Shown here: positions 1 to 64,000 of the stretch, piece after piece | How positions within the stretch are numbered: position 1 is the stretch's first letter | How the letters are laid out: every line of letters starts with the position of its first letter | Assembly (NCBI GenBank): GCA_964567575.1 | Contig: CAZMMZ010000001.1 | Span: 35,800 to 99,799, forward strand | Length of the DNA: 64,000 nucleotides | DNA from: Candidatus Undinarchaeota archaeon | GTDB lineage: Archaea; Undinarchaeota; Undinarchaeia; Undinarchaeales; UBA543 | Reading direction: 5' to 3' | Made by a program: the position numbers and the translations under genes | Notes under the pieces: generated by a model | Seen by the model: only the letters and a program-made list of their open reading frames with translations | What the model was told of the DNA's origin: nothing | Databases searched by the model: none

Positions 1-221
1 CCACTTAAAATCGCTAGGCCGTGATGAAGTGTTCTCATAATAACAGAAATTAAAAGAGCAAGAACAAATCCGAACAAGAGATAATGTTCAAAGCTTGTCA
101 TCTTGCTTGGACGTTTAATTAAGAAAATGAAGAACATTCCAAGAATACTTGAAACAATAGGAAACGCAAAACAAAGTGGTGAAAAGTGCGCTTTTACATT
201 TTTGAAAGTTTTTGCAATCAT
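1..221 (-). CDS. membrane protein, C-terminal part beyond window edge
   Basis: ATG at 221-219 overlaps the TGA of the upstream radical SAM gene (ATGA). Hand translation MIAKTFKNVKAHFSPLCFAFPIVSSILGMFFIFLIK... is hydrophobic and open to the window edge. Confidence 0.4.
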   Translation of the reverse strand, partial: MIAKTFKNVKAHFSPLCFAFPIVSSILGMFFIFLIKRPSKMTSFEHYLLFGFVLALLISVIMRTLHHGLAILS

Positions 222-1297
222 TTTTTTAATTCAATGGGTGTCTGTTCGAAGTCCCATGGTTTCCATATAGGGTATTCTTCTGTTATATATGCTTTTATTT
301 TGTTCTCTTTAGCAATCTTTTTTGCCAGCGCAGGAGTGGTTTCAATGCGATTTCTTGCAGAATTATAGAACACTCGCTTGCCATACTCCTTAGCAATTTC
401 CTCATACTGTGCTTTTGTCCCACCTTCAACAGTTCCTTTGAGAAGATGTCCTTCTGGTGTGATTCTTTCAAATTCTTTTTTGAGGTTTCTTGCTCGGCGT
501 TTGATTCTGTTTGTTAATTGAACTGCATTCTTGAAATACACAGGACAATAATGAACTTTCAAATTATTTTTCTCAGCGCAGTAATTAATAATTTCTTTTG
601 AAAATTCTTCAGAACCTTTAACACGATAGGATAATTCATTTATTGGTTCGTAACCGCGATCAGCTAAGGCATTCCAATTAGTGTCTGAAAATTCTAATTC
701 ATTTAAATTAAGGAACTCAATATTATTTTCCGCGCAGTAATCCACAATTTCAAAAATCTCATCGCGCATATCAGGAATTGCAGGGATTTCAACACCAGTT
801 GTTATTTTAGATTTCAATGCTGGAAGAATTCGCTCTTTGTTTGGACCAAACAAGTGGAAACGAATTTCATCAAGGCCAGCATCTTCAAGCTTTTTGATAT
901 TTGCTTCAGTTGCCATATCACCCAAAGTGTATAAGTGAATGTGAAAGTTTTCTCCGAATTCTTTTTTGAGAAGTTTGATGTATTGAACACATTTGTCAAT
1001 TTCAAGAAGCGGCTCGCCACCAGTTAGGCTTGCACCACGCGCAGACATTTCTTTAGCTTCTGTAATTAAATCAGAATCATTGCTAACTGGTCGCTCATTT
1101 GCATAAACTTGATCCTTACCACTGCGCTCATGAGAAATTGGACAATAGAAACAATCGCGAGGACACTTGCCAGTAATAAAGATAACCATCTTTGCACCGG
1201 GCCAGCAAAGTTTGCAACCGCGCACTAGCTCGCCACAATAAACTGAAGTGTTTTTGTCCTTGACAATCTCTCTAGGCATAGAGAATTGGTTATGCAA
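218..1297 (-). CDS. radical SAM domain protein (PFL-activase-related family)
   Basis: 359-aa ORF with a CxxxCxxC motif in GKCPRDCFYCPISHERSG. Confidence 0.75.
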   Translation of the reverse strand: MHNQFSMPREIVKDKNTSVYCGELVRGCKLCWPGAKMVIFITGKCPRDCFYCPISHERSGKDQVYANERPVSNDSDLITEAKEMSARGASLTGGEPLLEIDKCVQYIKLLKKEFGENFHIHLYTLGDMATEANIKKLEDAGLDEIRFHLFGPNKERILPALKSKITTGVEIPAIPDMRDEIFEIVDYCAENNIEFLNLNELEFSDTNWNALADRGYEPINELSYRVKGSEEFSKEIINYCAEKNNLKVHYCPVYFKNAVQLTNRIKRRARNLKKEFERITPEGHLLKGTVEGGTKAQYEEIAKEYGKRVFYNSARNRIETTPALAKKIAKENKIKAYITEEYPIWKPWDFEQTPIELKK

Positions 1298-1317
1298 ACT
1301 CTATTTAATTATATTGT

Positions 1318-2493
1318 CTAGTCTGTCAAACCTTTTTCACTCACTTTGAAGATTGCCTCGCCTTCTGGAAGGTGTGGACTGTCAATCAAACGAGCGATTC
1401 TCTTTCCACCTTTGCTCTTTCTCAGATAAAGTCGGAATGTTGCGCTGTGTCCGAGAATGTGACCACCAACAGGTTTTGTTGGATCACCAAAGAACATATC
1501 TGGTTTAGACATGACCTGGTTTGTTACATAAACTGCGCAATTATAAACATCTGCAAGTCTGTGAAGCGTGCTCAAGTGCCGATTTAGTTTCTGTTGTCTT
1601 GTTGCAAGAGTTCCACGACCAACATATTCAGATCTGAACAAAGACATCAAAGAATCAACAATAACTAATCTTATGTTTCCATCTCTGATATGTTGCTCTG
1701 CCTGTTCAGCCATAAGCATTTGGTCATCAGAACTGTAAGCTCGCGCCACTTTAATATTCTTCAACGCTTCCTCTGGATTAACTCCAAGAGTTTCGGCCAT
1801 TTGAATAACACGTTCTGGTCGGAAAGTGTGTTCTGTATCAATATACAAACACTCTGCACCAAGTCCACCTTTCTCAACAGGAAGTTGAACAGTAACTGCG
1901 AGTTGCATGGCAATTTGAGATTTTCCTGAACCAAATTCTCCAAATGCTTCTGTGATTGCTTGTGTCTCAAGACCACCACCAAGAAGTTTGTCGAATTCTT
2001 CAGAACCAGTTGTTAATCTACCAATAACTTTTCGTTTCTCCATGAGTTTGTCTGCAGACTCGAAACCCATATCACATTTGTCTTTAGCAATTCCAATAAT
2101 TTTCTTTGCTTTTGCTTCGCTAATATCAGCAGCATCAGCAAGATCCCCAGGAGCGCAAGTTGCAATAGCTTTAACTTCTTTGTATCCAGCTTCTTCAAGT
2201 TTCTTTGCAGTTGCTGGACCAATTCCAGTTAAGACTTCTAAACCCTCATCCTCTTCTTCTTCGTCCTCATCCTCTTCTTCAGATTCTTTCAGTTCTTCAG
2301 CCAATTCTTCAACTGGTTCTTCTTCTGTTTTCTCTTCTTTTTCTGATGAGTCTTCCTCTTCTTTTGGGGCTTCAGTTGATTCTTCAGTTTCTTCTTTGAC
2401 TTCTTCAGCATCCTCTTTAGGAGCGTCTTCAGTCTTTTTTTCTTCATCGTATGTTAGTTCATCTTCTGTCATTTTTGTTACCTCACTATTCAA
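1318..2493 (-). CDS. radA: DNA repair and recombination protein RadA with an ~80-aa acidic N-terminal extension
   Basis: HhH segment [20 protein letters not shown], Walker [10 protein letters not shown], and a RecA-fold core ([19 protein letters not shown]). N-terminus is Glu/Asp-rich low complexity. Confidence 0.9.
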
Positions 2494-3814
2494 GAAGCTT
2501 TTTGGCTTCCTCTACAGGGTCAGATATACTGACCTTGAAAGCATTAAATTCCATTCGCTCGTATTGTTCATTCTTTTTTGCACGCCCTTCGAACAACATC
2601 TCTTTTCCAATAAGAGATTCTATTTTTGATTTCACAGAGTCTGGGCTGGCTTCGATTTCTTCAGCTTTCATTCCAAGCATTTCCTCAGCAGCGTCTCTAA
2701 ATAGTGAGATGCGTATCGTTCCTGTGCCATCATCAATCATTGTGTTAACAATGGTAAGTTTATTTGGTTTAACTTCTCCACATTTCTCACAGGTGCCAGT
2801 AATTTTCTTATTGCAATTTGGACACATGTCGTAAACAAAATTATCTCCGTAAATGTTTGTGACCATTCCGCGGATTGCTTTGTAATTATCACCATCTTGA
2901 AGATCACTAATTTTAATTTCTTGACTATCTGCGTGCTCTCCGATTTCTGGAACTTTAATTCCTTTTGGATTGATTTTAATTTTCGTTCCTTGGTTTGCTT
3001 GGATTTCAATTCCGCGCTGACCTTCTTTTGTAAATCCGTTTTCAATTTTTACAATTTTTCCAACTTCAAGTTTCTCAATGATATCTGCCTGTTCGTTCCA
3101 AAGAACCAGCCGGGTTCCGCCAGTTCCGTCATTCACAATAACATTTGCAACTTTTCCTTTGTTGCCGTTTTTGTCAAACTCTCGCACACCCCAATTGTGT
3201 GTAATCCTTGCTGCAACTGTTGTGTTCATTCCTGGTTTCAGTTCTGAGATTTTTGAAAATATAACTGGAGCTTTTTTTGGAATTTCTTTTGTATCAACAT
3301 CATCAGGATTAATAACAACCATTCCTTTGTTTCCAAGATTGATTTCGTAGCCGCCTTTCCATCCCTCGCGGATGTATCCGTTTTTGATTTGGATAATTGA
3401 ACCTTCTTTGAGATTTCCGTTTTCAACCTGATCTATATCTGAAGCATTCCACAAAACTGCGCGGATACTTCCGGTTTCGTCATAGAGTTCTAGATTGCAG
3501 ACTTTATTTTTCAAACCTTTCTTTGTTGTGAATTCTCGCGGCTCTGAAATGAATTTGATTCGGCCAGTTGTTGTGACTGCGCGCATGTCAGGCATAATAT
3601 CTTTTATTTTCATTTGCGCTGTTTCAATAACTCTGTTCTGGGTTTTGACTCCAAGTTCATTAGCAATAATAAATGCAGCTCCTTCTTCAGAAACTAATCC
3701 AGAAAGCTCATGCTGCTTTTCTCTTATTCTTTGTCTAAGCTCGCCTTTCTGCAAGCCGGTCTTCTCTGAGACTGTATTGATTAGATCCTCTATCCTCCCC
3801 ATAACAAACGGCAT
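2486..3814 (-). CDS. rpa: replication protein A (ssDNA-binding, multiple OB folds plus zinc ribbon)
   Basis: 442-aa ORF with repeated OB-like segments ([12 protein letters not shown]..., [12 protein letters not shown]...) and [16 protein letters not shown]. Its stop overlaps the radA start by 8 nt. Confidence 0.8.
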
Positions 3815-3946
3815 AATATGTCGTGCTATTTAAATTTTCGTTAACTAGTTAAGAGAAACTGGGGCGTATGTCACTGGTTTTATAAAGGAGAATAAGATTT
3901 GAGATTTCCGTTACCTTAATAAAAGTCCGAGACCATAGTAACGCCA

Positions 3947-4696
3947 ATGAGAAGGACAATTGAAGCCGCGCTTTTCATCAGCGGCCGACCAATGACATTA
4001 CACGAACTCGCAGCTATTGCTACAACTAGTTCTCTTCAGAAAGTTAAGGAAGCAGTGTTGAGTCTAAAAGATGAATATCAGCAAAGAGAATCACCAATTC
4101 GAATTTATCAATTAGAAGATGAGCGCTACAAGATGACATTGCATGGCGATTATCTAAAACAGGTTCGGGCTCTTGCGCCACATATGGATATGAAACGCGC
4201 AGTTGTAAGTGTTCTTTCCCACATTGCACTCAAACAAGTTGTTACACAATCCGAGCTTGTTCACAAATTTGGAAATCGTGTTTATGAATATATGAGAGAT
4301 TTAGAAAAGCGTGGGCTTGTCAGAACCGAGCCGTACCGGCACACAAAGAAGATTACAACAACTAAGAAATTATATGCACTTCTTGGAGAAGAAGATTCTG
4401 GTAGTGTTAAAGTTCAGCTTGAAACTGCAAAAGCAGAATTAGAAGCAGAAAAACAAGCAAGAATGGATGCACTAAAACCAGAATACAAAACTCGCGCAAA
4501 TAGGAAACGCCCAACGAAACTCCCAGAAAAAGATTTGACTCCAGAAGATTGGATGGCTAGAATAAAAACAGAAAAAGCAACTTCTCTTTCAAAACAAATG
4601 GAACAATTTGAAAAGAAATCCAGTAAAAAGAAAGATGATATGGAAGATGATTATATGGAAGTCTTTGAATTGAAAGGTGGGGATGGAGAAAATTAA
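3947..4696 (+). CDS. scpB: segregation and condensation protein B-like (ScpB)
   Basis: N-terminus IEAALFISGRPMTLHELAAI and a second winged-helix segment VLSHIALKQVVTQSELVHKFG fit the ScpB pattern. C-terminus is a charged tail. Confidence 0.7.
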   Translation: MRRTIEAALFISGRPMTLHELAAIATTSSLQKVKEAVLSLKDEYQQRESPIRIYQLEDERYKMTLHGDYLKQVRALAPHMDMKRAVVSVLSHIALKQVVTQSELVHKFGNRVYEYMRDLEKRGLVRTEPYRHTKKITTTKKLYALLGEEDSGSVKVQLETAKAELEAEKQARMDALKPEYKTRANRKRPTKLPEKDLTPEDWMARIKTEKATSLSKQMEQFEKKSSKKKDDMEDDYMEVFELKGGDGEN

Positions 4697-4702
4697 ACAA
4701 AA

Positions 4703-4924
4703 ATGACAGATGTTTTAAAAGATACAACGATGGGCATAATAGGAATTATATTATTAATACTTGCGATTCTTTTCTTGTTTGTTGGAGTTTTTTTCATGTT
4801 TCTTGGAAGTATGAGAAATGAAACTTTTGGGATAGTGGCAGGATTAATAATATTTATTTTAGGAGTTGGAATGTTAGTTGCGTCAAGAATGCGACTTTTT
4901 GCCATGAGGATTTTTGTTAGATAA
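4703..4924 (+). CDS. small membrane protein (2 TM)
   Basis: 73-aa hydrophobic ORF starting 7 nt after the scpB stop. An antisense ORF of similar size exists, so strand choice rests on synteny. Confidence 0.4.
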   Translation: MTDVLKDTTMGIIGIILLILAILFLFVGVFFMFLGSMRNETFGIVAGLIIFILGVGMLVASRMRLFAMRIFVR

Positions 4925-4982
4925 TATTAGAGAATCGTGTTGAGTAATTAGTTATAAAAACCTCCCCACGTACTATTTTCTT

Positions 4983-6638
4983 GTGAAAAAACAACTAACC
5001 TCTTTGGATTTGTTTTATCTTGTTAAAGAATTACAGGACCTAGCTGGCGCGCGGGTTCAGAAAATTTATCAAGATGGAGATTCGGTTTATCTTGTTGTTT
5101 ATGGTGGTCAAGTAAAACAAACACTTGTTCTTGCGCCAAATCGAATTACAGTAACTGAATATGAACATGAATTCCCAAAACAACCAGCAGGATTTTGCAT
5201 GCTTCTTCGAAAGCATTTAATTAACAAACGGATTATTAGTATCAAACAACACGAATTCGAAAGGATTGTTGAAATTGAATTCGCTGACAGATTTTTAATT
5301 GTTGAATTATTCTCTGATGGAAATGTAATACTAACTGATAAAAATACTGGAGAAATTATCAAGCCACTTCACACGCAACGATGGAAGGATCGTGAAGTTC
5401 TATCACGGCACCCATACCAGTATCCTCCGGCCGGAGGAATCAATACATCTGTATTGAAAAAAGAAGATGCAATTAAAATTTTGAAAGAATCTGAAAAAGA
5501 TTTAGTCAGAACTCTTGCAACTAAATTTTCTCTTGGAGGAAATTATGCAGAAGAAGTTCTTTACAGAGCAGATGTTTACGGTGACAACATGGGTTCAGAA
5601 TTAAATGACAAAACGCTTGAGAAAATTTACAATCACACCAAAGAACTTTTCGAGCAAGTGCCAGCCCCGCAACTTTATGCAAAGAAAGGTCTTGTAACTC
5701 CATTCATTTTAAAGAAAGAAGAGGAACAACCAAAAAGCTATGCAACTCTTTCACAATCTGCAGATGAGTTCTTTAAAGAAACTGTCGTAATTCGTGACAA
5801 GCACGATAATCTTGAACATCGTTTGCTTGAACAAAAAGAAACTTTAAAGAAACTTGGGAAAGATGAAACCAAATATAAAAAAGAAGGTGACGATCTTTCG
5901 CAAGAACAAAAATTCAAAGAAGCTAATGCTGCGTATCAAAAATCCAAAAAAGCAAAGAAAAAAGAAACGGGATTGAAAGAAGCAATTACAAAAACAGAGA
6001 AGGATTTGAAAAAAGCACAGGTTGTTGTAAAAGAACCAAAGAAGAAAGAAATTGTAAAACAGGAATGGTATGAGAAGTTCCGTTGGTTCAAAACATCAGA
6101 TGATTATTTAGTAATTGGGGGAAAAGACGCAACAAGCAACGACATTGTTGTGAAGAAACACGCAGGTAAATTAGATATTGTATTCCACGCTCAAATTATT
6201 GGCGCACCGTTTTGTGTAATTAAAGTAGAAAAGAAAAAGAAAGTTCCAGAAACCACAATTGAAGAAGCTGCACAATTTGCTGCATCATATTCAAAAGCAT
6301 GGCAACAAGGACTTGGCACAGTTGATGTTTTCTGGGTTTACCCAGATCAATTGAAAAAAGAAGTTGGTTTGAAAGCTGGAGCATTTATGGTTCACGGTAA
6401 ACACAATTACCTGCATAGTGTTGTTCTTGAATTAGCATTCGGTCTTGATAAAGATAGAAAATTAATTCATGGACCAGTAAAGATGGTTGAGAAAATTACA
6501 AAACAATTTGTTAGAGTTCAGCCAGGTCGTGTTAAAGCTGGGGAATTAGCAAAGAAAATCAAACACAAATTACGATACGAAGGAAATGTTAATGATATTC
6601 AAAGATTTATTCCTGCTGGAAAAGGTAGATTAAAATAA
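4983..6638 (+). CDS. NFACT-family protein (Rqc2/FbpA-like ribosome quality-control factor homolog)
   Basis: GTG start. N-terminal LTSLDLFYLVKELQDLAGARVQKIYQ, a central Lys-rich coiled coil, and C-terminal WFKTSDDYLVIGGKDATSNDIVVKKH (NFACT-R/DUF814-like). Confidence 0.75.
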   Translation: MKKQLTSLDLFYLVKELQDLAGARVQKIYQDGDSVYLVVYGGQVKQTLVLAPNRITVTEYEHEFPKQPAGFCMLLRKHLINKRIISIKQHEFERIVEIEFADRFLIVELFSDGNVILTDKNTGEIIKPLHTQRWKDREVLSRHPYQYPPAGGINTSVLKKEDAIKILKESEKDLVRTLATKFSLGGNYAEEVLYRADVYGDNMGSELNDKTLEKIYNHTKELFEQVPAPQLYAKKGLVTPFILKKEEEQPKSYATLSQSADEFFKETVVIRDKHDNLEHRLLEQKETLKKLGKDETKYKKEGDDLSQEQKFKEANAAYQKSKKAKKKETGLKEAITKTEKDLKKAQVVVKEPKKKEIVKQEWYEKFRWFKTSDDYLVIGGKDATSNDIVVKKHAGKLDIVFHAQIIGAPFCVIKVEKKKKVPETTIEEAAQFAASYSKAWQQGLGTVDVFWVYPDQLKKEVGLKAGAFMVHGKHNYLHSVVLELAFGLDKDRKLIHGPVKMVEKITKQFVRVQPGRVKAGELAKKIKHKLRYEGNVNDIQRFIPAGKGRLK

Positions 6639-6641
6639 AAT

Positions 6642-6779
6642 TTACTTGGTTCCGGGATATACAAGTACAGTATTCTTGCTGCTTTTGCATCTTGGACATT
6701 TCGGCAACTTGTAGGGATATCCTTTTGGTTGTTTTGCATTAAATGGTTTTTTACATTTTTTATATTTCCACTTTGTCAA
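6642..6779 (-). CDS. possible small basic Cys-containing peptide (45 aa, TTG start)
   Basis: Hand translation MTKWKYKKCKKPFNAKQPKGYPYKLPKCPRCKSSKNTVLVYPGTK. Only 3 Cys and a non-ATG start. Below the ORF-track size cutoff. Confidence 0.2.
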   Translation of the reverse strand: MTKWKYKKCKKPFNAKQPKGYPYKLPKCPRCKSSKNTVLVYPGTK

Positions 6780-6789
6780 GAATTGATCT

Positions 6790-7335
6790 CTAGTACCAAT
6801 CGTTTCCTCCAAATTCATCTGATGTCGGCCTCTTTCGTTTTACAGGTTTTAGTGATTCTTCTTTCTTTTCTTTTGCTTTAATGTTCTTATTTAGAGATAA
6901 TACTTCTTTGAATTTATCATATTTTGACTTTTTAATTGTATTAAATTTCACGACTTGTAATTCGTGTATCATATCTTGGTAAGTTTTGGTTTTGAAAAAA
7001 CGACTATTAATAATTTTTACTTCAAGAATAACATTATTATTTTTTAGAATATCAAGATTCATGGTGGCTCCAGTCTTAATCTTGCCCCCATCTAAAAATC
7101 CGAGTGTAAGAACAAGGGTGTGGGCTTTTTTATCATGTTGATAAGAACAGTATTGAAGTACGTCTTCTTTTTTTATTTCAACTGATTGGTGTTTTATTTC
7201 TTCTAAAAGTTGCTTGCGTTCTGCATCCCAAAAATGCTCTAGAAGATTTAGACGATGATCTCGTTTGGTCCATATCCAAACATCAAAATGATAATACTGC
7301 ACTTTCTCCAATACTTTTTTCTTTTCGGCCATCAA
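6790..7335 (-). CDS. hypothetical protein
   Basis: 181-aa ORF with no motif I recognise. Lys-rich C-terminal tail. Confidence 0.5.
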   Translation of the reverse strand: MMAEKKKVLEKVQYYHFDVWIWTKRDHRLNLLEHFWDAERKQLLEEIKHQSVEIKKEDVLQYCSYQHDKKAHTLVLTLGFLDGGKIKTGATMNLDILKNNNVILEVKIINSRFFKTKTYQDMIHELQVVKFNTIKKSKYDKFKEVLSLNKNIKAKEKKEESLKPVKRKRPTSDEFGGNDWY

Positions 7336-7355
7336 TAAATACTGTATAAACTACT

Positions 7356-8534
7356 TTAAAACTCTTCCTTTTCTTCTGGCTCTGTTCGGAAAAATAGCTT
7401 AAGAAGAAGTGGAGATAGGAAAAGAGTGAGAACCATTGAAATGATTGTGACAGGAATTAAAATACTGTTAACGAACATACTTGAACCTGCTCCAAGAACT
7501 TGAGCAGCAATCACTAAGATTAACAATTGTTCCCCACCACGAGTCATCATTCCAATTGAAACACCAAGACTGTGTTTGAAAGAAGTTCCACCAAGTAAGC
7601 ATCCGAGCATGTTTCCGATTAGCTTCGCACCAAGACCAATTCCAATTAATATCCAAACTATTGCTGAAAGACTAAACATGCTTGGATCAATTTGCAAACC
7701 CATCCATGCAAAGAACAGTGGTGCAAAAACTCCGTAAGTGAATGATGCGATTTTTGGAGAGAAGCTTCCAGTTTTTAGATATGGAGAATATGCAAGTGCA
7801 ATTCCTGCAAAGAACGCTCCAACAACTGCAGCGAATCCGAGAATATCAGCAACATATGCAAGAAGCAGAATGAGAACAAAGCCAATTGCAAATTGCGCTT
7901 CTTCTGAACGCATGTGCTCACTGTATCGGATAATGTATGGAGAAATAACTTCCATACCAATGAAAATTAAGAAGAAAATTACAATCTTGCCAATTCCAAT
8001 TCCATAATCAACAATTCCATTTGCTCCGACAAGTGCAACAGTAAATGCGAGAATTGTGTAGAAAATGAAATCCTCAATTACTGTGGCGCTGATTATTATT
8101 TCAGAAACTTTTGAACGAAGTCGTTTGAGATCAACAATTGTTTTGATTGTATTTGGTGTGGATTCACCACCCATAATCAGGGCAAAGAAAATTGCATGAA
8201 CCATCCCAAGCCCAATTGATTTGAAAATAAAGTAAGAAGGAATCAGCACGAATAAAAACCCGAAAATCGCTAGGAAGAACCCGGTCTTTCCGGCTTGTTT
8301 CATTTTCTCCATGCTGAAATTAAATCCAACTAAGAACAATAATAAAATAATTCCGAGCATTGCCATATTCTCAATCGAACCGGGAGTAATAAGTTTGAGA
8401 ACTGCAGTCCCTAAAACAACCCCAGCTAAAATTTCACCAAGCAATGCAGGTAATTTAAATCGTTCAAAAATTTCACCAAAAACTTTTGCCAATAATAAAA
8501 GAAGAATTAAGGAAAGCAAAAAAGTAACAATCAT
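7356..8534 (-). CDS. cation:proton antiporter (CPA2/Kef-type Na+/H+ exchanger family)
   Basis: 392-aa polytopic membrane ORF. N-terminus LLLLAKVFGEIFERFKLPALLGEILAGVVLG is typical of the family. Confidence 0.8.
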   Translation of the reverse strand: MIVTFLLSLILLLLLAKVFGEIFERFKLPALLGEILAGVVLGTAVLKLITPGSIENMAMLGIILLLFLVGFNFSMEKMKQAGKTGFFLAIFGFLFVLIPSYFIFKSIGLGMVHAIFFALIMGGESTPNTIKTIVDLKRLRSKVSEIIISATVIEDFIFYTILAFTVALVGANGIVDYGIGIGKIVIFFLIFIGMEVISPYIIRYSEHMRSEEAQFAIGFVLILLLAYVADILGFAAVVGAFFAGIALAYSPYLKTGSFSPKIASFTYGVFAPLFFAWMGLQIDPSMFSLSAIVWILIGIGLGAKLIGNMLGCLLGGTSFKHSLGVSIGMMTRGGEQLLILVIAAQVLGAGSSMFVNSILIPVTIISMVLTLFLSPLLLKLFFRTEPEEKEEF

Positions 8535-8980
8535 TTCTTGCCCCCTTTGAGAATTTTATTAAGAAGTTCCATTTCTGTTATCATCCCAACAATTTTCTCT
8601 CCTTTGAGAACTGGAAGCGCATCGATATTGTGTTTGAACATTAAACTGACAACTTCTCTAACACTTGTTTCTGGGGTGACAGTAAGCTCGTGCCTGTGCA
8701 TTAAATCTTTTGCAGTTTCCGCAAAATATCCCATATCAACAATTCGACCAAACACCCCAGTAACTTCATCCCAAGAAATGTCCTTTGGGTCAATTAACAG
8801 TTTGAGAAGATCGTGTTGATGAATGTCGCCTACAAATTTTCCTTTTGAATTAACAACTGCAACTGCATCGGTTTTGGAACTGTTAAATGTTTTAATAACT
8901 TCAGAAATTTTCGCAGTCTCTTTAACAGTTTTGAAATTTCGCATAATATTTTTTACTTGAAGATTTGCAATATGGCGCAT
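8531..8980 (-). CDS. CBS domain pair protein
   Basis: 149 aa with two CBS-like repeats (VKNIMRNFKTV...AVAVVN, AKDLMHRHELTV...ALPVL). 4-nt overlap with the antiporter gene. Confidence 0.75.
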   Translation of the reverse strand: MRHIANLQVKNIMRNFKTVKETAKISEVIKTFNSSKTDAVAVVNSKGKFVGDIHQHDLLKLLIDPKDISWDEVTGVFGRIVDMGYFAETAKDLMHRHELTVTPETSVREVVSLMFKHNIDALPVLKGEKIVGMITEMELLNKILKGGKK

Positions 8981-9054
8981 ATTCTCACATAATTTCTGAT
9001 ACTATATAAGTGTTAGACAAAATGAATAAATAGAGAGAAGCCTACCGACAACAT

Positions 9055-11169
9055 ATGAAGATAACTGAAGTTTCTGACAAGTATCCAGTATTGAAAGGGG
9101 TGGTGCAGAGACTTCAGGAGGTGGATGGAATTGATGAGCTTTATCCGCCACAGAAAGAGGCAATTGAATCTGGATTTCTTGATGGGAAAAATCTTGTTCT
9201 TAGTATCCCAACTGCTTCTGGTAAAACTTTGATTGCAGAGCTTGCTTTAATGAATGAAACGTTCAAAGGAAAAAAAGCAATTTATCTTTCCCCGCTCCGC
9301 GCGTTGGCTAGTGAAAAGTATGAAGAAATGACTGAGAAATATGGCAAGCTCGCTAAAATCGGAATTGCCATAGGAGAGTATGATTCTACTGGAGCAGATT
9401 TGAAAGATTATGATATTTTGATTTTAACAAATGAAAAGATGGATGCACTAATGCGTCACGGACCAGAGTGGTTAAATGACCTTGGTTTGGTTGTAATTGA
9501 TGAAGTGCATCTTATTCAGGATAAAGGGCGAGGACCGACATTGGAAATTGTCACAACAAAACTGATGGATCGAAATATGCAGTTCTTAGCACTTAGCGCA
9601 ACAATTGAAAATAGTGATGAAATTGCAAAGTGGTTGAACGCAGAACTTGTTAAATCAGACTTTCGGCCAGTGAAACTTTCTCGTGGTATTTTTCTTAATA
9701 ATGAAATTTCTTTCAAAGAGAAAGAGAATTATAAATTTAAGGAAGCACCCCCTCGTACAACTCCCTTAGCACTTCTAACAACAGACATTGTTCAAAACAA
9801 GGCACAGTCGCTCATATTCGTTAATGCGCGCAGAAGTGCTGAAAAAGAAGCTGAAGAAAATTCCAAAGAAATTTTCCCACTTCTAGATGATGAAACAAAA
9901 AAAGAACTTGAAACACTTGCTAAAAAAATTGAATCTGTTCTTGACAGTCCAACAAAGCAATGTAAACGCCTTGCAAAGTGTGTAAGAAATGGGGCAGCGT
10001 TTCATCACGCCGGACTCCATTCAAAACAGAGATCGTTAATTGAAAATAATTTCAAGAAAAATAATTTGAAACTAATTTGCGCAACACCAACACTCGCTGC
10101 TGGTGTGAATCTCCCAAGCAAACGTGTGGTAATTCGAGATTACAAACGCTATGGGAATTTTGGAATGGAACCAATCCCGATTCATGAAATCCACCAAATG
10201 TTTGGACGGGCTGGGCGACCAAAATATGATACAGAAGGAGAAGCGGTTTTGCTAGCACGGACAGTTGATGAATTTGATCAGTTGTGGGATCATTATATTG
10301 ATGGGCGACCAGACCCGGTTACAAGCAAACTTGGGGTTGAGCCAACAATGCGAACGCACATCCTTGGTTTAATTGCAGAACAAGAAAGAACAAAAAAACA
10401 ACTCTTTGAATTTTTTGGACGAACATTTTATGCATTGCAATATTCCGATACAGAAGCTCTTGAGCAAATTATTGAAAAGATTTTAGATAGTTTGTTTAAG
10501 TGGGATTTTATTGATCATAGAAATAATCGGTTCAAATGCACGCGACTTGGTTCTCGTGTAGCTCAGCTTTATTTAGACCCATTAACTGCATTTGAATTCA
10601 TGCGAATGCTTGAACGCAACCCAGATGATGATTTGGTTATTCTCACAATTCTCTCAGATTCTGCAGAAATGCGTCCACTTTCAGGGATTCGCAGAGGCGA
10701 GGAATCACTCTTGTATGAAGAGTTTGAAAAGTATGATCTGGGGGATGAGCAGCTTCGAGCTTTCAAAAACGCATTTGTGTTTTGTGAATGGATGCAAGAG
10801 AAAACAGACGATTATATTTTTGATACATTTGGAATGCCACCAGGAACTTTTAGGATGAAATTAAATACAGCAGATTGGTTGATGTATGCCTGCTCTGAAA
10901 TCGCTCGGCTTAGTGGACGAGATAAAATGATTGATAAAATGAATATTCTTAGAAAGCGATTGAAGTACGGGGTCAAGCTCGAACTCTTACCACTAATTCG
11001 AATTCGAAATATTGGAAGAGCACGAGCAAGGAAGCTACATTCTGATGGAATAAAAACTGTTGATGATATTAAAACATCAAACGCTGAAAAACTTTCAACT
11101 ATTCTGGGAAAGAAAGTTGCATTCAAAATTATGAATCAGTTGGATATGAATCCGCAAACCGAGCTTTAA
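9055..11169 (+). CDS. hel308: Ski2-like DNA helicase Hel308
   Basis: 704 aa with Walker A PTASGKT, DEVH box (VIDEVHLI), helicase C motifs (HHAGL, TPTLAAGVNLP, QMFGRAGRP) and a C-terminal HhH-like domain. Confidence 0.85.
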   Translation: MKITEVSDKYPVLKGVVQRLQEVDGIDELYPPQKEAIESGFLDGKNLVLSIPTASGKTLIAELALMNETFKGKKAIYLSPLRALASEKYEEMTEKYGKLAKIGIAIGEYDSTGADLKDYDILILTNEKMDALMRHGPEWLNDLGLVVIDEVHLIQDKGRGPTLEIVTTKLMDRNMQFLALSATIENSDEIAKWLNAELVKSDFRPVKLSRGIFLNNEISFKEKENYKFKEAPPRTTPLALLTTDIVQNKAQSLIFVNARRSAEKEAEENSKEIFPLLDDETKKELETLAKKIESVLDSPTKQCKRLAKCVRNGAAFHHAGLHSKQRSLIENNFKKNNLKLICATPTLAAGVNLPSKRVVIRDYKRYGNFGMEPIPIHEIHQMFGRAGRPKYDTEGEAVLLARTVDEFDQLWDHYIDGRPDPVTSKLGVEPTMRTHILGLIAEQERTKKQLFEFFGRTFYALQYSDTEALEQIIEKILDSLFKWDFIDHRNNRFKCTRLGSRVAQLYLDPLTAFEFMRMLERNPDDDLVILTILSDSAEMRPLSGIRRGEESLLYEEFEKYDLGDEQLRAFKNAFVFCEWMQEKTDDYIFDTFGMPPGTFRMKLNTADWLMYACSEIARLSGRDKMIDKMNILRKRLKYGVKLELLPLIRIRNIGRARARKLHSDGIKTVDDIKTSNAEKLSTILGKKVAFKIMNQLDMNPQTEL

Positions 11170-11750
11170 ATTATTTTATAATGTTGCGCTACTAGCCAGA
11201 AAATTCCGTGGGCTATTGTTACCAAGAAGATATTTGGGAAAATAACGTAAACTGTGCTTAACATAATTCCCATCCCAAGAGTAAGCCAGACAATTTTCCA
11301 GCTGCGGAAAGAAATATGTGCAAAACTAAAAATAAACGACATTATTGCAATTGCAATAAAACCAGAAATATTAAAACTTAGAAGAAGTGGAAATAGCACA
11401 CCTCTAAAAATAATTTCCTGTGCAGGTACGAACCACATTCCTTTATAGGAATTAATGTCTTTCCCCATAATTTTTTTGTAACCAACAGAATACCTGTTTT
11501 GTTTGAAATATGCAGCTACACCAAAGGAGAGGAAGAATGCAATATAGTAATAACCATCTGCTTCCAGAATATTATCGATTCTAAACCCTAACTCATGAAA
11601 AGTGAAACCGGAATACCATGCCACAAAAACTGCAAACGCGGCTGCACCAAGAAAAACCCAACGATGGTGTTTCATTGAAAATAATTTAAAGAAAATAATA
11701 AGTGGGATTAAAATGTACAGAGATAATAAAATGAGTTTAAGGATCATCAA
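11166..11750 (-). CDS. CPBP family intramembrane glutamic endopeptidase (CAAX protease-like)
   Basis: Polytopic ORF with EIIFRGVLFP and FSFAHISF motifs. Confidence 0.7.
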   Translation of the reverse strand: MMILKLILLSLYILIPLIIFFKLFSMKHHRWVFLGAAAFAVFVAWYSGFTFHELGFRIDNILEADGYYYIAFFLSFGVAAYFKQNRYSVGYKKIMGKDINSYKGMWFVPAQEIIFRGVLFPLLLSFNISGFIAIAIMSFIFSFAHISFRSWKIVWLTLGMGIMLSTVYVIFPNIFLVTIAHGIFWLVAQHYKII

Positions 11751-11825
11751 TAACTATCGGGAAAATAGAGTTATTAAGGTTGCGGAAAAGAATAAAAACT
11801 CTGAAAGATAGAAAAACCTAGTATT

Positions 11826-11912
11826 GCGGGGGTACCAAAGCGGTCAAATGGGCAGGGTTTAGGACCCTGTGACTTAGTGTCTTCGAGAGTTCGATTCTCT
11901 TCCCCCGCACCA
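11826..11912 (+). tRNA. tRNA-Leu (anticodon TAG), CCA encoded
   Basis: Hand-folded cloverleaf: acceptor GCGGGGG/CCCCCGC, anticodon stem CAGGG/CCCTG with loop TTTAGGA, long variable arm, T-arm GAGAG-TTCGATT-CTCTT. Confidence 0.85.
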
Positions 11913-11921
11913 CTTTTACAA

Positions 11922-12071
11922 ATGACAATAAAAATACGATGCCCGGATTGCGGAAGAAATAGAAACTTTTTACCAACTACACAAAACAAAGATGTTTGGA
12001 GTGCTCAATGTTTTTTCTGTGGAAAACGTTTCAAAGTTTGTCCAAAGAATAAACCAGCGAGAGTTGTTTAA
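11922..12071 (+). CDS. small zinc-ribbon protein (49 aa)
   Basis: ATG 10 nt after the tRNA CCA. MTIKIRCPDCGRNRNFLPTTQNKDVWSAQCFFCGKRFKV has CPDC...CFFC. The longer track ORF (11877) would overlap the tRNA. Confidence 0.5.
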   Translation: MTIKIRCPDCGRNRNFLPTTQNKDVWSAQCFFCGKRFKVCPKNKPARVV

Positions 12072-12127
12072 TTTTAACCTGTGGGCATATAGAAACTCTT
12101 TTTAACTTAAGATAAGTACAAAGATTA

Positions 12128-12331
12128 ATGAAAGTCAAATTCCGAGCAAAGCGGTTCACAGAATTTTTAGTATTTTTTGTTATGACGATTTTATTTTTTA
12201 GGCTTTTAGTTCTCGTAATAGGAGATAAATCAATATTATTATTTGGAAACGAAATACACCACTTTTACATTGGCGTGTTTTTGTTCTCTTTTCCGGGTAT
12301 TTACAATTTTTCTCAGAAGATAAAACTTTAG
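12128..12331 (+). CDS. small membrane protein, possible 5' half of a split gene
   Basis: 67-aa hydrophobic ORF ending in TAG just after an A4 run. Confidence 0.4.
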   Translation: MKVKFRAKRFTEFLVFFVMTILFFRLLVLVIGDKSILLFGNEIHHFYIGVFLFSFPGIYNFSQKIKL

Positions 12332-12342
12332 ATAAAATTAAT

Positions 12343-12567
12343 ATGATGGTTTTTGCAATTGGGGCAGGGATGATTGTAGATGAAAGTATTTTTTTAATTG
12401 CAACCGCAGGAAAACATATTGATTACTTTTCAATGCGCTCACTGCTTGGAGCAATAATTATGAGCTTGGTGCTGATTTCCGCGTTCTACTTAATAGCACA
12501 GAAAGGAGCTTTGAAACCTACCGAAACCGAAACCCATACTCGCGGCGTAACTTTAAGTTGTTTTTGA
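12343..12567 (+). CDS. small membrane protein, possible 3' half of a split gene
   Basis: 74-aa hydrophobic ORF. Its frame is open upstream back to 12223, overlapping the preceding ORF. Confidence 0.4.
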   Translation: MMVFAIGAGMIVDESIFLIATAGKHIDYFSMRSLLGAIIMSLVLISAFYLIAQKGALKPTETETHTRGVTLSCF

Positions 12568-13291
12568 AAATATGAAAACTAGATTTGCGCATGTGTTTGT
12601 TGTGGGGGTGATTTATTATTAGTTGTTTTTCCTGGTCAAGAGAATCCAAGAAACTGTTTGTGGAAAACCCCTCAACAACAACAAGAGCGCTGCCTAAAGT
12701 TTCAAGAACATGCGCATCGCTTCCAACAATGGGGGTGAGATTATTTTTTTTGACCCACGTTTTCATAAGAAGATTTCGATCTTCCCTTAATGCAGAATTA
12801 TGAGATTCAGCAGCATCTAAATGTTTGAGAAGGCCCGGGCTATTATCAAAGAAAACATGACTATTTTTTGGTTTTAGCCCATGTGGGTGTGGTAGAACAA
12901 TCTTGCAGTTGTAATTTTCTTTTGTAAGTAATAATTCTTCGTTGGTTAAACGAGTGCGATTAAAATTAAAAATATTATTTGAAATTTTATTTGGTTCAAC
13001 GTGTTTTTTGTAATATTCTTCAAGCTCAGACAAATTATAAAAATAAAGAAGAAAATCAGCATACGTTGATGAAGTGATCTCAACCCCAGGAACAGCGCAG
13101 TTCATTTCCTTGTGGTGTTTTTGCACAGCTCGAATGTCATTATGATCCATAAAAATGAGGTTGAATCCTTTTTTCTTAGCATATGCTAACATTAGCTCTG
13201 ACTGCACGCTTCCATCAGAAAAGTGTGAGTGACAGTGTGGATCTACAAGAGTACGCCCCTCTTTTTTGTACTCATCAAGCCTTAGGTCCAT
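12518..13291 (-). CDS. PHP domain metal-dependent phosphoesterase
   Basis: N-terminal VDPHCHSHFSDGS motif and a later GSDAHVLETLG. Confidence 0.75.
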   Translation of the reverse strand: MDLRLDEYKKEGRTLVDPHCHSHFSDGSVQSELMLAYAKKKGFNLIFMDHNDIRAVQKHHKEMNCAVPGVEITSSTYADFLLYFYNLSELEEYYKKHVEPNKISNNIFNFNRTRLTNEELLLTKENYNCKIVLPHPHGLKPKNSHVFFDNSPGLLKHLDAAESHNSALREDRNLLMKTWVKKNNLTPIVGSDAHVLETLGSALVVVEGFSTNSFLDSLDQEKQLIINHPHNKHMRKSSFHIFKNNLKLRREYGFRFR

Positions 13292-13328
13292 AGATACAAA
13301 AAGTGCTTGTGTTCACATATAAATGTTT

Positions 13329-14495
13329 TTAATTCAACCATCGCATTACCAAATAGACCCAAACAAAAGTTAGCATATATTGATCAAATCCTATTTCTAT
13401 CCACACCAAACTAAATGCTAGCAAAATTGGATAAAATATTTTCATTAGTGGTTCATCTTTTACAAAAGAGGTGTATGCGTTCCCCAAAATAAATCCTAAA
13501 CCAAGCATACATGCTAATGCAAACAGTGGCCCGAATTCCATTAAAGGGGGGCCAAGGAATGTGGACGTCAGAGAATTTTTCGCACCTAAATATTCTCCAA
13601 GATAATCTCTAGGTCTAGCATGACCAATTAAGAATTGACCTTGCTCAACTCCAAAGGGAATGCTATCACTAAGCACTTGCTCATAGACCTGGTGGGTTGT
13701 TGCAGCGCGGTAAGGTAAGAGCGTAGCTGGGTTTGCAAGACCAGATACAAAGAAGCCAATGAACATTACAATAAGAAGCGCAGATACAAGTGGAATTAAA
13801 ACTGTTTTGTTGTTCAGGGCTTTTTTCTTGTATGCTACAATTGACCCGCTTAGAAGCACAAGAAGAATAGCAATTCTAAAACCAGTTAATGCAAATAATG
13901 CTGTGCTAGCAATAATCCAGAAATAAATTTGATTTTTTTTCTTAAGATGAAATAGCAAACCAACATAACCAAAAAGGTAAAAGAAAATTGCACCAGACCA
14001 GGCCCACGCTTTGTCAAGGTTTACACGAAGGGCTGTTTGGAAAAGTGGAAGGCCGCCAATTTGGAAAAATGTAAAAACAAGAAATGCAAATCCAACAGCT
14101 AAAAGAGCTTTGTAAAAATTAATAGGGAGTCTTCTCCATTTGGAAATTTGTTTTGAAAAGTGATACAATAATTCAAAAGCAAGAAGACAGATTGCAAACG
14201 ATAATATCCAAGTTATATTGAAAAAGTTTGAAAGGATTGGTGTATAATAAATTGCAAGAATTGTGATAAATGCAAGGACAAAATATGGATGAATTTTTTT
14301 ACGTTTGAATTTTTTAGAAAGTGTAAGACCAAGGTAAAATGTTAAGAGAGAAAGAATAACAAATCCAATTCCAAATAATGTTGGTTTTCCAATGTTTTTC
14401 CAATAAACAAAACCAGCACCGGCTAGTGCTAAGAACCCGATATAAAAAACTAAAAAAGATTCTGGTTTGAATATATTAATTTTGGAGAGTTTCAT
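13329..14495 (-). CDS. polytopic membrane protein (possibly O-antigen polymerase/ligase-like)
   Basis: 388 aa with about 10 hydrophobic segments. The function guess rests only on topology and the glycan-gene neighbourhood. Confidence 0.45.
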   Translation of the reverse strand: MKLSKINIFKPESFLVFYIGFLALAGAGFVYWKNIGKPTLFGIGFVILSLLTFYLGLTLSKKFKRKKIHPYFVLAFITILAIYYTPILSNFFNITWILSFAICLLAFELLYHFSKQISKWRRLPINFYKALLAVGFAFLVFTFFQIGGLPLFQTALRVNLDKAWAWSGAIFFYLFGYVGLLFHLKKKNQIYFWIIASTALFALTGFRIAILLVLLSGSIVAYKKKALNNKTVLIPLVSALLIVMFIGFFVSGLANPATLLPYRAATTHQVYEQVLSDSIPFGVEQGQFLIGHARPRDYLGEYLGAKNSLTSTFLGPPLMEFGPLFALACMLGLGFILGNAYTSFVKDEPLMKIFYPILLAFSLVWIEIGFDQYMLTFVWVYLVMRWLN

Positions 14496-14503
14496 TTTCT
14501 ACT

Positions 14504-15661
14504 TTATTTTATTTTGCGGTACATTTTCTCTGTCCCAGTGTAAACCACTGCAATGTAACTTAGAGAGAAGTATCCAACAACATAAGTAATCATATAATAT
14601 GCTGCGCGATCAAGAAGAACTGCAGCTGTTATTGTACTTGCTGGAACGCCAAGCATTGACATAAGCAATATCACTGCGCTTTCAAATGCGCCAGTTCCAC
14701 CAGGAACAAATATTAAGAAACCAAGAGTCATGCTGACAGTTACAACCGCAACCAAGCGAAGGAATGGAACGTGGAAACCCATTCCTTTGAAAAGTAACCA
14801 GAGACCAAGTGCTTGAAGAGGGTACCACAATAATGCAGCAACCAAAGTTTTAGAAATTGTTTTTCGATCTTTTGACAGCCGTTTTAGAGTTTTAATAAAT
14901 GTTTTTCTCTTTAAATGAAGATTTTTTACAAACGCATCAGCAGATTTAAAGTGTTTTCGAAGTATTTTTAAGAAGCGGAAGTGGTAAAGCCAAATAAGGA
15001 CTTTGTTGAACCTTTTTTTGTTCTTACTAATTTTGAAAATAACTAAAACAACAACTATGGCAAAAATTAGCGCAATAAAAAACCAACCAATAAGGAAATA
15101 TCGTAGTTTTTCAATTTGAATAGAGAATAATAAAAAGAGTGTTGAAAGTGTCATGAAAATTGCAGCTGCAACTAAGAACACTAAACTATCCATCCCATAG
15201 ATTCCCATACAAACAGAACCACGCGCACCTGTGGCTTTTTCAAGATAGTATGCTTTAAGTGGTTCACCCCCAACACTTGGGCCTGGCGTAAGTTGATTTA
15301 TTAGTGACCCAGCCAAATGGATTGGCAACAGTTTCCAATAGCTGATTTTCTTAATGTTTCTAGTTAAGAGGTATGCCTTGTAATTAAATAGCATAAGAGA
15401 TGCTACTTTTGTTAAGAACATTAAAACAATAAACCAGATATTGATAAGTGCAATTGTTCTGAAAATTGCACCATATCCAATAAATTTTAGAAGTATAATT
15501 AGAACTACAAAACCAACCAGCGTGAGCAGGAAGTTTCGTTTCAAGTTTTTGATAAATTTTGGTGTCTTTGCAGCCACAAAACTTGATTTGGATTTCTTCT
15601 TATATACCTTTTCCCAAGCAAAGTTAAGTTTCATAAAACTATTTAACTGAAATACTGTCAA
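14504..15661 (-). CDS. flippase-like domain membrane protein (LPG-synthase-TM/UPF0104 family)
   Basis: 385-aa polytopic ORF with LTPGPSVGGEPLKAYYL and VPGGTGAFE motifs. Confidence 0.6.
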   Translation of the reverse strand: MTVFQLNSFMKLNFAWEKVYKKKSKSSFVAAKTPKFIKNLKRNFLLTLVGFVVLIILLKFIGYGAIFRTIALINIWFIVLMFLTKVASLMLFNYKAYLLTRNIKKISYWKLLPIHLAGSLINQLTPGPSVGGEPLKAYYLEKATGARGSVCMGIYGMDSLVFLVAAAIFMTLSTLFLLFSIQIEKLRYFLIGWFFIALIFAIVVVLVIFKISKNKKRFNKVLIWLYHFRFLKILRKHFKSADAFVKNLHLKRKTFIKTLKRLSKDRKTISKTLVAALLWYPLQALGLWLLFKGMGFHVPFLRLVAVVTVSMTLGFLIFVPGGTGAFESAVILLMSMLGVPASTITAAVLLDRAAYYMITYVVGYFSLSYIAVVYTGTEKMYRKIK

Positions 15662-15671
15662 GCAAGATACA

Positions 15672-16388
15672 ATGATTGGATTAATACCTGCAGCAGGAAC
15701 TGGTTCACGGCTTGGAGAACTTACAAAAGATACACCAAAAGAGTTGCTCCCAGTTGGAGAAAAACCTATTATCGAGCATGTGCTGGATCAATTTAAAGAG
15801 GCTGGAATAACAAAAGTGTTTATTATTATTGGACCTGGCAAACATGCAATAATGGATTACTTTGGTAATGGGCAGCGTTTCGGTTTTGAGATTTCATATT
15901 TATTCCAAGAAAAACCAGAAGGTTTAGCAAAAGCAATTAATGAAAGTAAGGCCTTCATAGATGATGATTTTGCAGTTGTTCTCGGAGACAATCTCCTTTT
16001 TCCCAAAACTCTTTTGAAAGATGTTATCGCTGAAAAAGTTGCAACTGGTGCAGATATCATGCTTGTTGGACGAGAGGTTCATGATCCAGAGCGATTTGGA
16101 GTTATAGAATCTGAAGATGGAAAAGTTGTTGGACTTGAAGAAAAACCAAAAAACCCAAAAACAAGCAATGCAATTGTAGGTATGTATGTTTTCAGCCCTG
16201 AAATTTTTGAAGCGATTGCAAAAACACAACCAGGCGCCAAAGGAGAATATCAAATCACAGATTCAATTAAAATTATGTTAGAAGAAGGAAAGAATATTAG
16301 AGTTACTTCACATAAAGGAGAATGGGTTGATATTGGAACAAAAGAAAGTTATGAGGCAGCTAATGAATCTTTGAAGGAGAAACAATGA
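15672..16388 (+). CDS. sugar-phosphate nucleotidyltransferase (glucose-1-phosphate thymidylyl/uridylyltransferase-like)
   Basis: N-terminal GLIPAAGTGSRLGELTKDTPKELLPVG signature. 238 aa. Confidence 0.8.
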   Translation: MIGLIPAAGTGSRLGELTKDTPKELLPVGEKPIIEHVLDQFKEAGITKVFIIIGPGKHAIMDYFGNGQRFGFEISYLFQEKPEGLAKAINESKAFIDDDFAVVLGDNLLFPKTLLKDVIAEKVATGADIMLVGREVHDPERFGVIESEDGKVVGLEEKPKNPKTSNAIVGMYVFSPEIFEAIAKTQPGAKGEYQITDSIKIMLEEGKNIRVTSHKGEWVDIGTKESYEAANESLKEKQ

Positions 16389-16723
16389 AAAAAACAACAC
16401 TTGATAAATTTGCAGAAATCTCTGAACTCGTGAAATCGAATGACATTTATGATATTCATGATTTGAAATTAAATCATTTAACGGTTTCAACAACAAGGCT
16501 GCATTCAGGAAAAGAAACACGCGGCCATACTCATCCTGGTGATCAAGAAGAAATCTATATTTGTTTAGAAGGTTCTGGAAAGATTATTATTGGAGAAGTT
16601 GAAAGCTCTTTTGAAAAAGGAGATTTGCTTGCAATTGAATCTGGTGAATTTCATAAAGTAATAAATGATTCAGAAACGGATTTAGTGTTTTTATGTGTTT
16701 TTGAAAAGTACGAACGAAAGTAG
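16385..16723 (+). CDS. cupin domain protein
   Basis: GHTHPGDQEEIYICLEGSG...GEFHKVIN cupin motifs. 4-nt overlap with the upstream gene. Confidence 0.65.
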   Translation: MKKTTLDKFAEISELVKSNDIYDIHDLKLNHLTVSTTRLHSGKETRGHTHPGDQEEIYICLEGSGKIIIGEVESSFEKGDLLAIESGEFHKVINDSETDLVFLCVFEKYERK

Positions 16724-16760
16724 AAATAGTTAAATAGGTTGAGAAGAATAGAAGAATATT

Positions 16761-17093
16761 ATGGAATATTATCGATTAACTATTACAATAAAAAAAATCC
16801 CAACTAAATTATATTCTGACTTTGAAGAAGATGTGGAAAAGAAAATAGAAGAGAATGAAAGTGAAAAGGGATTATTTAGATATAAAATAGCGATGGTAGC
16901 AGCGGGTTGGGTTCTTGAAGATTGTGAGATTGTTCTTGCCGGAGATTTAGAACGCATAAAAGCTGTAAGAGATAGTATTGTTTCTTTAGCAAAACCAAGA
17001 TACACCGGTGGACTGCGAAAGCGATACATAACTAAATTATCTGACATTGAAAAAATGGAAGGAGAATCAATAAATTTGGATAGCGATCTTTAG
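16761..17093 (+). CDS. hypothetical protein
   Basis: 110-aa ORF with no recognisable motif. An antisense ORF of similar length exists. Confidence 0.35.
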   Translation: MEYYRLTITIKKIPTKLYSDFEEDVEKKIEENESEKGLFRYKIAMVAAGWVLEDCEIVLAGDLERIKAVRDSIVSLAKPRYTGGLRKRYITKLSDIEKMEGESINLDSDL

Positions 17094-17098
17094 ATAAT

Positions 17099-17533
17099 TT
17101 ATTCTTCCAAAACAGTTCGTCTGAATTCTGTGAAATCTGTTAAAAGTTTATTAATTTCTTCATCAATTTGTGCTTTCAATTCTCCAGGTACAACACCACT
17201 TGGTGGTTTTTCCCATTTGATCCCGGCTGGTGGTGCGCCGGTTGCATCAATTTCAATTGCGCAAAGAATTTCATAACAAAACCACGCATCTTTTGTAAGT
17301 TTTAACCCACCGGTTCTAATCGGTTGGCTTTTCTGTGATTTCTGTTCTGCTTTAGAAATGTAATTTCCTTCAAAATCGCCAGCCCACTCTTTCATTTTCA
17401 AGCCAGCGTCGTGTATAATATCTGCATCAACAACTCCAGTTGTATGATTCATAGCACCGCGAATAGTGTGACGAATTGATCTTAAAGTTGTTTCAAGTTC
17501 TCGCATTGTAGGCATAGTATTATTTTTAATCAA
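17099..17533 (-). CDS. hypothetical protein
   Basis: 144-aa ORF with no recognisable motif. Confidence 0.45.
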   Translation of the reverse strand: MIKNNTMPTMRELETTLRSIRHTIRGAMNHTTGVVDADIIHDAGLKMKEWAGDFEGNYISKAEQKSQKSQPIRTGGLKLTKDAWFCYEILCAIEIDATGAPPAGIKWEKPPSGVVPGELKAQIDEEINKLLTDFTEFRRTVLEE

Positions 17534-17614
17534 AGAACTACTTAAACATGTTGATAGTGACTATTGTGTTTTTTATCAAAAACCTTATAAATACTTACCA
17601 TATAGTAAATAAAC

Positions 17615-17971
17615 ATGGATAAAAAGAAAGATGGCCGCGGCCGCCCTGTAAAATCGCTAATACGTGACCGAATGCAACAAATTGTTGATGCACTCGGTGC
17701 AGCATATGGATATGAAGTTTACAAAATTTATCGAGCTGTTTTTGAGCCAGTAAGTGTGCGTTCAATGTATTATCATTTTAAACGTGGTGTGCAGCTTGGA
17801 GAATTCAAAGAAGTTGGGGCGCGACAAGAACCTGGACCATTTACTTGGGGTCGAGAGAGTACACATATTTATTATTCTCTTGGAGACGCTGCAAGTCACA
17901 AGGCAAATGTGGAAATTCAAAACAAAATTAAGGAAATTGGATTTGAATATAGAGATCCTTTGAAATTATAA
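17615..17971 (+). CDS. small putative DNA-binding protein (AT-hook-like GRGRP N-terminus)
   Basis: 118 aa beginning MDKKKDGRGRPVKSLIRDR. Ends at the boundary of the predicted origin. Confidence 0.5.
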   Translation: MDKKKDGRGRPVKSLIRDRMQQIVDALGAAYGYEVYKIYRAVFEPVSVRSMYYHFKRGVQLGEFKEVGARQEPGPFTWGRESTHIYYSLGDAASHKANVEIQNKIKEIGFEYRDPLKL

Positions 17972-18504
17972 AGAATTGTTTAATTTTTTGAAAATTTAAT
18001 AAAATGTTTATTTATTTTCCATATTGTAAATAAAAGATAAACACAGACTCCTTTGTTTCCTTTGGAAATATATATGTTGTTGTGGGTTTTATTTTTTTTT
18101 ATTATTATATTCTATATGGTTAATAAATATATATATAAGGGCTTTTTCACAACCAAGATTTCATGTGGAAATCACAAACAACCCCTTAATTTCGTGTGGA
18201 CGGCTCTTTGTTTCGAGTTTTTTGAAGTTTTTCACCTAATTTTTAACACCTACGTTGATGTTAATTTTTTTTGCACTGGAAAACATACTCACCTACACAT
18301 AAAAACTAACATAAAACCACAACCAAGAACCCCTTTATTTCCACTGAAACACATTTTACCCCCATTTCATCTGAAAACCTAAAAATAGTTCCATAAGAAA
18401 CAAAGGGGACACACCCTCACAACAAAGCTTATATACCTTAATTTCATATGCACATTGTAAGCAGGAAGTGGGGAATGGCACTTTAATGTTTACTAACTCT
18501 ATGG
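17972..18504. other. predicted chromosomal replication origin (oriC) with ORB-like repeats and a DUE
   Basis: 533-bp non-coding gap directly upstream of orc1/cdc6. ORB-like TTTC[CA]nnTGGAAA elements at 18056, 18159, 18190, 18269, 18338, 18365 and 18388. CACAACCAAGA repeated at 18148 and 18318. Confidence 0.6.
18087..18138. other. candidate duplex unwinding element (near-pure A/T tract)
   Basis: 52 nt with only 3 G/C (ttttattttttttt attattatat tctatatggt taataaatat atatataa), between ORB-like elements at 18056 and 18159. Confidence 0.5.
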
Positions 18505-18519
18505 GTGGGGTTTAGTTAC

Positions 18520-19713
18520 ATGGCACAACAAAATTTAAATGATCTTTTTGACGACTTCTTAAACAGAGCTCCGAATTTCACAAGAAAGGATGCGCTCCAA
18601 GACACATATACACCAAGTCAGGTTCCACACAGAACTGAACAAATTAACCAACTTGCATCAATTTTAGTGTCTGCTCTTCGTAATGAAAAACCAAGTAATG
18701 TTTTCATTTACGGAAAAACAGGCACAGGAAAAACACTTGTGTCTCGATATGTTGGCCAAGAACTAGAAAAAAAAGCCGCAACAACTAACACAGCACTCAA
18801 AACATGCTACATAAATTGTAAACTTGATAAAATCAACACAGCATACAGATTATTCGCGCGCTTCTTAGCAGAATTTGGTGAAGAAGTCCCACCAACCGGA
18901 TTACCAACCGATGAAGTTTATAGACATTTTCTTGATACAATGCACAAGAAAAAAGGAATATTCCTTTTAATTCTTGATGAAATTGATGCGCTCACAGACA
19001 CAGATCTTCTTTACAATTTATCTCGAATAAACACAGAATTAAAAGACAGTAGAGTTAGTTTAATCGGCATTTCAAATGATTTGTCTTTTACAAACAATCT
19101 TGACCCACGAATTAAGTCATCCTTATCTGAAGAAGAACTGGTTTTTCCACCATACAATGCAACACAAATTAAAGACATCTTATCTCAACGCGCAGAACTA
19201 GCACTTCAAAAAGACATACTTGAAGAAGATGTTATTCCAAAATGCGCAGCTCTCGCCGCACAAGAACACGGAGATGCCCGCAGGGCCCTTGATCTTCTTC
19301 GGGTTGCGTGCGAAATCGCAGAACGAACTGGCGACAAAAAAATCACAGTAATCCATGTTGACGATGCTCAGAAAAAACTTGATATTGATCGTGTTGTTGA
19401 AGTTGTTAAAACACAACCACGACAATCACAACTAGTTCTTTACAGCATTCTTTACTTAGCAGATCTAAATAAAGAAGACATTGGAACTGGGGATGTTTAT
19501 GATGTTTACCAAACTTTCTGTAAACAATCTAAATTAACTCCATTAACACAACGCCGCGTTTCTGATTTAATTTCAGAATTGGACATGCTTGGTCTTATTA
19601 CCTCTTCAGTTATTTCTATGGGACGATATGGACGAACTAGGAAAATAAAACTGGAGATGTCCGGCCGAGCTCTTGAAACCTCACGGGAGATTCTAAAAGG
19701 AGAATTGTTATGA
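18520..19713 (+). CDS. cdc6: Orc1/Cdc6 replication initiator
   Basis: AAA+ Walker A GKTGTGKT, Walker B LILDEID, and a C-terminal winged helix. ATG at 18520 is preferred over the GTG at 18505. Confidence 0.9.
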   Translation: MAQQNLNDLFDDFLNRAPNFTRKDALQDTYTPSQVPHRTEQINQLASILVSALRNEKPSNVFIYGKTGTGKTLVSRYVGQELEKKAATTNTALKTCYINCKLDKINTAYRLFARFLAEFGEEVPPTGLPTDEVYRHFLDTMHKKKGIFLLILDEIDALTDTDLLYNLSRINTELKDSRVSLIGISNDLSFTNNLDPRIKSSLSEEELVFPPYNATQIKDILSQRAELALQKDILEEDVIPKCAALAAQEHGDARRALDLLRVACEIAERTGDKKITVIHVDDAQKKLDIDRVVEVVKTQPRQSQLVLYSILYLADLNKEDIGTGDVYDVYQTFCKQSKLTPLTQRRVSDLISELDMLGLITSSVISMGRYGRTRKIKLEMSGRALETSREILKGELL

Positions 19714-21137
19714 GCCTTCAACAGGAGGCATTGCAGGTTTTTCTCAAAAACAACTTTCAAATTTCAAAACCAGCGCTTGACCTTCTTCTCACACAAGAGA
19801 AACCAATTGAATCAGCAAACCTATTAATTAAAGAAATTTCTCCAGACATTTTAACAATACTTCCAGAACACATTGAAAAACAAAAAGAACCAGAACCACC
19901 TACAACGGCGCTTGTTGATGGTTTTAAAAAAAATAAACCAATAAAAAGTGTTCGCGATTTATCAGAGTTTTTTAATAATCGATATACTTATTTTAGAAAA
20001 CTTTTAGCTGGCCGTTTACCAAGCCCAACAACACTATCAAATTTGAAAAGATCAAACAAAGAAAAGATGAGCACAATTGGTCTTGTTTCTAATAAACGCT
20101 CAACAATAAAAGGAAATATCTTTATTGAGCTTGAAGATCCAACAGGAACTTTTAGTGTAGTTGTATCAAAACCAGAAATTAAGAAAAAAGCCGAGACCTT
20201 AGTTATGGATGAAGTTATTGGGGTGATGGGAACCACAGGAGATAACATTCTGTATGTTGATGATTTTATTTGGCCGGATGTTCCAATTATCCGAGAGCCA
20301 AAAACACTAGAAAACGAAACATATGCTGCGTTTTTCTCTGATACACACATTGGTAGTAAAAAATTCATGCGAAAAGAATTCGGCAGATTCCTCTCTTGGA
20401 TAAAAGGAGAAATTGGTGGCGAAGATGAAACAGATATGGTTAAAAAAGTAAAATATTGTTTTGTTGCTGGGGATATTGTTGATGGTATTGGGGTTTATCC
20501 AAAACAAAACGAAGAACTTGAAATTGGAAACATTGAAGATCAATATCATTTAGCAGCTGAACTTTTCTCAGAAATTCCAAAACACATTCAGTTAGTTTTT
20601 TCACCGGGAAACCACGATTTCCTTCGCGGTGGCCAACCACAGCCAGCACTTGATCCAGAAGTTGCTGCGCCACTTTACGAACTTCGAAATGCAATGCACG
20701 TTGGAAACCCATCAACAATAAAAATTGAAGAACACGATAGGGGTGGAATTAATGTGTTGATGTATCATGGAGTTAGTTTTGATTCAATGATAACTGCAGA
20801 TTCGTCTTTGAAAGATGGTTATACAAATCCTGTTGATGTTATGAAATCTTTATTGAAACGCCGACATCTTTCACCACCATATGATACCGGTTTAGTAGCA
20901 AGCGGCGAGGATCAAATGATAATCAGAACAGTTCCTGATGTTTTCCACACAGGTCACATCCACTACAACGGAAATGGGATGTATCGCGGAACAACGTTAA
21001 TTAATAGTGGAACTTGGCAAGCGCAAACAGCATTCCAAAAACTTTGTGGAAACGAGCCAACACCCTGTGTCTTACCACTTTTGAATTTACAAAACCGCAA
21101 ACTCAAGTTAATGAATTTCAACTATAATGAAAACTGA
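19710..21137 (+). CDS. dp1: DNA polymerase II (PolD) small subunit DP1
   Basis: Calcineurin-like phosphoesterase motifs FFSDTHIGSK, VAGDIVDG, SPGNHD, HTGHIH. 4-nt overlap with orc1/cdc6. Confidence 0.9.
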   Translation: MSLQQEALQVFLKNNFQISKPALDLLLTQEKPIESANLLIKEISPDILTILPEHIEKQKEPEPPTTALVDGFKKNKPIKSVRDLSEFFNNRYTYFRKLLAGRLPSPTTLSNLKRSNKEKMSTIGLVSNKRSTIKGNIFIELEDPTGTFSVVVSKPEIKKKAETLVMDEVIGVMGTTGDNILYVDDFIWPDVPIIREPKTLENETYAAFFSDTHIGSKKFMRKEFGRFLSWIKGEIGGEDETDMVKKVKYCFVAGDIVDGIGVYPKQNEELEIGNIEDQYHLAAELFSEIPKHIQLVFSPGNHDFLRGGQPQPALDPEVAAPLYELRNAMHVGNPSTIKIEEHDRGGINVLMYHGVSFDSMITADSSLKDGYTNPVDVMKSLLKRRHLSPPYDTGLVASGEDQMIIRTVPDVFHTGHIHYNGNGMYRGTTLINSGTWQAQTAFQKLCGNEPTPCVLPLLNLQNRKLKLMNFNYNEN

Positions 21138-24100
21138 AGAATATTTCGATTTGCTAGAAAAGCAGACAAACATAGAATATAGTCTTGCTAGCCAGGCAAG
21201 GAAAAATGGGTGCGATCCGTCTGAAGAACCTGAGATTTATTTAGCAAAAGATTTAGCAGAAAAAGTTGAGGGTCTTATTGAATTGAAAGGGCTCGCAGAT
21301 ATTATCCGAAAAGTTTCATCTGAAACAGAAAGTGAAGTTGCTCGGGCATTCAAAATCGCAGAGCAAGTTGCAAAAAATGAATCAGACAAAGAAAAAGCAG
21401 CGGACAAAGCAATTCGCGCAGGTTTAGCATATTTAACACAAGGGGCAGTTGCTGCGCCACTTGAAGGTATCGCAAAAGTTAAACTCCATAAAAATTCAGA
21501 CAGTTCAGAATATATTTCAATTTATTTCGCAGGTCCAATCCGCGCAGCAGGAGGAACTGCTGAAGCGCTTTGTGTTATTGTTGCTGATTACGTTCGGAAA
21601 GTTCTTGGTCTTGAAAAATATCAACCAACATCTCAGGAAATTTCCAGATACTTCGAAGAAATTCAATGGTACAACCGAAGAACCCACTTGCAGTATATGC
21701 CATCTGAAGAAGAAGTTAAAATCATTATTAAAAACACACCAATTTGTGTTGATGGCGAGCCCACAGAAAGGTATGAAGTTGCTAACTTCCGAGATCTTGG
21801 GCGTGTTGAAACAAACAGAGTTCGTGGTGGTATGTGTTTAGTTGTTAGTGAGGGTCTTGCTCAGAAAGCTGCAAAACTATGGAAGCGGATGAAACCAATT
21901 CAAAAAGAGTTTGATTTGGATTGGACGTGGCTCACAGAATTACTTGAAAAAAAACACCCTAAAACCGAATCTGAAAAATCTGGTGAATCATACACCCTTG
22001 AAACAAGCGAAGAAGACCAAGAAGATCAGGGTGGTAATAAAAAATATTTGCGTGAAGTTCCAGCTGGTCGTCCAGTTTTTTCACATTACGCCCGTCAAGG
22101 CGGTTTCCGCCTTCGATATGGACGCACACGGGCTAGTGGTTACGCAGCTGCAGGAATGAATCCTGCAACAATGTATACTCTTGGGAAATTTGTTGCAATT
22201 GGAACTCAAATTCGTTTGGAAATGCCAGGCAAAGCAGCAATCATAACTCCATGTAATACTGTTGAAGGTCCACTTGTTAAATTAAAATCAGGTGAAGTTC
22301 GCAGATTGTCAACAATGGAAGAATCAATTGAAGTTGAAAAAGAAGTTGAGTCAATACTTCAACTCGGCGACCTTTTAATTTCTGCTGGCGATTTCCTTGA
22401 AAATAATCAGAAACTTGCAAAGCCAGCATTTTGCGAAGAATGGTGGGCACTACTTCTCGAAGCAAAATCACCTGAAGAAGCAAAACCATTTTTAGAAAAC
22501 ATTCTTACAAAAGTTTCATTTGAAAAAGCAGTTGAACTTTCAAAGAAATATGAAATTCCACTTCACCCAAAACACACACTTTATTGGAGCGGGTGTTTAA
22601 AGAAAAACATTCAAAAGGTTATTGAACTTTTGAGTGTGGATACAACCAAAATAAAAAATGATCCAGATATCAAAACCACAATAGAAAATCTTGGGGTTTG
22701 TCACAAAGTAGAAAACAACACTATTACCATTAACGAAGAACACCACAAGGCATTACTGTTTTGTCTTGGTTTTCCAGAAACAAGCCGAGAAGAAATTCAA
22801 AAACAAATTTCGGATTCTCAAAATCTTCTTTGTGGTGTTAACAAACTTTGTTCAATTCAAATTAAAAATCGCGCGCCAACTTATATTGGTGCAAGAATGG
22901 GGCGTCCAGAAAAAGCAAAGCCACGGAAAACAACTCCACCATTCAACACAATTTTTCCAACAGGTGCGAAAAAAGGCAGGATTCGTGATATTGTTAAAAT
23001 CGCAAATACAACAAGAGTTGGGGTTACAGAAATTGCAAAATATAAATGTACCACCTGCGGAACGTTCTCAATTTATCCAAAATGTTCTACTTGTGGCTCA
23101 AGAACAGAACTTACAACAACCTGTCCAAGATGCAGTCGCCCAATTCCTGCCGAACAATGTCCGGTTTGTGGGGTTTCAACAATTTCTTTTGAAAAGAAAT
23201 CTGTGAATTTTAAAGAGACTCTTGATGCAGCATTAAAGAATCTAAATCTTTCATCCCCAGAAAAAATAAAAGGGATTCTTGGAATGGCATCCAAAACCAA
23301 AACCCCGGAAGCCCTTGAGAAAGGCATTCTTAGGGCAAAATATAATTTATTTGTATTCAAAGATGGAACAATCCGATTTGATAGCACAGATGCACCACTT
23401 ACACATTTCACACCCAATGAAGTTGGATCTCCAATCAATAAACTCAAGAAACTCGGATACACAGAAGATTACAAAGGCGAACCATTAGAACGTGGCGACC
23501 AACTACTTCCACTCAAATCACAAGATATTCTTTTATCCGACCACGGAGACGATTCTGCAGCTAAATGTTTCATTAATACTACAAAATTCATTGACGATCT
23601 TCTTCTCAGTCATTACAAACTTAAACCATATTATAAAGTCAAAAAGAAAATCGACCTTATTGGAAAAATGATTATTGGTCTTGCGCCCCACACTTCAACA
23701 GGAACTGTTGGTAGAATTGTTGGTTTCACCAAAGCAAGAGTTGGTTATGCTCACCCAGCATTCCACGACGCAAAACGTAGAGATTGTGATGGTGATGAAG
23801 ATGCAGTTCTTTTACTTCTTGATGCATTCCTAAATTTCTCAAGAGCATTCCTTCCTGAAAAGCGCGGTGGAAAAATGGATGCGCCACTTGTTGTTACAAC
23901 ACGATTAACACCAACAGAACTTGATGATGAGATTTACGATATTGATATTGTTCCAAATTACGGAATTCCTTTTTATGAAGCTGCAGAAATAAACACAGAT
24001 CCTGGTAAAGTTGGGTTGAAAACAGTTGAATCAATTTTAGAGGACGATGAAGCTCTTCTTAATTGGCCATTTACACACCACACCGCAGATATCAACGATG

Positions 24101-24519
24101 GGCCTATTGTTAATACATATTCTACTGGAGAAATGCTGGAAAAACTCAACAAACAGCTCGATCTTGCAGAAAAGAGTCGAGCAGTTGATGAGAGGGATGT
24201 TGCTGAAAAAATTCTTTCTTCACACTTCCTTCCTGATATTAAAGGGAATCTCAGAACATTTTCAAAACAAAAAGTTCGGTGTACAAAATGCAATACAAAA
24301 TACCGAAGGCCACCACTTTCTTGTGTTTGCTCAAACTGCGGGAATAAATTAACAATGACAGTACACGAGGGATCAATAAAGAAATATCTTGAAATTTCAA
24401 AGCAGATGATTAAAAAATATAATATTGATCCGTATCTTGCTCAACAAATTACAATGTTTAGCAAAGCACTTGATTCTATATTTGGAATTGATCCGCAGAA
24501 AAAATTAGGAGCATTTTAA
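21127..24519 (+). CDS. dp2: DNA polymerase II (PolD) large subunit DP2
   Basis: 1130 aa. The N-terminus YFDLLEKQTNIEYSLASQARKNGCDPSEEPEIYLAKDLAEKVEGL is typical of DP2, with several CxxC zinc modules. No intein-sized insertion apparent. Confidence 0.9.
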   Translation: MKTEEYFDLLEKQTNIEYSLASQARKNGCDPSEEPEIYLAKDLAEKVEGLIELKGLADIIRKVSSETESEVARAFKIAEQVAKNESDKEKAADKAIRAGLAYLTQGAVAAPLEGIAKVKLHKNSDSSEYISIYFAGPIRAAGGTAEALCVIVADYVRKVLGLEKYQPTSQEISRYFEEIQWYNRRTHLQYMPSEEEVKIIIKNTPICVDGEPTERYEVANFRDLGRVETNRVRGGMCLVVSEGLAQKAAKLWKRMKPIQKEFDLDWTWLTELLEKKHPKTESEKSGESYTLETSEEDQEDQGGNKKYLREVPAGRPVFSHYARQGGFRLRYGRTRASGYAAAGMNPATMYTLGKFVAIGTQIRLEMPGKAAIITPCNTVEGPLVKLKSGEVRRLSTMEESIEVEKEVESILQLGDLLISAGDFLENNQKLAKPAFCEEWWALLLEAKSPEEAKPFLENILTKVSFEKAVELSKKYEIPLHPKHTLYWSGCLKKNIQKVIELLSVDTTKIKNDPDIKTTIENLGVCHKVENNTITINEEHHKALLFCLGFPETSREEIQKQISDSQNLLCGVNKLCSIQIKNRAPTYIGARMGRPEKAKPRKTTPPFNTIFPTGAKKGRIRDIVKIANTTRVGVTEIAKYKCTTCGTFSIYPKCSTCGSRTELTTTCPRCSRPIPAEQCPVCGVSTISFEKKSVNFKETLDAALKNLNLSSPEKIKGILGMASKTKTPEALEKGILRAKYNLFVFKDGTIRFDSTDAPLTHFTPNEVGSPINKLKKLGYTEDYKGEPLERGDQLLPLKSQDILLSDHGDDSAAKCFINTTKFIDDLLLSHYKLKPYYKVKKKIDLIGKMIIGLAPHTSTGTVGRIVGFTKARVGYAHPAFHDAKRRDCDGDEDAVLLLLDAFLNFSRAFLPEKRGGKMDAPLVVTTRLTPTELDDEIYDIDIVPNYGIPFYEAAEINTDPGKVGLKTVESILEDDEALLNWPFTHHTADINDGPIVNTYSTGEMLEKLNKQLDLAEKSRAVDERDVAEKILSSHFLPDIKGNLRTFSKQKVRCTKCNTKYRRPPLSCVCSNCGNKLTMTVHEGSIKKYLEISKQMIKKYNIDPYLAQQITMFSKALDSIFGIDPQKKLGAF

Positions 24520-24543
24520 TACTCCTTTTAACAATTCATAATC

Positions 24544-24786
24544 ATGGCAAAGAAAGACGAAGAACCTGTGGACGAAGCACCTGAAGAGGAACCAACAGAA
24601 GAACCTATTGAAGACGAACCCGAAGACGAACCCGAAGAGGAAGAATCAGGGAAAGATTTTGACTTTGGTGGTGATGGTGGTTCATCTGGTGGACGCATCA
24701 CAGACAACAAAGTCCTAGTTGGTGCAATTATTGGATTTATTATTCTAACACTTGTGATAATTTTTGCGTATGTGAAGTTTTTCTGA
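24544..24786 (+). CDS. small protein with an acidic N-terminus and a C-terminal TM anchor
   Basis: 80 aa: Glu/Pro-rich first half, then VLVGAIIGFIILTLVIIFAYV. Confidence 0.45.
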   Translation: MAKKDEEPVDEAPEEEPTEEPIEDEPEDEPEEEESGKDFDFGGDGGSSGGRITDNKVLVGAIIGFIILTLVIIFAYVKFF

Positions 24787-25018
24787 AAAATTTAAATACA
24801 AGCAGAACAAGTAGTATACTATGGCAAGAAAAATCTATTATACACCCGCAAAAAAACTAACCAAAAAACAGGGTATATTATTGTTGATATGTCTAATCCA
24901 GATCATTTCTGTATTCACGAACTTTTAGAAACCGCTGATTCTGCTGTTGTTTTCAAAAGAATGGAGGAACTCGGTTCTGAAAATTACGGTGCCTTCGGCA
25001 AATTGGAGTTTGATGGTT

Positions 25019-26269
25019 TTAAATTTGTAAAAGAGTCATAAGCCAAACACCCACCCCACCATAATACAACATTACTGGAATAATAAAAAATCCCATACAT
25101 TGCGATCTTTTTACTTTTGACATTGGTGCAATTAATCCAATAACTGTGCAAAGAAATAAAATTAAAAGTCCAATAAATCCTGTTAACCAAAAAACACTCC
25201 CTAAAATTATCAACAGAATTAAGATATTTATTTTATTGTAAAAACCTTCTTTTGATTTTCCTATTTGTTTTGTGAAAAAAGTGCCAATCCAAACATGGAG
25301 CAGCATAGCGATTCCCCCAGCTCCAAGAATAACTCCAAGTAAAACAACTAATTCAACCATTCCAAAATTCTCTACAATTTTTTCAATTGCTATTACAACA
25401 CCAGACCGAGTTCTCCCAATTGCATAAAGAACAACCAATGTAAAAATAATATTTGCAGTATTAACTCCAGATGTTGCCACAAGGAATTCCCGTGCATCTC
25501 TTTTCTTATTTGATTTCTGAACCAAATGCGTGGCTTGTGTTGCTCCAACTCCTGGGAGAAATCCAACAATCATTCCTGCAACTGCACCGAGAATTGAATT
25601 TTTCAAAACACTTCCAGCTTTCAAACTTGCTTTTGCTTTAATTTGTTGAGGTATTCGTTCACGTCTTTGCATACTCAAAAGTAACGTGCTTGTGCCGAAC
25701 ATTCCTGTGAGCGCTGGGAAAATTATTCCGGAAGTGAACATTTTACTATTCAATAGAAGCATTCCAAGTGCGCCAGATAAAAGAAACAAAAAACCAGCTT
25801 TCAGAAAATTCCGTTCAGTTCCAATACTTAATCCAGTTACAACTAACAAAATGTAAAACATTTTTGTTTTAACAAAATCATAAACAAGCGGCAGTATGAA
25901 AACAACGGGCAGGAACACCATTGCAGTTATTAGCAATGAAATCAAACTACCAAGCCCAGTTAGTTTTATTGCTTCAAGCCCACGGCCCGCCAAAAGCATT
26001 TGATGCCCAGGCAAAACAGAAAGCGCAGAGTCTGGATCTGGAGCACCAAATAAAACACTCGGAATGAAATTCAGAAAAGTGTGAGTAACACTCATTGCCA
26101 TAATCAAACTTGCAACTGAAATCGGTGAGAAACTTGAAAAAATTGGAAGTGATGCAACAACAAGTGCAGAAATCATATTGATATGAATTCCTGGAATTAT
26201 TCCTGTGAAAATTCCAACTAAACAACCAAGTAATGTAAAAGCTAAAATTTCACTGAATATCATACACAA
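25019..26269 (-). CDS. TctA-family (DUF112) transporter-like membrane protein
   Basis: 416-aa polytopic ORF. N-terminal LGCLVGIFTGIIPGIH and LPGVGATQA resemble TctA motifs. Confidence 0.55.
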   Translation of the reverse strand: MCMIFSEILAFTLLGCLVGIFTGIIPGIHINMISALVVASLPIFSSFSPISVASLIMAMSVTHTFLNFIPSVLFGAPDPDSALSVLPGHQMLLAGRGLEAIKLTGLGSLISLLITAMVFLPVVFILPLVYDFVKTKMFYILLVVTGLSIGTERNFLKAGFLFLLSGALGMLLLNSKMFTSGIIFPALTGMFGTSTLLLSMQRRERIPQQIKAKASLKAGSVLKNSILGAVAGMIVGFLPGVGATQATHLVQKSNKKRDAREFLVATSGVNTANIIFTLVVLYAIGRTRSGVVIAIEKIVENFGMVELVVLLGVILGAGGIAMLLHVWIGTFFTKQIGKSKEGFYNKINILILLIILGSVFWLTGFIGLLILFLCTVIGLIAPMSKVKRSQCMGFFIIPVMLYYGGVGVWLMTLLQI

Positions 26270-26329
26270 AACAAATTTCTAATTGTTTTAAAATTTCATT
26301 AACTGGGGGGAGTTTATAGAATTAATTTT

Positions 26330-26485
26330 TTAAAAGTGCCTTCTCGCCACTCTACCCATCTCTTTAATGCGACGTGTTTGTGTGTTTTTCTTGCATTCTG
26401 GGCATTTTGGTGGATTTCGTAAAAAAAAAACTTCGTTTACCCTCAAATTCAAGTCGACATTCTTCACAAAACCACTTTTTTTCAT
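26330..26485 (-). CDS. small zinc-ribbon-like protein (51 aa as read), possibly frame-disturbed between two homopolymers
   Basis: ATG overlaps the TraB-like gene stop (ATGA). CPEC is in frame, and a second CxxC (FCEEC) lies in the +1 frame between the A7 and T10 runs (mRNA sense). Confidence 0.4.
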   Translation of the reverse strand: MKKSGFVKNVDLNLRVNEVFFLRNPPKCPECKKNTQTRRIKEMGRVARRHF

Positions 26486-27624
26486 AACAAACTCATTACA
26501 ACTGGTAATGCTATAAAAGTTCCGATAATACTTCCTAAATTAGCAAATGCAACAACAAGTAGAATTCTTGTGACTTGATTTTTCCAATATGCTTTCATAC
26601 TATCCAATTTATTCAAACTCTTGAAATCCTTAACTTTTGGATTGCGAATCTTTGCTTCAACATAACCAGCGAACCAACCTGCAGCTAACAACGGATTAAC
26701 AGAAGTAAATGGTGCTGCAACAAATGCAGTTAATATCGATAGCGGGTGGCCAAGCGCAGCCGCTGCTCCAATGGCAGATAAAGTTCCATTAATTAAAAAC
26801 CACCACATCAACATGTGAAGTGTTGTGCCCAAACCTTTTGTTGCAAACCCATAAATTAAAAGTCCAAGCAAAAGCGCAGGGATAATTAAACCAACAACTT
26901 TTATTTTTTTCTTTTTCTTCACAGGTGCTTGTAATTTTGAAAAAACAATTGGGAAATTAATTGCGCGTTTGATCCCCCCCACATGCCCTGCTCCAACAAC
27001 TGCAACAATTTTCTTACCTTCAATCTTCTGCAGCATTCCTGCCATGTAAATATCTCGCTCATCAACAAGAATTCGTTTTACACTTGGCACAGTTTTCGCA
27101 AGTTCATCCATTGCATCATGGAGCGTATCTTCTTCTTTTAATTTCTCAATAAAATCTTCATCAATATCTGCTATCAACGTGTCAACAAAAAGTGATTTAA
27201 CAATTTTCGCTTTTTCCAAAATACTCATAGAATTAAATGCGCGCCGGAGTGTAACTTGAACATCTCTATCAATAAATTCTAGTTTGGTTTTCGCTTTCTC
27301 AGCAGCGTCAATTGCAGAAAGCATTTCTGCGCCCGGATCAACTCCCAAATCTTTTCCAATTTTCTTTTGCATATTTGAAATAATTAAACTTGATAAAAAT
27401 AAGTAAGTCTGGCCATCTTTAATGACTTGTTTGATTTCTGTATCGTGCCACGACTCTTTATTCTTCAGCGCGTGATATCGGTTTTCATCAAGTTCAATTG
27501 CAACAACATCTGGCTTTTCTTTTTTAATTGTTTCTTCAACTTCTTCACAACTTTTCTTAGAAACATGCGCAGTCCCAACTAGAATAATCTCCTTTCCATT
27601 GTGTTCAAATCTTTCTATTGGCAA
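26482..27624 (-). CDS. TraB/GumN family protein with C-terminal TM segments
   Basis: N-terminus KEIILVGTAHVSKKSCEEVEETIKKEKPDVVAIELDENR and VGAGHVGG are characteristic. Confidence 0.75.
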   Translation of the reverse strand: MPIERFEHNGKEIILVGTAHVSKKSCEEVEETIKKEKPDVVAIELDENRYHALKNKESWHDTEIKQVIKDGQTYLFLSSLIISNMQKKIGKDLGVDPGAEMLSAIDAAEKAKTKLEFIDRDVQVTLRRAFNSMSILEKAKIVKSLFVDTLIADIDEDFIEKLKEEDTLHDAMDELAKTVPSVKRILVDERDIYMAGMLQKIEGKKIVAVVGAGHVGGIKRAINFPIVFSKLQAPVKKKKKIKVVGLIIPALLLGLLIYGFATKGLGTTLHMLMWWFLINGTLSAIGAAAALGHPLSILTAFVAAPFTSVNPLLAAGWFAGYVEAKIRNPKVKDFKSLNKLDSMKAYWKNQVTRILLVVAFANLGSIIGTFIALPVVMSLL

Positions 27625-27970
27625 TTAAAACATCTCCTTTCCTATTCGGTACTATTTCAAACGCTCCTTTATATTCCTTTATCTCTCCTGTAACTGTAAT
27701 AAAATCTCCGATTTGCAAACCTTCTGGTGTGTTTTTCTTATAACTGTACATTTTGAAACTCGAATTTTCAAAACGTGTTAAAAAGAAATTATTGAATTCT
27801 TTAATAAACGAAATCTCCCCTTGCACAACAACTATTTTCTCTAACATTCCCCTATCAATTTGATCCAACGGAACCAACGGCGGATCATAACTTATGCAAG
27901 CGAACCACAATACAACCAAACCAATAAGTGAAGTAAAACTAGCCAATATCAAGAGTGTTCGATCTTCCAT
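27605..27970 (-). CDS. membrane-anchored OB-fold-like protein
   Basis: 121 aa with an N-terminal TM, then VVVQGEISF...GDFITVTGEIKEYKGAFEIVP (OB-like). Overlaps the TraB-like start by 20 nt. Confidence 0.5.
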   Translation of the reverse strand: MEDRTLLILASFTSLIGLVVLWFACISYDPPLVPLDQIDRGMLEKIVVVQGEISFIKEFNNFFLTRFENSSFKMYSYKKNTPEGLQIGDFITVTGEIKEYKGAFEIVPNRKGDVLIANRKI

Positions 27971-28019
27971 ACACCCAGCACTTTTTATTTTCTTATAAAA
28001 TTTAGTTAACTTTCAAAAG

Positions 28020-28910
28020 TTAAACATTTCCTACATAAACATTCTTCAACCCAGCTTCTTTTCCAATACGCTGCGCCTTCATCACAGTTTCAATTGGAGT
28101 TGCTGGAACATCCAGCATTTTATAATCAGGATGGAATCTTGAAAAATGCAAAGGAACATTTTTACCTAAACTCTTCACAAATTCAACAATATTTTTTATT
28201 TCCTCATCCGAATCATTATGCCCAGGAATCAACAATGCAGTGAGTTCCAAATGAATATCTAAATCCAAACAAGTTTGCGCCGTTTGTTTAACTGCTTCTA
28301 AACCACCAGAAAATTTGCAAACATCTTTGTAAAATTCATCAGTGTATGCTTTCAAATCAATATTCATTGCATCAAGATATTTTGAAATTTTCTTAAGAGG
28401 CGCGCGATTAATCAAACCATTTGAAACAAAACAATTAAACAAATCTTTTTTCTTTGCGAGCTTTGCAATTTCATAAGCATATTCATAAAAAATTGTTGGC
28501 TCAGTATAAGTGTATGCAATGCCTTCGCATTTATTTTCAATAGCAAGCTCCACAACTCGTTCTGGCTGATGTTGTTCAACAATTTCTTTCTCAGCACCGG
28601 CTTGAGAAATCTGCCAGTTCTGGCAATGTTCGCATGCAAGATTGCAGCCATAAGTTGCAATTGAAAAAACTTTACTTCCTGGGTGAAAATTGTAAAATGG
28701 TTTTTTCTCAATTGGATCTACAGCAAGACTGCAGGGTTTTCCAAAAACAAGTGAGTAAAGTTTGCCCTCTTCATTTTTCCTAACTTTACAAAACCCTTTA
28801 TTCCCATTAGAAATCACACAATTCCTAGCGCAAAGTTTACACTGAACTTTTTCTTCTTCCACTGGTTCCCAGAATTGCGCAGGATGCATGTTATTCTTTA
28901 TTCTCGGCAA
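28020..28910 (-). CDS. AmmeMemoRadiSam system radical SAM enzyme
   Basis: GCNLACEHCQNWQIS cluster motif, N-terminal CKLCARNC...GFCKVRKN, and overall family-typical layout. Confidence 0.8.
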   Translation of the reverse strand: MPRIKNNMHPAQFWEPVEEEKVQCKLCARNCVISNGNKGFCKVRKNEEGKLYSLVFGKPCSLAVDPIEKKPFYNFHPGSKVFSIATYGCNLACEHCQNWQISQAGAEKEIVEQHQPERVVELAIENKCEGIAYTYTEPTIFYEYAYEIAKLAKKKDLFNCFVSNGLINRAPLKKISKYLDAMNIDLKAYTDEFYKDVCKFSGGLEAVKQTAQTCLDLDIHLELTALLIPGHNDSDEEIKNIVEFVKSLGKNVPLHFSRFHPDYKMLDVPATPIETVMKAQRIGKEAGLKNVYVGNV

Positions 28911-28949
28911 GTATTTATAATTAAAGAACTAAAAAAATAATTAAGAAAA

Positions 28950-29486
28950 ATGAGCGAATTCAAAGAACTTTTCAAATTTATCAAAGAAAAAAACAAGAGG
29001 AAGAAAGAAAATAATGCCCTCAAAGAGCTTGAGGAAAAAAATGCTAAAATAAAGGAAAACATAACAGCCGATTTTTATAATCTATTCGAAGAAATTCAAG
29101 GTCTTAAAAAACAACATCTTAAAAAACTTTTTTATGGTGTGAATGAACCACTAACACACGCAAGAAAAAGACCATTTACTGTAGAATTTCAAGGAAAAGA
29201 GATTATTAAATTTACCACGGATGGTAATGGATTTAAACTTCGAATAAAATGGCTGCCACAAATATTTCTAGCGAATATTTCATTCAAAGGAAAGGCTACC
29301 ACGTCTGGTTTAATTTCTTTAATGGTAATCCGACATTTGAAAAAAGTTTTTGCAGAAGAGCAGGATAAAAAAGCAAAGAGCAAAAAGAAAAAGGCACGGA
29401 AAAAAGAGAAAGCGCCGCAAGTATATACTGGGCGGTATCAACAACCAGGACAAACCCCTGAAGGTCAGGATTGGTCTCGAGGATAA
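28950..29486 (+). CDS. hypothetical Lys-rich protein
   Basis: 178-aa ORF with a basic tail KKAKSKKKKARKKEK. Confidence 0.45.
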   Translation: MSEFKELFKFIKEKNKRKKENNALKELEEKNAKIKENITADFYNLFEEIQGLKKQHLKKLFYGVNEPLTHARKRPFTVEFQGKEIIKFTTDGNGFKLRIKWLPQIFLANISFKGKATTSGLISLMVIRHLKKVFAEEQDKKAKSKKKKARKKEKAPQVYTGRYQQPGQTPEGQDWSRG

Positions 29487-29490
29487 TTAG

Positions 29491-29563
29491 AGCCTCGGGA
29501 GAGATTTGAACTCCCGACCTTCGCTTTACGAGAGCGACGCTCTACGAACTGAGCTACCGAGGC
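29491..29563 (-). tRNA. tRNA-Thr (anticodon CGT), no encoded CCA
   Basis: Hand fold: acceptor GCCTCGG/CCGAGGC, D-arm GCTC...GAGC, anticodon stem TCGCT/AGCGA with loop CTCGTAA, T-arm GGGAG-TTCAAAT-CTCTC. Confidence 0.85.
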
Positions 29564-29598
29564 ATAATAAAATTCTATTTTCTCTAGTATAAATCTCT

Positions 29599-30054
29599 TT
29601 ACAACACCAAATTCAAAATTCCCAAACTCGCTAAACTTACTATAAGTCCAGCAATCAAAACTCCAACAGCAATTGCGCACATTGACTTCTTTTTATCCAT
29701 TGACAATAAGAACGCAGCAAGTGTTCCAGAATAAGCACCACTTCCTGGAAGTGGAATTGCAACAAAGAGCGCAAGACCGACATATCCATACTTGTCAACA
29801 TATTTCCCTGCTTTCTTGTCAATCTTCTCCAACCGTTTCTCAACCCACTTTCCAATTACAGGAATATCTCCTAATTTATCAAAAACAAAACTTAAAATCA
29901 AAAATAAAATTGGAATTAATATAATATTAGCAACTGTAGCTGAAACAAAAACCAAATAGGGGTTTAGCCCAGATGCTACACCAACTGGAATCGATCCTCT
30001 CAGTTCAATAAATGGTGCAACAGTTATTATGAGCATCCACAGGAAAGCATTCAT
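29599..30054 (-). CDS. small multidrug-export-like membrane protein (COG2426 family)
   Basis: 151 aa beginning APFIELRGSIPVGVASGLNP. Confidence 0.6.
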   Translation of the reverse strand: MNAFLWMLIITVAPFIELRGSIPVGVASGLNPYLVFVSATVANIILIPILFLILSFVFDKLGDIPVIGKWVEKRLEKIDKKAGKYVDKYGYVGLALFVAIPLPGSGAYSGTLAAFLLSMDKKKSMCAIAVGVLIAGLIVSLASLGILNLVL

Positions 30055-30059
30055 AGCAA

Positions 30060-30437
30060 ATGTTTAAAATCTCTAATATAAAACAATTGCCTATGCATAT
30101 TCAACTTAAATCACCACAAGCGCGCATCAATGCAAAAGTGGCGGTATCGGATTTTCAGAAAATTCGCGGGATGATGTTTAAATTAAAAGCAACTCCGATT
30201 TTTTTTGAATTCAAAAAAGAATCAATTTTTGACAGTGCAGTGCACATGTTCTTTGTTTTCCACACACTTGATCTTGTTTATCTTAATTCAAACTGGGAAG
30301 TTGTTGATATTCAACGAGCACTTCCATTCCTTCCTTATTACTCTCCCAAAAAACCAGCTAAATATCTTATTGAATTACCTGAAGGACAGGGCGAGCTATT
30401 CAAAATTGGCGATGAAATAGAATACGAATATTACTAA
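30060..30437 (+). CDS. DUF192 domain protein
   Basis: 125 aa. MFFVFHTLDLVYLNSNWEVVDI and YLIELPEG fit DUF192. Confidence 0.6.
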   Translation: MFKISNIKQLPMHIQLKSPQARINAKVAVSDFQKIRGMMFKLKATPIFFEFKKESIFDSAVHMFFVFHTLDLVYLNSNWEVVDIQRALPFLPYYSPKKPAKYLIELPEGQGELFKIGDEIEYEYY

Positions 30438-31223
30438 TTATTTCCAAGGTTCTGGCGCATTACTTTTCACATACGTTGGTTTCTTTTCTTTTGGTTCTTT
30501 TTTAATTTCAACTTTTTCACTTAAACTCTTGAATTCATTATTAAGCGTTTTCAATTCTCCTTGCAAACCTTGTATTGTATTTTTTAATTGCCCCATATCT
30601 CCAGAAAGTTTTAGTGCAGCAGGATCTGGTTTTGTTCCGAATTGTTTTATGTTCTGTTTAAGTTCTTCAAATTCTTTTTTCAAATCAGCACCTTTCTCTT
30701 TCTTTTTCTGAACTTTGAGAACGTCTTTCATTCTTCCGGTTTCTGGCATTTGAGCAACAAGATTGTGGAGTTGTTGCTTTGTATTATTAAGTTGGTCTTT
30801 CCATTTCAATGTGGTCTCTTCCTCTTCCTTTTCAAGATTGTTCATTGTGTTTAGAGTCTCATCCATTCCTTTCAAAGATTCTGTTAGGTTTTTTAATTCA
30901 CGAACAATTTTGTCGTATTCTTTGACTTTCATAAAGAGTGGCAATTTAGCAACATCTTCTGTTGATAGTGCAGGTTTCTCCATTTTAGTTTCTGGTTTCT
31001 TCATTGGTTTTGGAGCAACTGGGGGTTTAGGTGCAGCTGGTGGTTTTGGGGCAGTAGGTATTCCCTTCTTTGGCATTGGTGGAAGTTTTGGCAAGGGCTT
31101 TGGAGCTGGTGCCATCTTTTTTGTTGGAGCATCTTGGCTACCAACTTCTTTTTCAATTTCAGCGAGAAGATCGTCTGAAAGGTCTTTATCTTTCTTTTTA
31201 CCGAATAGTCCCATTTTAATCAC
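30438..31223 (-). CDS. Pro/Lys-rich plus coiled-coil protein
   Basis: 261 aa with a PKPxP repeats region followed by heptad-like charged sequence. Confidence 0.5.
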   Translation of the reverse strand: MIKMGLFGKKKDKDLSDDLLAEIEKEVGSQDAPTKKMAPAPKPLPKLPPMPKKGIPTAPKPPAAPKPPVAPKPMKKPETKMEKPALSTEDVAKLPLFMKVKEYDKIVRELKNLTESLKGMDETLNTMNNLEKEEEETTLKWKDQLNNTKQQLHNLVAQMPETGRMKDVLKVQKKKEKGADLKKEFEELKQNIKQFGTKPDPAALKLSGDMGQLKNTIQGLQGELKTLNNEFKSLSEKVEIKKEPKEKKPTYVKSNAPEPWK

Positions 31224-31250
31224 CTATAAAACAACATACTTGTTTTGGGC

Positions 31251-33443
31251 TTATAAATCTTCGCCAGTGCTTTCTTTCCTATAGTTCTCAGAAATAACTT
31301 TTCTAACTGCTTTTGCTTTTTTCTCACCCATTTTATCAACTTTCATAAGATCCACTTCATCAGCAGTTACAATTTTCTCAACAGTTCCAAAATGTTCTAG
31401 TAATTGCTTTGCCATTTTTGGACCAACAGATGGAAGAGATTCAATTATGAATTGCTGTTGTTCTTTCATTAGCACTGGTTTTTTCTCACTTCTTAATCGA
31501 ACTGCCTGATTTTTGTCAAACTGTTCCCGCGATGCAAGAACTTTCAAAAACGCTGCAGTTTCTTTAACATCTTTTGTATGGATCATCGGCACATTATAAT
31601 CAACAGCAAGCGATGCAAGCGCGCCACGAATTGCATTTGGGTGAATATTTCTTTTTCCATGAAGGTCATCCCCTTCAACAATAATTATTGGCCGCTCAAA
31701 AACTCTTGAAATTGATGCAGCTTGTTTCATTAATCTTCCATCAATTAACGATTGAAGAAAATCATCTACTTTCTTTCGTTCGACTCCAACACGTTCCGAG
31801 ACTTGAAAGTCTGCAACATTCAATGCTTTAATTTTGACATCCATTCCAATATTCGAAAGCTCTTTCAAAATCCCAGAACTGGATTCTCGAGAATCTGCAA
31901 AAATCGTAGGAACCTTCTCTTCAGGTTTTGAAAATCGTTCCAAGGTTCTCTGAATTTTTGTTTCTGTTTTGAAAGTTTTGAGAACATTGTGCATACTTTT
32001 TTCTTTTCTTTTCGCTGCCCAATAATATGCTTCATCGCGAGTATTTTTTGTTATTAACATTGACACTTTACCCGGTCGGTGCCTTGCGGTTCTTCCTGCG
32101 CGCTGAATGCTTCGAATTGCTGACGGCACAGATTCGTAAAATATAATATGATCAACAGATGGGATATCTAATCCCTCTTCTCCAACAGAAGTTGCAACAA
32201 GAACATTATATTTTCCTTCTCTAAATCCTTCCAACCGTTTCACTTGTTCTTTTTGATTAATTCCTTTCCCTGCAATCCCTTCTGCTTGTCCAATTAATTT
32301 CACTGCGCTGATTTCTTTTTCTTTTAATACTGTCATCAAGTTTTCAACAGATGCGCGGTAATGTGCAAAAATAATTGTTTTCTCATTCTTATTCAAAATC
32401 TCAAACAACTTGTCAAGTTTTGGGTGCTCAATATTATTTTTCTTCAAAAGTCCAGCTAATCTAATAGCTTCTTTGAAATTTGGATTAGATAACAAATTTT
32501 TTGCAGCTTTTGTATTATCTTTTTCCAGTTTGTCAAAATAAATCGTTAAAGGAGTTATTCCTTGAGTTTCAACAAGTTCTTGCGCGTGTGAAAGTTTCAT
32601 TACTGCTGCAAGTGCAGATAAGTATGGATAAAGATCTGGATTTTGTGCAGCAGTTGATCCTAACTTCCCTTGCAACATTAAAATATCTCGTTTCCTCACA
32701 GCTGATGGTGCTGAGCTTTGAATAATATTCCCTTTCTTCAAATACGTGAGGTGGCTCTTCATAGCGGTTTCAATATATGATTTTATTTTCTTGAAATCAG
32801 GTGGGAGTTCAACTTCAACTGTAGTAAATTCACGATGTTTAACATATTGCTTAACATCTACATCATTTCGATCCCGCGCTTCAACTTTTTCAATATACAA
32901 CGCATTGCAAACTTCTTCAATCTTACTCCGTGTTGTTCCTGGTGAAGCAGTTAATGCAAGAATTCTTGGGTTTGTTGCCATTTCCACATACTTCTTTGCA
33001 ATAAAGGGATATGGATATTCTCCAACTGCGCGGTGCGCCTCATCAAAAATCACAAGAGCAAAATCATCAAGAGCAAGTTTCTTTGTAATTAAATCATTTT
33101 GAATTACTTGCGGTGTTGCGAAAATGAAATCAGCATCTTTGTATTCTCCTTCTCTTTTATTTGCAAGAAGCTGGCCGGTGAAAACTTTGAAATTGTCATC
33201 ACTTAAATTAAAAGTCTCTTTCCAAGTTTTGCAATGTTGTTCAACAAGCGGTCTGGTTGGAGCCATGAAAAGAATTTTCCCTTTATGTGTATTTGCGCGG
33301 TGAGCTGCAAGCATTGCTGCGATATGTGTTTTCCCAAGACCAGTTGGTAGAACAACTAAAGTATTGGATTTAGTAGCAGTATTAAAAATTGCTTCCTGAT
33401 ATAAACGTGGCGTTATCTCGCCATTTAGCAACCCATTCTCCAT
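31251..33443 (-). CDS. hef: Hef helicase/nuclease (FANCM/XPF family)
   Basis: Helicase motifs PTGLGKT, FDEAH, TASPG and RAGRTAR. C-terminal ERCC4 nuclease (ADSRE, GVERKKVDDF) and an HhH2 tail. Confidence 0.85.
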   Translation of the reverse strand: MENGLLNGEITPRLYQEAIFNTATKSNTLVVLPTGLGKTHIAAMLAAHRANTHKGKILFMAPTRPLVEQHCKTWKETFNLSDDNFKVFTGQLLANKREGEYKDADFIFATPQVIQNDLITKKLALDDFALVIFDEAHRAVGEYPYPFIAKKYVEMATNPRILALTASPGTTRSKIEEVCNALYIEKVEARDRNDVDVKQYVKHREFTTVEVELPPDFKKIKSYIETAMKSHLTYLKKGNIIQSSAPSAVRKRDILMLQGKLGSTAAQNPDLYPYLSALAAVMKLSHAQELVETQGITPLTIYFDKLEKDNTKAAKNLLSNPNFKEAIRLAGLLKKNNIEHPKLDKLFEILNKNEKTIIFAHYRASVENLMTVLKEKEISAVKLIGQAEGIAGKGINQKEQVKRLEGFREGKYNVLVATSVGEEGLDIPSVDHIIFYESVPSAIRSIQRAGRTARHRPGKVSMLITKNTRDEAYYWAAKRKEKSMHNVLKTFKTETKIQRTLERFSKPEEKVPTIFADSRESSSGILKELSNIGMDVKIKALNVADFQVSERVGVERKKVDDFLQSLIDGRLMKQAASISRVFERPIIIVEGDDLHGKRNIHPNAIRGALASLAVDYNVPMIHTKDVKETAAFLKVLASREQFDKNQAVRLRSEKKPVLMKEQQQFIIESLPSVGPKMAKQLLEHFGTVEKIVTADEVDLMKVDKMGEKKAKAVRKVISENYRKESTGEDL

Positions 33444-33521
33444 GAACTCTCTTTGAATTGGCTAGCATATATTATTATCCCAACTCGCAAAAGGTTTTAA
33501 CTGACAATACAAAGCAGTTGT

Positions 33522-33779
33522 ATGGCGCGAAAGCTCACTAAAGAGAATCTAAAGAAAGTAAAAAAGAAAGCTGATAAGATCCGCAAGAGCAAACAGGTTT
33601 CTTCTTGGGTTGATGCATTTTCAAATAACATCCTTCCTCCTGTTATTTTTCTTTTTATTGCAACAGTTGCACTTCATTATCTAACTTTAGTAAATAGCAC
33701 ACTTCTCAAAGTGAACCTCGGCGTGATTTCATTTGTTTCTGCAGCGCTTTCTCTCTATATAATAACCCTCATGCTCTAA
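33522..33779 (+). CDS. small membrane protein
   Basis: 85 aa with a basic N-terminus and 2 TM segments. Confidence 0.4.
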   Translation: MARKLTKENLKKVKKKADKIRKSKQVSSWVDAFSNNILPPVIFLFIATVALHYLTLVNSTLLKVNLGVISFVSAALSLYIITLML

Positions 33780-33816
33780 CCGCAAATCTTTATAAACACC
33801 TTGTTCATTATCAGTT

Positions 33817-34290
33817 ATGGGTATAAAGTCAATTTTCAAGAAAATAACTGGAGGGGTTAAAGAATCCATCACCGGTGAAGCTAGTTCTGAGGATGAATTT
33901 GGTTTGTCTGAATTTGAAGACACACCAACAGAAACTCCAACTGAAGAACCATCAGCTGATATGCCAGAATTAGCCCCTGAGCTTCGCGACGAAGAACCAG
34001 AAACTATTACAGCTGAGCCTGAGCCAGAACCTGAAGCAGAGCCACAACCAGAACCGGAATTACTTGAATCCGCACCACCAGATGATCAAAAAGTTCTTGA
34101 TGCAATTGATAATCTCAAACTCAAAATGGATGTTGTCACAGCCAAATTCGATTCTCTTGAAGCAAAGACCGCATATCAACGATCAGAAACAGAGCGGTAT
34201 ATGCAACAAATGAGTTATTTGAATGAGAAGCTTGATCACATTCAAGAAGAGCAAATGGAAATTGAACGTTTACTAAAATCAAAACAATGA
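33817..34290 (+). CDS. acidic low-complexity plus coiled-coil protein
   Basis: 157 aa with EPEPEPEAEPQPEPE tracts and a C-terminal coiled coil. Its stop overlaps the next start (ATGA). Confidence 0.5.
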   Translation: MGIKSIFKKITGGVKESITGEASSEDEFGLSEFEDTPTETPTEEPSADMPELAPELRDEEPETITAEPEPEPEAEPQPEPELLESAPPDDQKVLDAIDNLKLKMDVVTAKFDSLEAKTAYQRSETERYMQQMSYLNEKLDHIQEEQMEIERLLKSKQ

Positions 34291-34904
34291 CGCCAAAATC
34301 AAAGAACACAGGGAAGAACATATTTCTTCATCACGAGACTGCGGTTATTGTCGGAGTGCTTGCTGCTGCTTTGATTGTTACAATATCTCTTTTCCTTTTT
34401 CTTTGGAGTTTCCTTCAAGTTGGATTTGTTTGGCTCATTTGTTTCTTCATATTCTTCATGATTAGGAAAACAAACGTATGGAAATTTGCAATTGAGATTC
34501 ACTTTTTTATGATTTTTATAACAACGTATGTGTTTGGGTGGTTCTTTTCTGTTTCTCTATTCTTAGTCACACTTTTCGTAGTTGTTAAATTCTTCAGACC
34601 TGATGAAATGCAGGGAGCGTTAATTAATGTATTCTGTCTTTCTATTGTAACTCTTTGCTCTGCCTGGGCTGCATCCTATTTCGGGGTCGGAATCGCCACG
34701 TCCACATTTATCTGGGTTGGCACTGTAATTGTTGGTCTTGGAATTCTCCTTGATTACATTATAATTATGAAGATGTTGCCATTCATGTGGTTGAAACACA
34801 CAATGATGCACATCCTTGAAATCTTTTTACAATATTATTTTATCTCGTCATTCGGAGTAAAAATTCTCAAATTCTTATTCAGTGTAAAATCTGCAGCGCC
34901 ATAG
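34287..34904 (+). CDS. membrane protein, paralog A of a tandem pair
   Basis: 205 aa. Shares KNIFLHHET, RKT..WK..IE and VVKFFRPDE motifs with the next gene. Confidence 0.6.
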   Translation: MTPKSKNTGKNIFLHHETAVIVGVLAAALIVTISLFLFLWSFLQVGFVWLICFFIFFMIRKTNVWKFAIEIHFFMIFITTYVFGWFFSVSLFLVTLFVVVKFFRPDEMQGALINVFCLSIVTLCSAWAASYFGVGIATSTFIWVGTVIVGLGILLDYIIIMKMLPFMWLKHTMMHILEIFLQYYFISSFGVKILKFLFSVKSAAP

Positions 34905-34941
34905 AAATCTATATTAATACCTACCAACATTAACAATTTAA

Positions 34942-35562
34942 GTGAACGAAACGCAGGCAGGTTCACTTGCCAAAACCAAAGGGCAGAAAAACATTTTTCT
35001 GCACCACGAAACGATTCTTATTATAGGGATAATTCTAGCGGCCATCATTGTTATCTCATTTCTCTTTTCTTTTCTCTGGACGTCTTTTAAATTCGGATTC
35101 GCGATTTTAATGGGATGGCTTTTAATTGTTATCACAAGAAAAACAGATTCTTGGAAAATGGGTATTGAATGTTACTACATCCTCACGTTCTTATTTGCAT
35201 TTGCATTTGGTCCTTGGCTTGCGTTTTTCCTAACCGGCACAGCATTGGCATTTGTTGTTAAAGTCTTCAGGCCAGATGAAGTGCATGGGGCCATAACTCA
35301 AATGGTTGGTTGCACTGGAATTGCATTTACAACCAAAATCTTCGTGAACATGTACAGTATGGATATCACAAAACCACAACTCCTTATTGCAGGAATGATT
35401 TTGTTTGTTGTTTGGGATGTGGCGCGTTTCCTTGTTGCACTTAAAGTTTCACCAGCGCACTGGGTCAAATTAGTTGCATCTTTCATTACCGGAGTCTTTG
35501 TGAATTACTTCTACTACAGCACATTCGCATTTGTTTTATTGAAGTTCCTTCTTTCAATTTAG
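34942..35562 (+). CDS. membrane protein, paralog B of a tandem pair
   Basis: 206 aa with a GTG start. Shares the same motif order (KNIFLHHET, RKTDSWKMGIE, VVKVFRPDE). Confidence 0.6.
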   Translation: MNETQAGSLAKTKGQKNIFLHHETILIIGIILAAIIVISFLFSFLWTSFKFGFAILMGWLLIVITRKTDSWKMGIECYYILTFLFAFAFGPWLAFFLTGTALAFVVKVFRPDEVHGAITQMVGCTGIAFTTKIFVNMYSMDITKPQLLIAGMILFVVWDVARFLVALKVSPAHWVKLVASFITGVFVNYFYYSTFAFVLLKFLLSI

Positions 35563-35608
35563 GGTTAAGTTTTTAACCTAAGTTTCTTTATCGCTAGTGG
35601 GGAGAAAC

Positions 35609-36421
35609 ATGAAAAAAATATTAATTATTTTATTGATACTTCTTTTAGCAGTGCCTATTTGCATTTCTGCAGGACAACGAATTGTTGTTACTGCGAATTC
35701 AATTGATTATGAACACGCAGCGGATTTTATTGATTCGCTTGATAAAAAAGGTCGGCCAGTTCTGCGCATAACTGCGCAAGAACTTGACGCGCACAATCAG
35801 GAAAAATTTATTATAATTCTTGGCGGGCCGGATGCTCCTGAGGGAATTGGAATTCAGGTTCAAGAACTTTTATCTGAGAAGGACATGGAATTTTTGCGAG
35901 AGAAACGCGGCAATAAGAAAATGTTTGTTAAAACCAACATCTGGCGCAAGGGTCAAGTTGTTATGATCTTTGCTGGAAATAATCGAAACGATACTAAAAA
36001 ATCTGCAAAGGACAATGAACCAAAAGTTCATGAAGAAGCAACAGAGGAGCGTGTAGAACAGCTTGCAGAAAATACAGCAAATGTCGAATTCAATATTGAA
36101 GATTTTAATTATTCTATTAACAAATCAAGTGGCTATTGGTTCTTCCACTGGGTAGAATATTCAATGTCCAATAAAGATACTGCAACAATCAACCCAATGC
36201 TTGATGTTGAACTCCTAAGAAAAGATGGCCAATACAAACAATATTTCATTAACACTGATGTGACTAATTTCGAGGAAGAATTTAAACCAAATAGCAATTG
36301 GTTCGATACTTATTCTGAAGAAGTTAAACTTGATCCTGGGAAATACAAATTAATTGTTCGGCTTCGAGATGGTGCTGACTCAACTGTGATTAAACAAGAT
36401 ATGGAAGAGTTTCAGATTTAA
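35609..36421 (+). CDS. secreted/extracytoplasmic protein with a signal peptide
   Basis: MKKILIILLILLLAVPICISAG leader. ATG at 35609 is preferred over the GTG at 35597. Confidence 0.55.
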   Translation: MKKILIILLILLLAVPICISAGQRIVVTANSIDYEHAADFIDSLDKKGRPVLRITAQELDAHNQEKFIIILGGPDAPEGIGIQVQELLSEKDMEFLREKRGNKKMFVKTNIWRKGQVVMIFAGNNRNDTKKSAKDNEPKVHEEATEERVEQLAENTANVEFNIEDFNYSINKSSGYWFFHWVEYSMSNKDTATINPMLDVELLRKDGQYKQYFINTDVTNFEEEFKPNSNWFDTYSEEVKLDPGKYKLIVRLRDGADSTVIKQDMEEFQI

Positions 36422-37023
36422 ATAAAACTACTTCCCCAAACCAAACCAGCTAAAGCAATAGCAAGCGCCACGCCCCAAAACATTCTATTCCACATTAAAA
36501 CTTTCTTTCCATCAAGTGGACCAAAAGGAATCAAATTTAAAACAGCAAGGAATGAATTCACATAAACTCCTGTTGAAGCAATATATGAAACGAAACTACT
36601 TGTTGCCATAATTGAAATTATTCCAAATACTGCAATTAATCCAAGATTTACAAGCGGTCCAGCAAAACCAATTTTTCCAGTATCTGAAATGCTGCTATGC
36701 TGTCTGTGCAGTCCACCAAAGTAAACAGCTCCAGGAGCAATGAAAAGAAACTTGGTGCCGAACATTGTTGTTACCACCGCCATTGCTAATGCAATCAGTA
36801 AACCCTTTTTCCACATTCGATACTCAGCATGATAACCATATTTCTGCGCAGCGAATTTGTGCCCAAGTTCATGAAGTGCAAACGCTGGCGCGAGAATTAT
36901 GAAAGCTGGAATAAGCATTATCAGGGTTGTTGCAAATTCTTTATGCCAAGCAATAGCAAGAGTCATAACTCCAATAGAAATTGTTAATTCTTTTAATTCA
37001 ATTTTCGAAAATCTTGCTTTCAC
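36418..37023 (-). CDS. M50 family (site-2 protease-like) metalloprotease
   Basis: HELGHKFAAQ HExxH within a polytopic ORF, with downstream LNLIPFGPLDG. Confidence 0.75.
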   Translation of the reverse strand: MKARFSKIELKELTISIGVMTLAIAWHKEFATTLIMLIPAFIILAPAFALHELGHKFAAQKYGYHAEYRMWKKGLLIALAMAVVTTMFGTKFLFIAPGAVYFGGLHRQHSSISDTGKIGFAGPLVNLGLIAVFGIISIMATSSFVSYIASTGVYVNSFLAVLNLIPFGPLDGKKVLMWNRMFWGVALAIALAGLVWGSSFI

Positions 37024-37046
37024 GAGTTTTGTGTTACTTCAGTGGT

Positions 37047-37232
37047 CTATAAACTTTTCACTTCAATAGATTTTCCAATAATTAGTTCAGCAGCGCGTAC
37101 CACCGAGCCGCCTGGGCCAATAGCCCTGCCGATCTTTTCCTTGTTCACATAAACAACGATTTTATCATCGGCGTGTTCCATCTTTTCAACAACAACGTCT
37201 AGCATTCTTTCAAGATCTTTGGTCTCTACCAT
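37047..37232 (-). CDS. KH domain RNA-binding protein
   Basis: 61 aa with a GRAIGPGGSVVRAAELIIGK GxxG-type loop. Confidence 0.6.
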   Translation of the reverse strand: MVETKDLERMLDVVVEKMEHADDKIVVYVNKEKIGRAIGPGGSVVRAAELIIGKSIEVKSL

Positions 37233-37338
37233 AAAATGTCACCAAATGGACATATGTAATGCCTATTTAAATGCTTTCGCAACACCACAAAAATATATAA
37301 ACAAGGACGAAGAACAGTTAACACTCGAGGGGAGAACA

Positions 37339-37686
37339 ATGGCAGTTTGTAATTTAACAGAACTAATTGGAAAAGACGTCTTCACACGCAACGCAAAGTT
37401 CGTTGGTAAGATAGACGACACTATGATCGACACTGAGAAGGGAAATCTTTACGGTGTAGCGGTTGGGCTTACTAAAGATAGTTTTCTTTCTAAAGCTCTT
37501 ACTAATCCTGATGCAGGACTCCGCAAAACTATTTTAATCCCTTACAAAGAGATTATTTCTTGCGAGGATATTGTACTTGTTACAGTTCCAAAGCAGTATG
37601 AGCGCGCACAAGAAGAAGTTCCAGAACAACATAATGAAGAAATGGACGAAGTTCTTATGCCCGGCATGTCAGAAGAAAGTATGTAA
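37339..37686 (+). CDS. PRC-barrel domain protein
   Basis: LIGKDVFTRNAKFVGKIDDTMIDTEKGNLYGVAV. ATG at 37339 preceded by gaggggaga. The upstream part of the track ORF overlaps the KH gene. Confidence 0.55.
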   Translation: MAVCNLTELIGKDVFTRNAKFVGKIDDTMIDTEKGNLYGVAVGLTKDSFLSKALTNPDAGLRKTILIPYKEIISCEDIVLVTVPKQYERAQEEVPEQHNEEMDEVLMPGMSEESM

Positions 37687-37712
37687 GGTTCGATTTGTGT
37701 TTTGTATTTTAA

Positions 37713-37738
37713 GTTAGACTTAAGTCTAGCTCTTTTTT
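37713..37738 (+). terminator. hairpin plus T-run downstream of the PRC-barrel gene
   Basis: GTTAGACTTAAGTCTAGC palindrome followed by ctttttt. Confidence 0.3.
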
Positions 37739-37755
37739 AATTTTGTAAAAGTAGT

Positions 37756-37784
37756 AAGCAGCGGCATTTTACTGCCGTCTGCTT
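37756..37784 (-). terminator. hairpin downstream of the 37797-38201 gene
   Basis: AAGCAG-c-GGCA ttttac TGCC-gt-CTGCTT inverted repeat in the convergent intergenic gap. Confidence 0.25.
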
Positions 37785-37796
37785 TAATTAGTTTAT

Positions 37797-38201
37797 TTAC
37801 TCAGCTGGAGCTTCTTCAGGTGCAGGTTCTTCTGCAGGTGCTTCTTCCGCTGGTGCTTCAGGTGCAGGTTCTTCAACCGGTGCTTCTGGAGCAGGTTCTT
37901 CTGCAGGTGCTTCTTCCGCTGGTGCGGTTTCAGCTTCTACTGGTGCTGCTTCTGGTGCAGCTCCTGCAAGAGCAGCCATTTCCTTGATTTTTGCGCAAAC
38001 GAAGTCGACAACTTCAGGTGCATCAGGAATGGTGAAGCTCTTTTTGAACCTCTTGGATCCGTCAGGTGCAAAGAAGCCGCGTGAAATCGCGATGAACTCA
38101 TTGGTTCCTTCCTCTGCTATAGCCCTTTTTCTAGCAACTTCTAAGAAGTTGTTGTTTCCGAAGGGTACTTCCTCAGCTTTAATTGTTTCAAATTCTACCA
38201 T
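37797..38201 (-). CDS. small protein with a possible PC4-like ssDNA-binding domain and an Ala/Pro/Glu repeat tail
   Basis: GGAGG about 9 nt upstream of the ATG. The N-terminal 75 aa (FLEVARKR...EFIAISRGFFAPDGSKRFKKSFTIP) loosely fits the PC4 pattern. The tail is (A/P)(A/P)EE repeats. Confidence 0.5.
   Translation of the reverse strand: MVEFETIKAEEVPFGNNNFLEVARKRAIAEEGTNEFIAISRGFFAPDGSKRFKKSFTIPDAPEVVDFVCAKIKEMAALAGAAPEAAPVEAETAPAEEAPAEEPAPEAPVEEPAPEAPAEEAPAEEPAPEEAPAE
37823..37926. repeat. perfect 35-nt direct repeat at 69-nt period inside the coding tail
   Basis: gcaggttcttctgcaggtgcttcttccgctggtgc at 37823-37857 and 37892-37926. Confidence 0.85.
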
Positions 38202-38309
38202 TTTTTGTTTCCTCCAAATAAGTACAACAAGAATCTAGCATTTACCTAGTTCCTAATTTGTAACTTTTTGCAGTCTAAAACTAGAATAAGTGATTTAAAA
38301 AGTTTGCGT

Positions 38310-39245
38310 TTACACTTCTTTCGCTACATCCATACCACCAACAAGATCAGTGATGCTTTTTATTTCTTGCAGTTCCTTACTGAGCTGACCCCCTTCTGCC
38401 ATTATTCCCATGAGCTTGTTAGCAACTCCTATAAATCCTGTGCAGCTGCAGGCAGTCATATCTGTGGCGCGAACGGAGCAGAATTTTATACTTAGCATTT
38501 CAGCAGGCCCAGCCATGTCCTCAACTTCATACTGTTCTTCTGTCAGTGTGGCGAGAATGTAAATGCCTTGCGCTTCCTCTGCAATTGTGCTGGTTTTTAT
38601 TTTATATCCTGGATATTTTTCCAAAAGGAATTTCAATTTCTCAGGAGATTTGTATTCGCGCACAGAGTCTCCAAAAATTTCTTCAGCATTCATTAAACTC
38701 AAAACGCTTTTAACATCAAGACAACTTGGATCATCTTTCTCAAAAGTATCTTCAATCCCAATAAACGCTCCAATGTCTAGGCCGACGCTTTCTGCTTTTG
38801 GAAGCATGAACCCGGAAAACGAAGCTGATATTATGAAAATCAAAATCAACGCTCCTACAATTTTCTTCCAGTCTCTGAATATATTTTTGAATGAAGCAAA
38901 GAATTTGTATTCTTTTGCTTTCCGTTCTGCGCGGAAAAAGAATCCGAATCCAGTTGCCATGAAAATCGCAATTATTAATCCTGCACCCAATATGAATAAC
39001 GGCTCGGCGATGATTCCGATTATTCCTCCTGGTCTGTAGAAATTGTATCGAACTAATCCTTGCGCAGCGAAATACACAAAAATTCCCAAACAGATTTTGA
39101 GAAGCTGTCGCTTCCAGAATTTCGGTTTTGGAATTCCAAGTCGTGCGATTCCTCCGAAAAATAATATTGTGAAAATTATACCAATTATCCACGCAGTTGG
39201 CAGGATTTTCGGCGCGAGTGTTATTAATTGTGATAAATCAACCAT
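38310..39245 (-). CDS. membrane protein with a C-terminal soluble domain
   Basis: 311 aa with about 5 TM segments in the first 170 aa. Confidence 0.55.
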   Translation of the reverse strand: MVDLSQLITLAPKILPTAWIIGIIFTILFFGGIARLGIPKPKFWKRQLLKICLGIFVYFAAQGLVRYNFYRPGGIIGIIAEPLFILGAGLIIAIFMATGFGFFFRAERKAKEYKFFASFKNIFRDWKKIVGALILIFIISASFSGFMLPKAESVGLDIGAFIGIEDTFEKDDPSCLDVKSVLSLMNAEEIFGDSVREYKSPEKLKFLLEKYPGYKIKTSTIAEEAQGIYILATLTEEQYEVEDMAGPAEMLSIKFCSVRATDMTACSCTGFIGVANKLMGIMAEGGQLSKELQEIKSITDLVGGMDVAKEV

Positions 39246-39328
39246 ACAGCGGATATAGGGTTGTCATTTAAATATTTGCTCTTCCGAAAGGAATAAAATA
39301 CAGTTTGTTCTCTATTATAATATGGTGA

Positions 39329-39643
39329 ATGAGAAACCTCCTAAAAAGAAACTTGCAAGTTATTTGCAGAAACGAAAAAAAGAATTACCAACCTATAAGC
39401 AGCTTTCTAGTGAATTTAAACGTCTTAGTAAAATTAATTGGTTCAAACCCAGAAGAATTGGCTTCTGCACGTGAGGAGGCGGCTAGCGATTTTGCACACC
39501 ATATCATGGCAGTTTTCTATGACGATAAAAAAGATCCAGCTGATCATTTAATTTGTTTATGGGAAATGGGATTCAATGTTATTGGTGTTACTAAAGGCGA
39601 TACAACTCCTGTTACATTCTTTTTAGATTATTTCAAAAAATAA
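39329..39643 (+). CDS. hypothetical protein (5' end uncertain)
   Basis: 104-aa ORF. An overlapping frame from ATG 39322 is also open for about 50 codons. Confidence 0.35.
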   Translation: MRNLLKRNLQVICRNEKKNYQPISSFLVNLNVLVKLIGSNPEELASAREEAASDFAHHIMAVFYDDKKDPADHLICLWEMGFNVIGVTKGDTTPVTFFLDYFKK

Positions 39644-39644
39644 A

Positions 39645-39920
39645 TTAATAATTCTGCGAGAAGTCATATATTTTTCTTGTATTACCAGCTGGTCCGCGCA
39701 TATTAATTTCCAATTTTAATTTGTTCTTTTTCCCGAAATTTTTTAATTGTTTATACTGCTCACGCGTGAGGTCGCGAAAAGCAGCGAGCACGCTCTTGGT
39801 TTCAGGGTTTTTTATATAACTAGCATCTATATCTTTAGTGTCAAATTTTCGCACAAATTCCTTTAATTCAGTGTGATCTGTTTCAAAGTGAATATTCACT
39901 TCGTAGCTGTGTTCAACCAT
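39645..39920 (-). CDS. hypothetical protein
   Basis: 91-aa ORF with no recognised motif. Confidence 0.45.
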   Translation of the reverse strand: MVEHSYEVNIHFETDHTELKEFVRKFDTKDIDASYIKNPETKSVLAAFRDLTREQYKQLKNFGKKNKLKLEINMRGPAGNTRKIYDFSQNY

Positions 39921-39965
39921 TATACTCTTCTTATTAATTCTGATAGTATGAAATTGTATACAAGA

Positions 39966-40337
39966 TCAACAATTACTGGGTTTCCTCCCCCCCTCTACCT
40001 GTACGAGTCGGATTAATACTTCTTTTGACTTATTTGAAGGAAGTATCTCATTTACTATTGATTTTTCTGTTAGTTTATTCTCAAGATATGTGGCTTTTTC
40101 TTGAAAGCTGTCACATTTATTATACATTTTAACAATCTCTTGTATTTCATCAACTATCCTTTCTGGTTTCATAGTAAATACACTATAGTTGCACTTGCTT
40201 TTAACTTTTTCGCTTATCTTCTTGAAATTTTTCCTTGAAATCCCCTTGTCTATACACTTGTATAGAAGGGGTTGTTTGATTAATTGTTTAGTTGATTTAG
40301 CTGCCAATTCCACAGCATAATCGCTATGCACCGGCAC
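39966..40337 (-). CDS. hypothetical protein
   Basis: 123-aa ORF with no recognised motif. Confidence 0.45.
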   Translation of the reverse strand: MPVHSDYAVELAAKSTKQLIKQPLLYKCIDKGISRKNFKKISEKVKSKCNYSVFTMKPERIVDEIQEIVKMYNKCDSFQEKATYLENKLTEKSIVNEILPSNKSKEVLIRLVQVEGGRKPSNC

Positions 40338-40442
40338 TATTCACAGTCCCCTTCAAAGGCCTTGGAAAATTCTCTTTATTTTCACACACAAATTCCACAC
40401 ACAGTCTAATTCACACATAATTTATTCGTAAATGTTTGTAGT

Positions 40443-40722
40443 ATTTTTTCGGTCTCATCTCTCACAAACGCGTATTTCACACACGAAATATGTATATATC
40501 TCTAGATCCTACTATATTCCTCTCACAAATGGCGCCGGTAGTTTAGCCTGGTATGACATGAGCTTCCCAAGCTTATAACCCGAGTTCGAATCTCGGCCGG
40601 CGCACCACTCCTTTCTCACAAACTACCCTATTTCTCACATAATAGGGACATTTGTCACTTATTTAACTCTCACAAACGAAGTTTTTAGTACATTTCTGGT
40701 GCGTCGCTTGCTATCGGTTTTG
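40443..40722. repeat. left arm of a long imperfect inverted repeat with an octamer array CTCACAAA
   Basis: CTCACAAA at 40461, 40522, 40615 and 40669; CTCACATA at 40634. 16-nt block TAACTCTCACAAACGA at 40664-40679. 19-nt block TCGCTTGCTATCGGTTTTG at 40704-40722. Confidence 0.8.
40532..40607 (+). tRNA. tRNA-Gly (anticodon CCC), CCA encoded
   Basis: Hand fold: acceptor GCGCCGG/CCGGCGC, anticodon stem TGAGC/GCTTA with loop TTCCCAA, T-arm CCGAG-TTCGAAT-CTCGG. Confidence 0.85.
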
Positions 40723-40824
40723 TAAAATGGGTTGGTTTTAACTCTCAACACTTCAAGCACCGCAAACAACCACGGAAAGTATATTCTCTACAATATAAAT
40801 TCTACATCTCACAGCAAAAATCCT

Positions 40825-40848
40825 AAAAGGTGACGTTCGTCACCTTTT
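40825..40848. repeat. perfect 24-bp palindrome AAAAGGTGACGTTCGTCACCTTTT
   Basis: Read directly. Contains TGACG/CGTCA half-sites that recur downstream. Confidence 0.85.
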
Positions 40849-41150
40849 GTCTATATTCTCTGATTAAGGGGGATATTCGGTGCATTTCCTGATATTTGGC
40901 AGATCTTGTATATTCTCTTTATTTTCACACATTTCATACTGAAACAACTCTTTTAGTACAGATCTTATAGTGGATAACCCGTCATGCGACAGATGCGACG
41001 CATCTGACGTATTTTTAATGACATATGTCTTGCTTTTATTTTTTACACTACAACTTTTGTTCGTGAGCTAAAATTTCTCCAAAATCCGTCATACGACACG
41101 TCATTTCAAAAACAGAAAGGTATTTAAACCAGAAATCACCATCTATCACT

Positions 41151-41708
41151 ATGAGTTTGCTCTCAATTTTCAGACGAAAAGACAAGAAAGCGTCGCATGA
41201 CGCGTCATGCGACACGTCAACTAGCAAAGATGACACGTCAGATCCGTCATCTTACGCTTTTGATGTAACAAGGGAAGTTGAGCATACTCAGCCTAAGTTA
41301 GAGGACCCCTTGATATCGATTTCTCGACAACTTACACAGCTACAATTCCAGGTTGGTGAGTTAAAACCAAGCATAGAGTCTGGAGTTGAAAGCCTCCGTG
41401 AAGACCATTACCGTATTATTGAGGAGCAAGCCAACAGCGTGAAAGATTATAAAGAACATTTGTCCAATCGTTTGCAAAACCTGAAGCAAGCGACACATTC
41501 GGCAGAGGACGAAATTGAGAAACTAGAAATAGATCAGAAAATTGTTGAAGCCCTTGAGGGAGGGGAGAAGCGCGCTGTTGAACTTGCTAACCAACTTGAA
41601 GCAAGTCGACAATATGTGTCTGACAGATTGAAAGTTTTGCTTGAATTAAAGCAAGTTGAGAAAATTAAACGAAGTCGTAAAGTGTATTATACCTTGAAAT
41701 CTCATTAA
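41151..41708 (+). CDS. coiled-coil protein with a C-terminal winged-helix DNA-binding domain
   Basis: 185 aa. The C-terminus RAVELANQLEASRQYVSDRLKVLLELKQVEKIKRSRKVYYTL is ArsR/MarR-like. The 5' end is encoded by palindromic DNA, so the start is uncertain. Confidence 0.55.
   Translation: MSLLSIFRRKDKKASHDASCDTSTSKDDTSDPSSYAFDVTREVEHTQPKLEDPLISISRQLTQLQFQVGELKPSIESGVESLREDHYRIIEEQANSVKDYKEHLSNRLQNLKQATHSAEDEIEKLEIDQKIVEALEGGEKRAVELANQLEASRQYVSDRLKVLLELKQVEKIKRSRKVYYTLKSH
41192..41213. repeat. perfect 22-bp palindrome GTCGCATGACGCGTCATGCGAC
   Basis: Read directly. It explains why the ORFs on both strands encode SHDASCD. Confidence 0.9.
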
Positions 41709-41722
41709 AAATCGGGCGCAGC

Positions 41723-41830
41723 CTACTTCTTTTGTCGTGCTGCCTTTTTCTTACGAGTGCGGATTTTCTTCTTTGTAGTTCTCCATCTCTCGCGTCCTTT
41801 CTTCTTAAAATTGCGTGGTCTACGTTTCAT
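41723..41830 (-). CDS. 35-aa polybasic peptide, possibly ribosomal protein eL41-like
   Basis: MKRRPRNFKKKGRERWRTTKKKIRTRKKKAARQKK, with a TATA-like aaatataaagg about 30 nt upstream. The eL41 resemblance is from memory only. Confidence 0.4.
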   Translation of the reverse strand: MKRRPRNFKKKGRERWRTTKKKIRTRKKKAARQKK

Positions 41831-41914
41831 CGTGCCTTTCTGTTGAAATAAGTCCTTTATATTTGTTTGCACAAACTGGAAAAGTATAAAAACAAAGATC
41901 TCTATATGTAGTAT

Positions 41915-42217
41915 ATGGAAGTTGCATATCTCTTTGTTGAAGTGCGGTCGCAGAAATTTAAAGAAGGTATGCAGGCGTTTGGTTTTAAGAAGAAAGACAC
42001 CAGGGGAACTAAATATTTATCGGAAAAGAAGAACTTTGAGAACTTACTTGCAAAGAAAATTTCTAATATTCCTGAGTGTTGGCTTATTGTAACGCCACTT
42101 GAAAATGAATCGGTGTTAACGGCATTTTCTAAATCCATTTATATTAAAGACAGGGATGAATTATTAAAAAATTACAGAGTTTTTTCGAATGTTGGTTCAT
42201 TCGAAGTAAAACCTTAG
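41915..42217 (+). CDS. hypothetical protein
   Basis: 100-aa ORF. Its stop is immediately followed by the third copy of the 19-nt block. Confidence 0.4.
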   Translation: MEVAYLFVEVRSQKFKEGMQAFGFKKKDTRGTKYLSEKKNFENLLAKKISNIPECWLIVTPLENESVLTAFSKSIYIKDRDELLKNYRVFSNVGSFEVKP

Positions 42218-42236
42218 TCGCTTGCTATTGGTTTTG
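42218..42236. repeat. third (internal) copy of the 19-nt block, one mismatch
   Basis: TCGCTTGCTATTGGTTTTG versus TCGCTTGCTATCGGTTTTG at 40704 (+) and 43900-43918 (-). Confidence 0.8.
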
Positions 42237-42285
42237 CAGCATACAAAACTATAAAAACCCATAAAACTATTAGTGTTTGATTAAT

Positions 42286-42567
42286 ATGAGTGATGATCCA
42301 AAAGTAAGAATTTTTTCCATTTCAGGGAGAACAGCCCCTGTCAAAACACTACTTGAAAACAGGTTGTTTTGTGAAGGCTAAGACAAAATCTACTACTGCA
42401 ACGCCCTTGGTAAAACTATAACTTGTGTACCTGGATTTAAAAATACTTGGTCAATTATTGGGGAATTTGACACCCCTGGTATTCGGACGTTTCATTATGA
42501 GTTCAACAAACTATCGAATAAGTTAAATGTGAAGTGTTCTGACTATGTGACCCCTGTTTTTAAATAA
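42286..42567 (+). pseudogene. 93-codon reading frame interrupted by one in-frame TAA (42379-42381)
   Basis: ATG 42286, 31 codons, TAA, then 61 further stop-free codons in the same frame with no internal Met, ending at TAA 42565-42567. Confidence 0.35.
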
Positions 42568-42574
42568 TATATAA

Positions 42575-43168
42575 TCAGTCGCTTCCTCTCGCTTTTGCAG
42601 TTTGAACTAATGAATCATATTCACTTGCAATATGCGTCCAGAATTTACTGAATTGTGTACTAGGTCTCACAATTTTCTTATAGAATTTCTGCTTTGAGTG
42701 TTCGTGATGGAATTCTTCACGCTCTAAACGCACCATTCCAACACGTCGCAAACGTGGCAGAACAACATTGTAAAACGTTGCTTTTGAGAAGTCTTTTTCA
42801 CGAATAAACGCTCCAATATCATCTCCACGCATCACATGATTCGCGAACAACTTATTCATGAATTCTATTGCGATCAAATGATATTTTCGCTGATATTTCG
42901 GTGGAAACACCAATTCAAGGATTTGATTGAGCTCCAGCCTAACGTTTTTGTGATATGCCCAATCTCCGCGCAATCTCTTAATATCATCGAGCCACATTGA
43001 CTCTTTGCTTGGAACACCCCGTGATGCAGGACCCCCGACTGAAATTGTTGGTTTTTTTCGCTGATCTGCTTCAACAACTTGCACAACTTCGGATGCGTAC
43101 TCTATATCATTATGGTGTTTTTTATCCATGGTTTGCGGTATGCTATCTTGGTATTTAAAACTTACCAT
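42575..43168 (-). CDS. hypothetical protein, possible C-terminal winged helix
   Basis: 197 aa. SKATFYNVVLPRLRRVGMVRLE is a wHTH-like segment. The ATG lies at the centre of palindrome TACCATAATGGTA (43163-43175). Confidence 0.5.
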   Translation of the reverse strand: MVSFKYQDSIPQTMDKKHHNDIEYASEVVQVVEADQRKKPTISVGGPASRGVPSKESMWLDDIKRLRGDWAYHKNVRLELNQILELVFPPKYQRKYHLIAIEFMNKLFANHVMRGDDIGAFIREKDFSKATFYNVVLPRLRRVGMVRLEREEFHHEHSKQKFYKKIVRPSTQFSKFWTHIASEYDSLVQTAKARGSD

Positions 43169-43200
43169 AATGGTAGACTCGGCCAGGTACTCGCGCGCCC

Positions 43201-43392
43201 AAAAACCTGTTTCGGTTTACTATTATGGTGTGGTTGCGCGATTTCTATTGACAGGGGCTAGGGTACACGGTTAACAAGATGTTTTTCCCAAAGAGTTTGA
43301 GAAAAACCTGTCGGCAGTTTATTGTAATGGTGTTATTTATGGGATTTTAAATTTCAAAAAAATAGAAAGGGTGAAAAACACCGTTATGGTGT
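43201..43392. repeat. imperfect ~32-nt direct repeats (AAAAACCTGT..CGG..TTTAyTrTwATGGTGT)
   Basis: Copies at 43201-43233 and 43302-43333, and a partial copy at 43374-43392. TTATGGTGT also occurs at 43110. Confidence 0.7.
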
Positions 43393-43401
43393 TTTTCGTG
43401 A

Positions 43402-43746
43402 TTATCCGCCTTCGAAAGTTTCTTGTTCTTTGATCTGCAGTGTTAAACTCTTGAAAAGCAAATTTTCAAAATCTGAAGCAAGACTGTGTCCAGATTCTGT
43501 AAGTTTGATATATTTCACACGGCCGTCCTTGTTAAATTCAACAAGTCCATGTTCCTGCATCTTTTGAAGCAGTTTCACAGTGTGAGCATACGTGCAATCG
43601 ATCTTTTTTGCAAGATTTGACGCGTATGCATCTTTATCAGTACGTTTTATGTGTACAAGCAGCCTAGCTGGCTTTTTTCTTAAAAACATTTCTTCTAGTT
43701 CTGTATTAACATTCATTAGTAAACCCCTCAAATGTTCTAACTCCAC
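43402..43746 (-). CDS. winged-helix transcriptional regulator (MarR/ArsR/TrmB-like)
   Basis: 114 aa: YASNLAKKIDCTYAHTVKLLQKMQEHGLVEFNKDGRVKYIKLTESG. Confidence 0.65.
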   Translation of the reverse strand: MELEHLRGLLMNVNTELEEMFLRKKPARLLVHIKRTDKDAYASNLAKKIDCTYAHTVKLLQKMQEHGLVEFNKDGRVKYIKLTESGHSLASDFENLLFKSLTLQIKEQETFEGG

Positions 43747-43899
43747 AAAAACTAGGCCGATTCACACCAATTTCCACCCAAAGTCACTGGTTGCGAGAGT
43801 TAGATTTTATATCCTCCAAAACAGGTTTTGGAAAGACATCATTTCTAAAGCGGTGTTCCTATATAACCTTTTTCTTTTCTGCAAATTCCTTGCTTTTTG

Positions 43900-44219
43900 C
43901 AAAACCGATAGCAAGCGAATCATCTGGGGTAATACTCAAATCCTCGTTTGTGAGAGTTACGGCTACTACTTAAACGCGAATAATTTGAGATCAGGGAAAA
44001 ATGTTAGAGAAAATGTAAAAATTAGTAATTTGTGAGACCGCAAAAATAGGTCTCACCCCAGATTTTTGTGAGGATGCAAAATGTGAGAAAACACCTCCTT
44101 GCTTGCGCATGGAGATGCGGTTTGTGAGGGTCCGATGGGGAATTTACTGGATTTGAATGACCCAAATTTACCCCCAAACTTGAAAATATTTTTGTGAGAG
44201 TTTCGAAACCGAAAAAATG
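43900..44219. repeat. right arm of the long imperfect inverted repeat with an octamer array TTTGTGAG
   Basis: TTTGTGAG at 43948, 44030, 44066, 44122 and 44192; AATGTGAG at 44081. Reverse complements of the 19-nt block at 43900-43918 and the 16-nt block at 43945-43960. Confidence 0.8.
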
Positions 44220-44367
44220 AACCTCACATCCCCATATGAAAACAACATTATGGTTTTTCAAAAACAAATTCAGCATATCGCAGCATAGTGGTTTCATTAA
44301 ATCTATAATGGGTTTTGTAAAACCTGTGTCTTGTTTTATTGGGTTCTATACAAGTGTATAGACAACC

Positions 44368-44550
44368 CTATTTCTTAAGCTCAGCCATCTCTTGTTTTAA
44401 AAGATCTTGTACAACAACTGGCTCTACATATACTGCAATCCCTCGCTTCCTAGCGGTTTCCATTACTTTCGTCTTCTTAGTTAACACAGCCTTTCTCTTA
44501 CTTTCAATCATCTTAAGGGCCCTAAATGTTTTCTCCTCTAATATCTTCAT
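44368..44550 (-). CDS. hypothetical small basic protein
   Basis: 60-aa ORF downstream of and co-oriented with the TPR/J-like gene. Confidence 0.35.
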   Translation of the reverse strand: MKILEEKTFRALKMIESKRKAVLTKKTKVMETARKRGIAVYVEPVVVQDLLKQEMAELKK

Positions 44551-44603
44551 CTTTATGCACCACTAACAACAGAATTTTCTTTTTCATTTCAATCCTCTAT
44601 TTT

Positions 44604-45599
44604 TCAAAACTCATTAAGTATAGATTCTTTTGCCTCAGTTATCTTAACGAATTCAAGCACCCTTTCTTCATAATCTGGGTCATCATGAGAAAAGTTATCT
44701 GGGCGCATCTCTTGCACGATTCTCCAAAACGCCTTTTTCACATCTTCAGCGCTTGCACCTGATCTTATTCTTAGAAGATCATATCTTGCATCAGATTCTG
44801 CCCAGTCAATAGTTGGTTCTTCTTTAGGTTCTACAATTCTTGGTCCTTTCTTTGCCTTTTTTGGTTCACCTACAATTCTTGGCTTCTTTTTCAATTTCTT
44901 TTCTATTTCTTCTAACATTTCATTTAATTCATCTGCAAGCGTTGGGTTTGCATTAATTGCTTTTTTGCAGCATTCTTTAGCTTGTTTATATTTCTTATCT
45001 TGATAATACACTTCAGCAGCTTTCTTGTAAGCATTTCCTGTAAAAATACCACTATCGGTGTTTATGTTTTCTTTTCCACGTTTCTTTGTTGCAACAATAT
45101 CTTGCAATCTTTTTATTTCCTTTTCATACTTTATTTTAAATTGCTTATGTAGCTTGATTGCTGTTTTATACTGAAGTATTGCTCTGTAATATTCTCCTAA
45201 ATTTTCTAAAAATTCAGCATAGAGTACATAACGATTACTCTGCATGGCTGGTTGATCTTTACAAGCTGCAATTGCAAGTTTTGTGTATTTTATACCTTTT
45301 TTAAAAAAATATTTTTTCTTCCACACGGTTGGAGTTAGCTTCCCGCGATCAAGATAAGTCTTAGCTAATTTGTATAATGCTGCTACAGATTTGTTATTAA
45401 TTTCCAATGCTTTTACATAACAATTCTTCGCCTGTTTAAATTCACCAACCTTCATATGTAAGTTTCCCGCTCGTATATGTTTTAACTCATCCATTTTCCT
45501 GCGAGCACCCCTATTAACATTTATACCATCTTTTATTTTTTTAAACATCTGACCGTTCATACTTATTTTATGTCTCAAATACTTTTTATACCCGTTCAT
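44604..45599 (-). CDS. TPR-repeat protein with a C-terminal J-like domain (HPD replaced by RPD)
   Basis: 331 aa with TPR-like helices (GEFKQAKNCYVKALEIN, YYRAILQYKTAIKL, KYKQAKECCKKAINANP). C-terminus YDLLRIRSGASAEDVKKAFWRIVQEMRPDNF...ITEAKESIL. Confidence 0.65.
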   Translation of the reverse strand: MNGYKKYLRHKISMNGQMFKKIKDGINVNRGARRKMDELKHIRAGNLHMKVGEFKQAKNCYVKALEINNKSVAALYKLAKTYLDRGKLTPTVWKKKYFFKKGIKYTKLAIAACKDQPAMQSNRYVLYAEFLENLGEYYRAILQYKTAIKLHKQFKIKYEKEIKRLQDIVATKKRGKENINTDSGIFTGNAYKKAAEVYYQDKKYKQAKECCKKAINANPTLADELNEMLEEIEKKLKKKPRIVGEPKKAKKGPRIVEPKEEPTIDWAESDARYDLLRIRSGASAEDVKKAFWRIVQEMRPDNFSHDDPDYEERVLEFVKITEAKESILNEF

Positions 45600-45615
45600 C
45601 CTACCAATCTTTATA

Positions 45616-46221
45616 ATGCCGAATCAACAACTTATTACGTACATCCACCAGAACCTGAAGCTTGGATATACTGAGGAACAGCTTCGCAAGGTGTTGATTT
45701 CTGCTGGTTATGGTGTACGCGACATTGATGATGCAATTGATTCCGTTTTGAGACCGCAAGATTTGAAACCACTTGAACCAGCAAAACCAAAAGAACAACA
45801 AGAAAGTTTCTTCCAAAAAGTTCCAGTTTGGATGATTGCAACTACGGGAGGAGGAATATTTCTTTTAATAATCATAATTGTTCTCTTAGTTCCGTCTGGT
45901 GGCGAACCAACAGGGTTGCTAAATTTAAATGGTATGAAAATATCTGCATATGATTTCAATTGCGCAGGACCTGCATCCAGCTTGACAATAACTATGAAGA
46001 ATACTGGGGAAAGCGGTATCAACGATGTCCAACTTTTCAAAGACGATGCATTCCAAGCAGGAAAACTAATATCTTCTCTGGCAGCTGGAGCATCCGATAC
46101 ATTTGATTATCCAGATGTGGATTGTAATGACTGGCTCGGCGATCACACAGTAAAAATTATTTCCAGCCGCGGAGCTGCTGAAGGCCAAATCAAATTCACC
46201 TGCTCATCTGGCGCGTGCTAA
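45616..46221 (+). CDS. membrane-anchored protein with an extracytoplasmic CARDB-like domain
   Basis: 201 aa with an N-terminal helical module, one TM (VWMIATTGGGIFLLIIIIVLLV), then a beta-rich domain (LTITMKNTGESGINDVQLFKDD). Confidence 0.55.
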   Translation: MPNQQLITYIHQNLKLGYTEEQLRKVLISAGYGVRDIDDAIDSVLRPQDLKPLEPAKPKEQQESFFQKVPVWMIATTGGGIFLLIIIIVLLVPSGGEPTGLLNLNGMKISAYDFNCAGPASSLTITMKNTGESGINDVQLFKDDAFQAGKLISSLAAGASDTFDYPDVDCNDWLGDHTVKIISSRGAAEGQIKFTCSSGAC

Positions 46222-46260
46222 TCCGTCAGATTTATAACCACTTATCACATACCTGCAATT

Positions 46261-47658
46261 ATGACAAGCAAGTCTCGAAACGAAAAGCTGCAAGAGAAAC
46301 TTTTTACAAAAAAAGAATCAGCATGGGAGTCATATTCTCCAGCAGATAAAGAATCAGCTTTCGCGTTCGCAGAAAAATACAAACTTTTCTTAAAGGAGAG
46401 TAAAACCGAGAGGCTGTGCGTCAAAAATATTTGTTCCGGATTGAAAAAATCCGGGTTCGTAGAACTCGGAACTCAGAAATTAAAAACCGGTGACCGAGTT
46501 TTCAAGAATTATAAAAACAAAGCAGTTCTTGCTGCAGTTATTGGACAGGATAATTCCAAATTCAATCTTATTGGTTCGCACTTAGATTCCCCACGACTTG
46601 ATCTTAAACAATCTCCGCTTTTCGAAGACAGTGGATTCGCACTTTTGAAATCACATTATTACGGTGGAATCAAAAAATATCACTGGGTGAACACGCCACT
46701 TTCAATGTATGGTGTAATCCATACAAAATCTGGGCGGAAAGTTGAGATTTCAATTGGTGATAATGAAGGAGACCCACAATTTATAATTCCTGATTTGCTT
46801 CCACACCTTGCAAAAAAACAAATGGAAAAAACTGGCGATAAAATTATAGAAGGCGAGCAACTCAACATATTAGTTGGCAGCATACCGGTTAAGGATGAGA
46901 AAATCAAGGAGAAAATCAAATTCACAGTTTTAAAATATCTAAATGAGAAATACAAAATAACTGAAAGCGATTTCATGTGCGCAGAAATTGAATTTGTTCC
47001 AACATTCAATCCAGTTGATATTGGATTTGACAAATCAATGATTGCAGCATATGGACAAGATGATAAATGCTGTTCATTTGCAAGTTATTGGGCAATTCGA
47101 AAAATCACAAACCCAAAAAGAAATGCAATTGCGCTTTTCGCTGACAAAGAAGAGATTGGTTCAATGGGAGATTCTGGGGCGGCATCACATTTGCTTGAAA
47201 ATTTTGTAATGCAACTCTTAGAAGCAAGCAATGTAAACACCTTACCTGCTACTGTTTTCGAAACTTCACAAGCAATTAGCGCAGATGTGGATGGCGGACT
47301 TAATCCAATGTTCAAAGAAGTGCAAGATCCACTCAATGTTCCACTTCTTGGACACGGAGTTACAGTAACAAAGTACACTGGTGGCGGAGGAAAATACAGT
47401 TCAAATGATGCGTCAGCAGAATACATGCAAAAAGTTCGCGAACTTTTAGATAAAAACGAAATCAAATGGCAAACCGGAGAGCTCGGCAAAATTGACGAGG
47501 GTGGCGGAGGAACAATTGCAATGTATATGTCCAAATACGGCATTGATACAGTTGACGCAGGTCCCGCTTTACTTGCAATGCATTCACCTCTAGAGGTCAT
47601 GTCAAAGGCAGACTTATACGAATGCTACAAATTCTACAAAGCGTTTTTTACACAGTAA
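46261..47658 (+). CDS. M18 family aminopeptidase
   Basis: 465 aa with IGSHLDSPRLDLK, ADKEEIGSMG and MHSPLE motifs. Confidence 0.8.
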   Translation: MTSKSRNEKLQEKLFTKKESAWESYSPADKESAFAFAEKYKLFLKESKTERLCVKNICSGLKKSGFVELGTQKLKTGDRVFKNYKNKAVLAAVIGQDNSKFNLIGSHLDSPRLDLKQSPLFEDSGFALLKSHYYGGIKKYHWVNTPLSMYGVIHTKSGRKVEISIGDNEGDPQFIIPDLLPHLAKKQMEKTGDKIIEGEQLNILVGSIPVKDEKIKEKIKFTVLKYLNEKYKITESDFMCAEIEFVPTFNPVDIGFDKSMIAAYGQDDKCCSFASYWAIRKITNPKRNAIALFADKEEIGSMGDSGAASHLLENFVMQLLEASNVNTLPATVFETSQAISADVDGGLNPMFKEVQDPLNVPLLGHGVTVTKYTGGGGKYSSNDASAEYMQKVRELLDKNEIKWQTGELGKIDEGGGGTIAMYMSKYGIDTVDAGPALLAMHSPLEVMSKADLYECYKFYKAFFTQ

Positions 47659-47715
47659 TTAGAAATCAAATACTTTAAAAACACCAATAACCCACTCTAA
47701 TTGAGGGGAGATAAA

Positions 47716-48996
47716 ATGATTGATATAAAACTTCTTAGAGACAATCCTGAAGTTGTAAAGGATTCACAGCGCAAGCGTAAAGCAGATTTGAAAGTTATAG
47801 ATCATGTTATAGAGCTTGACAAGAAGTGGCGCGATGAAGCAAAGAAACTTGACGAACTTAAACACGAGCGCAATCAATGCAATGAAGAAATCGCTCGCTT
47901 GAAAAAGTCTCAGAAAGACGCATCTGGAAAAATCAAGGATATGCAAAAGCTCGCAAAGAAAATAACTAAACAAGAGGGCCAAACAAATTCAACACTTGAT
48001 GTCCGCAATGATATTCTCTCACGAATTCCAAATATTCTTCACGATTCTGTTCCTCCTGGAGAAACTGAACAAGATTCTGTTCCAATAAAACACTGGGGAA
48101 AGAAACCAGCTTTCAAATTCGAACCAAAATCACATGTTGATCTTGGTCCAGCGTGCGATATTTTCGATATCGAGCGCGCTGCTAAAGTATCTGGTGCAAG
48201 ATTTTACTTTATGAAAAATGTGGGCGTTCTTCTCGAACTCGCACTTATCAATTATACTATTGATTTTTTGAGAAAGCAGGAATTCATTCCTACAATTCCT
48301 CCAAACTTAGTTCGCGAGCGCGCAATGTTCGGCGCTGGAATGCTTCCACTTTACAAAGATGAGATTTTCAAAATTGAAAATGAAGATCTTTATTTGATTC
48401 TTACAAGTGAGCACGCACTTGCTGGATTGCATATGGATGAAGTTCTTGAAAAAGAACAACTTCCACTTCGATACTGCGGAATATCTCCATGCTACCGCAC
48501 TGAAGCTGGTGCGCATGGTCGCGATCAGAAAGGAATTTTCAGAGTTCACCAATTTCAAAAAGTTGAGATGTTCACTTTCTGCAAACCTGAGGAAAGCTGG
48601 GATGAACACGAGAAACTTCTCAAAATTGCAGAAAAACTTGTTCAAAGTTTGAAGCTCCCTTACAGAGTTACAAACATTTGCACTGCTGACATTGGCACAA
48701 CAGCATCAAAGAAATACGATATTGAAGTTTGGTTCCCTGGGCAAGCCGCGTACAGAGAATTAATCAGTTGTTCAAATTGCACAGATTATCAAGCGCGCAG
48801 ATTGAATGCTCGCTACCACGATCCAAATAGTGAAAAACCACTTTTCATGCACACTCTAAATTCAACTGCATTACCAATGAGCCGCACCATAGTTGCAATA
48901 ATGGAAAACTATCAGACTGCTGATGGTAGAATTAAAATCCCAAAAGTTCTCCAGCCTTACATGGGTGGAATGAAAGAAATAACTCCTAAGAAGTGA
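47716..48996 (+). CDS. serS: seryl-tRNA synthetase
   Basis: MIDIKLLRDNPE start preceded by gagggga, an N-terminal coiled coil, and class II motifs (FRVHQFQKVEMF, GQAAYRELISCSNCTDYQARR). Confidence 0.9.
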   Translation: MIDIKLLRDNPEVVKDSQRKRKADLKVIDHVIELDKKWRDEAKKLDELKHERNQCNEEIARLKKSQKDASGKIKDMQKLAKKITKQEGQTNSTLDVRNDILSRIPNILHDSVPPGETEQDSVPIKHWGKKPAFKFEPKSHVDLGPACDIFDIERAAKVSGARFYFMKNVGVLLELALINYTIDFLRKQEFIPTIPPNLVRERAMFGAGMLPLYKDEIFKIENEDLYLILTSEHALAGLHMDEVLEKEQLPLRYCGISPCYRTEAGAHGRDQKGIFRVHQFQKVEMFTFCKPEESWDEHEKLLKIAEKLVQSLKLPYRVTNICTADIGTTASKKYDIEVWFPGQAAYRELISCSNCTDYQARRLNARYHDPNSEKPLFMHTLNSTALPMSRTIVAIMENYQTADGRIKIPKVLQPYMGGMKEITPKK

Positions 48997-49044
48997 ACCA
49001 CTTTTTCCAAAACCTAATAAACCCTTAAACCACTTTCTTTTCCT

Positions 49045-50106
49045 ATGACAGAACTGTTAATGACCCCTGGACCAACATTAGTTCCTTTAGAAATCAGGGG
49101 AGCCATGTCAATGCCAGTAATCCATCACCGCACTCCAGAGTTTATTGAACTTTTCCATGAAACAACAAATCGCCTAAAGAGAGTTTTCAAAACTGAAAAC
49201 GATACATTCATTCTATCTGGATCTGGAACCGCATGCATGGAAGCTGCGATTTGCAACACAGTGCAAAAAGGAGATAAAGTTCTTACACTTGTTAATGGAA
49301 AATTCTCTGAGCGTCTTGGTGATCTTGCAAAAGTTTATGGCGCAGATGTCAAAGTTTTAGAATTTGACTGGGGTTCACCAATTGATCCAGCACTTGTTAA
49401 AGAAGCACTTACACCAGACACAAAATTAGTGACAATGGTTTTCAATGAAACTTCAACAGGGGTGAAAAATGAGGTCAAACCAATTTCTGATTTACTAAAC
49501 GGAACTGAAACCCTTTTACTTGTTGATGCAATCTCCGCACTTGGTGGAGATGAATTCAAAACAGATGAATGGGGCGTTGATCTTTGCATAAGCGGTTCAC
49601 AAAAATGTTTTGCAATGGCAACAGGGCTTGGATTTATTTCAGTTTCTCAAAAAGCTTGGAGTGCAATCAACGATAATCCAAACCCACGCTATTATCTTGA
49701 TTTACGAAAATACAAAGATGCAAAACCAACACCCTTCTCAACATCTGTCACACTCATCTATGGATTAAGCGCGGCTCTTGATTTAATTGCAAAAGAAAAA
49801 CTTGAAACAAGAATAGTTCGCCACCAAACAAATGCAAAACTTTGCAGAGATGGAATTAAGAAACTCGGTTTTGAGATTCTTCCAATTTCTGAAGATGTTT
49901 GTTCAAACACTCTGACAGCAGTTAAGTCTGACAAAGCAGCGGTTATTATCAAGAAAATGCTTGAAGATCATGATATTCGAATTGCCGGCGGCCAAGCGCA
50001 CCTAAAAGGAAAAGTTTTCCGAATTGGCCACATGGGTTCAATTACAAAAGAGCATGTTGAGAAAACTCTCAAAGCTCTTGAAGAAGTTATGAAGGAATTA
50101 CAATGA
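49045..50106 (+). CDS. class V aminotransferase (serine-glyoxylate/phosphoserine aminotransferase-like)
   Basis: 353 aa with a LTPGPT start and SGSQKCFAMATGLG, the PLP-lysine region. Confidence 0.8.
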   Translation: MTELLMTPGPTLVPLEIRGAMSMPVIHHRTPEFIELFHETTNRLKRVFKTENDTFILSGSGTACMEAAICNTVQKGDKVLTLVNGKFSERLGDLAKVYGADVKVLEFDWGSPIDPALVKEALTPDTKLVTMVFNETSTGVKNEVKPISDLLNGTETLLLVDAISALGGDEFKTDEWGVDLCISGSQKCFAMATGLGFISVSQKAWSAINDNPNPRYYLDLRKYKDAKPTPFSTSVTLIYGLSAALDLIAKEKLETRIVRHQTNAKLCRDGIKKLGFEILPISEDVCSNTLTAVKSDKAAVIIKKMLEDHDIRIAGGQAHLKGKVFRIGHMGSITKEHVEKTLKALEEVMKELQ

Positions 50107-51008
50107 AAGTTGCAGCTACAGATACAATCAGCGACAAATGCCAAACAGCATTAAAAGAAATCTGCGAATTCTCAGATTTATCAGAAGTTCCAAAAGAAGA
50201 ACTTGCTGGAAAATTAAATGATTTTGAAGTAATAATTGTTAGAAGTAAAACAAAAGTTACAAAAGAATTAATAGACTCTGCTTCAAATCTAAAAGCAATA
50301 GTCCGCGGTGGTGTTGGAATTGACAACATTGATTCTGATTATTGCAAAGAAAAAAATATTCAAGTTCTCAACACTCCAAATGCCCCTTCCCGCGCAGTTG
50401 CAGAACTTTCAATTGCTCATATGTTTTCATTGCTCAGAAATATTCCATATGCAGATGCAACAACAAAGAACGGTGAATGGTTGAAAAAAGATTTGAAAGG
50501 CCACGAACTCACTGGAAAAACAGTTGGTATAATTGGATTCGGAAGAATCGGTTATGAAGTTGGTAGAGTTCTCAATGCAATCAACTGTGAGATTTTAATT
50601 TCTGATCCTTATGCCGAATCTAAATTTGTTTCTGAAGTAAATGGTTTGAAAGTAGAACTTGATGAACTTCTTGAAAAATCAGATATAATTACAATCCACG
50701 TTCCACTTCTTGATTCAACAAAAGGAATGATTGGAAAAGCGCAATTTGCAAAAATGAAAAAAGGAGTTTTAATTGTTAATGCTGCTCGCGGTCCAATTAT
50801 TGAAGAGCAAGCATTGTGCGATGCTCTTGCATCTGGTAAAGTTGCAGGTGCAGGTCTTGATGTTTATTGGAACCGAACTCCAGAGAACTCTTGTATTTTA
50901 GAACATAAAGACAAATTAGTTTTAACTCCACACATTGGAAGTGCAACATATGAATCTCAAGATAGAATTGGAGATGAAATTGTAGAGCATGTGAAGAACC
51001 TTAACTAA
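50103..51008 (+). CDS. serA: D-isomer-specific 2-hydroxyacid dehydrogenase (short 3-phosphoglycerate dehydrogenase-like, no ACT domain)
   Basis: GIIGFGRIGYEVG NAD fold, HVPL, and LTPHIGSAT. 4-nt overlap with the aminotransferase gene. Confidence 0.7.
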   Translation: MKVAATDTISDKCQTALKEICEFSDLSEVPKEELAGKLNDFEVIIVRSKTKVTKELIDSASNLKAIVRGGVGIDNIDSDYCKEKNIQVLNTPNAPSRAVAELSIAHMFSLLRNIPYADATTKNGEWLKKDLKGHELTGKTVGIIGFGRIGYEVGRVLNAINCEILISDPYAESKFVSEVNGLKVELDELLEKSDIITIHVPLLDSTKGMIGKAQFAKMKKGVLIVNAARGPIIEEQALCDALASGKVAGAGLDVYWNRTPENSCILEHKDKLVLTPHIGSATYESQDRIGDEIVEHVKNLN

Positions 51009-51010
51009 AT

Positions 51011-52024
51011 TTATTTAAAAAGATATTCTTCAATTGTCCGCAACAATCTACCGTGGTTTAAACTATGTCCCTGTTTTACAAGAGCAGCTTCTCTTGGTTG
51101 AATATTCCCACTTGCTGCGTAAGGGTGTCCACCACCACCAAGTGCAACAGCAATCTCATCAAGGGGAACTCCACTATTTTTTCTTTTTCTTCTAAAACTT
51201 GCTTTCGCCGTTGGAGTTACCATTACAATAACATCTGCTGCTGGGAGTTTCATCTTTTTCCGATGTTTCTTAACTCCCATTCCCCCAGCTTCTGAATTAC
51301 TCACAACTTTACTATCATTGTAAACAGTTACAATTATTTTATCTTTAATATGATACTCTTTACTGGTTTTTAGAATTTTTTTCATATCTTTGTCATATTC
51401 TTTTTTCAGTAGTTTGTATTCGTCATCCCAGTCCTTTTCCCACATTTTCCCACTAACAAATGTATTAATCATTTCAAGAAGTTTTTCATCATCCCATATT
51501 CTGTTATTTATTAAAAGAGAAAGCTTGAATGAAATAACCCATCTCCTCCTCCACATATCATAATCCCCTGCAATTTTCGCAAGGTTATTTGAAAAAGGAT
51601 CATCTTTCATAAGATACCAACATGCAACTTCAGCTCCACATTTCTTTACATCAACCCAAATATCTTTTACAAGCTTCACCATAGCATTCATATTGATTTT
51701 CCATTCGTGATGATCATACCAATAAATGTTACATCCACGGTTCTTCAACTTCGAAAGTATAGCAAGAACCGAATCTGCATCTGACCTATTTATGTTAAAG
51801 TCCGCAACATAAATCTCCGCACCAGGTTCTGCAATCTTTTCAATCTTCTCAAAATCTTTCTTAACAGTATCATAATCTACAAAAATATGTGTTGGGTTTT
51901 TTTCTTTCAAGTAGCGATGAATAATTGCATGGCTCACAATTCCATCAAGATCGCCCCTGTGAGCTGCTATAATGTACTTTGCCATGTGCTCATAATATAT
52001 TCTTCTCTTTAAATCATTTCCCAA
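51011..52024 (-). CDS. DHH/DHHA1 family phosphoesterase (NrnA/RecJ-like)
   Basis: AHRGDLDGIVS, WYDHHEW (DHH) and GGGGHPYAASG (DHHA1). Confidence 0.7.
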   Translation of the reverse strand: MGNDLKRRIYYEHMAKYIIAAHRGDLDGIVSHAIIHRYLKEKNPTHIFVDYDTVKKDFEKIEKIAEPGAEIYVADFNINRSDADSVLAILSKLKNRGCNIYWYDHHEWKINMNAMVKLVKDIWVDVKKCGAEVACWYLMKDDPFSNNLAKIAGDYDMWRRRWVISFKLSLLINNRIWDDEKLLEMINTFVSGKMWEKDWDDEYKLLKKEYDKDMKKILKTSKEYHIKDKIIVTVYNDSKVVSNSEAGGMGVKKHRKKMKLPAADVIVMVTPTAKASFRRKRKNSGVPLDEIAVALGGGGHPYAASGNIQPREAALVKQGHSLNHGRLLRTIEEYLFK

Positions 52025-52061
52025 AATTATAAAAACCAGCGGCTTTAAGGAAAATGAGTTT

Positions 52062-54194
52062 ATGGCATCGGAAAAATTTGAACTGATTGTAACTGAGAAA
52101 CCGAAAGTGTCTCAAAGAGTAGCTGATGCCCTGGCTGATGGAGAGGTTACAAAGACAAGCCATGGTTCAATTTCTTATTATATTCTCGAGCGCGCTGGAA
52201 AGAAAATTGTTGTTGCACCAGCAGTTGGTCACGTTTACACACTCAAACACAAGAAAGGACAAACTGGTTTTCCAATTTTCGATATTGAATGGATTCCCAG
52301 TTCCGAAGCTAACAAAGGCGCTGCTTTTACAAAACCTTATGTTGAAACTCTGAAGTTCCTTGGCAAGAATGCGAACTCTGTTGTTTGTGCATGCGATTAC
52401 GATATCGAGGGTGAACTGATTGGATATAATGTTATCAAATATTGCATTGGCGAAGAAGCTTTGAAAAATGCAAAGCGAATGAAATTCTCAGCACTCACTA
52501 AAGAGCAATTGGAAAAAGCATATGATAAAAAAATGGATCATCTTGACTTCCCTCTTGCAGATGCTGGAATAACTCGACATATGCTTGATTGGTATTGGGG
52601 CATCAACACTTCACGTGCACTTTCAACTGCATACAAATCTGTAACTGGATATTATGCAACTCTCTCAGCAGGCCGGGTTCAAACACCAACATTAAAAGTT
52701 CTTGATGACCGCGAACAAGAAATCAAAGCATTTATTCCAGAACCATTTATCACACTCACTGCGCAGGTTGATCTCGGAGAAAGCGAACTTCCTGCAATTC
52801 ATGAAACAGAAAAGTTTTTTGATTTGGAAGAAGCTGAGAAAATTTATCGCAAATGTAATGAAAAACCTGCAACAGTTTCTAATTTAAAGAAAAGACAGTT
52901 CGAACAGAAACCCCCAGTCCCATTCAATCTTGGAGATATGCAAATCGAAGCGCACAAACTTTTCAAATACGTTCCAAAGATGACGCAATCACTTGCTCAA
53001 TCACTTTACGATGCTGGATTGATTTCTTATCCAAGAACAAGTTCACAGAAATTACCTGAAGGGGTTGATCCAAAAAAGATGCTGAAAAAAATCGCAGCGC
53101 AGGCAGGATACAAACCACTTGTTGATAAAATCATGGCAATGAAATCTGTGAAACCAAATGAAGGAAAGAAAACTGATGCTGCCCATCCTTGTATTTATCC
53201 AACTGGTGAAATCCCAAAGAAAGTTACACCACAAGAAGGAAAACTTTACGATCTTGTTGTGAAACGATTCCTTGCGTGTTTCGGTGAAGCTGCAATTCGC
53301 GAGTCTCAGGAAATTGCATTTGATATTGAATCTGAAAGATTCCTTTCAAAAGGAACTCGAACTTTGGAAAAGAATTGGCACGAGCTTTACGAACCATACA
53401 TTAAATTAAAAGAAGAGGACCTTCCTGAACTTGAACAAGGCAAACAACATAATGTAAAACAATTGGATAAAGAGAACAAGGAAACCCAGCCACCAAAACG
53501 ATATTCACAAGCGTCAGTCATTAAACAAATGGAGAAAATTGGAATCGGTACAAAAGCAACACGCGCCAACATACTTCAAACTCTCTACGATCGTAATTAT
53601 GTTCAAGGTCAGCAAATTCAAGTTACAGAATTCGGTTCTAAAATTATTGAGACGTTGAAGAAACATGTTTCTGAATTAACTTCTGAGGATTTGACTCACA
53701 AGTTCGAAGATTTTGTTGAGAAAATTCAGGAAGGCGCTGTTGATAAAGAAACAGTTCTTGCGCAAGCAAAGGAAACACTTACTACTGTTATGGAAAAATT
53801 CAAGAAAGAAGCTGGTGCAATTGGTGAAGGGCTTGGTGAGTCTTACCAGAAAGCGCGAACAGAACAAATAACTTTGTCTGAATGTCCAAAATGCAAGACT
53901 GGTAATTTAATGATTAGGAAATCCAAAGCATCCGGCAAACAATTTGTTGGGTGTTCTGCGTATCCAAAATGTGATTGTTCTTATCCACTTCCACAATTCG
54001 CAAAAATTGAAAAGCAAGAAAAACCATGTGAACACGATCAACTTCCAGTTATCAAAGTTATTAGAAAAGCAAAGCGACCGTTTACAATGTGTATTGATCC
54101 TAAGTGCCCTTCCAAAGCAGATTGGGGAAAGAAAAAAGCAGCGAAAAAGAAAGCGCCAGCAAAAAAGAAGAAAACAACTAAGAAGAAAACTTAG
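52062..54194 (+). CDS. topA: type IA DNA topoisomerase
   Basis: TOPRIM (ELIVTEKPKV, CDYDIEGE), active-site ISYPRTSS, C-terminal zinc ribbons (CPKCKTG...CSAYPKC), and a Lys-rich tail. Confidence 0.85.
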   Translation: MASEKFELIVTEKPKVSQRVADALADGEVTKTSHGSISYYILERAGKKIVVAPAVGHVYTLKHKKGQTGFPIFDIEWIPSSEANKGAAFTKPYVETLKFLGKNANSVVCACDYDIEGELIGYNVIKYCIGEEALKNAKRMKFSALTKEQLEKAYDKKMDHLDFPLADAGITRHMLDWYWGINTSRALSTAYKSVTGYYATLSAGRVQTPTLKVLDDREQEIKAFIPEPFITLTAQVDLGESELPAIHETEKFFDLEEAEKIYRKCNEKPATVSNLKKRQFEQKPPVPFNLGDMQIEAHKLFKYVPKMTQSLAQSLYDAGLISYPRTSSQKLPEGVDPKKMLKKIAAQAGYKPLVDKIMAMKSVKPNEGKKTDAAHPCIYPTGEIPKKVTPQEGKLYDLVVKRFLACFGEAAIRESQEIAFDIESERFLSKGTRTLEKNWHELYEPYIKLKEEDLPELEQGKQHNVKQLDKENKETQPPKRYSQASVIKQMEKIGIGTKATRANILQTLYDRNYVQGQQIQVTEFGSKIIETLKKHVSELTSEDLTHKFEDFVEKIQEGAVDKETVLAQAKETLTTVMEKFKKEAGAIGEGLGESYQKARTEQITLSECPKCKTGNLMIRKSKASGKQFVGCSAYPKCDCSYPLPQFAKIEKQEKPCEHDQLPVIKVIRKAKRPFTMCIDPKCPSKADWGKKKAAKKKAPAKKKKTTKKKT

Positions 54195-54496
54195 TTAGTA
54201 TCTATTTCTTTTTCCAAATATTCTAGAGTTAATTCTTTTGTAATTTTATTCATCTCTTTTCTATGAAACGGATAACTTTCAAATCTACAATAATCATCTT
54301 GTCTCATTGAAACATCTCTTTCAATACCTGCCCACGCATGTTTCTTCCATGTTGCCCATGGATTTTTTTCTGTTTCTTTTTCTATAAAATCTGGAAGATA
54401 ATATATAACTCGCATTTGTTGAAAGTGTTTTTCTGATTTAATTTTAAAACGCCCAAATCTAATTCTTCTCCTTGTCGAATCTTCACTCATTTTCAA
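54191..54496 (-). CDS. hypothetical protein
   Basis: 101-aa ORF with no recognised motif. Confidence 0.45.
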   Translation of the reverse strand: MKMSEDSTRRRIRFGRFKIKSEKHFQQMRVIYYLPDFIEKETEKNPWATWKKHAWAGIERDVSMRQDDYCRFESYPFHRKEMNKITKELTLEYLEKEIDTN

Positions 54497-54534
54497 AAGA
54501 TTTTCACTTTTTTTTATTTTTTGTCTTATTGTTT

Positions 54535-55035
54535 CTAAACCAATAAGGGCTGCTGTATAAATCTTAGCGTTTTCTTCAAGTTCCTGTTCAAAAAATCTTT
54601 TGCAATGTACAGTGTTTTTCCACTTACTGCAACAACATCTAATATCAAATATGTTGCATCTTTTTTTGCTTTATTAGCTTTTAGTTGTAATTTAGTTTCG
54701 TTTTCATTTTTCTTAAAGTCTTCCCGATTCCTCATGATCACTGGAGTGAGGATAGTTGGCATATATCCTAAAATAGAATGAAATAGTAAACCAACAGGTA
54801 TGTTCAAAATAAACGTTGTTGTTCCCACAAGCACAACGTAATCTGGTTTAATGTTTTCTTTTTTTAATTTTTTTATTAAATTTCCTAAAAGAAAAATAGC
54901 CTCCCTAACCGATATGGTATAAGAGAAATGTGTTTCAAGTGAAAGATTTATCGGATCACTGCTTTGAATTTTCTGTTCTAATTCTTCACGAGCTGTTACT
55001 CGTTTCTTTTCTACTTTAATTTCAAATTTACTCAT
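54535..55035 (-). CDS. phosphoribosyltransferase-like protein
   Basis: 166 aa with a PRPP-loop-like YLILDVVAVSGKTL. Substrate not inferable. Confidence 0.5.
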   Translation of the reverse strand: MSKFEIKVEKKRVTAREELEQKIQSSDPINLSLETHFSYTISVREAIFLLGNLIKKLKKENIKPDYVVLVGTTTFILNIPVGLLFHSILGYMPTILTPVIMRNREDFKKNENETKLQLKANKAKKDATYLILDVVAVSGKTLYIAKDFLNRNLKKTLRFIQQPLLV

Positions 55036-55714
55036 TCTTTTTCACAATAACATCGTCGTCAGTCCCAACCCAAACTTCATCAACCTTGTCGCCTGTGAAA
55101 ATTCCGTTTTGTACTATCCCTTCAATTTCATTAATTAATTTTTCAAGACGTTCAGGATTTGTGATGTATTCAAATTTACAATCAAGGATGTGTCCGTTGC
55201 TATCGGTTACAAAGGGTTCATCTCCACCCCGAAGGGTTGCTTTACATCCAAGTTTCTTTTCAAGTGTTTTTTTCACTTCTTCCCATACATTTTTCTTTAC
55301 TTCAACAGGAAGTGGAAACGTTCCAAGAGTATCAACATTCTTTGACTCATCAATAATCACAACAAAATAATCTGCTTTGTAATCAACTTCTTTTTCTCGA
55401 GTCAAAGCTCCGCCACCACCTTTTATTAAATTAAATTTAGGATCAACTTCATCAGCACCGTCAATTGCAATATCAATTTTTTCTACAGAATCAATTGAAA
55501 CAACTTTTATATCTAGTGCTTCACATTTTGTCTTACTATCTTCTGATGTAACAACTGTAGTAATTTTTAATCCACCTGCAACTAATTCTCCAAGTGCTTC
55601 AATAAATGGAAAAACTGTGCTTCCTGTTCCAATACCAATAACAGCACCATCTTTTATTAATGGATGTTCAGCCACTGCTTTTCCCACTTTGTCTTTTTGA
55701 TCTTGTTGACTCAT
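55028..55714 (-). CDS. rpiA: ribose-5-phosphate isomerase A
   Basis: GIGTGSTV, DGADEVD and KGGGGALTREK motifs. Confidence 0.85.
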   Translation of the reverse strand: MSQQDQKDKVGKAVAEHPLIKDGAVIGIGTGSTVFPFIEALGELVAGGLKITTVVTSEDSKTKCEALDIKVVSIDSVEKIDIAIDGADEVDPKFNLIKGGGGALTREKEVDYKADYFVVIIDESKNVDTLGTFPLPVEVKKNVWEEVKKTLEKKLGCKATLRGGDEPFVTDSNGHILDCKFEYITNPERLEKLINEIEGIVQNGIFTGDKVDEVWVGTDDDVIVKKNE

Positions 55715-57054
55715 TTTTTCTTTATTCCTTTGAGTCCTTTTTTAATTCTTTTGAAAAATCCAATTTTTCTTATTGGATATTTATACTTTTTCAAAAACTT
55801 AACAAGTCTCTGTGTAAGGAAAACTCTTGAAAATTCCGTATCAACAGAGTCAGTAACAACACAATAATCCATTTCACGCATTCTGGCGAGTCCTTTACCC
55901 CAAAATGCTCCGTGCGTTGCAGCTGCAATAACCTGGCCTGCGTTTTCCTTGTCTAATGCTGCTTTTGTTGTTACAAGTGTTCCCCCAGTGGCAATCATGT
56001 CATCAACCATTAGCATGTTGTTATTTTTTACTAATTCCTTACCGTCTTTTATAGTCACAGCAACATCATTTTGATTGTCTCGTATTTTTTCGCATTCCAC
56101 CATCCTCAACCCAGTTTTTTTAGCTAATATTTCAACCCGTGGAGCGGAGCCTGCATCTGGTGCAACTAAAACAACATCTCCTTTTCCCCTAAATCTATTT
56201 TTTACATGATCTATCAACATCTCACCAACAGCAATATTAACAATATTCATGCCGTGTCGTTTCTTTTCTCCTGGGCCTTTACTAAAATGAGCATCAAATG
56301 TTATTAATTTTTGAACTCCAGATATTTTCAGATGTCTTAATACCTGCTTCAATGTCAATGATTCTTTTGTGCTTGTTTCCTCAATTACATCACCTTTTGG
56401 GAATTTTCTCTTATCTTGTCTTCCGAAAGGCAGGTAAGTCATAACACAAGTTATCCCTCTTGCTTTTGCTTTTCTTGCAACATCTGCAACCAAACACACA
56501 TCAAAAACACTTCCAGCTGGATCCACTGGTTTATCTTTTGGTGGTTTTCCACTCTGAATTATAACAATATCACGTCCTTCAATCTCAGCATCTATTGAAA
56601 ATTTCAGTTCACCATCTCCAAAAACAGTTTTTTTCGGTTCTTCATAATCTGCTCCAAGGTTTTCTGCTACATTCTTTGCCATATGTAGTGCATTAGGACA
56701 CCCAAGAAGTAAGAGTTGTTTATTTTGTCCTGTGATTTTCTTCCATGTTTTCTTTTTTCTTGTTTTTCTTTTTATTTTTGTTTTTCTTTTTATTCTTTTA
56801 ACTTTCTTATCACAAACATAAAGGAGTCGATTTCCATCCATTTTCCAGTTTTCCCAAATATGCAAACCATCTTGCTTGAGTTGCTCAGTTGTTTCTTTTA
56901 CTGTTTTTACATCACTTATCTTGAAAACATAATTAGAAATAAAACTTATTTTGTTTTTGTCAACTATAACATTTTTTGCTTTATATAAACTTAAAGCTTT
57001 TTTCACTTTTTCTAGTTCTTTCTTACTGTTAATAGTTAATATTTGTACTACCAT
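55711..57054 (-). CDS. divergent ribose-phosphate pyrophosphokinase paralog with an ~85-aa N-terminal domain and polybasic linker
   Basis: Prs-like core (GDGELKF, TYLPFGRQDKR, MVDDMIATGGTL, ATHGAF) preceded by KKVKRIKRKTKIKRKTRKKKTWKK, with a basic C-terminal tail. Confidence 0.7.
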   Translation of the reverse strand: MVVQILTINSKKELEKVKKALSLYKAKNVIVDKNKISFISNYVFKISDVKTVKETTEQLKQDGLHIWENWKMDGNRLLYVCDKKVKRIKRKTKIKRKTRKKKTWKKITGQNKQLLLLGCPNALHMAKNVAENLGADYEEPKKTVFGDGELKFSIDAEIEGRDIVIIQSGKPPKDKPVDPAGSVFDVCLVADVARKAKARGITCVMTYLPFGRQDKRKFPKGDVIEETSTKESLTLKQVLRHLKISGVQKLITFDAHFSKGPGEKKRHGMNIVNIAVGEMLIDHVKNRFRGKGDVVLVAPDAGSAPRVEILAKKTGLRMVECEKIRDNQNDVAVTIKDGKELVKNNNMLMVDDMIATGGTLVTTKAALDKENAGQVIAAATHGAFWGKGLARMREMDYCVVTDSVDTEFSRVFLTQRLVKFLKKYKYPIRKIGFFKRIKKGLKGIKKK

Positions 57055-57055
57055 A

Positions 57056-57931
57056 TTAAATCACCTTTGATATTTCATTAGCAAGCGTAATACTTTCTGC
57101 TTCATTTACAATTGAATCTGTTGAAATCACACCATCAGATTTTTTCCTAAGTTTTTCAAGTGAGTCCCATCCAAAGATTCCATGTGTTGCTGCGCAGAAA
57201 ATTTTTGCAGCACCGGCTTTTTTTACTTTTTGCATTGCAAGTATCATTGTGCTACCAGTGCTTATTATATCATCCAAGATTATAACATTTTTCCCTTTAA
57301 CATCAAGCTCGCCTTCCATTTCAACTTCGAAATCTCCTTTGCGAACTTTGCTAAGTGCTCCGAATTCCGCGCCCTTTGCAGTTGCTGCTTCTTTCACCAT
57401 ATTACTTGCGCCGAAATCTGGTGAAAGAATAAATACGTTTTTGAGTTTGTGCTTTTCCATAATATGCTCAACAATAATTTTTCCTGCACTAATATTCAAA
57501 TGTTTCAATCCAAACAAATCAGATTCTGTATAATCGTGTCTGTTGTGCGCATCAACAGTTATCAGTTTTGTAATCCCTGCGTTTTGGAAAAGCCGTGAAA
57601 TTGTTTGCAAACTAAATGCTTCACCTTCTTTGAATCGCTCATCCTGTCGCGCGTAAGGCAAATAGCTCATAACTAATGTGATGCTTTTTGCTCCAAAATC
57701 TTTGCAAGAATCTGCAGCTAACAACACTTCCATAATTGAGTGGTTTGGTCCAGGATATCCACTCTGAACTAGAAAAATATCATTTCCTTTAACTTCAGAA
57801 TCAACACGGAAGTAAATCTCTCGGTCTGGGAATTTCCTAACTTCAACTTCAGCGAGCTGCTTATCGCTTTTAATAGCGATTTTCCTTCCTAACTCTCGCG
57901 CATTGTAAAGTGGAATTACTAAATTACTCAT
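57056..57931 (-). CDS. prs: ribose-phosphate pyrophosphokinase (PRPP synthetase)
   Basis: 291 aa with FPDREIYFRV, SYLPYARQDERF, ILDDIISTGSTM and ATHGIF. Confidence 0.85.
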   Translation of the reverse strand: MSNLVIPLYNARELGRKIAIKSDKQLAEVEVRKFPDREIYFRVDSEVKGNDIFLVQSGYPGPNHSIMEVLLAADSCKDFGAKSITLVMSYLPYARQDERFKEGEAFSLQTISRLFQNAGITKLITVDAHNRHDYTESDLFGLKHLNISAGKIIVEHIMEKHKLKNVFILSPDFGASNMVKEAATAKGAEFGALSKVRKGDFEVEMEGELDVKGKNVIILDDIISTGSTMILAMQKVKKAGAAKIFCAATHGIFGWDSLEKLRKKSDGVISTDSIVNEAESITLANEISKVI

Positions 57932-57978
57932 CTATTAAATCGTAAGTATTGATGTTTATTAAAGTTGTTAAAAGACGA

Positions 57979-59244
57979 TTAGAGTTCTTCTCCAATTCCG
58001 GGGTGTCCTAAAACTTCATCACCATCCAAAACCATTTTTCCTCGCAAGAAAACTTTGTCAACAGCTCCACGAATTTCAGTGCCTTCATAAATTGTCCAAT
58101 CACAATGTGAATGTTGATTCTCAGGAGTTATTGTCCATTCAACTGCATTATCAATCACAACAAGGTCTGCATCTTTGCCAGGTGCAAGTTCTCCTTTGTT
58201 TTTCAAACCATATTTTGTCATTGCACCATGCGATGTTAAACGTACAACATCTTGCCAAGTCATTCTCTTATTATTCACTTCATTAATTAAAAGTGGCAGC
58301 ATTGTTTCTGTTCCTGCAAAACCAGGGGCAGCTATCATAATGACTTGCTCCTTTTCTTTTAATTTATGTGGCGCGTGATCAGATGCAACCATATCAATAT
58401 GGTGAATCCCTTCCCAAAGTTGCTGTCGATTCTCAAAACTTCGCAAAGGTGGATTTACTTTTGCAACACTACCCCACGTTCCATAAATTCCAACATCAAG
58501 AAATAAATGGTGTGGTGTAACTTCACAGCTAATATTTTTCCCACTGTTTGTAATAAGTCCGAGTCCAACACCAGTGCTGACATGACAGAAGTGAACATGA
58601 TTCGTTCCGAAATCTAATTTCAAAATCTTTTTTATTGTAGTTGATTCGCAACTCACATTTCGAACCATGCTGTGGCTTTCTGGTTTCTTTCCATTGTAGA
58701 CTTTTGTATTAATTGTTTCTTTGAATTCCGCGTGAATTGAAACAATATGGTTCTGCAAATTCTTCAGAGCAGTTTGCAATCCTTCATAACTACATCTCCC
58801 AGAATCAAAATGAACTTTGTAAGCAAAGGCATCTGGCAAATCCTCGCAATTATCATCTGTGATTTCAACAAAGAGCGCGTAATCAACATAAGATTTTCCT
58901 TGAATTGCAGTTCGTTTCATTTTCAAATTCTTTTCAGAATCAATTCGGGGTTCATTATTCGGCATATCAAAAACAGTTGTCACACCACCATGCAATGCAG
59001 ATAAAGATTCTGATTCAAAATCTCCTTTGTGTGTAAAACCAGGATCGCGGAAATGCACATGCGGATCAATTACACCAGGAATAACAACACGGCCATCAAT
59101 ATCGATTTTCGTTCCAGCGTGAATCTTTCCATGAGTTCTTGCAATAGAAACAATTTTTCCATCACTAATCGAAATGTCTGCATCAATCATATGTGTTGTA
59201 TTAAAAACGCGACAGTTTTCTAAAAGTAAATCTACAGTTGTCAT
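57979..59244 (-). CDS. pyrC: dihydroorotase
   Basis: GVIDPHVHFRDPG, ASDHAPH and amidohydrolase layout. ATG at 59244 gives an ATGA overlap with the pyrK stop (the track start at 59265 is less likely). Confidence 0.8.
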   Translation of the reverse strand: MTTVDLLLENCRVFNTTHMIDADISISDGKIVSIARTHGKIHAGTKIDIDGRVVIPGVIDPHVHFRDPGFTHKGDFESESLSALHGGVTTVFDMPNNEPRIDSEKNLKMKRTAIQGKSYVDYALFVEITDDNCEDLPDAFAYKVHFDSGRCSYEGLQTALKNLQNHIVSIHAEFKETINTKVYNGKKPESHSMVRNVSCESTTIKKILKLDFGTNHVHFCHVSTGVGLGLITNSGKNISCEVTPHHLFLDVGIYGTWGSVAKVNPPLRSFENRQQLWEGIHHIDMVASDHAPHKLKEKEQVIMIAAPGFAGTETMLPLLINEVNNKRMTWQDVVRLTSHGAMTKYGLKNKGELAPGKDADLVVIDNAVEWTITPENQHSHCDWTIYEGTEIRGAVDKVFLRGKMVLDGDEVLGHPGIGEEL

Positions 59245-60032
59245 AATTCTTTCTTCACCCCACAACTATCTCGAGTCCAAGTTCCGAACTCTTTCATTTT
59301 AGATAATAATGAATCTTCAAAAACAGGCCCGTCTTTGCAAACGCAAAGACCATCACACAAACATGCTCCACACAAACCAATCCCACATTTCATATGTCGC
59401 TCAAGACTTGCTTGCAATGGAATCTTTTTCTCATTGCAGATTTCAAAAACATTTTTCATCATCACTTCTGGTCCGCAGGTATACACTGCATCAATTTCTT
59501 CTTTTTCCAAAATTTCTTTGAAGGCATCTGTTGGGAAACCTTTCCTGCCATAGGTTCCATCATCAGTTGTTGCATGCAAGTCTCCATAATTTTCAATTTC
59601 GTCGTGGAATAATACCTCGTCTTTTGTGGATGCACCCATAAAAAAATGAATTTTCTTATTTTCTCTTTTTGCAACACTTGCTAAATATAACAATGGCGCT
59701 GCACCACAACCACCAGCAAGCAGAGCAATTTGATCGCCACGCAATTTGAATCCATTTCCATACGGTCCACGAATTCCAATCTTTTCCCCTTCTTTCATAT
59801 TATGCAAAGCTGTTGTAACTTTCCCTGTCTTGCGCACGCTGATGCTCATAACATTTCCATCATAACGTGAAACAGTGAACGGTGCTTCACCAACGCCTGG
59901 CACCCACACCATCAAAAATTGCCCTGGCTGAATATCAATTGGATTTTCAAAAAAGAAAGATTTGATTGAAGGGGATTCCTTCCTAATCTCTATTATTTCT
60001 GTACTCTTCAATGTCCCCTCCATTATAATCAC
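59241..60032 (-). CDS. pyrK: dihydroorotate dehydrogenase electron-transfer subunit
   Basis: FNR-like fold (PFTVS, LLAGGCGAAPL) and a C-terminal 2Fe-2S Cys cluster MKCGIGLCGACLC. Confidence 0.8.
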   Translation of the reverse strand: MIIMEGTLKSTEIIEIRKESPSIKSFFFENPIDIQPGQFLMVWVPGVGEAPFTVSRYDGNVMSISVRKTGKVTTALHNMKEGEKIGIRGPYGNGFKLRGDQIALLAGGCGAAPLLYLASVAKRENKKIHFFMGASTKDEVLFHDEIENYGDLHATTDDGTYGRKGFPTDAFKEILEKEEIDAVYTCGPEVMMKNVFEICNEKKIPLQASLERHMKCGIGLCGACLCDGLCVCKDGPVFEDSLLSKMKEFGTWTRDSCGVKKEL

Positions 60033-60280
60033 TTAGATTTATTTTCTATTTCTTCAATGCTTGGTGTTGTCATTATTGTGTATCCGATCCAGAATAAAAT
60101 AAGCATTCCAAATGCGAATATCAAAGAAATAACTATCTCAAACAATAGAAACGGTGTCAAAGTGAAGAACCAAACATTAATAGGTCCTCCCCATGGCGAA
60201 ATTACATAGAAATAAACTAATGTTATTAACAATGTAAGTAAACAAAGTATTCCGCCAAACAGTTTATCACGTGCGCTCAT
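60029..60280 (-). CDS. small 2-3 TM membrane protein embedded between pyrD and pyrK
   Basis: 83-aa hydrophobic ORF with 4-nt overlaps at both ends. Confidence 0.5.
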   Translation of the reverse strand: MSARDKLFGGILCLLTLLITLVYFYVISPWGGPINVWFFTLTPFLLFEIVISLIFAFGMLILFWIGYTIMTTPSIEEIENKSK

Positions 60281-61194
60281 GTTTTAACCTCCTTTAATGA
60301 ACCAACTAACTCTCCAATGCTTTTAAGCTTTTTTCTTTCAAGAATTTCTTCAAGCTCACTAGAAACTTTCTTGAAAACATCAAGATAATGATCTTTAACA
60401 GCAGTTCCAATTCCTACAGCAGAAGCACCGGCAATAATGTGTTCTGCTGCATCAGCACCAGAATAAATCCCTCCAGTTCCAATTATTGGAATTTTAACAG
60501 TTTTTGCAATCTGATAAACACACCTGACTGCTATTGGTTTTATTGCATTGCCGGACACTCCACCGAATTTGTTGGAGATTATTGGTATTTCAGATTCAAT
60601 GTCAATTACCATTCCTGGTCCAACAGAATTTATTGCAGTGATTGCATCTGCACCAGCTTCTTCAACTGCCTTTGCAACTTGCACAAGTAAATGAGTATTT
60701 GGTGTGAGTTTCACAGTAATTGGAATATCAGTAACGTCTTTCACTTTTTTCACAATATTCGCAGCTGCAACAGGATCGCAACCAAATGAAGTTCCTGATG
60801 CAACATTCGGACAGCTAATATTCAATTCAAATAAATCCGGTTCAGCTTTTTTCAAAATATTTACAACTTCAGCAAACTCATCAGCATCTTTTCCAAAGAT
60901 GCTATTGATAATTGGCGCGCCACCTTCTTTTGCAATTCGAAGTTCTTCAACAAAAGCTTCAGCGCCTGGATTTGGAAGTCCCATTGCATTTAGGAAAACA
61001 TTTCCAAGGTCAGTGCATATCGGATTTGGATGACCAGCTCTTGGTTTGAGTCCAATACTTTTTGTAGTGACAGCGCCAGCTCCGGAAAGTGCAACTCGTT
61101 TTAAAATTTCTCCAGTGTTTCCAAGAACTCCAGCAGCTAGGATTGTAGGATTGTCAAGTTTTACGCCAGCGATTTCAGTGGAGAGATTAATCAT
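60277..61194 (-). CDS. pyrD: dihydroorotate dehydrogenase catalytic subunit (class 1B-like)
   Basis: LDNPTILAAGV, NISCPN, GGVSG and GTGGI motifs. Confidence 0.85.
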   Translation of the reverse strand: MINLSTEIAGVKLDNPTILAAGVLGNTGEILKRVALSGAGAVTTKSIGLKPRAGHPNPICTDLGNVFLNAMGLPNPGAEAFVEELRIAKEGGAPIINSIFGKDADEFAEVVNILKKAEPDLFELNISCPNVASGTSFGCDPVAAANIVKKVKDVTDIPITVKLTPNTHLLVQVAKAVEEAGADAITAINSVGPGMVIDIESEIPIISNKFGGVSGNAIKPIAVRCVYQIAKTVKIPIIGTGGIYSGADAAEHIIAGASAVGIGTAVKDHYLDVFKKVSSELEEILERKKLKSIGELVGSLKEVKT

Positions 61195-61242
61195 TAATCA
61201 AAATATAATCTCTCAGCTTATATCTTTTCCCGAACTAAAAAG

Positions 61243-61641
61243 TTATTCGTTAAACTCATCAAACGCGGTGTTAGTTAGTTTATATTCTTTGTTTGTTTTT
61301 ATTACAAATCCATCTTCATTTAACATCTTTAAAACCGTCCGGGTCTTCATTCTTTTCAACCCAGGTGTAGTAGTTATCATTTCCCTAACATTTTTTTCTG
61401 TAAATGATGAAATTGGATATTTATTAACTAATCTTTTCAGTAAAAACCTATACCAAACATTTTCAATCCCTGCTTCTTTCAAAATAGTGTCCCATTTAAT
61501 ATTCTCTCCACGTGCAATCCCGTATAATGAGTTTATTTCATTGCTTGATTCTTTACCTGGTCTAACATACTCCCCATTTTTATACAACAATTTAACTTTC
61601 TTTCCAATTTTTTTTATTAATTCTTCTGATTTACTCATCAC
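61243..61641 (-). CDS. hypothetical protein, possible C-terminal winged helix
   Basis: 132-aa ORF. TVLKMLNEDGFVIKTNKEYKLT is wing-like. Confidence 0.45.
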   Translation of the reverse strand: MMSKSEELIKKIGKKVKLLYKNGEYVRPGKESSNEINSLYGIARGENIKWDTILKEAGIENVWYRFLLKRLVNKYPISSFTEKNVREMITTTPGLKRMKTRTVLKMLNEDGFVIKTNKEYKLTNTAFDEFNE

Positions 61642-61675
61642 AATAACCTACTCTTTTTTAGCTTATTAAATTTGT

Positions 61676-62089
61676 CTAAAATTTATTTATCAAATAATAA
61701 ATCGCTTTTGTCACACTATCAACATCATTATACATTCCAATGCTCAGGTTCCTGGTTTTGTAGTGTGTTTCGTATTTTTTAATTGCGCCAAGAATATCAT
61801 ACAATTCCCATTTTGAAAGTCCTTTTAATTTCACTTCCTTTTCCATTGCATCGGGATTTCTATCAAGAATATTTTTTATACCATACCAAGTGATTCTACC
61901 AATTTCTATTTTGCCTTCTTTTATTATTATATCTCCAATAAACGGAGCATTGCCATAAACAACATTAGTTTTCGGAAACGAGACCTCCATTTCTTTATTA
62001 TTGTGATCTAGTGAATAACAAAATAAATCCCCTTCTTTACGTACACCCACTACACTGGTCATTGTAATTACCATAGTATGCGGTTGCAT
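61676..62089 (-). CDS. hypothetical protein
   Basis: 137-aa ORF with no recognised motif. Confidence 0.45.
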   Translation of the reverse strand: MQPHTMVITMTSVVGVRKEGDLFCYSLDHNNKEMEVSFPKTNVVYGNAPFIGDIIIKEGKIEIGRITWYGIKNILDRNPDAMEKEVKLKGLSKWELYDILGAIKKYETHYKTRNLSIGMYNDVDSVTKAIYYLINKF

Positions 62090-62095
62090 ATATCT

Positions 62096-62806
62096 TTATC
62101 GTATTCCTTTTTGCACAATCTCAAACTTCTCATAAACATTCTCTGGCTTGTGCGGATGCTTCCGTATTATCATCCGCCTTGTTTTTTCTTTTGAAAGTTC
62201 AAGAATTATTTTAGACCAATACATCAAGGTGTCACCACCCACTGGAATGATTTCTTCTTTCCCATCAAAAGAAGAATAAACTTGATTTGTTACAATTACT
62301 GCAACTTTTTTTTCGCGCGCGATTTTCGAAAGGTGCGCGAGTTGCTTCCCAAGTTCACGCGCAATTTTCAAAATCTTTTTGCGATTATCTTCTACGCGCA
62401 GCCGATACAAACTCACAATTGAATCAATTACAACTAATTTGAAATCATTATCCAGAACTTTGCAAAGCCCGCGAATCACACGGCCCTGCTCATCAAAATC
62501 TTTCACTTGCTTTATGAATATATTATTAGGTATCTTTCCGCAGATTTGTTTCAATCGCTCTGGTGAGAATCCTCCTTCTGTATCAATGAATAATATTTTC
62601 CCATCTATCCTGGTTGTTGACAAACACAGGTTTGTTTTGCCAATTCCTGGCGGTCCATAGACATGCGTTACAAATCCTGTTGGAATCCCCCCACCAAGTA
62701 AGGCATCGATTTTCTTACTGCCTGTGGATATCCACTCTGTTTTGAATTCATTTGCTTCCGAAATCTCTGTTGCATCATCAAAAAGATCTCTTTTGAAAAT
62801 TTTCAT
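62096..62806 (-). CDS. radB: RadB recombinase paralog
   Basis: 236 aa consisting of a RecA core only, with Walker A GPPGIGKTN and LVVIDSI. Confidence 0.8.
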   Translation of the reverse strand: MKIFKRDLFDDATEISEANEFKTEWISTGSKKIDALLGGGIPTGFVTHVYGPPGIGKTNLCLSTTRIDGKILFIDTEGGFSPERLKQICGKIPNNIFIKQVKDFDEQGRVIRGLCKVLDNDFKLVVIDSIVSLYRLRVEDNRKKILKIARELGKQLAHLSKIAREKKVAVIVTNQVYSSFDGKEEIIPVGGDTLMYWSKIILELSKEKTRRMIIRKHPHKPENVYEKFEIVQKGIR

Positions 62807-62908
62807 TAAAAGTGGTTTTTCTCAGGATTTTATGTGTTTTTCCTAACTTTCATGGGTTTAGAAAGGTTTATATATCACAATTGATATCAATTGCTACGCA
62901 TTACTACA

Positions 62909-63139
62909 ATGAAATCAATACAGATAAATATAAGAATATCGGAGTCATTGTCCGATGAACTGGATGAAGTTTGTAATACTCTTCATATCAGCAAGTCAGA
63001 CTGGGTTCGAATCACACTCGCGAAGCGAGTTTTCGAAGAGCGCGCCCGACTGCTCACGGAAATCAAAGATGTTGAGGATATGATGAACTCTGACCTCGGC
63101 CAACTCGTGCAGAAAATGCGTTCAAGACAACACAGGTAA
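62909..63139 (+). CDS. ribbon-helix-helix (CopG-like) DNA-binding protein
   Basis: MKSIQINIRISESLSDELDEVCNTLHISKSDWVRITL fits a beta-alpha-alpha pattern. Confidence 0.55.
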   Translation: MKSIQINIRISESLSDELDEVCNTLHISKSDWVRITLAKRVFEERARLLTEIKDVEDMMNSDLGQLVQKMRSRQHR

Positions 63140-63142
63140 AAA

Positions 63143-64000
63143 ATGACAGACAAAGACAAAGATGAAGTAAAACAAGGCCCTGAGCTAGAACTCAAGGTTT
63201 CAAAAGCAATGCCAGAAGATGCTGAAAAAGGTATTATTCGATTTGACTCCAAAGCAATGCAAGAAATCGGCGTTGCTCCAGGAGATATTGTTCATGTTCA
63301 AGGCAAGCGACTAACTGTCGCTGTTGCAGCGAAAGCGTATCCAAGCGACGTCGGAATGGGTGTTGTTCGTATTGATGGGCTTTTGCGAAAAAATTCTGAA
63401 GCAGGAATTGGTGAAACAGTGAAACTTTCAAAAGCTGACATCAAAGAAGCTGAGAAAGTTGTAATTGCTCCTGCGCAAAAAGGTTTGCACATCCAGATCC
63501 AAGGCGGGGGTATGGAAAAGAGTTTGATGGGCAGACCAGTTATGAAAGGGGATATGGTTTCCCCACTTCGCGCATCACAACAGAGAATGAGAGATCCACT
63601 TTCAGATATATTTTCTTCCATGCTAGGTGGTGGCTTTTCTCCAATGTCCGGTTTCCCTGGGCTTAAGTTCGTAGTTGCGAATACTAAGCCCAAGGGGGCT
63701 GTGATTATAACAGACCGCACAGAGGTTGTTGTAAATCCAGAAGCAGTTGAGATGACTGAAATGGAGAAAATCCCATCTGTAACTTACGAAGATATTGGAG
63801 GTTGTGGAGACGCAATCTCAAAAGTTCGTGAAATGATTGAGCTTCCACTTAAACACCCAGAACTTTTCGAGAAACTCGGAGTTGAACCACCAAAAGGAGT
63901 TCTGCTTTACGGTCCTCCTGGAACTGGAAAAACACTCTTAGCAAAAGCTGTTGCAAATGAAACCAGCTCAAACTTTTTTGTAATTAATGGTCCAGAACTT
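63143..64000 (+). CDS. cdc48: CDC48/VCP-like AAA+ ATPase, N-terminal 286 codons (continues beyond the window)
   Basis: Hand translation [56 protein letters not shown]... (CDC48 N-domain), then [17 protein letters not shown]. Confidence 0.85.

What the first reader, a model, noticed from the sequence alone, without database searches (positions are those of the whole stretch)
40443..44219. 3.8-kb cassette bracketed by ~300-bp inverted arms, each an array of the octamer CTCACAAA, with tRNA-Gly inside the left arm
Seen directly:
- The + strand carries CTCACAAA at 40461, 40522, 40615 and 40669, plus CTCACATA at 40634.
- Its reverse complement TTTGTGAG occurs at 43948, 44030, 44066, 44122 and 44192, plus AATGTGAG at 44081.
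- That is nine exact copies of one 8-mer in two clusters of about 250 bp with strictly opposite polarity. By eye I found no other exact copy in the window.
- The outermost copies share extended context (ATTTTTTCGGTyTC...CTCTCACAAA at 40443 versus the reverse complement at 44219).
- The innermost copies sit in a perfect 16-mer, so the whole clusters are homologous inverted arms.
- tRNA-Gly(CCC) sits between copies 2 and 3 of the left arm. The right arm has no tRNA.

The 3.2-kb interior encodes only small proteins (three with winged helices), a polybasic peptide and a broken ORF, and has unusually long non-coding stretches for this compact genome.

Inference: multi-site inverted ends are the architecture of transposon ends (Tn7/Mu-like multi-site ends), casposon or linear-element terminal repeats, invertible segments, or a captured extrachromosomal origin. 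None of the usual enzymes (transposase, integrase, Cas1, Rep) is recognisable. Either this is a non-autonomous or decayed element, or the octamer array belongs to an undescribed DNA-protein system, perhaps read by one of the encoded wHTH proteins.
Basis: partly seen in the sequence, partly recalled or inferred. Interest (0 to 1): 0.85.

Follow-up and report, generated by a model that had tools for sequence, protein, structure and literature searches.

The report
Mirrored binding-site arrays flanking archaeal genes
Two mirror-image stretches of about 0.5 kb, each carrying several copies of one short DNA word, bracket a small conserved gene cluster (three DNA-binding proteins plus a ribosomal protein) in tiny-genome Undinarchaeota-like archaea; it is a fixed chromosomal feature, most likely a docking platform for one of those proteins, and not a jumping gene.

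Summary
All nine exact CTCACAAA copies in the 64-kb window lie in two clusters of opposite polarity, and tRNA-Gly(CCC) sits inside the left one.

The arms are longer than reported, about 480 bp each. Each runs from an 18-bp terminal palindrome to a 64-bp inner block.

The same architecture recurs in five other lineages, out to Ca. Undinarchaeum (SerRS 61% identical). It always flanks the same winged-helix genes (E, D, A), always between the same housekeeping neighbours. Core-motif polarity is 57 inward to 6 outward.

Between species, only discrete blocks in the arms are conserved: the sites and a few composite blocks.

The interior is not decayed. The "polybasic peptide" is ribosomal protein eL41, and D is as conserved as SerRS. 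I found no transposase, no target duplication, and no viral or plasmid relatives.

The canonical oriC (orc1/cdc6-polD) lies 22 kb away, and the cassette has no unwinding element. The tRNA is incidental, since it is elsewhere in Undinarchaeum. The cassette is inverted in one lineage.

Best reading: arrays of a roughly 12-bp asymmetric site, (T)AACT-CTCACA-AA, bound by a locus-encoded winged-helix protein. They would serve auto-regulation and arm pairing. The function is inferred, not shown.

The parts
40249..40266 (.). Left terminal palindrome TCTATACA-CT-TGTATAGA, the outer boundary of the unit
   Evidence: Inverted repeat I1, 31 nt, 87%. The half-site occurs only here and at the right end in the 64-kb window. 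Conserved at both ends in L013, at the sequenced end in L150 and on one side in L016. An invariant block in alignments A3 and A4.
40443..40468 (+). Left outer composite: TTTTTTCGGT, 7 nt, then CTCTCACAAA (site 1)
   Evidence: The same composite occurs in the right arm, in L016 (both arms) and in L155.
40522..40529 (+). Site 2, lying between a TATA-like element and the 5' end of the tRNA
   Evidence: The L013 ortholog has the octamer directly abutting the tRNA.
40532..40607 (+). tRNA-Gly(CCC), embedded in the arm but not integral to it
   Evidence: ARAGORN; Rfam 60.1 bits. In L155 the same tRNA is 5 kb from the arm, and it is absent from the L156 locus.
40615..40641 (+). Sites 3 (CTCACAAA) and 4 (CTCACATA)
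40664..40727 (+). Left inner block: AACTCTCACAAACG (site 5; the 14-mer is invariant in six arms of three species), a 28-nt spacer, then the 24-nt box TCGCTTGCTATCGGTTTTGTAAAA
   Evidence: Inverted repeats I2 and I3. An invariant block in A3 and A4.
40780..40849 (+). Conserved promoter-like block (TATATTCTCT, AATATAAAT, then CTCACAGC at 40808), followed by the hairpin AAAAGGTGACGTTCGTCACCTTTT at 40825
   Evidence: Conserved between the window and L013 in A4; coordinates.
41151..41708 (+). Gene A: conserved N-terminal MGLLSIF-KKKKK, disordered linker, one 84-residue helix, C-terminal ArsR-type winged helix
   Evidence: Pfam and NCBIfam ArsR-type HTH, weak hits. Family of 7 clusters. AF2 model, pLDDT 80. 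Foldseek matches CzrA/SmtB and AspA. Orthologs in L013, L016, L152, L155 and L156.
   Evidence: Conserved next to A in six lineages. Matches Thermococcales ribosome L41e chains: E = 1.5e-8 for the L155 ortholog and 1.5e-3 for the window copy.
41915..42217 (+). Gene C, 100 aa, lineage-specific, no family match
   Evidence: No ortholog in L013 or L016.
42288..42560 (+). Broken ORF (pseudogene)
   Evidence: Several in-frame stops.
42575..43168 (-). Gene D (true start probably M14, at 43129): disordered N-terminus with a conserved SRGVPSKE motif, a winged helix, and a long C-terminal helix
   Evidence: Alignment A2. AF2 model, pLDDT 72 overall and above 90 in the winged helix. Weak fold matches to TFIIE-alpha/TFE, AbfR2 and RTP. 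Family of only about 70 clusters among 1.84 billion representatives. 85% identical to the L013 ortholog, against 84% for SerRS.
43402..43746 (-). Gene E (start probably the ATG at 43716): MarR/ArsR-like winged helix
   Evidence: Pfam HTH_27, E = 1.6e-7. Orthologs in all related loci.
43795..43875 (-). E promoter block: TTATATAGG, the palindrome TCCAAAAC-CT-GTTTTGGA (43815-43832), GATATAAAA, then AACTCTCGC (43795-43801) between the TATA element and the expected start
   Evidence: Conserved block in A3; coordinates; palindromes. L155 and L156 have CTCACATG overlapping the E start codon.
43895..43959 (-). Right inner block, mirror of 40664-40727 (includes the innermost right-arm site)
   Evidence: Inverted repeats I2 and I3.
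44029..44087 (-). E-side composite: CTCACATT, CTCACAAA, GGTGAGACC-TATTTTTGCGGT-CTCACAAA
   Evidence: Conserved in L013 and L150 and in the E-side arm of L016.
44121..44128 (-). Right-arm site between the E-side composite and the outer composite
44191..44219 (-). Right outer composite: TTTTTTCGGT, 9 nt, then CTCTCACAAA
44345..44362 (.). Right terminal palindrome

Best explanation
The arms are two homologous control regions of about 0.5 kb, in mirror image. They lie at the two ends of a conserved, vertically inherited chromosomal gene module of Undinarchaeota-related DPANN archaea. The module is E->D-> ... rpl41e ... <-A, and its two ends are transcribed inward.

Each arm carries 5-7 co-oriented copies of a stand-alone asymmetric site of about 12 bp, (T)AACT-CTCACA-AA, plus a terminal palindrome.

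Proposed mechanism. A winged-helix protein encoded in the module binds these sites. By elimination this is most likely D, because the E and A promoters carry their own palindromic and GTCAY-type motifs. One copy lies between the TATA element and the start of the E-D operon; in the window clade another lies at the tRNA-Gly promoter. Occupancy should therefore repress or tune those promoters, which would be autoregulation. The upstream arrays would give cooperative, high-occupancy binding and allow the two arms to pair, looping out and insulating the 3-kb interior.

The inverted symmetry follows from convergent transcription plus sequence exchange between the arms. As a by-product it makes the segment prone to inversion.

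Shown: the arrays, their polarity, their conservation, their promoter positions, the chromosomal and housekeeping nature of the locus, and one inversion.

Inferred: which protein binds, repression, and pairing or looping.
For: - Enrichment of the core in the arms of six loci (P from 1e-4 to 1e-14) and polarity of 57 inward to 6 outward (P = 2e-11).
- The arrays are kept in L013, L150, L016, L155 and L156, wherever E, D and A sit between PRC/M50/Hef and SerRS.
- Between species only discrete blocks are conserved: the sites and a few composite blocks. Spacers and spacing are free.
- A weight matrix of 49 sites shows a 12-bp motif with no fixed TATA signal upstream. The sites are therefore binding sites and not initiators.
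- A site lies between the TATA element and the start of E in five lineages, and directly before the tRNA in the window and L013.
- Three winged-helix proteins are encoded between the arms.
- D is under strong constraint (85% identity against 84% for SerRS) and belongs to a tiny lineage-specific family.
- Distinct motifs sit at the E promoter (palindrome) and at the A promoter (GTCAY/TTACAT repeats).
Against: - No binding data exist, and the assignment to D is by elimination only.
- D and E also occur without arrays: L018, L020, and the E side of L152.
- D's recognition helix is invariant across lineages with and without arrays.
- The A-side array lies 200-450 bp upstream of the A promoter, which is far for an archaeal operator.
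- Five to seven irregularly spaced copies are more than simple autoregulation needs.
Confidence: 0.45

Rival explanations
1. Origin-proximal chromosome anchoring or centromere-like site. The arrays are bound by A, whose layout would tether this locus, 22 kb from oriC, to the membrane for segregation. That layout is an N-terminal hydrophobic-polybasic peptide, a linker, an 84-residue coiled-coil helix and a winged helix. The analogues are RacA/ram, Noc/NBS, RocS and RicO/ricS. This reading could coexist with autoregulation.
For: - A's architecture.
- A occurs in every lineage with CTCACA sites and was not found in the array-free loci L018 and L020.
- The locus is 22 kb from the orc1/cdc6 origin.
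- The position is conserved, and there appears to be one locus per genome in the sequence available.
- RicO has the same domain logic and binds a specific motif near oriC.
Against: - Membrane binding by the N-terminal peptide is only a guess from its sequence.
- No partition NTPase is encoded in the locus.
- Known anchoring sites are palindromic and dispersed over hundreds of kb, not two tight polar arrays.
- A's own promoter carries a different repeat, GTCAY/TTACAT.
- A evolves fast (47% identity between the window and L013, against 85% for D).
Confidence: 0.2
2. Ends of a transposon-like or other mobile element with multi-site terminal inverted repeats, now non-autonomous or domesticated.
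For: - The arms are inverted, about 480 bp long, and carry several co-oriented sites and a terminal palindrome.
- The interior gene content varies between lineages: C and a pseudogene here, extra small genes in L016, toxin-antitoxin pairs near D in L154.
- There are relics resembling the ends of gene D.
Against: - No transposase, integrase, Cas1, PolB or Rep.
- No target-site duplication.
- The flanks are the same in six lineages.
- An essential rpl41e gene and a strongly conserved D lie inside.
- No arrays in viral contigs, and no relatives of D or A in viral contigs or of D in plasmids.
- Only one real hit in the metagenome contig scan.
- The octamers surround a pre-existing tRNA, which implies the sites arose in place.
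Confidence: 0.1
3. A second (captured) replication origin, bipartite like the DnaA-box clusters that flank dnaA, with a winged-helix initiator (D) encoded between the clusters.
For: - Two clusters of asymmetric 8-mers with irregular spacing flank the genes of DNA-binding proteins.
- D is strongly conserved.
- L016 has an 88% AT tract next to its inner site.
Against: - The canonical origin, with orc1/cdc6-polD, ORB-like GTGGAAAT repeats and 88-92% AT tracts, is at 17.9-18.5 kb.
- The cassette's maximum is 80% AT, and that lies inside a coding region.
- The motif is unrelated to ORB.
- D occurs in tightly packed operons with no non-coding DNA in L018 and L020.
- There is no local inflection in GC skew.
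Confidence: 0.07
4. A programmed invertible segment: a genetic switch in which the arms are recombination sites.
For: - Inverted arms.
- The interior, together with the inner parts of the arms, is inverted relative to collinear flanks in L016 compared with the window, L013, L155 and L156.
Against: - No recombinase is encoded in or beside the unit.
- All 7 contigs of two species that span an arm have the same orientation.
- Only one inversion is seen across a deep phylogeny, which fits rare homologous recombination between 0.5-kb inverted repeats.
- Inversion would not change any promoter-gene connection, because the promoters move with their genes.
Confidence: 0.05
5. A polar replication-fork (or transcription) barrier of the Ter/RTP type. 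Two opposed groups of polar sites, bound by a small winged-helix dimer encoded next to them, would form a trap.
For: - Site polarity is strict, and the two groups are opposed.
- D has the same general layout as RTP, a winged helix followed by a long C-terminal helix, and RTP is among its weak fold matches (1f4k, E = 0.07).
- In B. subtilis the rtp gene likewise sits beside inverted Ter sites (my own knowledge, not checked here).
Against: - The locus is 22 kb from oriC and not opposite it. A true trap there would make the two replichores grossly unequal.
- The fold match is generic.
- No archaeal fork trap is known.
Confidence: 0.05

Closest known systems
Autoregulated DNA-binding-protein genes flanked by clusters of their own asymmetric sites (DnaA-box clusters around dnaA in B. 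subtilis and H. pylori bipartite origins)
   Same: Short asymmetric 8-9-mers, irregular spacing, two clusters on either side of the regulator's gene, and some copies in promoter positions.
   Different: No AAA+ initiator and no unwinding element. The canonical oriC is elsewhere in the window. Polarity here is strict and mirror-symmetric.
B. subtilis RTP and its inverted Ter sites beside the rtp gene
   Same: A small winged-helix protein with a C-terminal dimerisation helix, encoded beside inverted polar sites that it binds and through which it autoregulates.
   Different: Ter sites are about 30 bp and each binds two dimers. They lie at the terminus, not near the origin. Similarity to D is weak (Foldseek E = 0.07).
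Multi-site transposon ends (Tn7 TnsB sites, Mu L1-3/R1-3, Ac/Ds and En/Spm subterminal repeats)
   Same: Inverted arms of a few hundred bp, each with several co-oriented short binding sites.
   Different: No transposase and no target duplication. The position is fixed and syntenic across a phylum-level lineage, and essential genes lie inside.
Plasmid centromeres bound by small wHTH/RHH proteins (parC/ParR, tubC/TubR, pNOB8 AspA)
   Same: Arrays of short repeats next to the gene of a small DNA-binding protein, which also serve as its operator. A's winged helix matches AspA (E = 5e-3, a generic ArsR fold).
   Different: Those repeats are contiguous, regularly spaced and mostly direct, and they work with a ParA, ParM or TubZ motor, which is absent here.
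Origin-proximal DNA-membrane or pole tethers (RacA/ram, Noc/NBS, RocS, RicO/ricS)
   Same: A has a DNA-binding domain, a coiled coil and a putative membrane peptide. The sites lie near oriC.
   Different: Their sites are palindromic and scattered over 100-700 kb. All are bacterial. Membrane binding by A has not been tested.

Membership tests
Transposon or TIR-bounded mobile element | Terminal inverted repeats | tested here: met
   Homologous inverted arms of about 480 bp.
Transposon or TIR-bounded mobile element | Transposase or integrase encoded, or recognisable relic | tested here: not met
   Pfam, PHROGs and NCBIfam scans of the interior and flanking ORFs found none.
Transposon or TIR-bounded mobile element | Target-site duplication at the ends | tested here: not met
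   No direct repeat abuts the ends in the window or in L013.
Transposon or TIR-bounded mobile element | Variable genomic location, multiple copies, or empty sites in relatives | tested here: not met
   The flanks are the same in six lineages. There is one locus in 64 kb. The metagenome scan found no other real locus.
Casposon | Cas1 integrase and family B polymerase | tested here: not met
   Absent.
Archaeal oriC | ORB or mini-ORB repeats next to an orc1/cdc6 gene | tested here: not met
   orc1/cdc6 lies at 18505-19713 with GTGGAAAT repeats upstream. The octamer is unrelated to these repeats.
Archaeal oriC | AT-rich duplex-unwinding element between inverted sites | tested here: not met
   The cassette's maximum is 80% AT, inside coding sequence, against 88-92% at the orc1 origin.
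Archaeal oriC | Strand-composition switch at the site | tested here: inconclusive
   No inflection at 40-44 kb, but skew in a 64-kb window mainly follows gene orientation.
Programmed invertible segment | Inverted repeats, with the segment found in both orientations | tested here: inconclusive
   Inverted in L016 relative to four other lineages. Within species, all 7 contigs have one orientation.
Programmed invertible segment | Site-specific recombinase in or beside the segment | tested here: not met
   None found.
Partition (par) locus | Repeat array adjacent to the gene of a centromere-binding protein | tested here: met
   The arrays abut the winged-helix genes E and A.
Partition (par) locus | ParA, ParM or TubZ NTPase in the operon | tested here: not met
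   Absent from the cassette and from the immediate flanks.
Ter/RTP-type fork trap | Opposed groups of polar sites | tested here: met
   57 inward to 6 outward.
Ter/RTP-type fork trap | Location in the terminus region; homolog of Tus or RTP | tested here: not met
   The locus is 22 kb from the origin. D matches RTP only weakly (E = 0.07, TM 0.27/0.42).
Transcription-factor operator array (general kind) | Sites overlapping core promoters of the regulator's own operon | tested here: met
   A site lies between the TATA element and the start of E in five lineages, and at the tRNA-Gly promoter in two.
Transcription-factor operator array (general kind) | Demonstrated binding by the encoded protein | not testable with these tools
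   Needs EMSA, DAP-seq or ChIP.

The most novel reading that the evidence does not exclude
The arrays are a new archaeal chromosome-organising element, specific to Undinarchaeota-like DPANN. It would be an origin-proximal centromere or membrane-anchoring site, or a polar barrier or insulator. Its polar (T)AACTCTCACAAA sites would be read by a previously undescribed winged-helix family (D) and/or by a membrane-tethering coiled-coil wHTH protein (A).
Probability: 0.22. Interest if true: 0.8.

Novelty: new variant of a known kind. Interest (0 to 1): 0.5.

Why it matters
Almost nothing is known about cis-acting chromosome elements in DPANN archaea, which are uncultured. Here the comparison across species marks out a specific, testable DNA-protein system.

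What makes it testable:
- a 12-bp polar site;
- two mirror arrays;
- terminal palindromes;
- three small candidate binding proteins, one from a family of only about 70 sequence clusters;
- a location beside oriC, around an essential ribosomal protein gene.

If the arrays turn out to organise or anchor the chromosome, this would be a new kind of archaeal centromere or insulator.

If they are only operators, the locus still corrects an attractive but wrong call of a mobile element. It also annotates eL41, which gene callers and profile libraries missed.

Tried and rejected
The archaeal hits L060, L061, L070 (regular arrays) and L062 (low complexity) are irrelevant. L097 (Micrarchaeota) has three 42-bp tandem repeats beside a tRNA end and is not the same architecture.
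2. The metagenome scan with the composite pattern returned 9 loci. Only L149 (the same contig as L015) is real; the rest are coding-sequence chance hits or tandem repeats. The viral scan found nothing.
3. Octamer as transcription initiator: rejected, because there is no fixed upstream TATA signal.
4. Symmetric strand bias of the arms, as a possible RNA-level or replication signature: rejected. The G-poor bias belongs to the arm on the PRC-flank side whichever gene it abuts.
5. The 24-nt box as a recombination site between cassette modules: set aside. It resembles the 3' coding end of D (...AKARGSD*), and the boxes read outward as ...KPIASD/E, so they look like relics of duplicated gene ends. 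The match is only modestly significant.
6. D could not be placed in any named family. Tried: Pfam, PHROGs, NCBIfam, a PDB profile search, Foldseek against the PDB, and a 1.84-billion-protein profile search.
7. The Rfam gathering scan found only tRNAs.
8. The Undinarchaeota genome paper does not mention the locus.

Full report
OBSERVATION

CTCACAAA occurs nine times in the 64-kb window, and every copy lies in one of two clusters. Four are on the + strand at 40461-40669 and five are on the - strand at 43947-44191. Variant copies lie at 40634 (CTCACATA) and 44080-44087 (CTCACATT on the - strand).

Nine copies in total is not unusual; shuffles give 5.1 +/- 2.2. The clustering and the polarity are unusual. 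The core CTCACA occurs 12 times in 998 bp of arms against 0.36 expected (P = 8e-15), and 11 of the 12 face inward.

tRNA-Gly(CCC) at 40532-40607 is confirmed. The perfect 16-mer and the outer TTTTTTCGGT context are confirmed, and the arms align end to end.

The homologous inverted region is larger than reported. Outward it reaches an 18-bp palindrome, TCTATACA-NN-TGTATAGA (40249-40266 and 44345-44362). Inward it reaches a 64-bp block that ends in a 24-nt box, 96% complementary between the arms.

ORGANISM AND SURROUNDINGS

The window is from a DPANN archaeon related to Undinarchaeota. Its SerRS is 61% identical to that of Ca. Undinarchaeum marinum and 60% identical to a Naiadarchaeales sequence. 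The closest relatives (83-84%) are unnamed.

The window also contains orc1/cdc6 (18505-19713) followed by both PolD subunits. Upstream of orc1/cdc6 is a non-coding region with GTGGAAAT repeats and 88-92% AT tracts. That is the canonical origin, 22 kb from the cassette.

COMPARATIVE EVIDENCE

I used homologs of the interior proteins D and A to reach other contigs.

- The architecture recurs in L013/L015 (D 85% identical), L150 (80%), L016 (59%), and L155 and L156 (50%; Undinarchaeum/Undinarchaeales).
- In each of these loci, inward-facing CTCACA arrays flank the same three winged-helix genes (E, D, A).
- Where the contig extends far enough, the flanks are the same: Hef, M50, PRC and a 134-aa gene on one side and SerRS on the other.
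- Over all six loci the core motif faces inward 57 times and outward 6 times (P = 2e-11).
- The 14-mer AACTCTCACAAACG is invariant at the innermost position of six arms in three species.
- The outer composite, TTTTTTCGGT followed by CTCACA after 0-9 nt, survives even in L155.
- Alignments of orthologous arms show conservation only in discrete blocks: the palindrome, each site, a GTGAGACC-TATTTTTKCGGT-CTCACA composite, the inner block, and the promoter blocks. Spacers and spacing are free.
- A weight matrix of 49 sites gives (T)AACT-CTCACA-AA with no fixed upstream TATA signal, so these are stand-alone binding sites.

Limits of the distribution:
- L152/L153 keep tRNA-Gly-E-D-eL41-A in other flanks, with only two sites.
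- L018 and L020 carry D (L018 also E) with no arrays.
- The dense arrays are therefore an elaboration tied to this chromosomal locus.

WHAT THE INTERIOR IS

- A (41151-41708) has a conserved N-terminal MGLLSIF-KKKKK, a disordered linker, one 84-residue helix and an ArsR-type winged helix.
- The "polybasic peptide" (41723-41830, - strand) is conserved next to A in six lineages. It is ribosomal protein eL41/L41e: E = 1.5e-8 for the L155 ortholog and 1.5e-3 for the window copy, against Thermococcales ribosome chains.
- C is lineage-specific, and 42288-42560 is a pseudogene.
- D has a disordered N-terminus with a conserved SRGVPSKE motif, a winged helix and a long C-terminal helix. Its fold matches (TFE/TFIIE-alpha, AbfR2, RTP) are weak. 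Its family has only about 70 clusters among 1.84 billion representatives. It is as conserved as SerRS: 85% against 84% between the window and L013.
- E is a MarR/ArsR-like winged helix.

WHAT IT IS NOT

Mobile element.
- There is no transposase, integrase, Cas1, PolB or Rep.
- There is no target duplication.
- The syntenic position is fixed, and essential genes lie inside.
- There are no arrays in viral contigs. D and A have no relatives in viral contigs, and D has none in plasmids.
- The octamers lie on both sides of a tRNA that sits elsewhere in the outgroup: 5 kb away in L155 and absent from the L156 locus. The sites therefore arose in place and did not arrive as a preformed end.

Origin of replication.
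- The canonical oriC is elsewhere in the window.
- The cassette has no unwinding tract.
- The motif is unrelated to ORB.

INVERSION

The flanks are collinear in all lineages. The interior runs A-> <-D <-E in the window, L013, L155 and L156, but E-> D-> <-A in L016. The E-side composite stays on the E side in L016, so the inversion took the inner parts of the arms with it.

The tRNA in L016 has the same acceptor stem and TTCCCA(A) anticodon loop as the window's tRNA-Gly. It has a 22-nt insert at the canonical 37/38 position. ARAGORN calls it Trp or Ser depending on its settings, and Rfam misses it. It lies on the opposite strand from the window's tRNA, so more than one rearrangement occurred.

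Within species, all seven contigs that span an arm have one orientation. I read the inversion as rare homologous recombination between 0.5-kb inverted repeats and not as a switch.

MECHANISM

A site copy lies between a TATA element and the expected start of the E-D operon. In the window, L013 and L150 this copy is AACTCTC(G/A)C. In L155 and L156 it is CTCACATG overlapping the start codon. In the window and L013 an octamer also lies directly before tRNA-Gly. In archaea this position is typical of a repressor operator (established knowledge).

The E promoter also has its own perfect palindrome (TCCAAAAC-NN-GTTTTGGA; TGTCAAC-N5-GTTGACA in L016). The A promoter region has GTCAY/TTACAT repeats in every lineage. 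There are thus three motif classes and three winged-helix proteins. The most economical assignment gives the polar site to D. This is inference only.

I therefore favour arrays of binding sites for a locus-encoded winged-helix protein. They would autoregulate the module and, by pairing the arms, loop out or insulate the interior (confidence 0.45).

The main rival is an origin-proximal anchoring or centromere-like role through A. A's domain order resembles the bacterial tethers RacA, Noc, RocS and RicO; I give this 0.2. The remaining rivals are a domesticated mobile element (0.1), a second origin (0.07), a switch (0.05) and a Ter/RTP-like barrier (0.05).

NOVELTY

I found no description of this locus; the Undinarchaeota genome paper does not mention it. 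The general kind, site arrays read by small winged-helix proteins, is known. What has no close precedent is the combination seen here:
- strict mirror polarity;
- arms of about 0.5 kb with terminal palindromes;
- phylum-level conservation beside oriC;
- a new winged-helix family.

I therefore rate it a new variant of a known kind and of moderate interest.

Noticed in passing
window 17900-24519: Probable canonical replication origin. A non-coding region of about 530 bp (17972-18504) has ORB-like ATGTGGAAAT repeats (17907, 18163), an inverted repeat (18050/18385) and 88-92% AT tracts. It lies just upstream of orc1/cdc6 (18505-19713), PolD small subunit (19710-21137) and PolD large subunit (21127-24519). 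The cumulative GC skew has a local maximum here.
   Followed up: partly
window 41723-41830 (-): The 35-aa polybasic ORF is ribosomal protein eL41 (L41e/eS32). Pfam and NCBIfam return no match even at E = 10, but it matches the L41e chains of Thermococcales ribosome structures and is conserved in six lineages.
   Followed up: yes
window 40369-40388 and 40912-40931: A perfect 20-nt direct repeat, ATTCTCTTTATTTTCACACA, 543 bp apart, brackets the octamer part of the left arm and the tRNA. The word TTCACACA occurs 4 times in 40381-40931, and TATATTCTCT occurs 3 times in 40780-40918. Neither the 20-mer's core (TTTATTTTCACACA) nor TTCACACA was found at the corresponding places in L013, L016, L150 or L155.
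   Followed up: partly
window 40704, 42218, 42579 (+); 43918, 41493 (-): The 24-nt box TCGCTTGCTATCGGTTTTG resembles the reverse complement of D's 3' coding end (...AKARGSD*). The boxes at the inner ends of the arms read outward as ...(A/T)KPIASD/E. In L150 a 203-aa gene downstream of D ends with D's last 18 residues. These look like relics of duplicated gene ends.
   Followed up: partly
window 40980-41214: CGTCATGCGACA-type repeats lie upstream of gene A and across its first codons (40980, 41087, 41203). Related GTCAY/TTACAT repeats occur upstream of A in L013, L016, L155 and L156. They are a candidate operator for A itself.
   Followed up: partly
L016 5384-5479 (-): An intron-containing tRNA is called Trp(cca) or Ser(aga) by ARAGORN, depending on its settings, and is missed by Rfam at the gathering threshold. 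Its acceptor stem and TTCCCA(A) loop match the window's tRNA-Gly(CCC), and it has a 22-nt insert at position 37/38.
   Followed up: partly
L155 9568-10000; L156 9403-10000; window 40268-40800: The arm on the PRC-flank side is strongly G-poor on the + strand (G 7-10% in L155 and L156; GC skew -0.6 to -0.2), whichever gene it abuts. The other arm shows no skew.
   Followed up: no
L155 12405/12420; L156 9439/9454 and 12383/12398: In the Undinarchaeum-type loci, a head-to-head pair of the motif itself (CTCACA-N4-TGTGAG) lies at the outer boundary of both arms in L156 and of the E-side arm in L155. It takes the place of the TCTATACA-NN-TGTATAGA palindrome of the window clade.
   Followed up: no
L097 1-720: A GC-rich Micrarchaeota contig has a tRNA 3' end, then three 42-bp tandem repeats each containing TTTGTGAG, then a TFE-alpha-like gene. 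The link to the present system is unclear.
   Followed up: no
window 43105-43394: ATTATGGTGTTT is the coding sequence for D's N-terminal KHHN. A near copy (43383) and a 20-nt inverted repeat (43105-43124 / 43156-43175) lie in and near the D-E spacer. They could be relics of D's 5' end or an operator.
   Followed up: no
L154 274-2380: In one lineage, D is surrounded by toxin-antitoxin pairs (VapB/PIN, RHH/ParE), with three CTCACA copies at the contig start. The neighbourhood of D seems to accumulate accessory genes.
   Followed up: no

What the first reader, a model, noticed from the sequence alone, without database searches (positions are those of the whole stretch)
40664..43960. Perfect two-block inverted repeat (16 nt + 19 nt) delimiting the core, with a third copy of the 19-mer in the middle
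Seen directly:
- TAACTCTCACAAACGA (40664-40679), a 24-nt spacer, then TCGCTTGCTATCGGTTTTG (40704-40722) on the left.
- The exact reverse complements lie on the right in mirrored order: 19-mer at 43900-43918, a 26-nt spacer, 16-mer at 43945-43960.
- The spacers are only weakly similar (tttagta versus ttgagta).
- A third, direct-orientation copy of the 19-mer with one mismatch (TCGCTTGCTATTGGTTTTG, 42218-42236) starts at the first base after the stop codon of ORF 41915-42217.
- No obvious target-site duplication flanks the 16-mers (ttatt on the left, cggct on the right).

Conserved blocks with diverged spacers suggest selection on two protein- or RNA-recognition sites rather than a recent duplication.
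Basis: seen in the sequence. Interest (0 to 1): 0.7.

Follow-up and report, generated by a model that had tools for sequence, protein, structure and literature searches.

The report
Mirror-image binding-site arrays flanking regulator genes
The two perfect inverted blocks are real, and they are the best-conserved pieces of two mirror-image ~0.5-kb arrays of short protein-binding boxes that flank a trio of small DNA-binding-protein genes at the same chromosomal spot across the archaeal phylum Undinarchaeota, a cassette that has flipped at least twice in evolution and whose function is unknown.

Summary
Its scope was underestimated.

- **Box A.** The 16-mer is the innermost copy of a polar box, consensus tAAC-TCTCACA-AA. 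It occurs 5-6 times on each side, always pointing inward, and nowhere else in the 64 kb.
- **Box B.** The 19-mer (core TGCTATCGGTTT) lies 24-25 nt inside the innermost Box A on both sides.
- **Arms.** They run from an outer palindrome (TCTATACANNTGTATAGA) at 40249 and 44345 to Box B. A tRNA-Gly gene sits inside the left array.
- **Cassette.** Between the arms are two convergent gene sets encoding three winged-helix (wHTH) proteins, plus lineage-specific fillers.
- **Conservation.** The source is a DPANN archaeon of the Undinarchaeota. The trio lies between the same flanking genes in all 12 related genomes, and 10 of 12 carry inward-facing Box A arrays.
- **Inversions.** The cassette occurs in both orientations relative to its flanks, which requires at least two independent inversions.

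It is not a transposon, a virus or plasmid, an RNA, or the Cdc6-linked origin, which lies about 24 kb away.

Best reading (about 0.5): these are arrays of sites bound by the cassette's own wHTH proteins, and they overlap conserved TATA boxes. A chromosome-maintenance role (centromere-like or iteron-like) is not excluded.

The parts
40237..40267 (.). Outer boundary of the left arm. It contains the palindrome TCTATACACTTGTATAGA (40249-40266).
   Evidence: (I1: 31 nt, 87% complementary to 44344-44374). The palindrome is conserved in L017, L018 and L011 at 7866.
40444..40468 (+). Outermost left Box A (TCTCACAAA, 40460-40468), preceded by TTTTTTCGGT.
   Evidence: The TTTTTCGG + CTCACA combination recurs on the right arm and in L007 and L011.
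40521..40529 (+). Box A copy, 2 nt upstream of the tRNA-Gly gene.
40532..40607 (+). tRNA-Gly(CCC) gene embedded in the left Box A array.
   Evidence: ARAGORN; Rfam tRNA, 60.1 bits. The same arrangement is seen in L001, L007, L017 and L018.
40614..40641 (+). Two Box A copies: TCTCACAAA at 40614 and TCTCACATA at 40633.
40664..40679 (+). It is preceded by the palindrome GACATTTGTC (40647-40656).
   Evidence: It is conserved in both arms of L017, L018 and L011.
40704..40722 (+). It lies 24 nt inside the 16-mer.
   Evidence: The core is near-invariant in all six arms of three species; one arm (the L017 ORF185 arm) has one substitution after GGTTT.
40792..40844 (+). Conserved promoter-like block: a TATA-like box (AATATAAATT), then Box A (TCTCACAG) 6 nt downstream, then the palindrome GGTGACGTTCGTCACC.
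   Evidence: block conserved in the window, L017 and L018.
41115..41130 (+). Conserved BRE/TATA-like block (GAAAGGTATTTAAACC), about 20 nt upstream of the ORF185 ATG.
41151..41708 (+). ORF185: a disordered basic N-terminus, a long helix (coiled coil), and a C-terminal ArsR-like wHTH.
   Evidence: Pfam HTH_5/TrmB, sub-threshold; NCBIfam ArsR/SmtB, E 1e-7; AF2 pLDDT 78. The family was found only among close relatives (7 proteins), and a homologue is present in all 12 loci that carry the full trio.
41723..41872 (-). Small K/R-rich ORF of 49 aa. It is a possible fourth cassette gene.
   Evidence: A similar C-terminal sequence is present in L007 at 7872-8105. Not tested further.
41915..42217 (+). 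ORF100: a lineage-specific filler gene with no family match.
   Evidence: It is absent from L007, L017 and L018, and tblastn finds it only in L001.
42218..42236 (+). Third Box B copy (1 mismatch), directly after the ORF100 stop codon and 12 nt upstream of a TATA-like CTATAAAAAC.
42575..43168 (-). ORF197: a disordered N-terminus with the conserved motif SRGVPSKESxW, then a wHTH and a long C-terminal helix. A degenerate Box B (42579-42597, +) overlaps its stop codon.
   Evidence: AF2; Foldseek gives only generic wHTH matches; alignment. tblastn confirmed 194 relatives in the genome collection; the 80 loci kept are from Undinarchaeota, Micrarchaeota and a few MAGs labelled otherwise.
43402..43716 (-). 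wHTH114: a small MarR/HTH_27-type winged-helix protein. The likely start is the ATG at 43716; the ORF is open back to the GTG at 43746.
   Evidence: Pfam HTH_27, E 1.6e-7, above the curated cut-off. PDB sequence matches: AF_1382 at 9e-6, AspA at 0.04. Gene calls of 104 aa in L001-L005.
43790..43874 (-). Conserved promoter region of the wHTH114 operon. It holds a distal BRE/TATA (43858-43874), the palindrome TCCAAAACAGGTTTTGGA (43815-43832), and a proximal TATA followed by a degenerate Box A (43790-43814).
   Evidence: blocks conserved in three species.
43900..43918 (-).
43944..43959 (-). The coordinates are corrected by one base.
44029..44217 (-). The rest of the right Box A array: copies at 44029, 44065, 44080, 44121 and 44191, and the TTTTTTCGGT element (44208-44217).
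44344..44374 (.). Outer boundary of the right arm. It contains the palindrome TCTATACAAGTGTATAGA (44345-44362).

Best explanation
The two perfect blocks are two kinds of protein-recognition box, Box A and Box B.

**Box A.** TCTCACAAA, extended to tAAC-TCTCACA-AA. It is polar and present in many copies.

**Box B.** TGCTATCGGTTT. There is one copy per arm, plus internal copies.

**Where they sit.** Both belong to a pair of mirror-image ~0.5-kb control regions at 40237-40727 and 43895-44374. These regions flank a conserved chromosomal cassette of three winged-helix DNA-binding protein genes, arranged wHTH114 -> ORF197 -> <- ORF185. The cassette is found in Undinarchaeota archaea.

**Shown.**
- The architecture.
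- Its conservation across the phylum at one syntenic site.
- The inward polarity of the arrays.
- The fixed spacing between Box A and Box B.
- The placement of boxes next to conserved TATA-like promoter blocks.
- The repeated evolutionary inversion of the cassette.

**Inferred.**
- The cassette's own wHTH proteins bind these boxes.
- Box B, lying 12-30 nt upstream of TATA boxes, and the promoter-proximal Box A copies, lying 5-7 nt downstream of TATA boxes, give autoregulation of the two convergent operons.
- The upstream multi-copy Box A arrays act as a cooperative loading or sink platform.
- Because the arms are inverted homologous sequence, recombination between them flips the cassette without disturbing the wiring between promoters and genes. 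This is why both orientations persist.
For: **Clustering and polarity.**
- All 7 exact TCTCACAAA copies in 64 kb lie in the two arms, + on the left and - on the right.
- Across ten array-bearing genomes each arm holds 3-9 inward CTCACA copies against 0-2 outward copies.
- The consensus from 103 instances is tAaCTCTCACAaa.

**Conservation.**
- Arrays flank the trio in 10 of 12 Undinarchaeota genomes.
- The trio always lies between the PRC/p134 side and the SerRS side.

**Footprints in three species.**
- Only the boxes, the palindromes and the BRE/TATA-like blocks survive. Spacers and inter-box DNA have diverged.
- The innermost Box A and Box B keep a 24-25 nt spacing.
- Box A follows a conserved TATA box in both arms, in AATATAAATT-N6-TCTCACA and in ATATAAAATCTAACTCTCGCA.
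- Box B precedes GAAAAAGGTTATATAGG.
- L017 and L018 carry extra Box B copies just upstream of the ORF185 promoter.

**Proteins.** All three conserved proteins are wHTH DNA binders.

**Inversions.**
- The cassette is in orientation A in the window, L017, L018, L021, L025 and L028.
- It is in orientation B in L011, L019, L022, L023, L024 and L027, with identical flank order.
- Orientation A falls in two separate clades of both the SerRS and ORF197 trees.
Against: - No binding data exist, and which protein binds which box is unknown.
- ORF197's recognition helix is invariant even in Micrarchaeota and in the two Undinarchaeota (L022, L023) that lack Box A arrays. No protein-site co-variation was found.
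- Five to seven upstream copies spread over 250-450 bp are more than simple autoregulation needs.
- Only some Box A copies have a TATA-like element next to them.
- The promoter assignments rest on sequence resemblance and conservation only.
- The NJ trees used to count inversions are rough.
Confidence: 0.5

Rival explanations
1. It is a chromosome-maintenance element, not primarily a transcriptional one. On this reading the polar arrays are a centromere-like or iteron-like platform bound by the cassette's wHTH proteins. This would resemble plasmid P1 or F, where the rep gene is flanked by iteron arrays, or TubR/tubC, or AspA of pNOB8. Alternatively it could be a captured second origin, as with Sulfolobus oriC3 and WhiP.
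For: - DNA-binding protein genes flanked by arrays of a polar site is the classic layout of iteron replicons and many partition cassettes (established knowledge).
- The locus is unique in 64 kb and lies about 24 kb from the probable Cdc6-linked origin.
- Box A spacing shows weak helical phasing, with best period about 10.9 bp and p about 0.02-0.08.
- wHTH114 and ORF185 give faint matches to the centromere-binding protein AspA.
- The number of sites exceeds what autoregulation needs.
Against: - No ParA/TubZ-type NTPase, Rep protein, Orc1 or helicase lies in or next to the cassette.
- There is no AT-rich unwinding element between the arrays; they are 3.2 kb apart and the interval is filled with genes.
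- There is no GC-skew inflection at 40-44 kb.
- Box spacing is irregular (15-139 nt), unlike contiguous iterons or parC repeats.
- No plasmid or viral relatives were found.
- The AspA matches are generic wHTH similarity (E 0.04 and above).
Confidence: 0.22
2. It is a programmed invertible segment. On this reading the inverted blocks are recombination sites for a site-specific invertase, and the cassette flips as a switch.
For: - Perfect inverted blocks bound the segment.
- The cassette is found in both orientations among species, with at least two independent flips.
- tRNA genes stay on the p134 side in both orientations. That fits breakpoints inside the arms, though weakly, because the tRNAs differ.
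Against: - No serine or tyrosine recombinase domain was found in any cassette or neighbouring ORF.
- All 4 informative contigs of this species, and all 4 of the L007 species, show one orientation.
- Because both arms are equivalent and the promoters lie inside Box B, flipping changes no promoter-gene connection, so a switch would have nothing to switch.
Confidence: 0.1
3. It is a relic of a mobile element, either a transposon with multi-site subterminal repeats like Tn7 or Mu, or an integrated plasmid or virus. On this reading the inverted ends and regulators were domesticated.
For: - Several inward-facing subterminal sites in both ends resemble Tn7 and Mu ends (established knowledge).
- A tRNA gene lies in the arm.
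- Small wHTH genes are typical of archaeal mobile elements.
- Variable small genes accumulate inside the cassette and just outside the arms.
Against: - The chromosomal site is the same in 12 genomes spanning a phylum.
- There is no transposase or integrase, no target-site duplication, and no other copies.
- The best-conserved box is the innermost one, not the terminal one.
- There are no relatives in viral, phage or plasmid collections.
- There is no compositional anomaly.
Confidence: 0.08
4. It is a polar replication-fork barrier or trap of the Tus-Ter or RTP-Ter type. On this reading two opposed groups of polar sites are bound by a small wHTH protein encoded on the spot.
For: - Two opposed groups of polar sites are present, together with a locally encoded small wHTH protein. 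B. subtilis rtp lies next to its inverted Ter sites, and RTP is a wHTH protein (established knowledge).
- RTP appears among the Foldseek hits for ORF197 (ranks 33-43).
Against: - The RTP hits have E of 0.36 and above, which is generic wHTH similarity.
- The locus is about 24 kb from the probable origin, not opposite it.
- There is no skew switch at the locus.
Confidence: 0.05

Closest known systems
Autoregulated archaeal wHTH regulators with operators overlapping BRE/TATA or the transcription start (for example Lrs14/AbfR, MDR1, Phr, TrmB-type)
   Same: - Small wHTH proteins are encoded next to their presumed sites.
- Boxes lie immediately downstream or upstream of conserved TATA-like elements.
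- ORF197's best structural match is AbfR2, an Lrs14-family protein.
   Different: - There are two mirror-image arms, each with 5-7 additional polar copies spread over ~0.25-0.45 kb.
- Three different wHTH proteins and at least two box types are involved.
- The layout is conserved across a phylum.
- Binding has not been demonstrated.
Iteron-type replicons (P1 incC-repA-incA, F oriS-repE-incC) and repeat-array centromeres (R1 parC, TubR/tubC, pNOB8 AspA)
   Same: Genes for DNA-binding (winged-helix) proteins are flanked by arrays of a short polar binding site, at a single locus per replicon.
   Different: - There is no Rep or Par NTPase.
- The element is chromosomal and syntenic.
- Spacing is irregular.
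- The arrays are inverted relative to each other and 3.2 kb apart.
- No plasmid relatives were found.
Archaeal oriC with inverted ORB/mini-ORB elements next to orc1/cdc6
   Same: Clusters of a polar repeat lie in inverted orientation on the two sides of a central region.
   Different: - The box is unlike the ORB core (TTCCA-N-TGGAAA).
- The central region is 3.2 kb of genes, not a DNA unwinding element (DUE).
- orc1/cdc6, with its own ORB-like repeats, lies 24 kb away.
Site-specific invertible segments (Hin/Gin/Fim type)
   Same: Short inverted repeats bound a segment that is found in both orientations, here between species.
   Different: - There is no recombinase.
- No within-population polymorphism was seen.
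- No promoter-gene rewiring would result from a flip.
Tn7/Mu-type transposon ends
   Same: Several inward-oriented, irregularly spaced copies of one binding site occur in each end.
   Different: - There is no transposase and no target-site duplication.
- The chromosomal site is fixed.
- Conservation is strongest at the inner copy, not the terminal one.

Membership tests
Transposon / MITE with terminal inverted repeats | A transposase is encoded in the element, or (for a MITE) many dispersed copies exist. | tested here: not met
   No transposase or integrase domain was found in any core or adjacent ORF. All exact Box A copies and all 5 matches of the 19-mer in 64 kb lie at this locus.
Transposon / MITE with terminal inverted repeats | A target-site duplication, and insertion in different contexts in different genomes. 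| tested here: not met
   There is no duplication at the 16-mers or at the outer palindromes. The site lies between the same flanking genes in 12 genomes.
Site-specific invertible segment | Inverted repeats at the boundaries of the segment. | tested here: met
Site-specific invertible segment | A dedicated serine or tyrosine recombinase in or beside the segment. | tested here: not met
   Pfam, NCBIfam, PADLOC and PHROGs scans give only wHTH hits.
Site-specific invertible segment | Both orientations coexist within a population. | tested here: inconclusive
   Only one orientation is seen in 4 informative contigs of this species and in 4 of the L007 species. Both orientations occur between species. 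No read-level data were available.
Archaeal oriC (ORB type) | Adjacency to orc1/cdc6 and an ORB consensus. | tested here: not met
   orc1/cdc6 is at 18505-19713 with its own TTCC..GGAA repeats upstream. Box A is a different motif.
Archaeal oriC (ORB type) | A short AT-rich unwinding element between the inverted repeats, and a skew inflection. | tested here: not met
   The arrays are 3.2 kb apart with genes between them, GC content is flat, and there is no cumulative-skew extremum at 40-44 kb.
Iteron replicon / partition centromere | An array of repeated binding sites next to the gene of the binding protein. | tested here: inconclusive
   Arrays and wHTH genes are present. However, spacing is irregular, phasing is only weak, and binding is untested.
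Iteron replicon / partition centromere | A Rep initiator or a ParA/ParM/TubZ-type NTPase partner. | tested here: not met
   None was found in the cassette or its immediate neighbours.
Autoregulatory operator arrays of wHTH transcription factors | Sites overlap or abut the promoters of the regulator genes. | tested here: met
   Conserved TATA-like blocks have Box A 5-7 nt downstream and Box B 12-30 nt upstream. The promoters are inferred from sequence only.
Autoregulatory operator arrays of wHTH transcription factors | The encoded proteins bind the boxes specifically. | not testable with these tools
   This needs EMSA, DAP-seq or ChIP. No protein-site co-variation was detectable.
Structured RNA element | A conserved secondary structure with covariation, or an Rfam match. 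| tested here: not met
   z-scores range from -1.06 to +0.35. The hairpin at the right copy is not conserved. Rfam finds only the tRNA.

The most novel reading that the evidence does not exclude
The locus is a previously unrecognised cis-acting chromosome-maintenance element of Undinarchaeota. On this reading, two opposed arrays of polar boxes are bound by three dedicated winged-helix proteins encoded between them. The whole would act as a centromere-like or SMC-loading site, an iteron-like secondary origin, or a fork barrier near oriC. It would be the first such element defined in DPANN archaea, and it would not depend on Orc1 or ParA.
Probability: 0.2. Interest if true: 0.8.

Novelty: new variant of a known kind. 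Interest (0 to 1): 0.5.

Why it matters
Undinarchaeota are uncultivated archaea with very small genomes, so about 1 kb of conserved non-coding DNA plus three dedicated DNA-binding proteins at a fixed site near the origin is a notable investment.

- If the arrays are only operators, this is a clean, phylum-specific example of multi-site autoregulation in archaea.
- It is also a natural example of inverted repeats that repeatedly flip a gene cassette without changing its regulation.
- If the arrays serve replication, segregation or chromosome organisation, they would give a defined DNA-protein handle on chromosome biology in DPANN archaea, where none is known.

Either way, the Box A and Box B motifs and the three proteins can be tested directly in vitro without cultivating the organism.

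Tried and rejected
- **RNA element.** Folding of both arms, the third copy and the L017 homologues gave z-scores from -1.06 to +0.35. Rfam found only the tRNA.
- **Mobile element.**
  - There is no transposase or integrase.
  - ORF197 has no relatives in viral contigs.
  - The 4.1-kb element gives no blastn hit in the plasmid or phage collections.
  - The 14-mer of Box A in viral contigs, and the 19-mer in metagenome contigs, gave only single hits. These are at chance level, apart from the known relative L134, which is the same contig as L009.
- **Defence system.** PADLOC gave only generic Csa3/CasR-type wHTH similarity.
- **Primary replication origin.** Rejected because orc1/cdc6, ORB-like repeats and the skew maximum lie at about 17-19.7 kb.
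- **Specific function from structure.**
  - The AF2 models of ORF197 and ORF185 gave only generic wHTH matches in the PDB, with no hit at E <= 0.001.
  - PDB sequence searches were equally generic.
- **Protein-site co-variation.** The recognition helices do not differ between array-bearing genomes and the array-less L022 and L023.
- **Helical phasing of Box A.** The signal is weak and not robust.
- **Inversion breakpoints.** I could not locate them, because the arms are too diverged between the A and B lineages.
- **Literature.** The founding Undinarchaeota paper (PMC7414124) mentions no inverted repeat, winged-helix protein or Cdc6, and its two mentions of replication are unrelated to this locus. 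No paper combines 'Undinarchaeota' with 'replication origin'.

Full report
**1. The observation**

Both blocks exist as perfect inverted pairs.
- The 16-mer TAACTCTCACAAACGA lies at 40664-40679 (+) and at 43944-43959 (-).
- The 19-mer TCGCTTGCTATCGGTTTTG lies at 40704-40722 (+) and at 43900-43918 (-).
The spacers are therefore 24 and 25 nt.
- The third 19-mer copy (one mismatch) lies at 42218-42236, directly after the TAG stop of ORF 41915-42217.
- Two weaker copies, each with 3 mismatches, lie at 42579 (+) and 41475 (-).

Chance does not explain this. There are five matches to the 19-mer at up to 3 mismatches, against 0.01 expected.

**2. The blocks are part of a larger structure**

The core of the 16-mer, TCTCACAAA, occurs seven times in the 64-kb window against 1.55 expected, and none of 100 shuffles reached that count. 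All seven lie next to the core.
- Four are on the + strand at 40460-40676.
- Three are on the - strand at 43947-44199.

One-mismatch variants raise this to 5-6 copies per side, always pointing inward. I call this motif Box A and the 19-mer Box B.

Aligning the left flank with the reverse complement of the right flank shows a series of blocks in register:
- an outer palindrome, TCTATACA(C/A)(T/G)TGTATAGA, at 40249-40266 and 44345-44362;
- a TTTTTTCGGT element before the outermost Box A;
- further Box A copies;
- the 16-mer;
- Box B.

The arms therefore span about 40237-40727 and 43895-44374. A tRNA-Gly(CCC) gene (40532-40607) sits inside the left array, bracketed by Box A copies.

**3. What lies between the arms**

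There are two convergent gene sets.

*Left set (+ strand).*
- ORF185 (41151-41708) has a disordered basic N-terminus, a long helix and a C-terminal ArsR-like winged helix.
- ORF100 (41915-42217) has no family match and occurs only in this species.

*Right set (- strand).*
- wHTH114 is an HTH_27/MarR-type protein, above the Pfam cut-off. Its likely start is at 43716.
- ORF197 (42575-43168) has a disordered N-terminus with a conserved SRGVPSKESxW motif, a winged helix and a long C-terminal helix.

Structure and sequence searches give only generic wHTH relatives: AbfR2/Lrs14, PadR, MarR, TFIIE-alpha, ArsR/SmtB, AspA and RTP. No hit reaches E <= 0.001. No recombinase, transposase, Rep protein or partition NTPase is present.

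**4. Relatives**

The best matches are Undinarchaeota MAGs, so the source is a DPANN archaeon of that phylum. tblastn confirmed 194 relatives of ORF197 in the genome collection. The 80 loci kept come mostly from Undinarchaeota and Micrarchaeota MAGs, each from a different assembly. ORF185 was found only among close relatives.

In all 12 loci that carry the full trio, wHTH114 -> ORF197 -> <- ORF185 is conserved. It always lies between the PRC-barrel/p134 side and the SerRS side.

Box A arrays flank the trio in 10 of the 12 loci. Each arm holds 3-9 inward CTCACA copies against 0-2 outward copies. L022 and L023 lack arrays, and so do the Micrarchaeota loci. The consensus of 103 instances is tAaC-TCTCACA-aa.

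The window, L017 and L018 have ORF197 proteins 83-86% identical, while their intergenic DNA is largely scrambled. Among these three, the only surviving blocks are the following:
- the outer palindrome;
- the Box A copies;
- the 16-mer;
- the Box B core TGCTATCGGTTT, at a constant 24-25 nt from the 16-mer;
- BRE/TATA-like blocks;
- two kinds of small palindrome.

The full 19-nt identity in this species exceeds the conserved 12-13-nt core. Some homogenisation between the arms is therefore likely (inference).

**5. Relation to promoters**

- In both arms a conserved TATA-like box is followed 5-7 nt later by a Box A copy. On the left this is AATATAAATTCTACATCTCACAG at 40792-40814. On the right it is ATATAAAATCTAACTCTCGCA on the - strand within 43790-43814.
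- Box B lies about 25 nt upstream of the conserved GAAAAAGGTTATATAGG block (43858-43874).
- The third Box B copy lies 12 nt upstream of another TATA-like element.
- L017 and L018 carry two or three extra Box B copies just upstream of the ORF185 promoter block.

These placements are typical of archaeal repressor and activator sites (established knowledge). The promoters themselves are inferred from sequence only.

**6. Inversions**

The flank order and orientation are the same everywhere: PRC+, p134-, ... cassette ... SerRS+.
- In orientation A, ORF185 is next to the p134 side. This holds for the window, L017, L018, L021, L025 and L028.
- In orientation B, wHTH114 is next to the p134 side. This holds for L011, L019, L022, L023, L024 and L027.

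In NJ trees of both SerRS and ORF197, orientation A falls in two separate clades. At least two independent inversions are therefore required.

Within this species, and within the L007 species, every informative contig has the same orientation. There is thus no evidence for population-level switching.

**7. What it is not**

- **A structured RNA:**
- **A currently mobile element, virus or plasmid:** the site is syntenic, there are no mobility genes, no compositional anomaly and no database relatives.
- **A dispersed repeat:**
- **The Cdc6-linked origin:** an orc1/cdc6 gene lies at 18505-19713. It has a gene-poor, ORB-like upstream region, and the cumulative-skew maximum lies at about 16-18 kb, some 24 kb to the left.

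**8. Interpretation**

Best supported (about 0.5): the arms are mirror-image control regions built from binding boxes for the cassette's own wHTH proteins.
- They autoregulate the two convergent operons.
- The extra upstream Box A copies serve as a cooperative platform.
- The inverted homology occasionally flips the cassette, without consequence for regulation.

The excess of sites, the polarity, the weak helical phasing and the position near the origin keep a chromosome-maintenance reading alive (about 0.2). That reading covers centromere-like, iteron-like and barrier roles. However, no motor, initiator or unwinding element is present. Programmed inversion, a mobile-element relic and a fork trap are less likely.

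**9. Novelty**

Nothing resembling this locus is described in the Undinarchaeota literature I could search. None of the four core proteins matches a curated family with a specific function. In kind, it is a new variant of known themes: operator or iteron arrays with cognate wHTH proteins, and inverted-repeat-mediated inversion. It is not a demonstrably new class.

Noticed in passing
window 17534-19713: Probable canonical replication origin. An Orc1/Cdc6 gene lies at 18505-19713. It is preceded by about 1 kb of gene-poor DNA with ORB-like TTCC..GGAA inverted and direct repeats (for example 18050-18071 with 18385-18406, and ATGTGGAAAT at 17907 and 18163). The cumulative GC-skew maximum lies at about 16-18 kb.
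   Followed up: partly
window 40532-40607; L018 12350-12445; L011 8176-8271; L022 8658-8751: tRNA genes are embedded in the arms. In the window clade it is tRNA-Gly(CCC), bracketed by Box A copies. The 96-nt L018 call implies an intron. L011 has a 96-nt tRNA-Trp on the opposite strand in the equivalent arm. In L022 the tRNA-Gly is inverted relative to the flank.
   Followed up: partly
window 41723-41872 (-); L007 7872-8105: A small, extremely K/R-rich ORF (49 aa) lies between ORF185 and ORF100. A similar basic C-terminal sequence is present in the related species. It may be a fourth conserved cassette gene.
   Followed up: no
window 42237-42574: A 338-nt stretch without a convincing ORF lies between the third Box B copy (42218) and a degenerate Box B overlapping the ORF197 stop codon (42579). 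It looks like decayed coding sequence, or an insertion that came in together with ORF100.
   Followed up: no
window 37797-38201 (-): The neighbouring 134-aa protein, which has an A/P/E-rich tail, is 96% identical over its first 75 residues between species whose SerRS is 84% identical. It has no family match. It is an unusually conserved small protein adjacent to the locus in all Undinarchaeota loci.
   Followed up: no
window 40974-41214, 40647-40656, 40829-40844, 41020-41029: Further repeats lie upstream of ORF185 and in its 5' end. CGTCATGCGACA-type direct repeats occur three times. GACA-N-TGTC / TGAC-N-GTCA palindromes are positionally conserved in L017 and L018. This is probably a third operator type.
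   Followed up: partly
window 39329-40337; L007 9763-10335; L011 12716-13741: The genes immediately outside the arms differ between species: three small ORFs here, a 190-aa ORF in L007, and an RNA cyclase in L011. The interior of the cassette also gains small genes; L011 has five extra. The borders of the arms behave as insertion hot spots.
   Followed up: no
window 40249-40266 within ORF 39966-40337 (-): The left outer palindrome lies inside the N-terminal part of the called 123-aa ORF. Either that gene starts further downstream, or the palindrome is coding there.
   Followed up: no

Follow-up and report, generated by a model that had tools for sequence, protein, structure and literature searches.

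Members of the ArsR/SmtB family typically control their own expression by acting on inverted repeats at the promoters of their genes. In the multi-operator looping systems lac (O1/O2/O3) and gal (OE/OI), auxiliary operators are found in coding DNA, and the archaeal regulator Ss-LrpB has three phased boxes at its own promoter. To our knowledge, nothing has been established experimentally about gene regulation in Undinarchaeota.

Sites beside the gene of the protein that binds them are also described for DNA segregation. AspA, from the Sulfolobus plasmid pNOB8 (PDB 4rs8, 5k1y), is a centromere-binding winged helix-turn-helix (wHTH) protein that binds a palindrome 5′ of its own gene and then spreads (PMC5120986). 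RocS of Streptococcus pneumoniae and pSK1 Par are bacterial single-protein segregation factors in which a DNA-binding domain is combined with a coiled coil and an amphipathic helix (PMC11500499).

Here we describe a locus within a window of 64,000 nucleotides, the whole stretch of DNA that was analysed, from a metagenome-assembled genome (MAG) of the Undinarchaeota (DPANN). The MAG comprises ~0.75 Mb (745 kb), has a GC content of 37%, is 82% complete and belongs to the genus of “archaeon UBA543.” In this window, a dense field of short repeats runs into the 5′ end of a gene on the plus strand (positions 41151 to 41708) that encodes a 185-residue protein, for which we coined the name CCwH in this analysis. 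We consider it on balance probable, if narrowly so, that the repeats form an autoregulatory array of several operators by which the promoter of CCwH itself is looped or wrapped. Such a circuit would be of a known kind, with an unusual layout and in an uncharacterised phylum.

The winged-helix fold of CCwH finds its best structural and sequence matches among the ArsR/SmtB autorepressors (SmtB, CzrA, HlyU, BigR), and the sites at its locus, like theirs, are short-spacer inverted repeats at the regulator's own promoter. Unlike these proteins, CCwH scores under the gathering cut-off for HTH_5, has no α3/α5 sensor motif, presumably dimerises by an 84-residue N-terminal helix, and possesses, in addition, an N-terminal peptide and a disordered linker; its locus differs in having three phased groups of sites, some of them in the gene's own codons. 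With lac, gal and Ss-LrpB the locus shares helically phased sites around a promoter, including one group in the coding region, and cooperative looping or wrapping would be a further likeness if the mechanism proposed below holds. Unlike the auxiliary operators of lac and gal, the intragenic sites of CCwH are located in the regulator's own gene, are limited to linker codons and dictate the peptide encoded there. Also unlike lac, gal and Ss-LrpB, both the organism and the protein family are uncharacterised.

The repeat field and its conservation in relatives

The field contains a series of candidate operators, none of which is assigned to a strand. The distal candidate, B1 (positions 40980 to 41009; about −171 to −142 from the ATG), consists of CGTCATGCGACA, GATGCGACGCATC and TGACG, as the first-pass annotation had read it. 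The promoter-proximal candidate, B2 (41087 to 41103; −64 to −48), is the 17-mer CGTCATaCGACACGTCA, and the BRE begins 10 nt further downstream. The intragenic candidate B3 (41190 to 41219; +40 to +69, codons 14 to 23) contains the perfect 22-bp palindrome GTCGCATGACGCGTCATGCGAC (41192 to 41213) as well as the second 17-mer, CGTCATgCGACACGTCA (41203 to 41219), which is offset from the first by 116 bp; both the palindrome and the 17-mer pair are as previously described. A second intragenic candidate, B4 (TGACACGTCAgatcCGTCA; 41231 to 41249; +81 to +99, codons 27 to 33), ends where the further ACGTCA/CCGTCA half-sites, also reported earlier, reach their limit at 41249. Translation of either strand gives SHDASCD, in agreement with the same annotation, and the 24-bp palindrome that it had placed upstream of these elements, AAAAGGTGACGttCGTCACCTTTT (40825 to 40848; TGACG-tt-CGTCA), is perfect, with arms of 11 nt that are 100% complementary around a centre of 2 nt (11+2+11).

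Over the window as a whole, TGACG/CGTCA pentamers are scarcer than expected (42 copies versus 62), and 11 of the 42 copies fall within positions 40831 to 41249. At the genome-wide density of 0.56 per kb, 0.24 copies are expected in 420 bp, and the Poisson probability of the 11-pentamer cluster is ~1e-14. The field is the densest such cluster in the 745-kb genome; the runner-up clusters, with 5 and 4 copies, are GAT-GAC-G runs of Asp codons within genes. The longer word CGTCATRCGAC, with up to one mismatch, has four matches in the window, all of them in the field (0.39 expected; 0 of 100 shuffles gave four), and none was found in the rest of the 745-kb genome. The words that make up B1 and B2 are shared with the in-gene sites and lie 5′ of the TATA box, in non-coding DNA. 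A scan for sigma-70 promoters and terminators, which is unsuited to an archaeon, only picked up the palindromes again, as hairpins.

The elements had previously been interpreted as a single family. This interpretation fits the CGTCATRCGACA repeats, which are confined to this locus, but not the 24-bp palindrome, which belongs to a genus-wide class of promoter palindromes, TGACR-NN-YGTCA, referred to here as class A. Nine copies of class A are present in the genome against 2.3 expected, eight of them intergenic and most just 5′ of TATA-like boxes; the products of the genes downstream are surface or membrane proteins, a PfkB kinase and a small HTH protein. Enrichment of the class is seen in the three genomes of this genus, which have 7, 7 and 10 copies, but not in other families, which have 0 to 1, and its members are conserved at orthologous promoters. 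The 24-bp palindrome is the sole G/C-centred member, and the homologous position in relatives is occupied by TGACAaaTGTCA or TGACActTGTCA. The factor that acts on class A palindromes could be CCwH or another regulator.

Comparison with relatives indicates that the positions of the locus-specific sites are conserved. The genome under study and three relatives (P0014, G001 and P0020) each show a version of the repeat particular to that genome, once at about −57 to −74 and once at +40 to +59 relative to the start codon, and the upstream and in-gene repeats are separated by 116 bp in our genome and in P0014, 114 bp in G001 and 104 bp in P0020. A third copy is located 87 to 107 bp further upstream in the same four genomes; in the relatives, this counterpart of B1 lies at −151 to −164. 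These spacings amount to ~10 to 11 helical turns. In families f1 and f2, a repeat or the everted palindrome YGTCA-NN-TGACR is found at −57 to −63, and the −57 site takes the form of the everted palindrome in families that are more distantly related (e.g., TGTCAATTGACA); the unit CGTCA-tg-cGACA of our genome is an imperfect member of this class. The everted palindrome in this order has 16 matches versus 26 for the reversed control, and thus is not enriched genome-wide, but 9 of the 16 matches are no more than ~170 bp from a CCwH start, in six genomes from three families. Together with the codon choice considered below, these observations indicate that the field is a genuine cis-regulatory array, conserved and under selection, and they agree with the earlier proposal of an operator field in the sense of predicted protein-binding sites at the promoter and in the 5′ coding region of a wHTH gene.

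The CCwH protein, its start codon and its promoter

In the AF2 model of CCwH, a short peptide (residues 1 to 7) precedes a disordered linker (residues 8 to 47, pLDDT <50), followed by a single 84-residue helix (residues 53 to 136) and an ArsR-like winged helix (residues 137 to 182, pLDDT >94). Foldseek returned CzrA, SmtB and HlyU as the best matches to this model, with a probability of 1.00, and a PDB profile search returned the ArsR protein 2oqg (E 3.5e-5). By these three approaches, CCwH has an ArsR-type winged helix-turn-helix fold. Matches to Pfam profiles (HTH_5 and TrmB) are weak, with HTH_5 at 19.5 bits against a gathering cut-off of 22, and the NCBIfam matches are to ArsR/SdpR, with NF033788 (HTH_metalloreg) at 31.4, below its cut-off of 55. 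Across 26 aligned homologs, the wHTH contains no conserved Cys or His and neither an α3 CXC nor an α5 His/Asp/Glu sensor; its invariant residues are R153, Y155, R159 and L163. The family is small, with 25 clustered proteins out of ~5.8 billion searched, all on Undinarchaeota-like contigs, and the gene is single-copy and conserved throughout Undinarchaeales.

Residues 1 to 13 form a hydrophobic, polybasic N-terminal peptide (M-x-L-L/F-S/D-I/F-F/L, followed by a Lys/Arg-rich stretch) that is conserved in the 26 aligned homologs, whereas the next ~35 residues are not. Conservation of the first ~35 residues at the protein level in homologs without the DNA palindromes would speak against operators; what we find is that ~13 of these residues are conserved and that the DNA repeats occur at the same places in altered form, so that the operator reading stands. 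The hydrophobic moment of the peptide is no greater than that of shuffled sequences, and hence there is no amphipathic signal. The peptide bears a likeness to MinE-type membrane peptides and to archaeal PIP boxes, and a similar peptide is present in a second coiled-coil protein (33817 to 34290). A search of the genome for PIP-box analogies gave, as a lead only, the C-termini of PolB (QGKLSEYFG) and of a PfkB kinase (GTLLDFF).

The first-pass annotation had raised the possibility that the real start of the gene lies downstream. Our results run counter to this suggestion and indicate that the annotated start is correct, because the N-terminal peptide is conserved in the 26 homologs, a conserved BRE/TATA is found upstream, and there is no in-frame ATG after the annotated start. 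The predicted BRE/TATA, GAAAGGTATTTAAA, lies 30 nt 5′ of the ATG and is kept in congeners; it reads AGAAAG GTATTTAAA on the plus strand at 41114 to 41128 (−37 to −23 from the ATG), and its GAAAGGTtTATAAA portion is kept in G001 and G002. From the position of the TATA centre, ~26 nt before the ATG, we infer that the CCwH mRNA is probably leaderless, with the start codon as the probable transcription start. Sequence alone thus yields a defined promoter, whose transcript is probably leaderless, as well as a candidate operator grammar based on the pentamer YGTCA/TGACR.

Predicted autoregulation and the candidate binder

In the mechanism that we propose, CCwH would act as an ArsR-like winged-helix protein, probably a dimer held together by the 84-residue helix. 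Its binding unit would be the pentamer YGTCA/TGACR in inverted pairs with a spacer of 0 or 2 bp, represented in this genome by CGTCA-tg-cGACA and cGTCg-ca-TGACG. The three putative site groups, at about −165, −57 and +45/+90, are separated by 107 bp (~10 helical turns) and 116 bp (~11) and would flank the BRE/TATA while leaving it uncovered. CCwH dimers on the flanking sites may cooperate, such that the promoter is looped or wrapped and CCwH throttles its own transcription; alternatively, the upstream site may aid recruitment when occupancy is low. The in-gene sites occupy codons of the disordered linker, and no other part of the coding sequence would tolerate them. Autoregulation through sites in the gene's own 5′ region, one of two options offered by the first-pass annotation, is the best reading of the locus.

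We infer both that CCwH is the binder and that autorepression is the outcome, and some features of the locus are awkward for this scheme. The TATA box and the transcription start, where archaeal repressors usually sit, are left free of sites, and the inverted repeats in the coding sequence would also fold as mRNA hairpins. Moreover, it is odd for a phylum-conserved regulator to have strong sites only at its own gene, and this hints at a further role or at weaker targets.

CCwH is most likely the protein that binds the array, given the habits of ArsR family members and the co-variation between its recognition helix and the sites. Codons 14, 18, 22 and 29 carry CGTCA in our genome and in P0024, and TGTCA in G001, G002 and P0014. 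The palindromes change symmetrically: the upstream palindrome reads TGACAaaTGTCA in relatives and TGACGttCGTCA in our genome, and the 22-bp palindrome reads GTCGCATGACA followed by TGTCATGCGAC in P0014 and GTCGCATGACG followed by CGTCATGCGAC in ours, in the same codons, with AT at the centre in P0014 and CG in our genome. The recognition helix of CCwH has the sequence SRQY-V-S in the genomes where CG-type sites are most abundant (CG-type to TA-type, 11:2 in our genome, 5:2 in P0022 and 4:4 in P0024) and SR(Q/G)Y-A in TA-type genomes (0:5, 1:10, 0:13, 1:7, 0:8 and 1:6); these are few independent, related lineages, and our genome and P0024 are most closely related to one another, which means that the pairing of helix and motif could reflect common descent. 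The outcome is a predicted regulator-operator pair with a specificity switch, in which Val or Ala at helix position 5 would correspond to CG- or TA-type sites. A matrix of matches between upstream and coding-region sites, within and between genomes, is only weakly diagonal (12.2 versus 9.2 ± 2.3), which is not strong evidence because related genomes have the motif in common.

We considered whether the field could instead be the operator of a different regulator that controls CCwH, and we regard this as fairly unlikely. The candidates are p114, p197 or the factor of the genus-wide TGACA-NN-TGTCA regulon. Downstream of the CCwH gene are an eL41-like ORF, small ORFs and two wHTH genes, those of the wHTH-like proteins p197 (197 aa; 42575 to 43168) and p114 (114 aa; 43402 to 43746). 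CCwH, p197 and p114 are linked in every case, and therefore any of the three is locus-linked. Further in favour of another regulator, the pentamer is identical to that of the class A palindromes at eight other promoters (TGACATATGTCA), which in this genome are of the TGACA type while the CCwH-locus sites are of the CG type. However, the recognition helices of p114 and p197 are invariant between genomes with differing sites, TGACG/CGTCA sites are absent upstream of both genes, and the everted arrangement is limited to the CCwH promoter.

By analogy with segregation systems, the field might also serve chiefly for structural docking, as a centromere-like or tethering site on which CCwH would nucleate, with autoregulation as a side effect; this seems distinctly unlikely. 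In the corresponding view of the protein, which we hold to be equally doubtful, CCwH would be a locus-specific chromosome organiser of Undinarchaeota rather than mainly a transcription factor, and the cluster, 22 kb from oriC, would be its centromere-like or tethering site. If this were true, the N-terminal peptide would link the CCwH locus either with the membrane or with a partner in replication or division, and CCwH would represent an archaeal single-protein system that is RocS/Par-like in reverse. Such a role would fit the presence of a single strong site cluster per genome, the proximity to the origin, and a domain logic of terminal peptide, floppy linker, coiled coil and wHTH that resembles that of RocS and Par (PMC11500499). 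The likeness is one of modular construction, and pSK1 Par sites, like the CCwH array, adjoin the gene of their own protein. Unlike in RocS and pSK1 Par, the domain order of CCwH is reversed, with an N-terminal peptide that is not measurably amphipathic in place of a MinD-like C-terminal amphipathic helix; the protein has no Pfam match to DUF536, and no homology to RocS or Par was detected. One of the best PDB sequence matches of CCwH is AspA (profile similarity, E ~1e-4), a dimeric wHTH protein that is small and ArsR-like, but this similarity is no better than that between CCwH and ordinary ArsR proteins and is considered generic to the wHTH because ArsR proteins score equally. Unlike in AspA, a long helix and linker are present in CCwH, and no parB or parA overlaps or follows the gene as in an AspA-ParB-ParA or SegAB cassette. 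No ParA or ParB gene adjoins CCwH; the two MinD/ParA-like genes of the genome are on other contigs, C4 and C2.

Origin proximity was also dropped as evidence for a centromere. The distance between CCwH and orc1 is 12 to 22 kb in 8 of 8 assessable genomes, and orc1, Hef, CCwH and SerRS form one synteny block that is maintained across the order. Since Hef and SerRS stay in the same block, the location of CCwH near the origin is accounted for by ordinary synteny.

RNA structure, codon choice and genome setting

A reading at the RNA level, in which the in-gene palindromes are mRNA hairpins ~40 nt into the leaderless message that modulate its translation or stability, and in which the copies upstream have no relation to them or are relics, is very unlikely. 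Hairpins are indeed predicted from near +40 in most homologs (z-scores of −1.1 to −3.7), but the structure itself is not conserved, with direct repeats in P0024 where our genome has an inverted repeat and with differing stems in G001 and P0022. The same words stand upstream of the TATA box at conserved spacing, and the central bases of the palindrome, which would form the loop, still change symmetrically. An Rfam search of the region from 39.9 to 44.6 kb found tRNA-Gly alone.

Returning to the autoregulatory array, codon choice indicates that its in-gene sites are under nucleotide-level selection, because rare NCG codons are used. Within codons 14 to 32, the codons before Ser are GCG, GCG, ACG, ACG and CCG (P ~1.2e-6 under genome codon usage, given the amino acids), and GAC is chosen four times in the site codons though it makes up 20% of the genome's Asp codons (GAT, 80%). 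Among relatives, the residue ahead of Ser changes non-conservatively from M/V to A/T/P, which is just what a switch from TGTCA to CGTCA requires. The in-gene sites are restricted to codons of the predicted disordered linker (residues 8 to 47), which is not conserved as protein; the SHDASCD-type peptide, encoded by these tolerant codons, would thus be a by-product of the DNA motif. In this arrangement, regulatory DNA is written in disordered-linker codons and a DNA motif would shape a protein sequence, and the placement of regulatory sites in codons may be a general packing solution for compact genomes.

The converse, in which the DNA motif has no function at the DNA level and is itself a by-product of a selected (x-S-x-D)n acidic-linker repeat or of replication slippage, is highly improbable. 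Within the genus, the CCwH linker is a loose x-S-x-D repeat, as this explanation would have it. The codon test contradicts it, however, in that rare synonymous codons are consistently preferred; in addition, the residue before Ser shifts as the motif demands, copies of the motif exist in non-coding DNA, and the lysine-rich linkers of other families still retain GTCA sites.

Housekeeping genes surround the locus (M18 aminopeptidase, SerRS, topoisomerase I and Hef), and tRNA-Gly(CCC) (40532 to 40607) adjoins the field. The CCwH/p197/p114 trio is core and, like its flanking genes, syntenic across the order, and the paper that describes Undinarchaeota makes no mention of these genes. No integrase or Rep domains were found among the neighbouring genes, and no atypical composition was seen at the locus. 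The terms “iteron” and “island-encoded,” which the first-pass annotation had applied, consequently do not hold up, and a mobile island is ruled out on the same grounds.

It is scarcely credible that the repeats are iterons, that they mark a replication origin or that they form the attachment region of an element integrated beside tRNA-Gly: the adjoining tRNA gene, the repeat-rich flanks and the three small wHTH genes would suit such an element, but neither an integrase nor a Rep gene was seen, the composition is not atypical, all families of the order have the trio and its flanking genes as part of a syntenic core, and a canonical origin is located elsewhere, at 18.05 to 18.45 kb. ORB-type repeats, an AT-rich unwinding element and an adjacent orc1/cdc6 are absent from the repeat field, and an origin role is ruled out because oriC lies ~22 kb away, beside orc1; both the mobile-island and origin readings are thereby cleared away as false leads. 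The predicted origin (18050 to 18450) comprises ORB-like TTTCCnnnGGAAAT repeats and an AT-rich stretch just before orc1/cdc6 (18505 to 19713), which is followed by the genes for both PolD subunits.

Repeats and small genes around the wHTH trio

Repeats at 40459-40722, 42219-42237, and 43900-44200 lie in and around the three linked wHTH-like genes that encode the winged-helix protein CCwH, a 197-aa protein, and a 114-aa protein. They include arrays of CTCACAAA/TTTGTGAG and a two-block element, TAACTCTCACAAACGA-N24-TCGCTTGCTATCGGTTTTG, which has just two copies genome-wide, inverted relative to each other and placed one on each side of the trio; the 19-mer has a third copy at 42219. Every family of the order has variants of these repeats (CTCACAT; AAAATCGATATGC, AAACCGCTATGC) in the neighbourhood of the trio. 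These elements probably serve as binding sites for one of the invariant proteins of 114 and 197 aa. The 197-aa protein (42575-43168, minus strand) has no match in Pfam or NCBIfam, is 83 to 86% identical within the genus, is conserved throughout the order, and contains an invariant HTH-like segment, FSKATFYNV(I/V)LPRL(R/K)RVGM; it is a conserved, DNA-binding-like protein.

In the family of relative G007 (L029), a 26- to 30-nt piece from the 5' end of the CCwH coding region (AAAACCGCTATGCAGCACTCTATTGT...) has a second copy ahead of the promoter, the two lying at -100 and +42 from the start of CCwH. This family thus has the other motif class (AAACCGCTATGC) within its CCwH linker codons. A 35-aa polybasic ORF, MKRRPRNFKKKGRERWRTTKKKIRTRKKKAARQKK (41723-41830, minus strand), resembles ribosomal protein eL41 and keeps its place beside CCwH in relatives.

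A palindrome family in promoters

Palindromes of the form TGACA-NN-TGTCA, most commonly TGACATATGTCA, occur nine times in the genome versus 2.3 expected (C2:50558, C3:33105, C4:36287, C5:22179, C5:45490, C7:65269, C8:26009, C15:9403, and window positions 40831-40842). A TATA box typically follows 5 to 15 nt downstream, and the genes behind the sites encode surface/membrane proteins, a PfkB kinase, and a small HTH protein. Orthologous promoters in congeners G001 and G002 keep the sites, which are absent from other Undinarchaeales families; the family is genus-specific. Taken together, these promoter sites constitute a putative regulon.

CCwH-like and PIP-type terminal peptides

The N-terminus of a 157-aa protein (33817-34290, plus strand), MGIKSIFKK, is similar to that of CCwH; after it come a disordered stretch that is acidic and rich in Glu, Pro, and Thr and, at the C-terminus, a coiled coil. 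The two proteins may thus have a targeting or interaction motif in common in this N-terminal peptide. Two loci (C7:21017-21943 and C7:3426-5861) encode, between them, PolB, whose C-terminus is a canonical PIP box, QGKLSEYFG, and a PfkB-type sugar kinase with a PIP-like C-terminal peptide, KKGTLLDFF, similar to the CCwH N-terminal peptide.

Probable replication origin and Hef

The interval 18050-18450 contains ORB-like repeats (TTTCCTTTGGAAAT, ATTTCATGTGGAAAT, and inverted TTCCATAAGAAAC) accompanied by an AT-rich stretch, with orc1/cdc6, PolD small, and PolD large directly downstream in that order. This interval is probably oriC, and the 109-aa ORF within it (18053-18382) is probably spurious. 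The frame of the helicase-nuclease gene Hef has no in-frame stops in this genome and one or two (TAG or TAA) in three relatives (G002:C7:20948-23122, G007:C1:19277-21466, and G009:C38:23189-25351); gene splitting, pseudogene formation, or errors in assembly could account for these stop-bearing orthologs.
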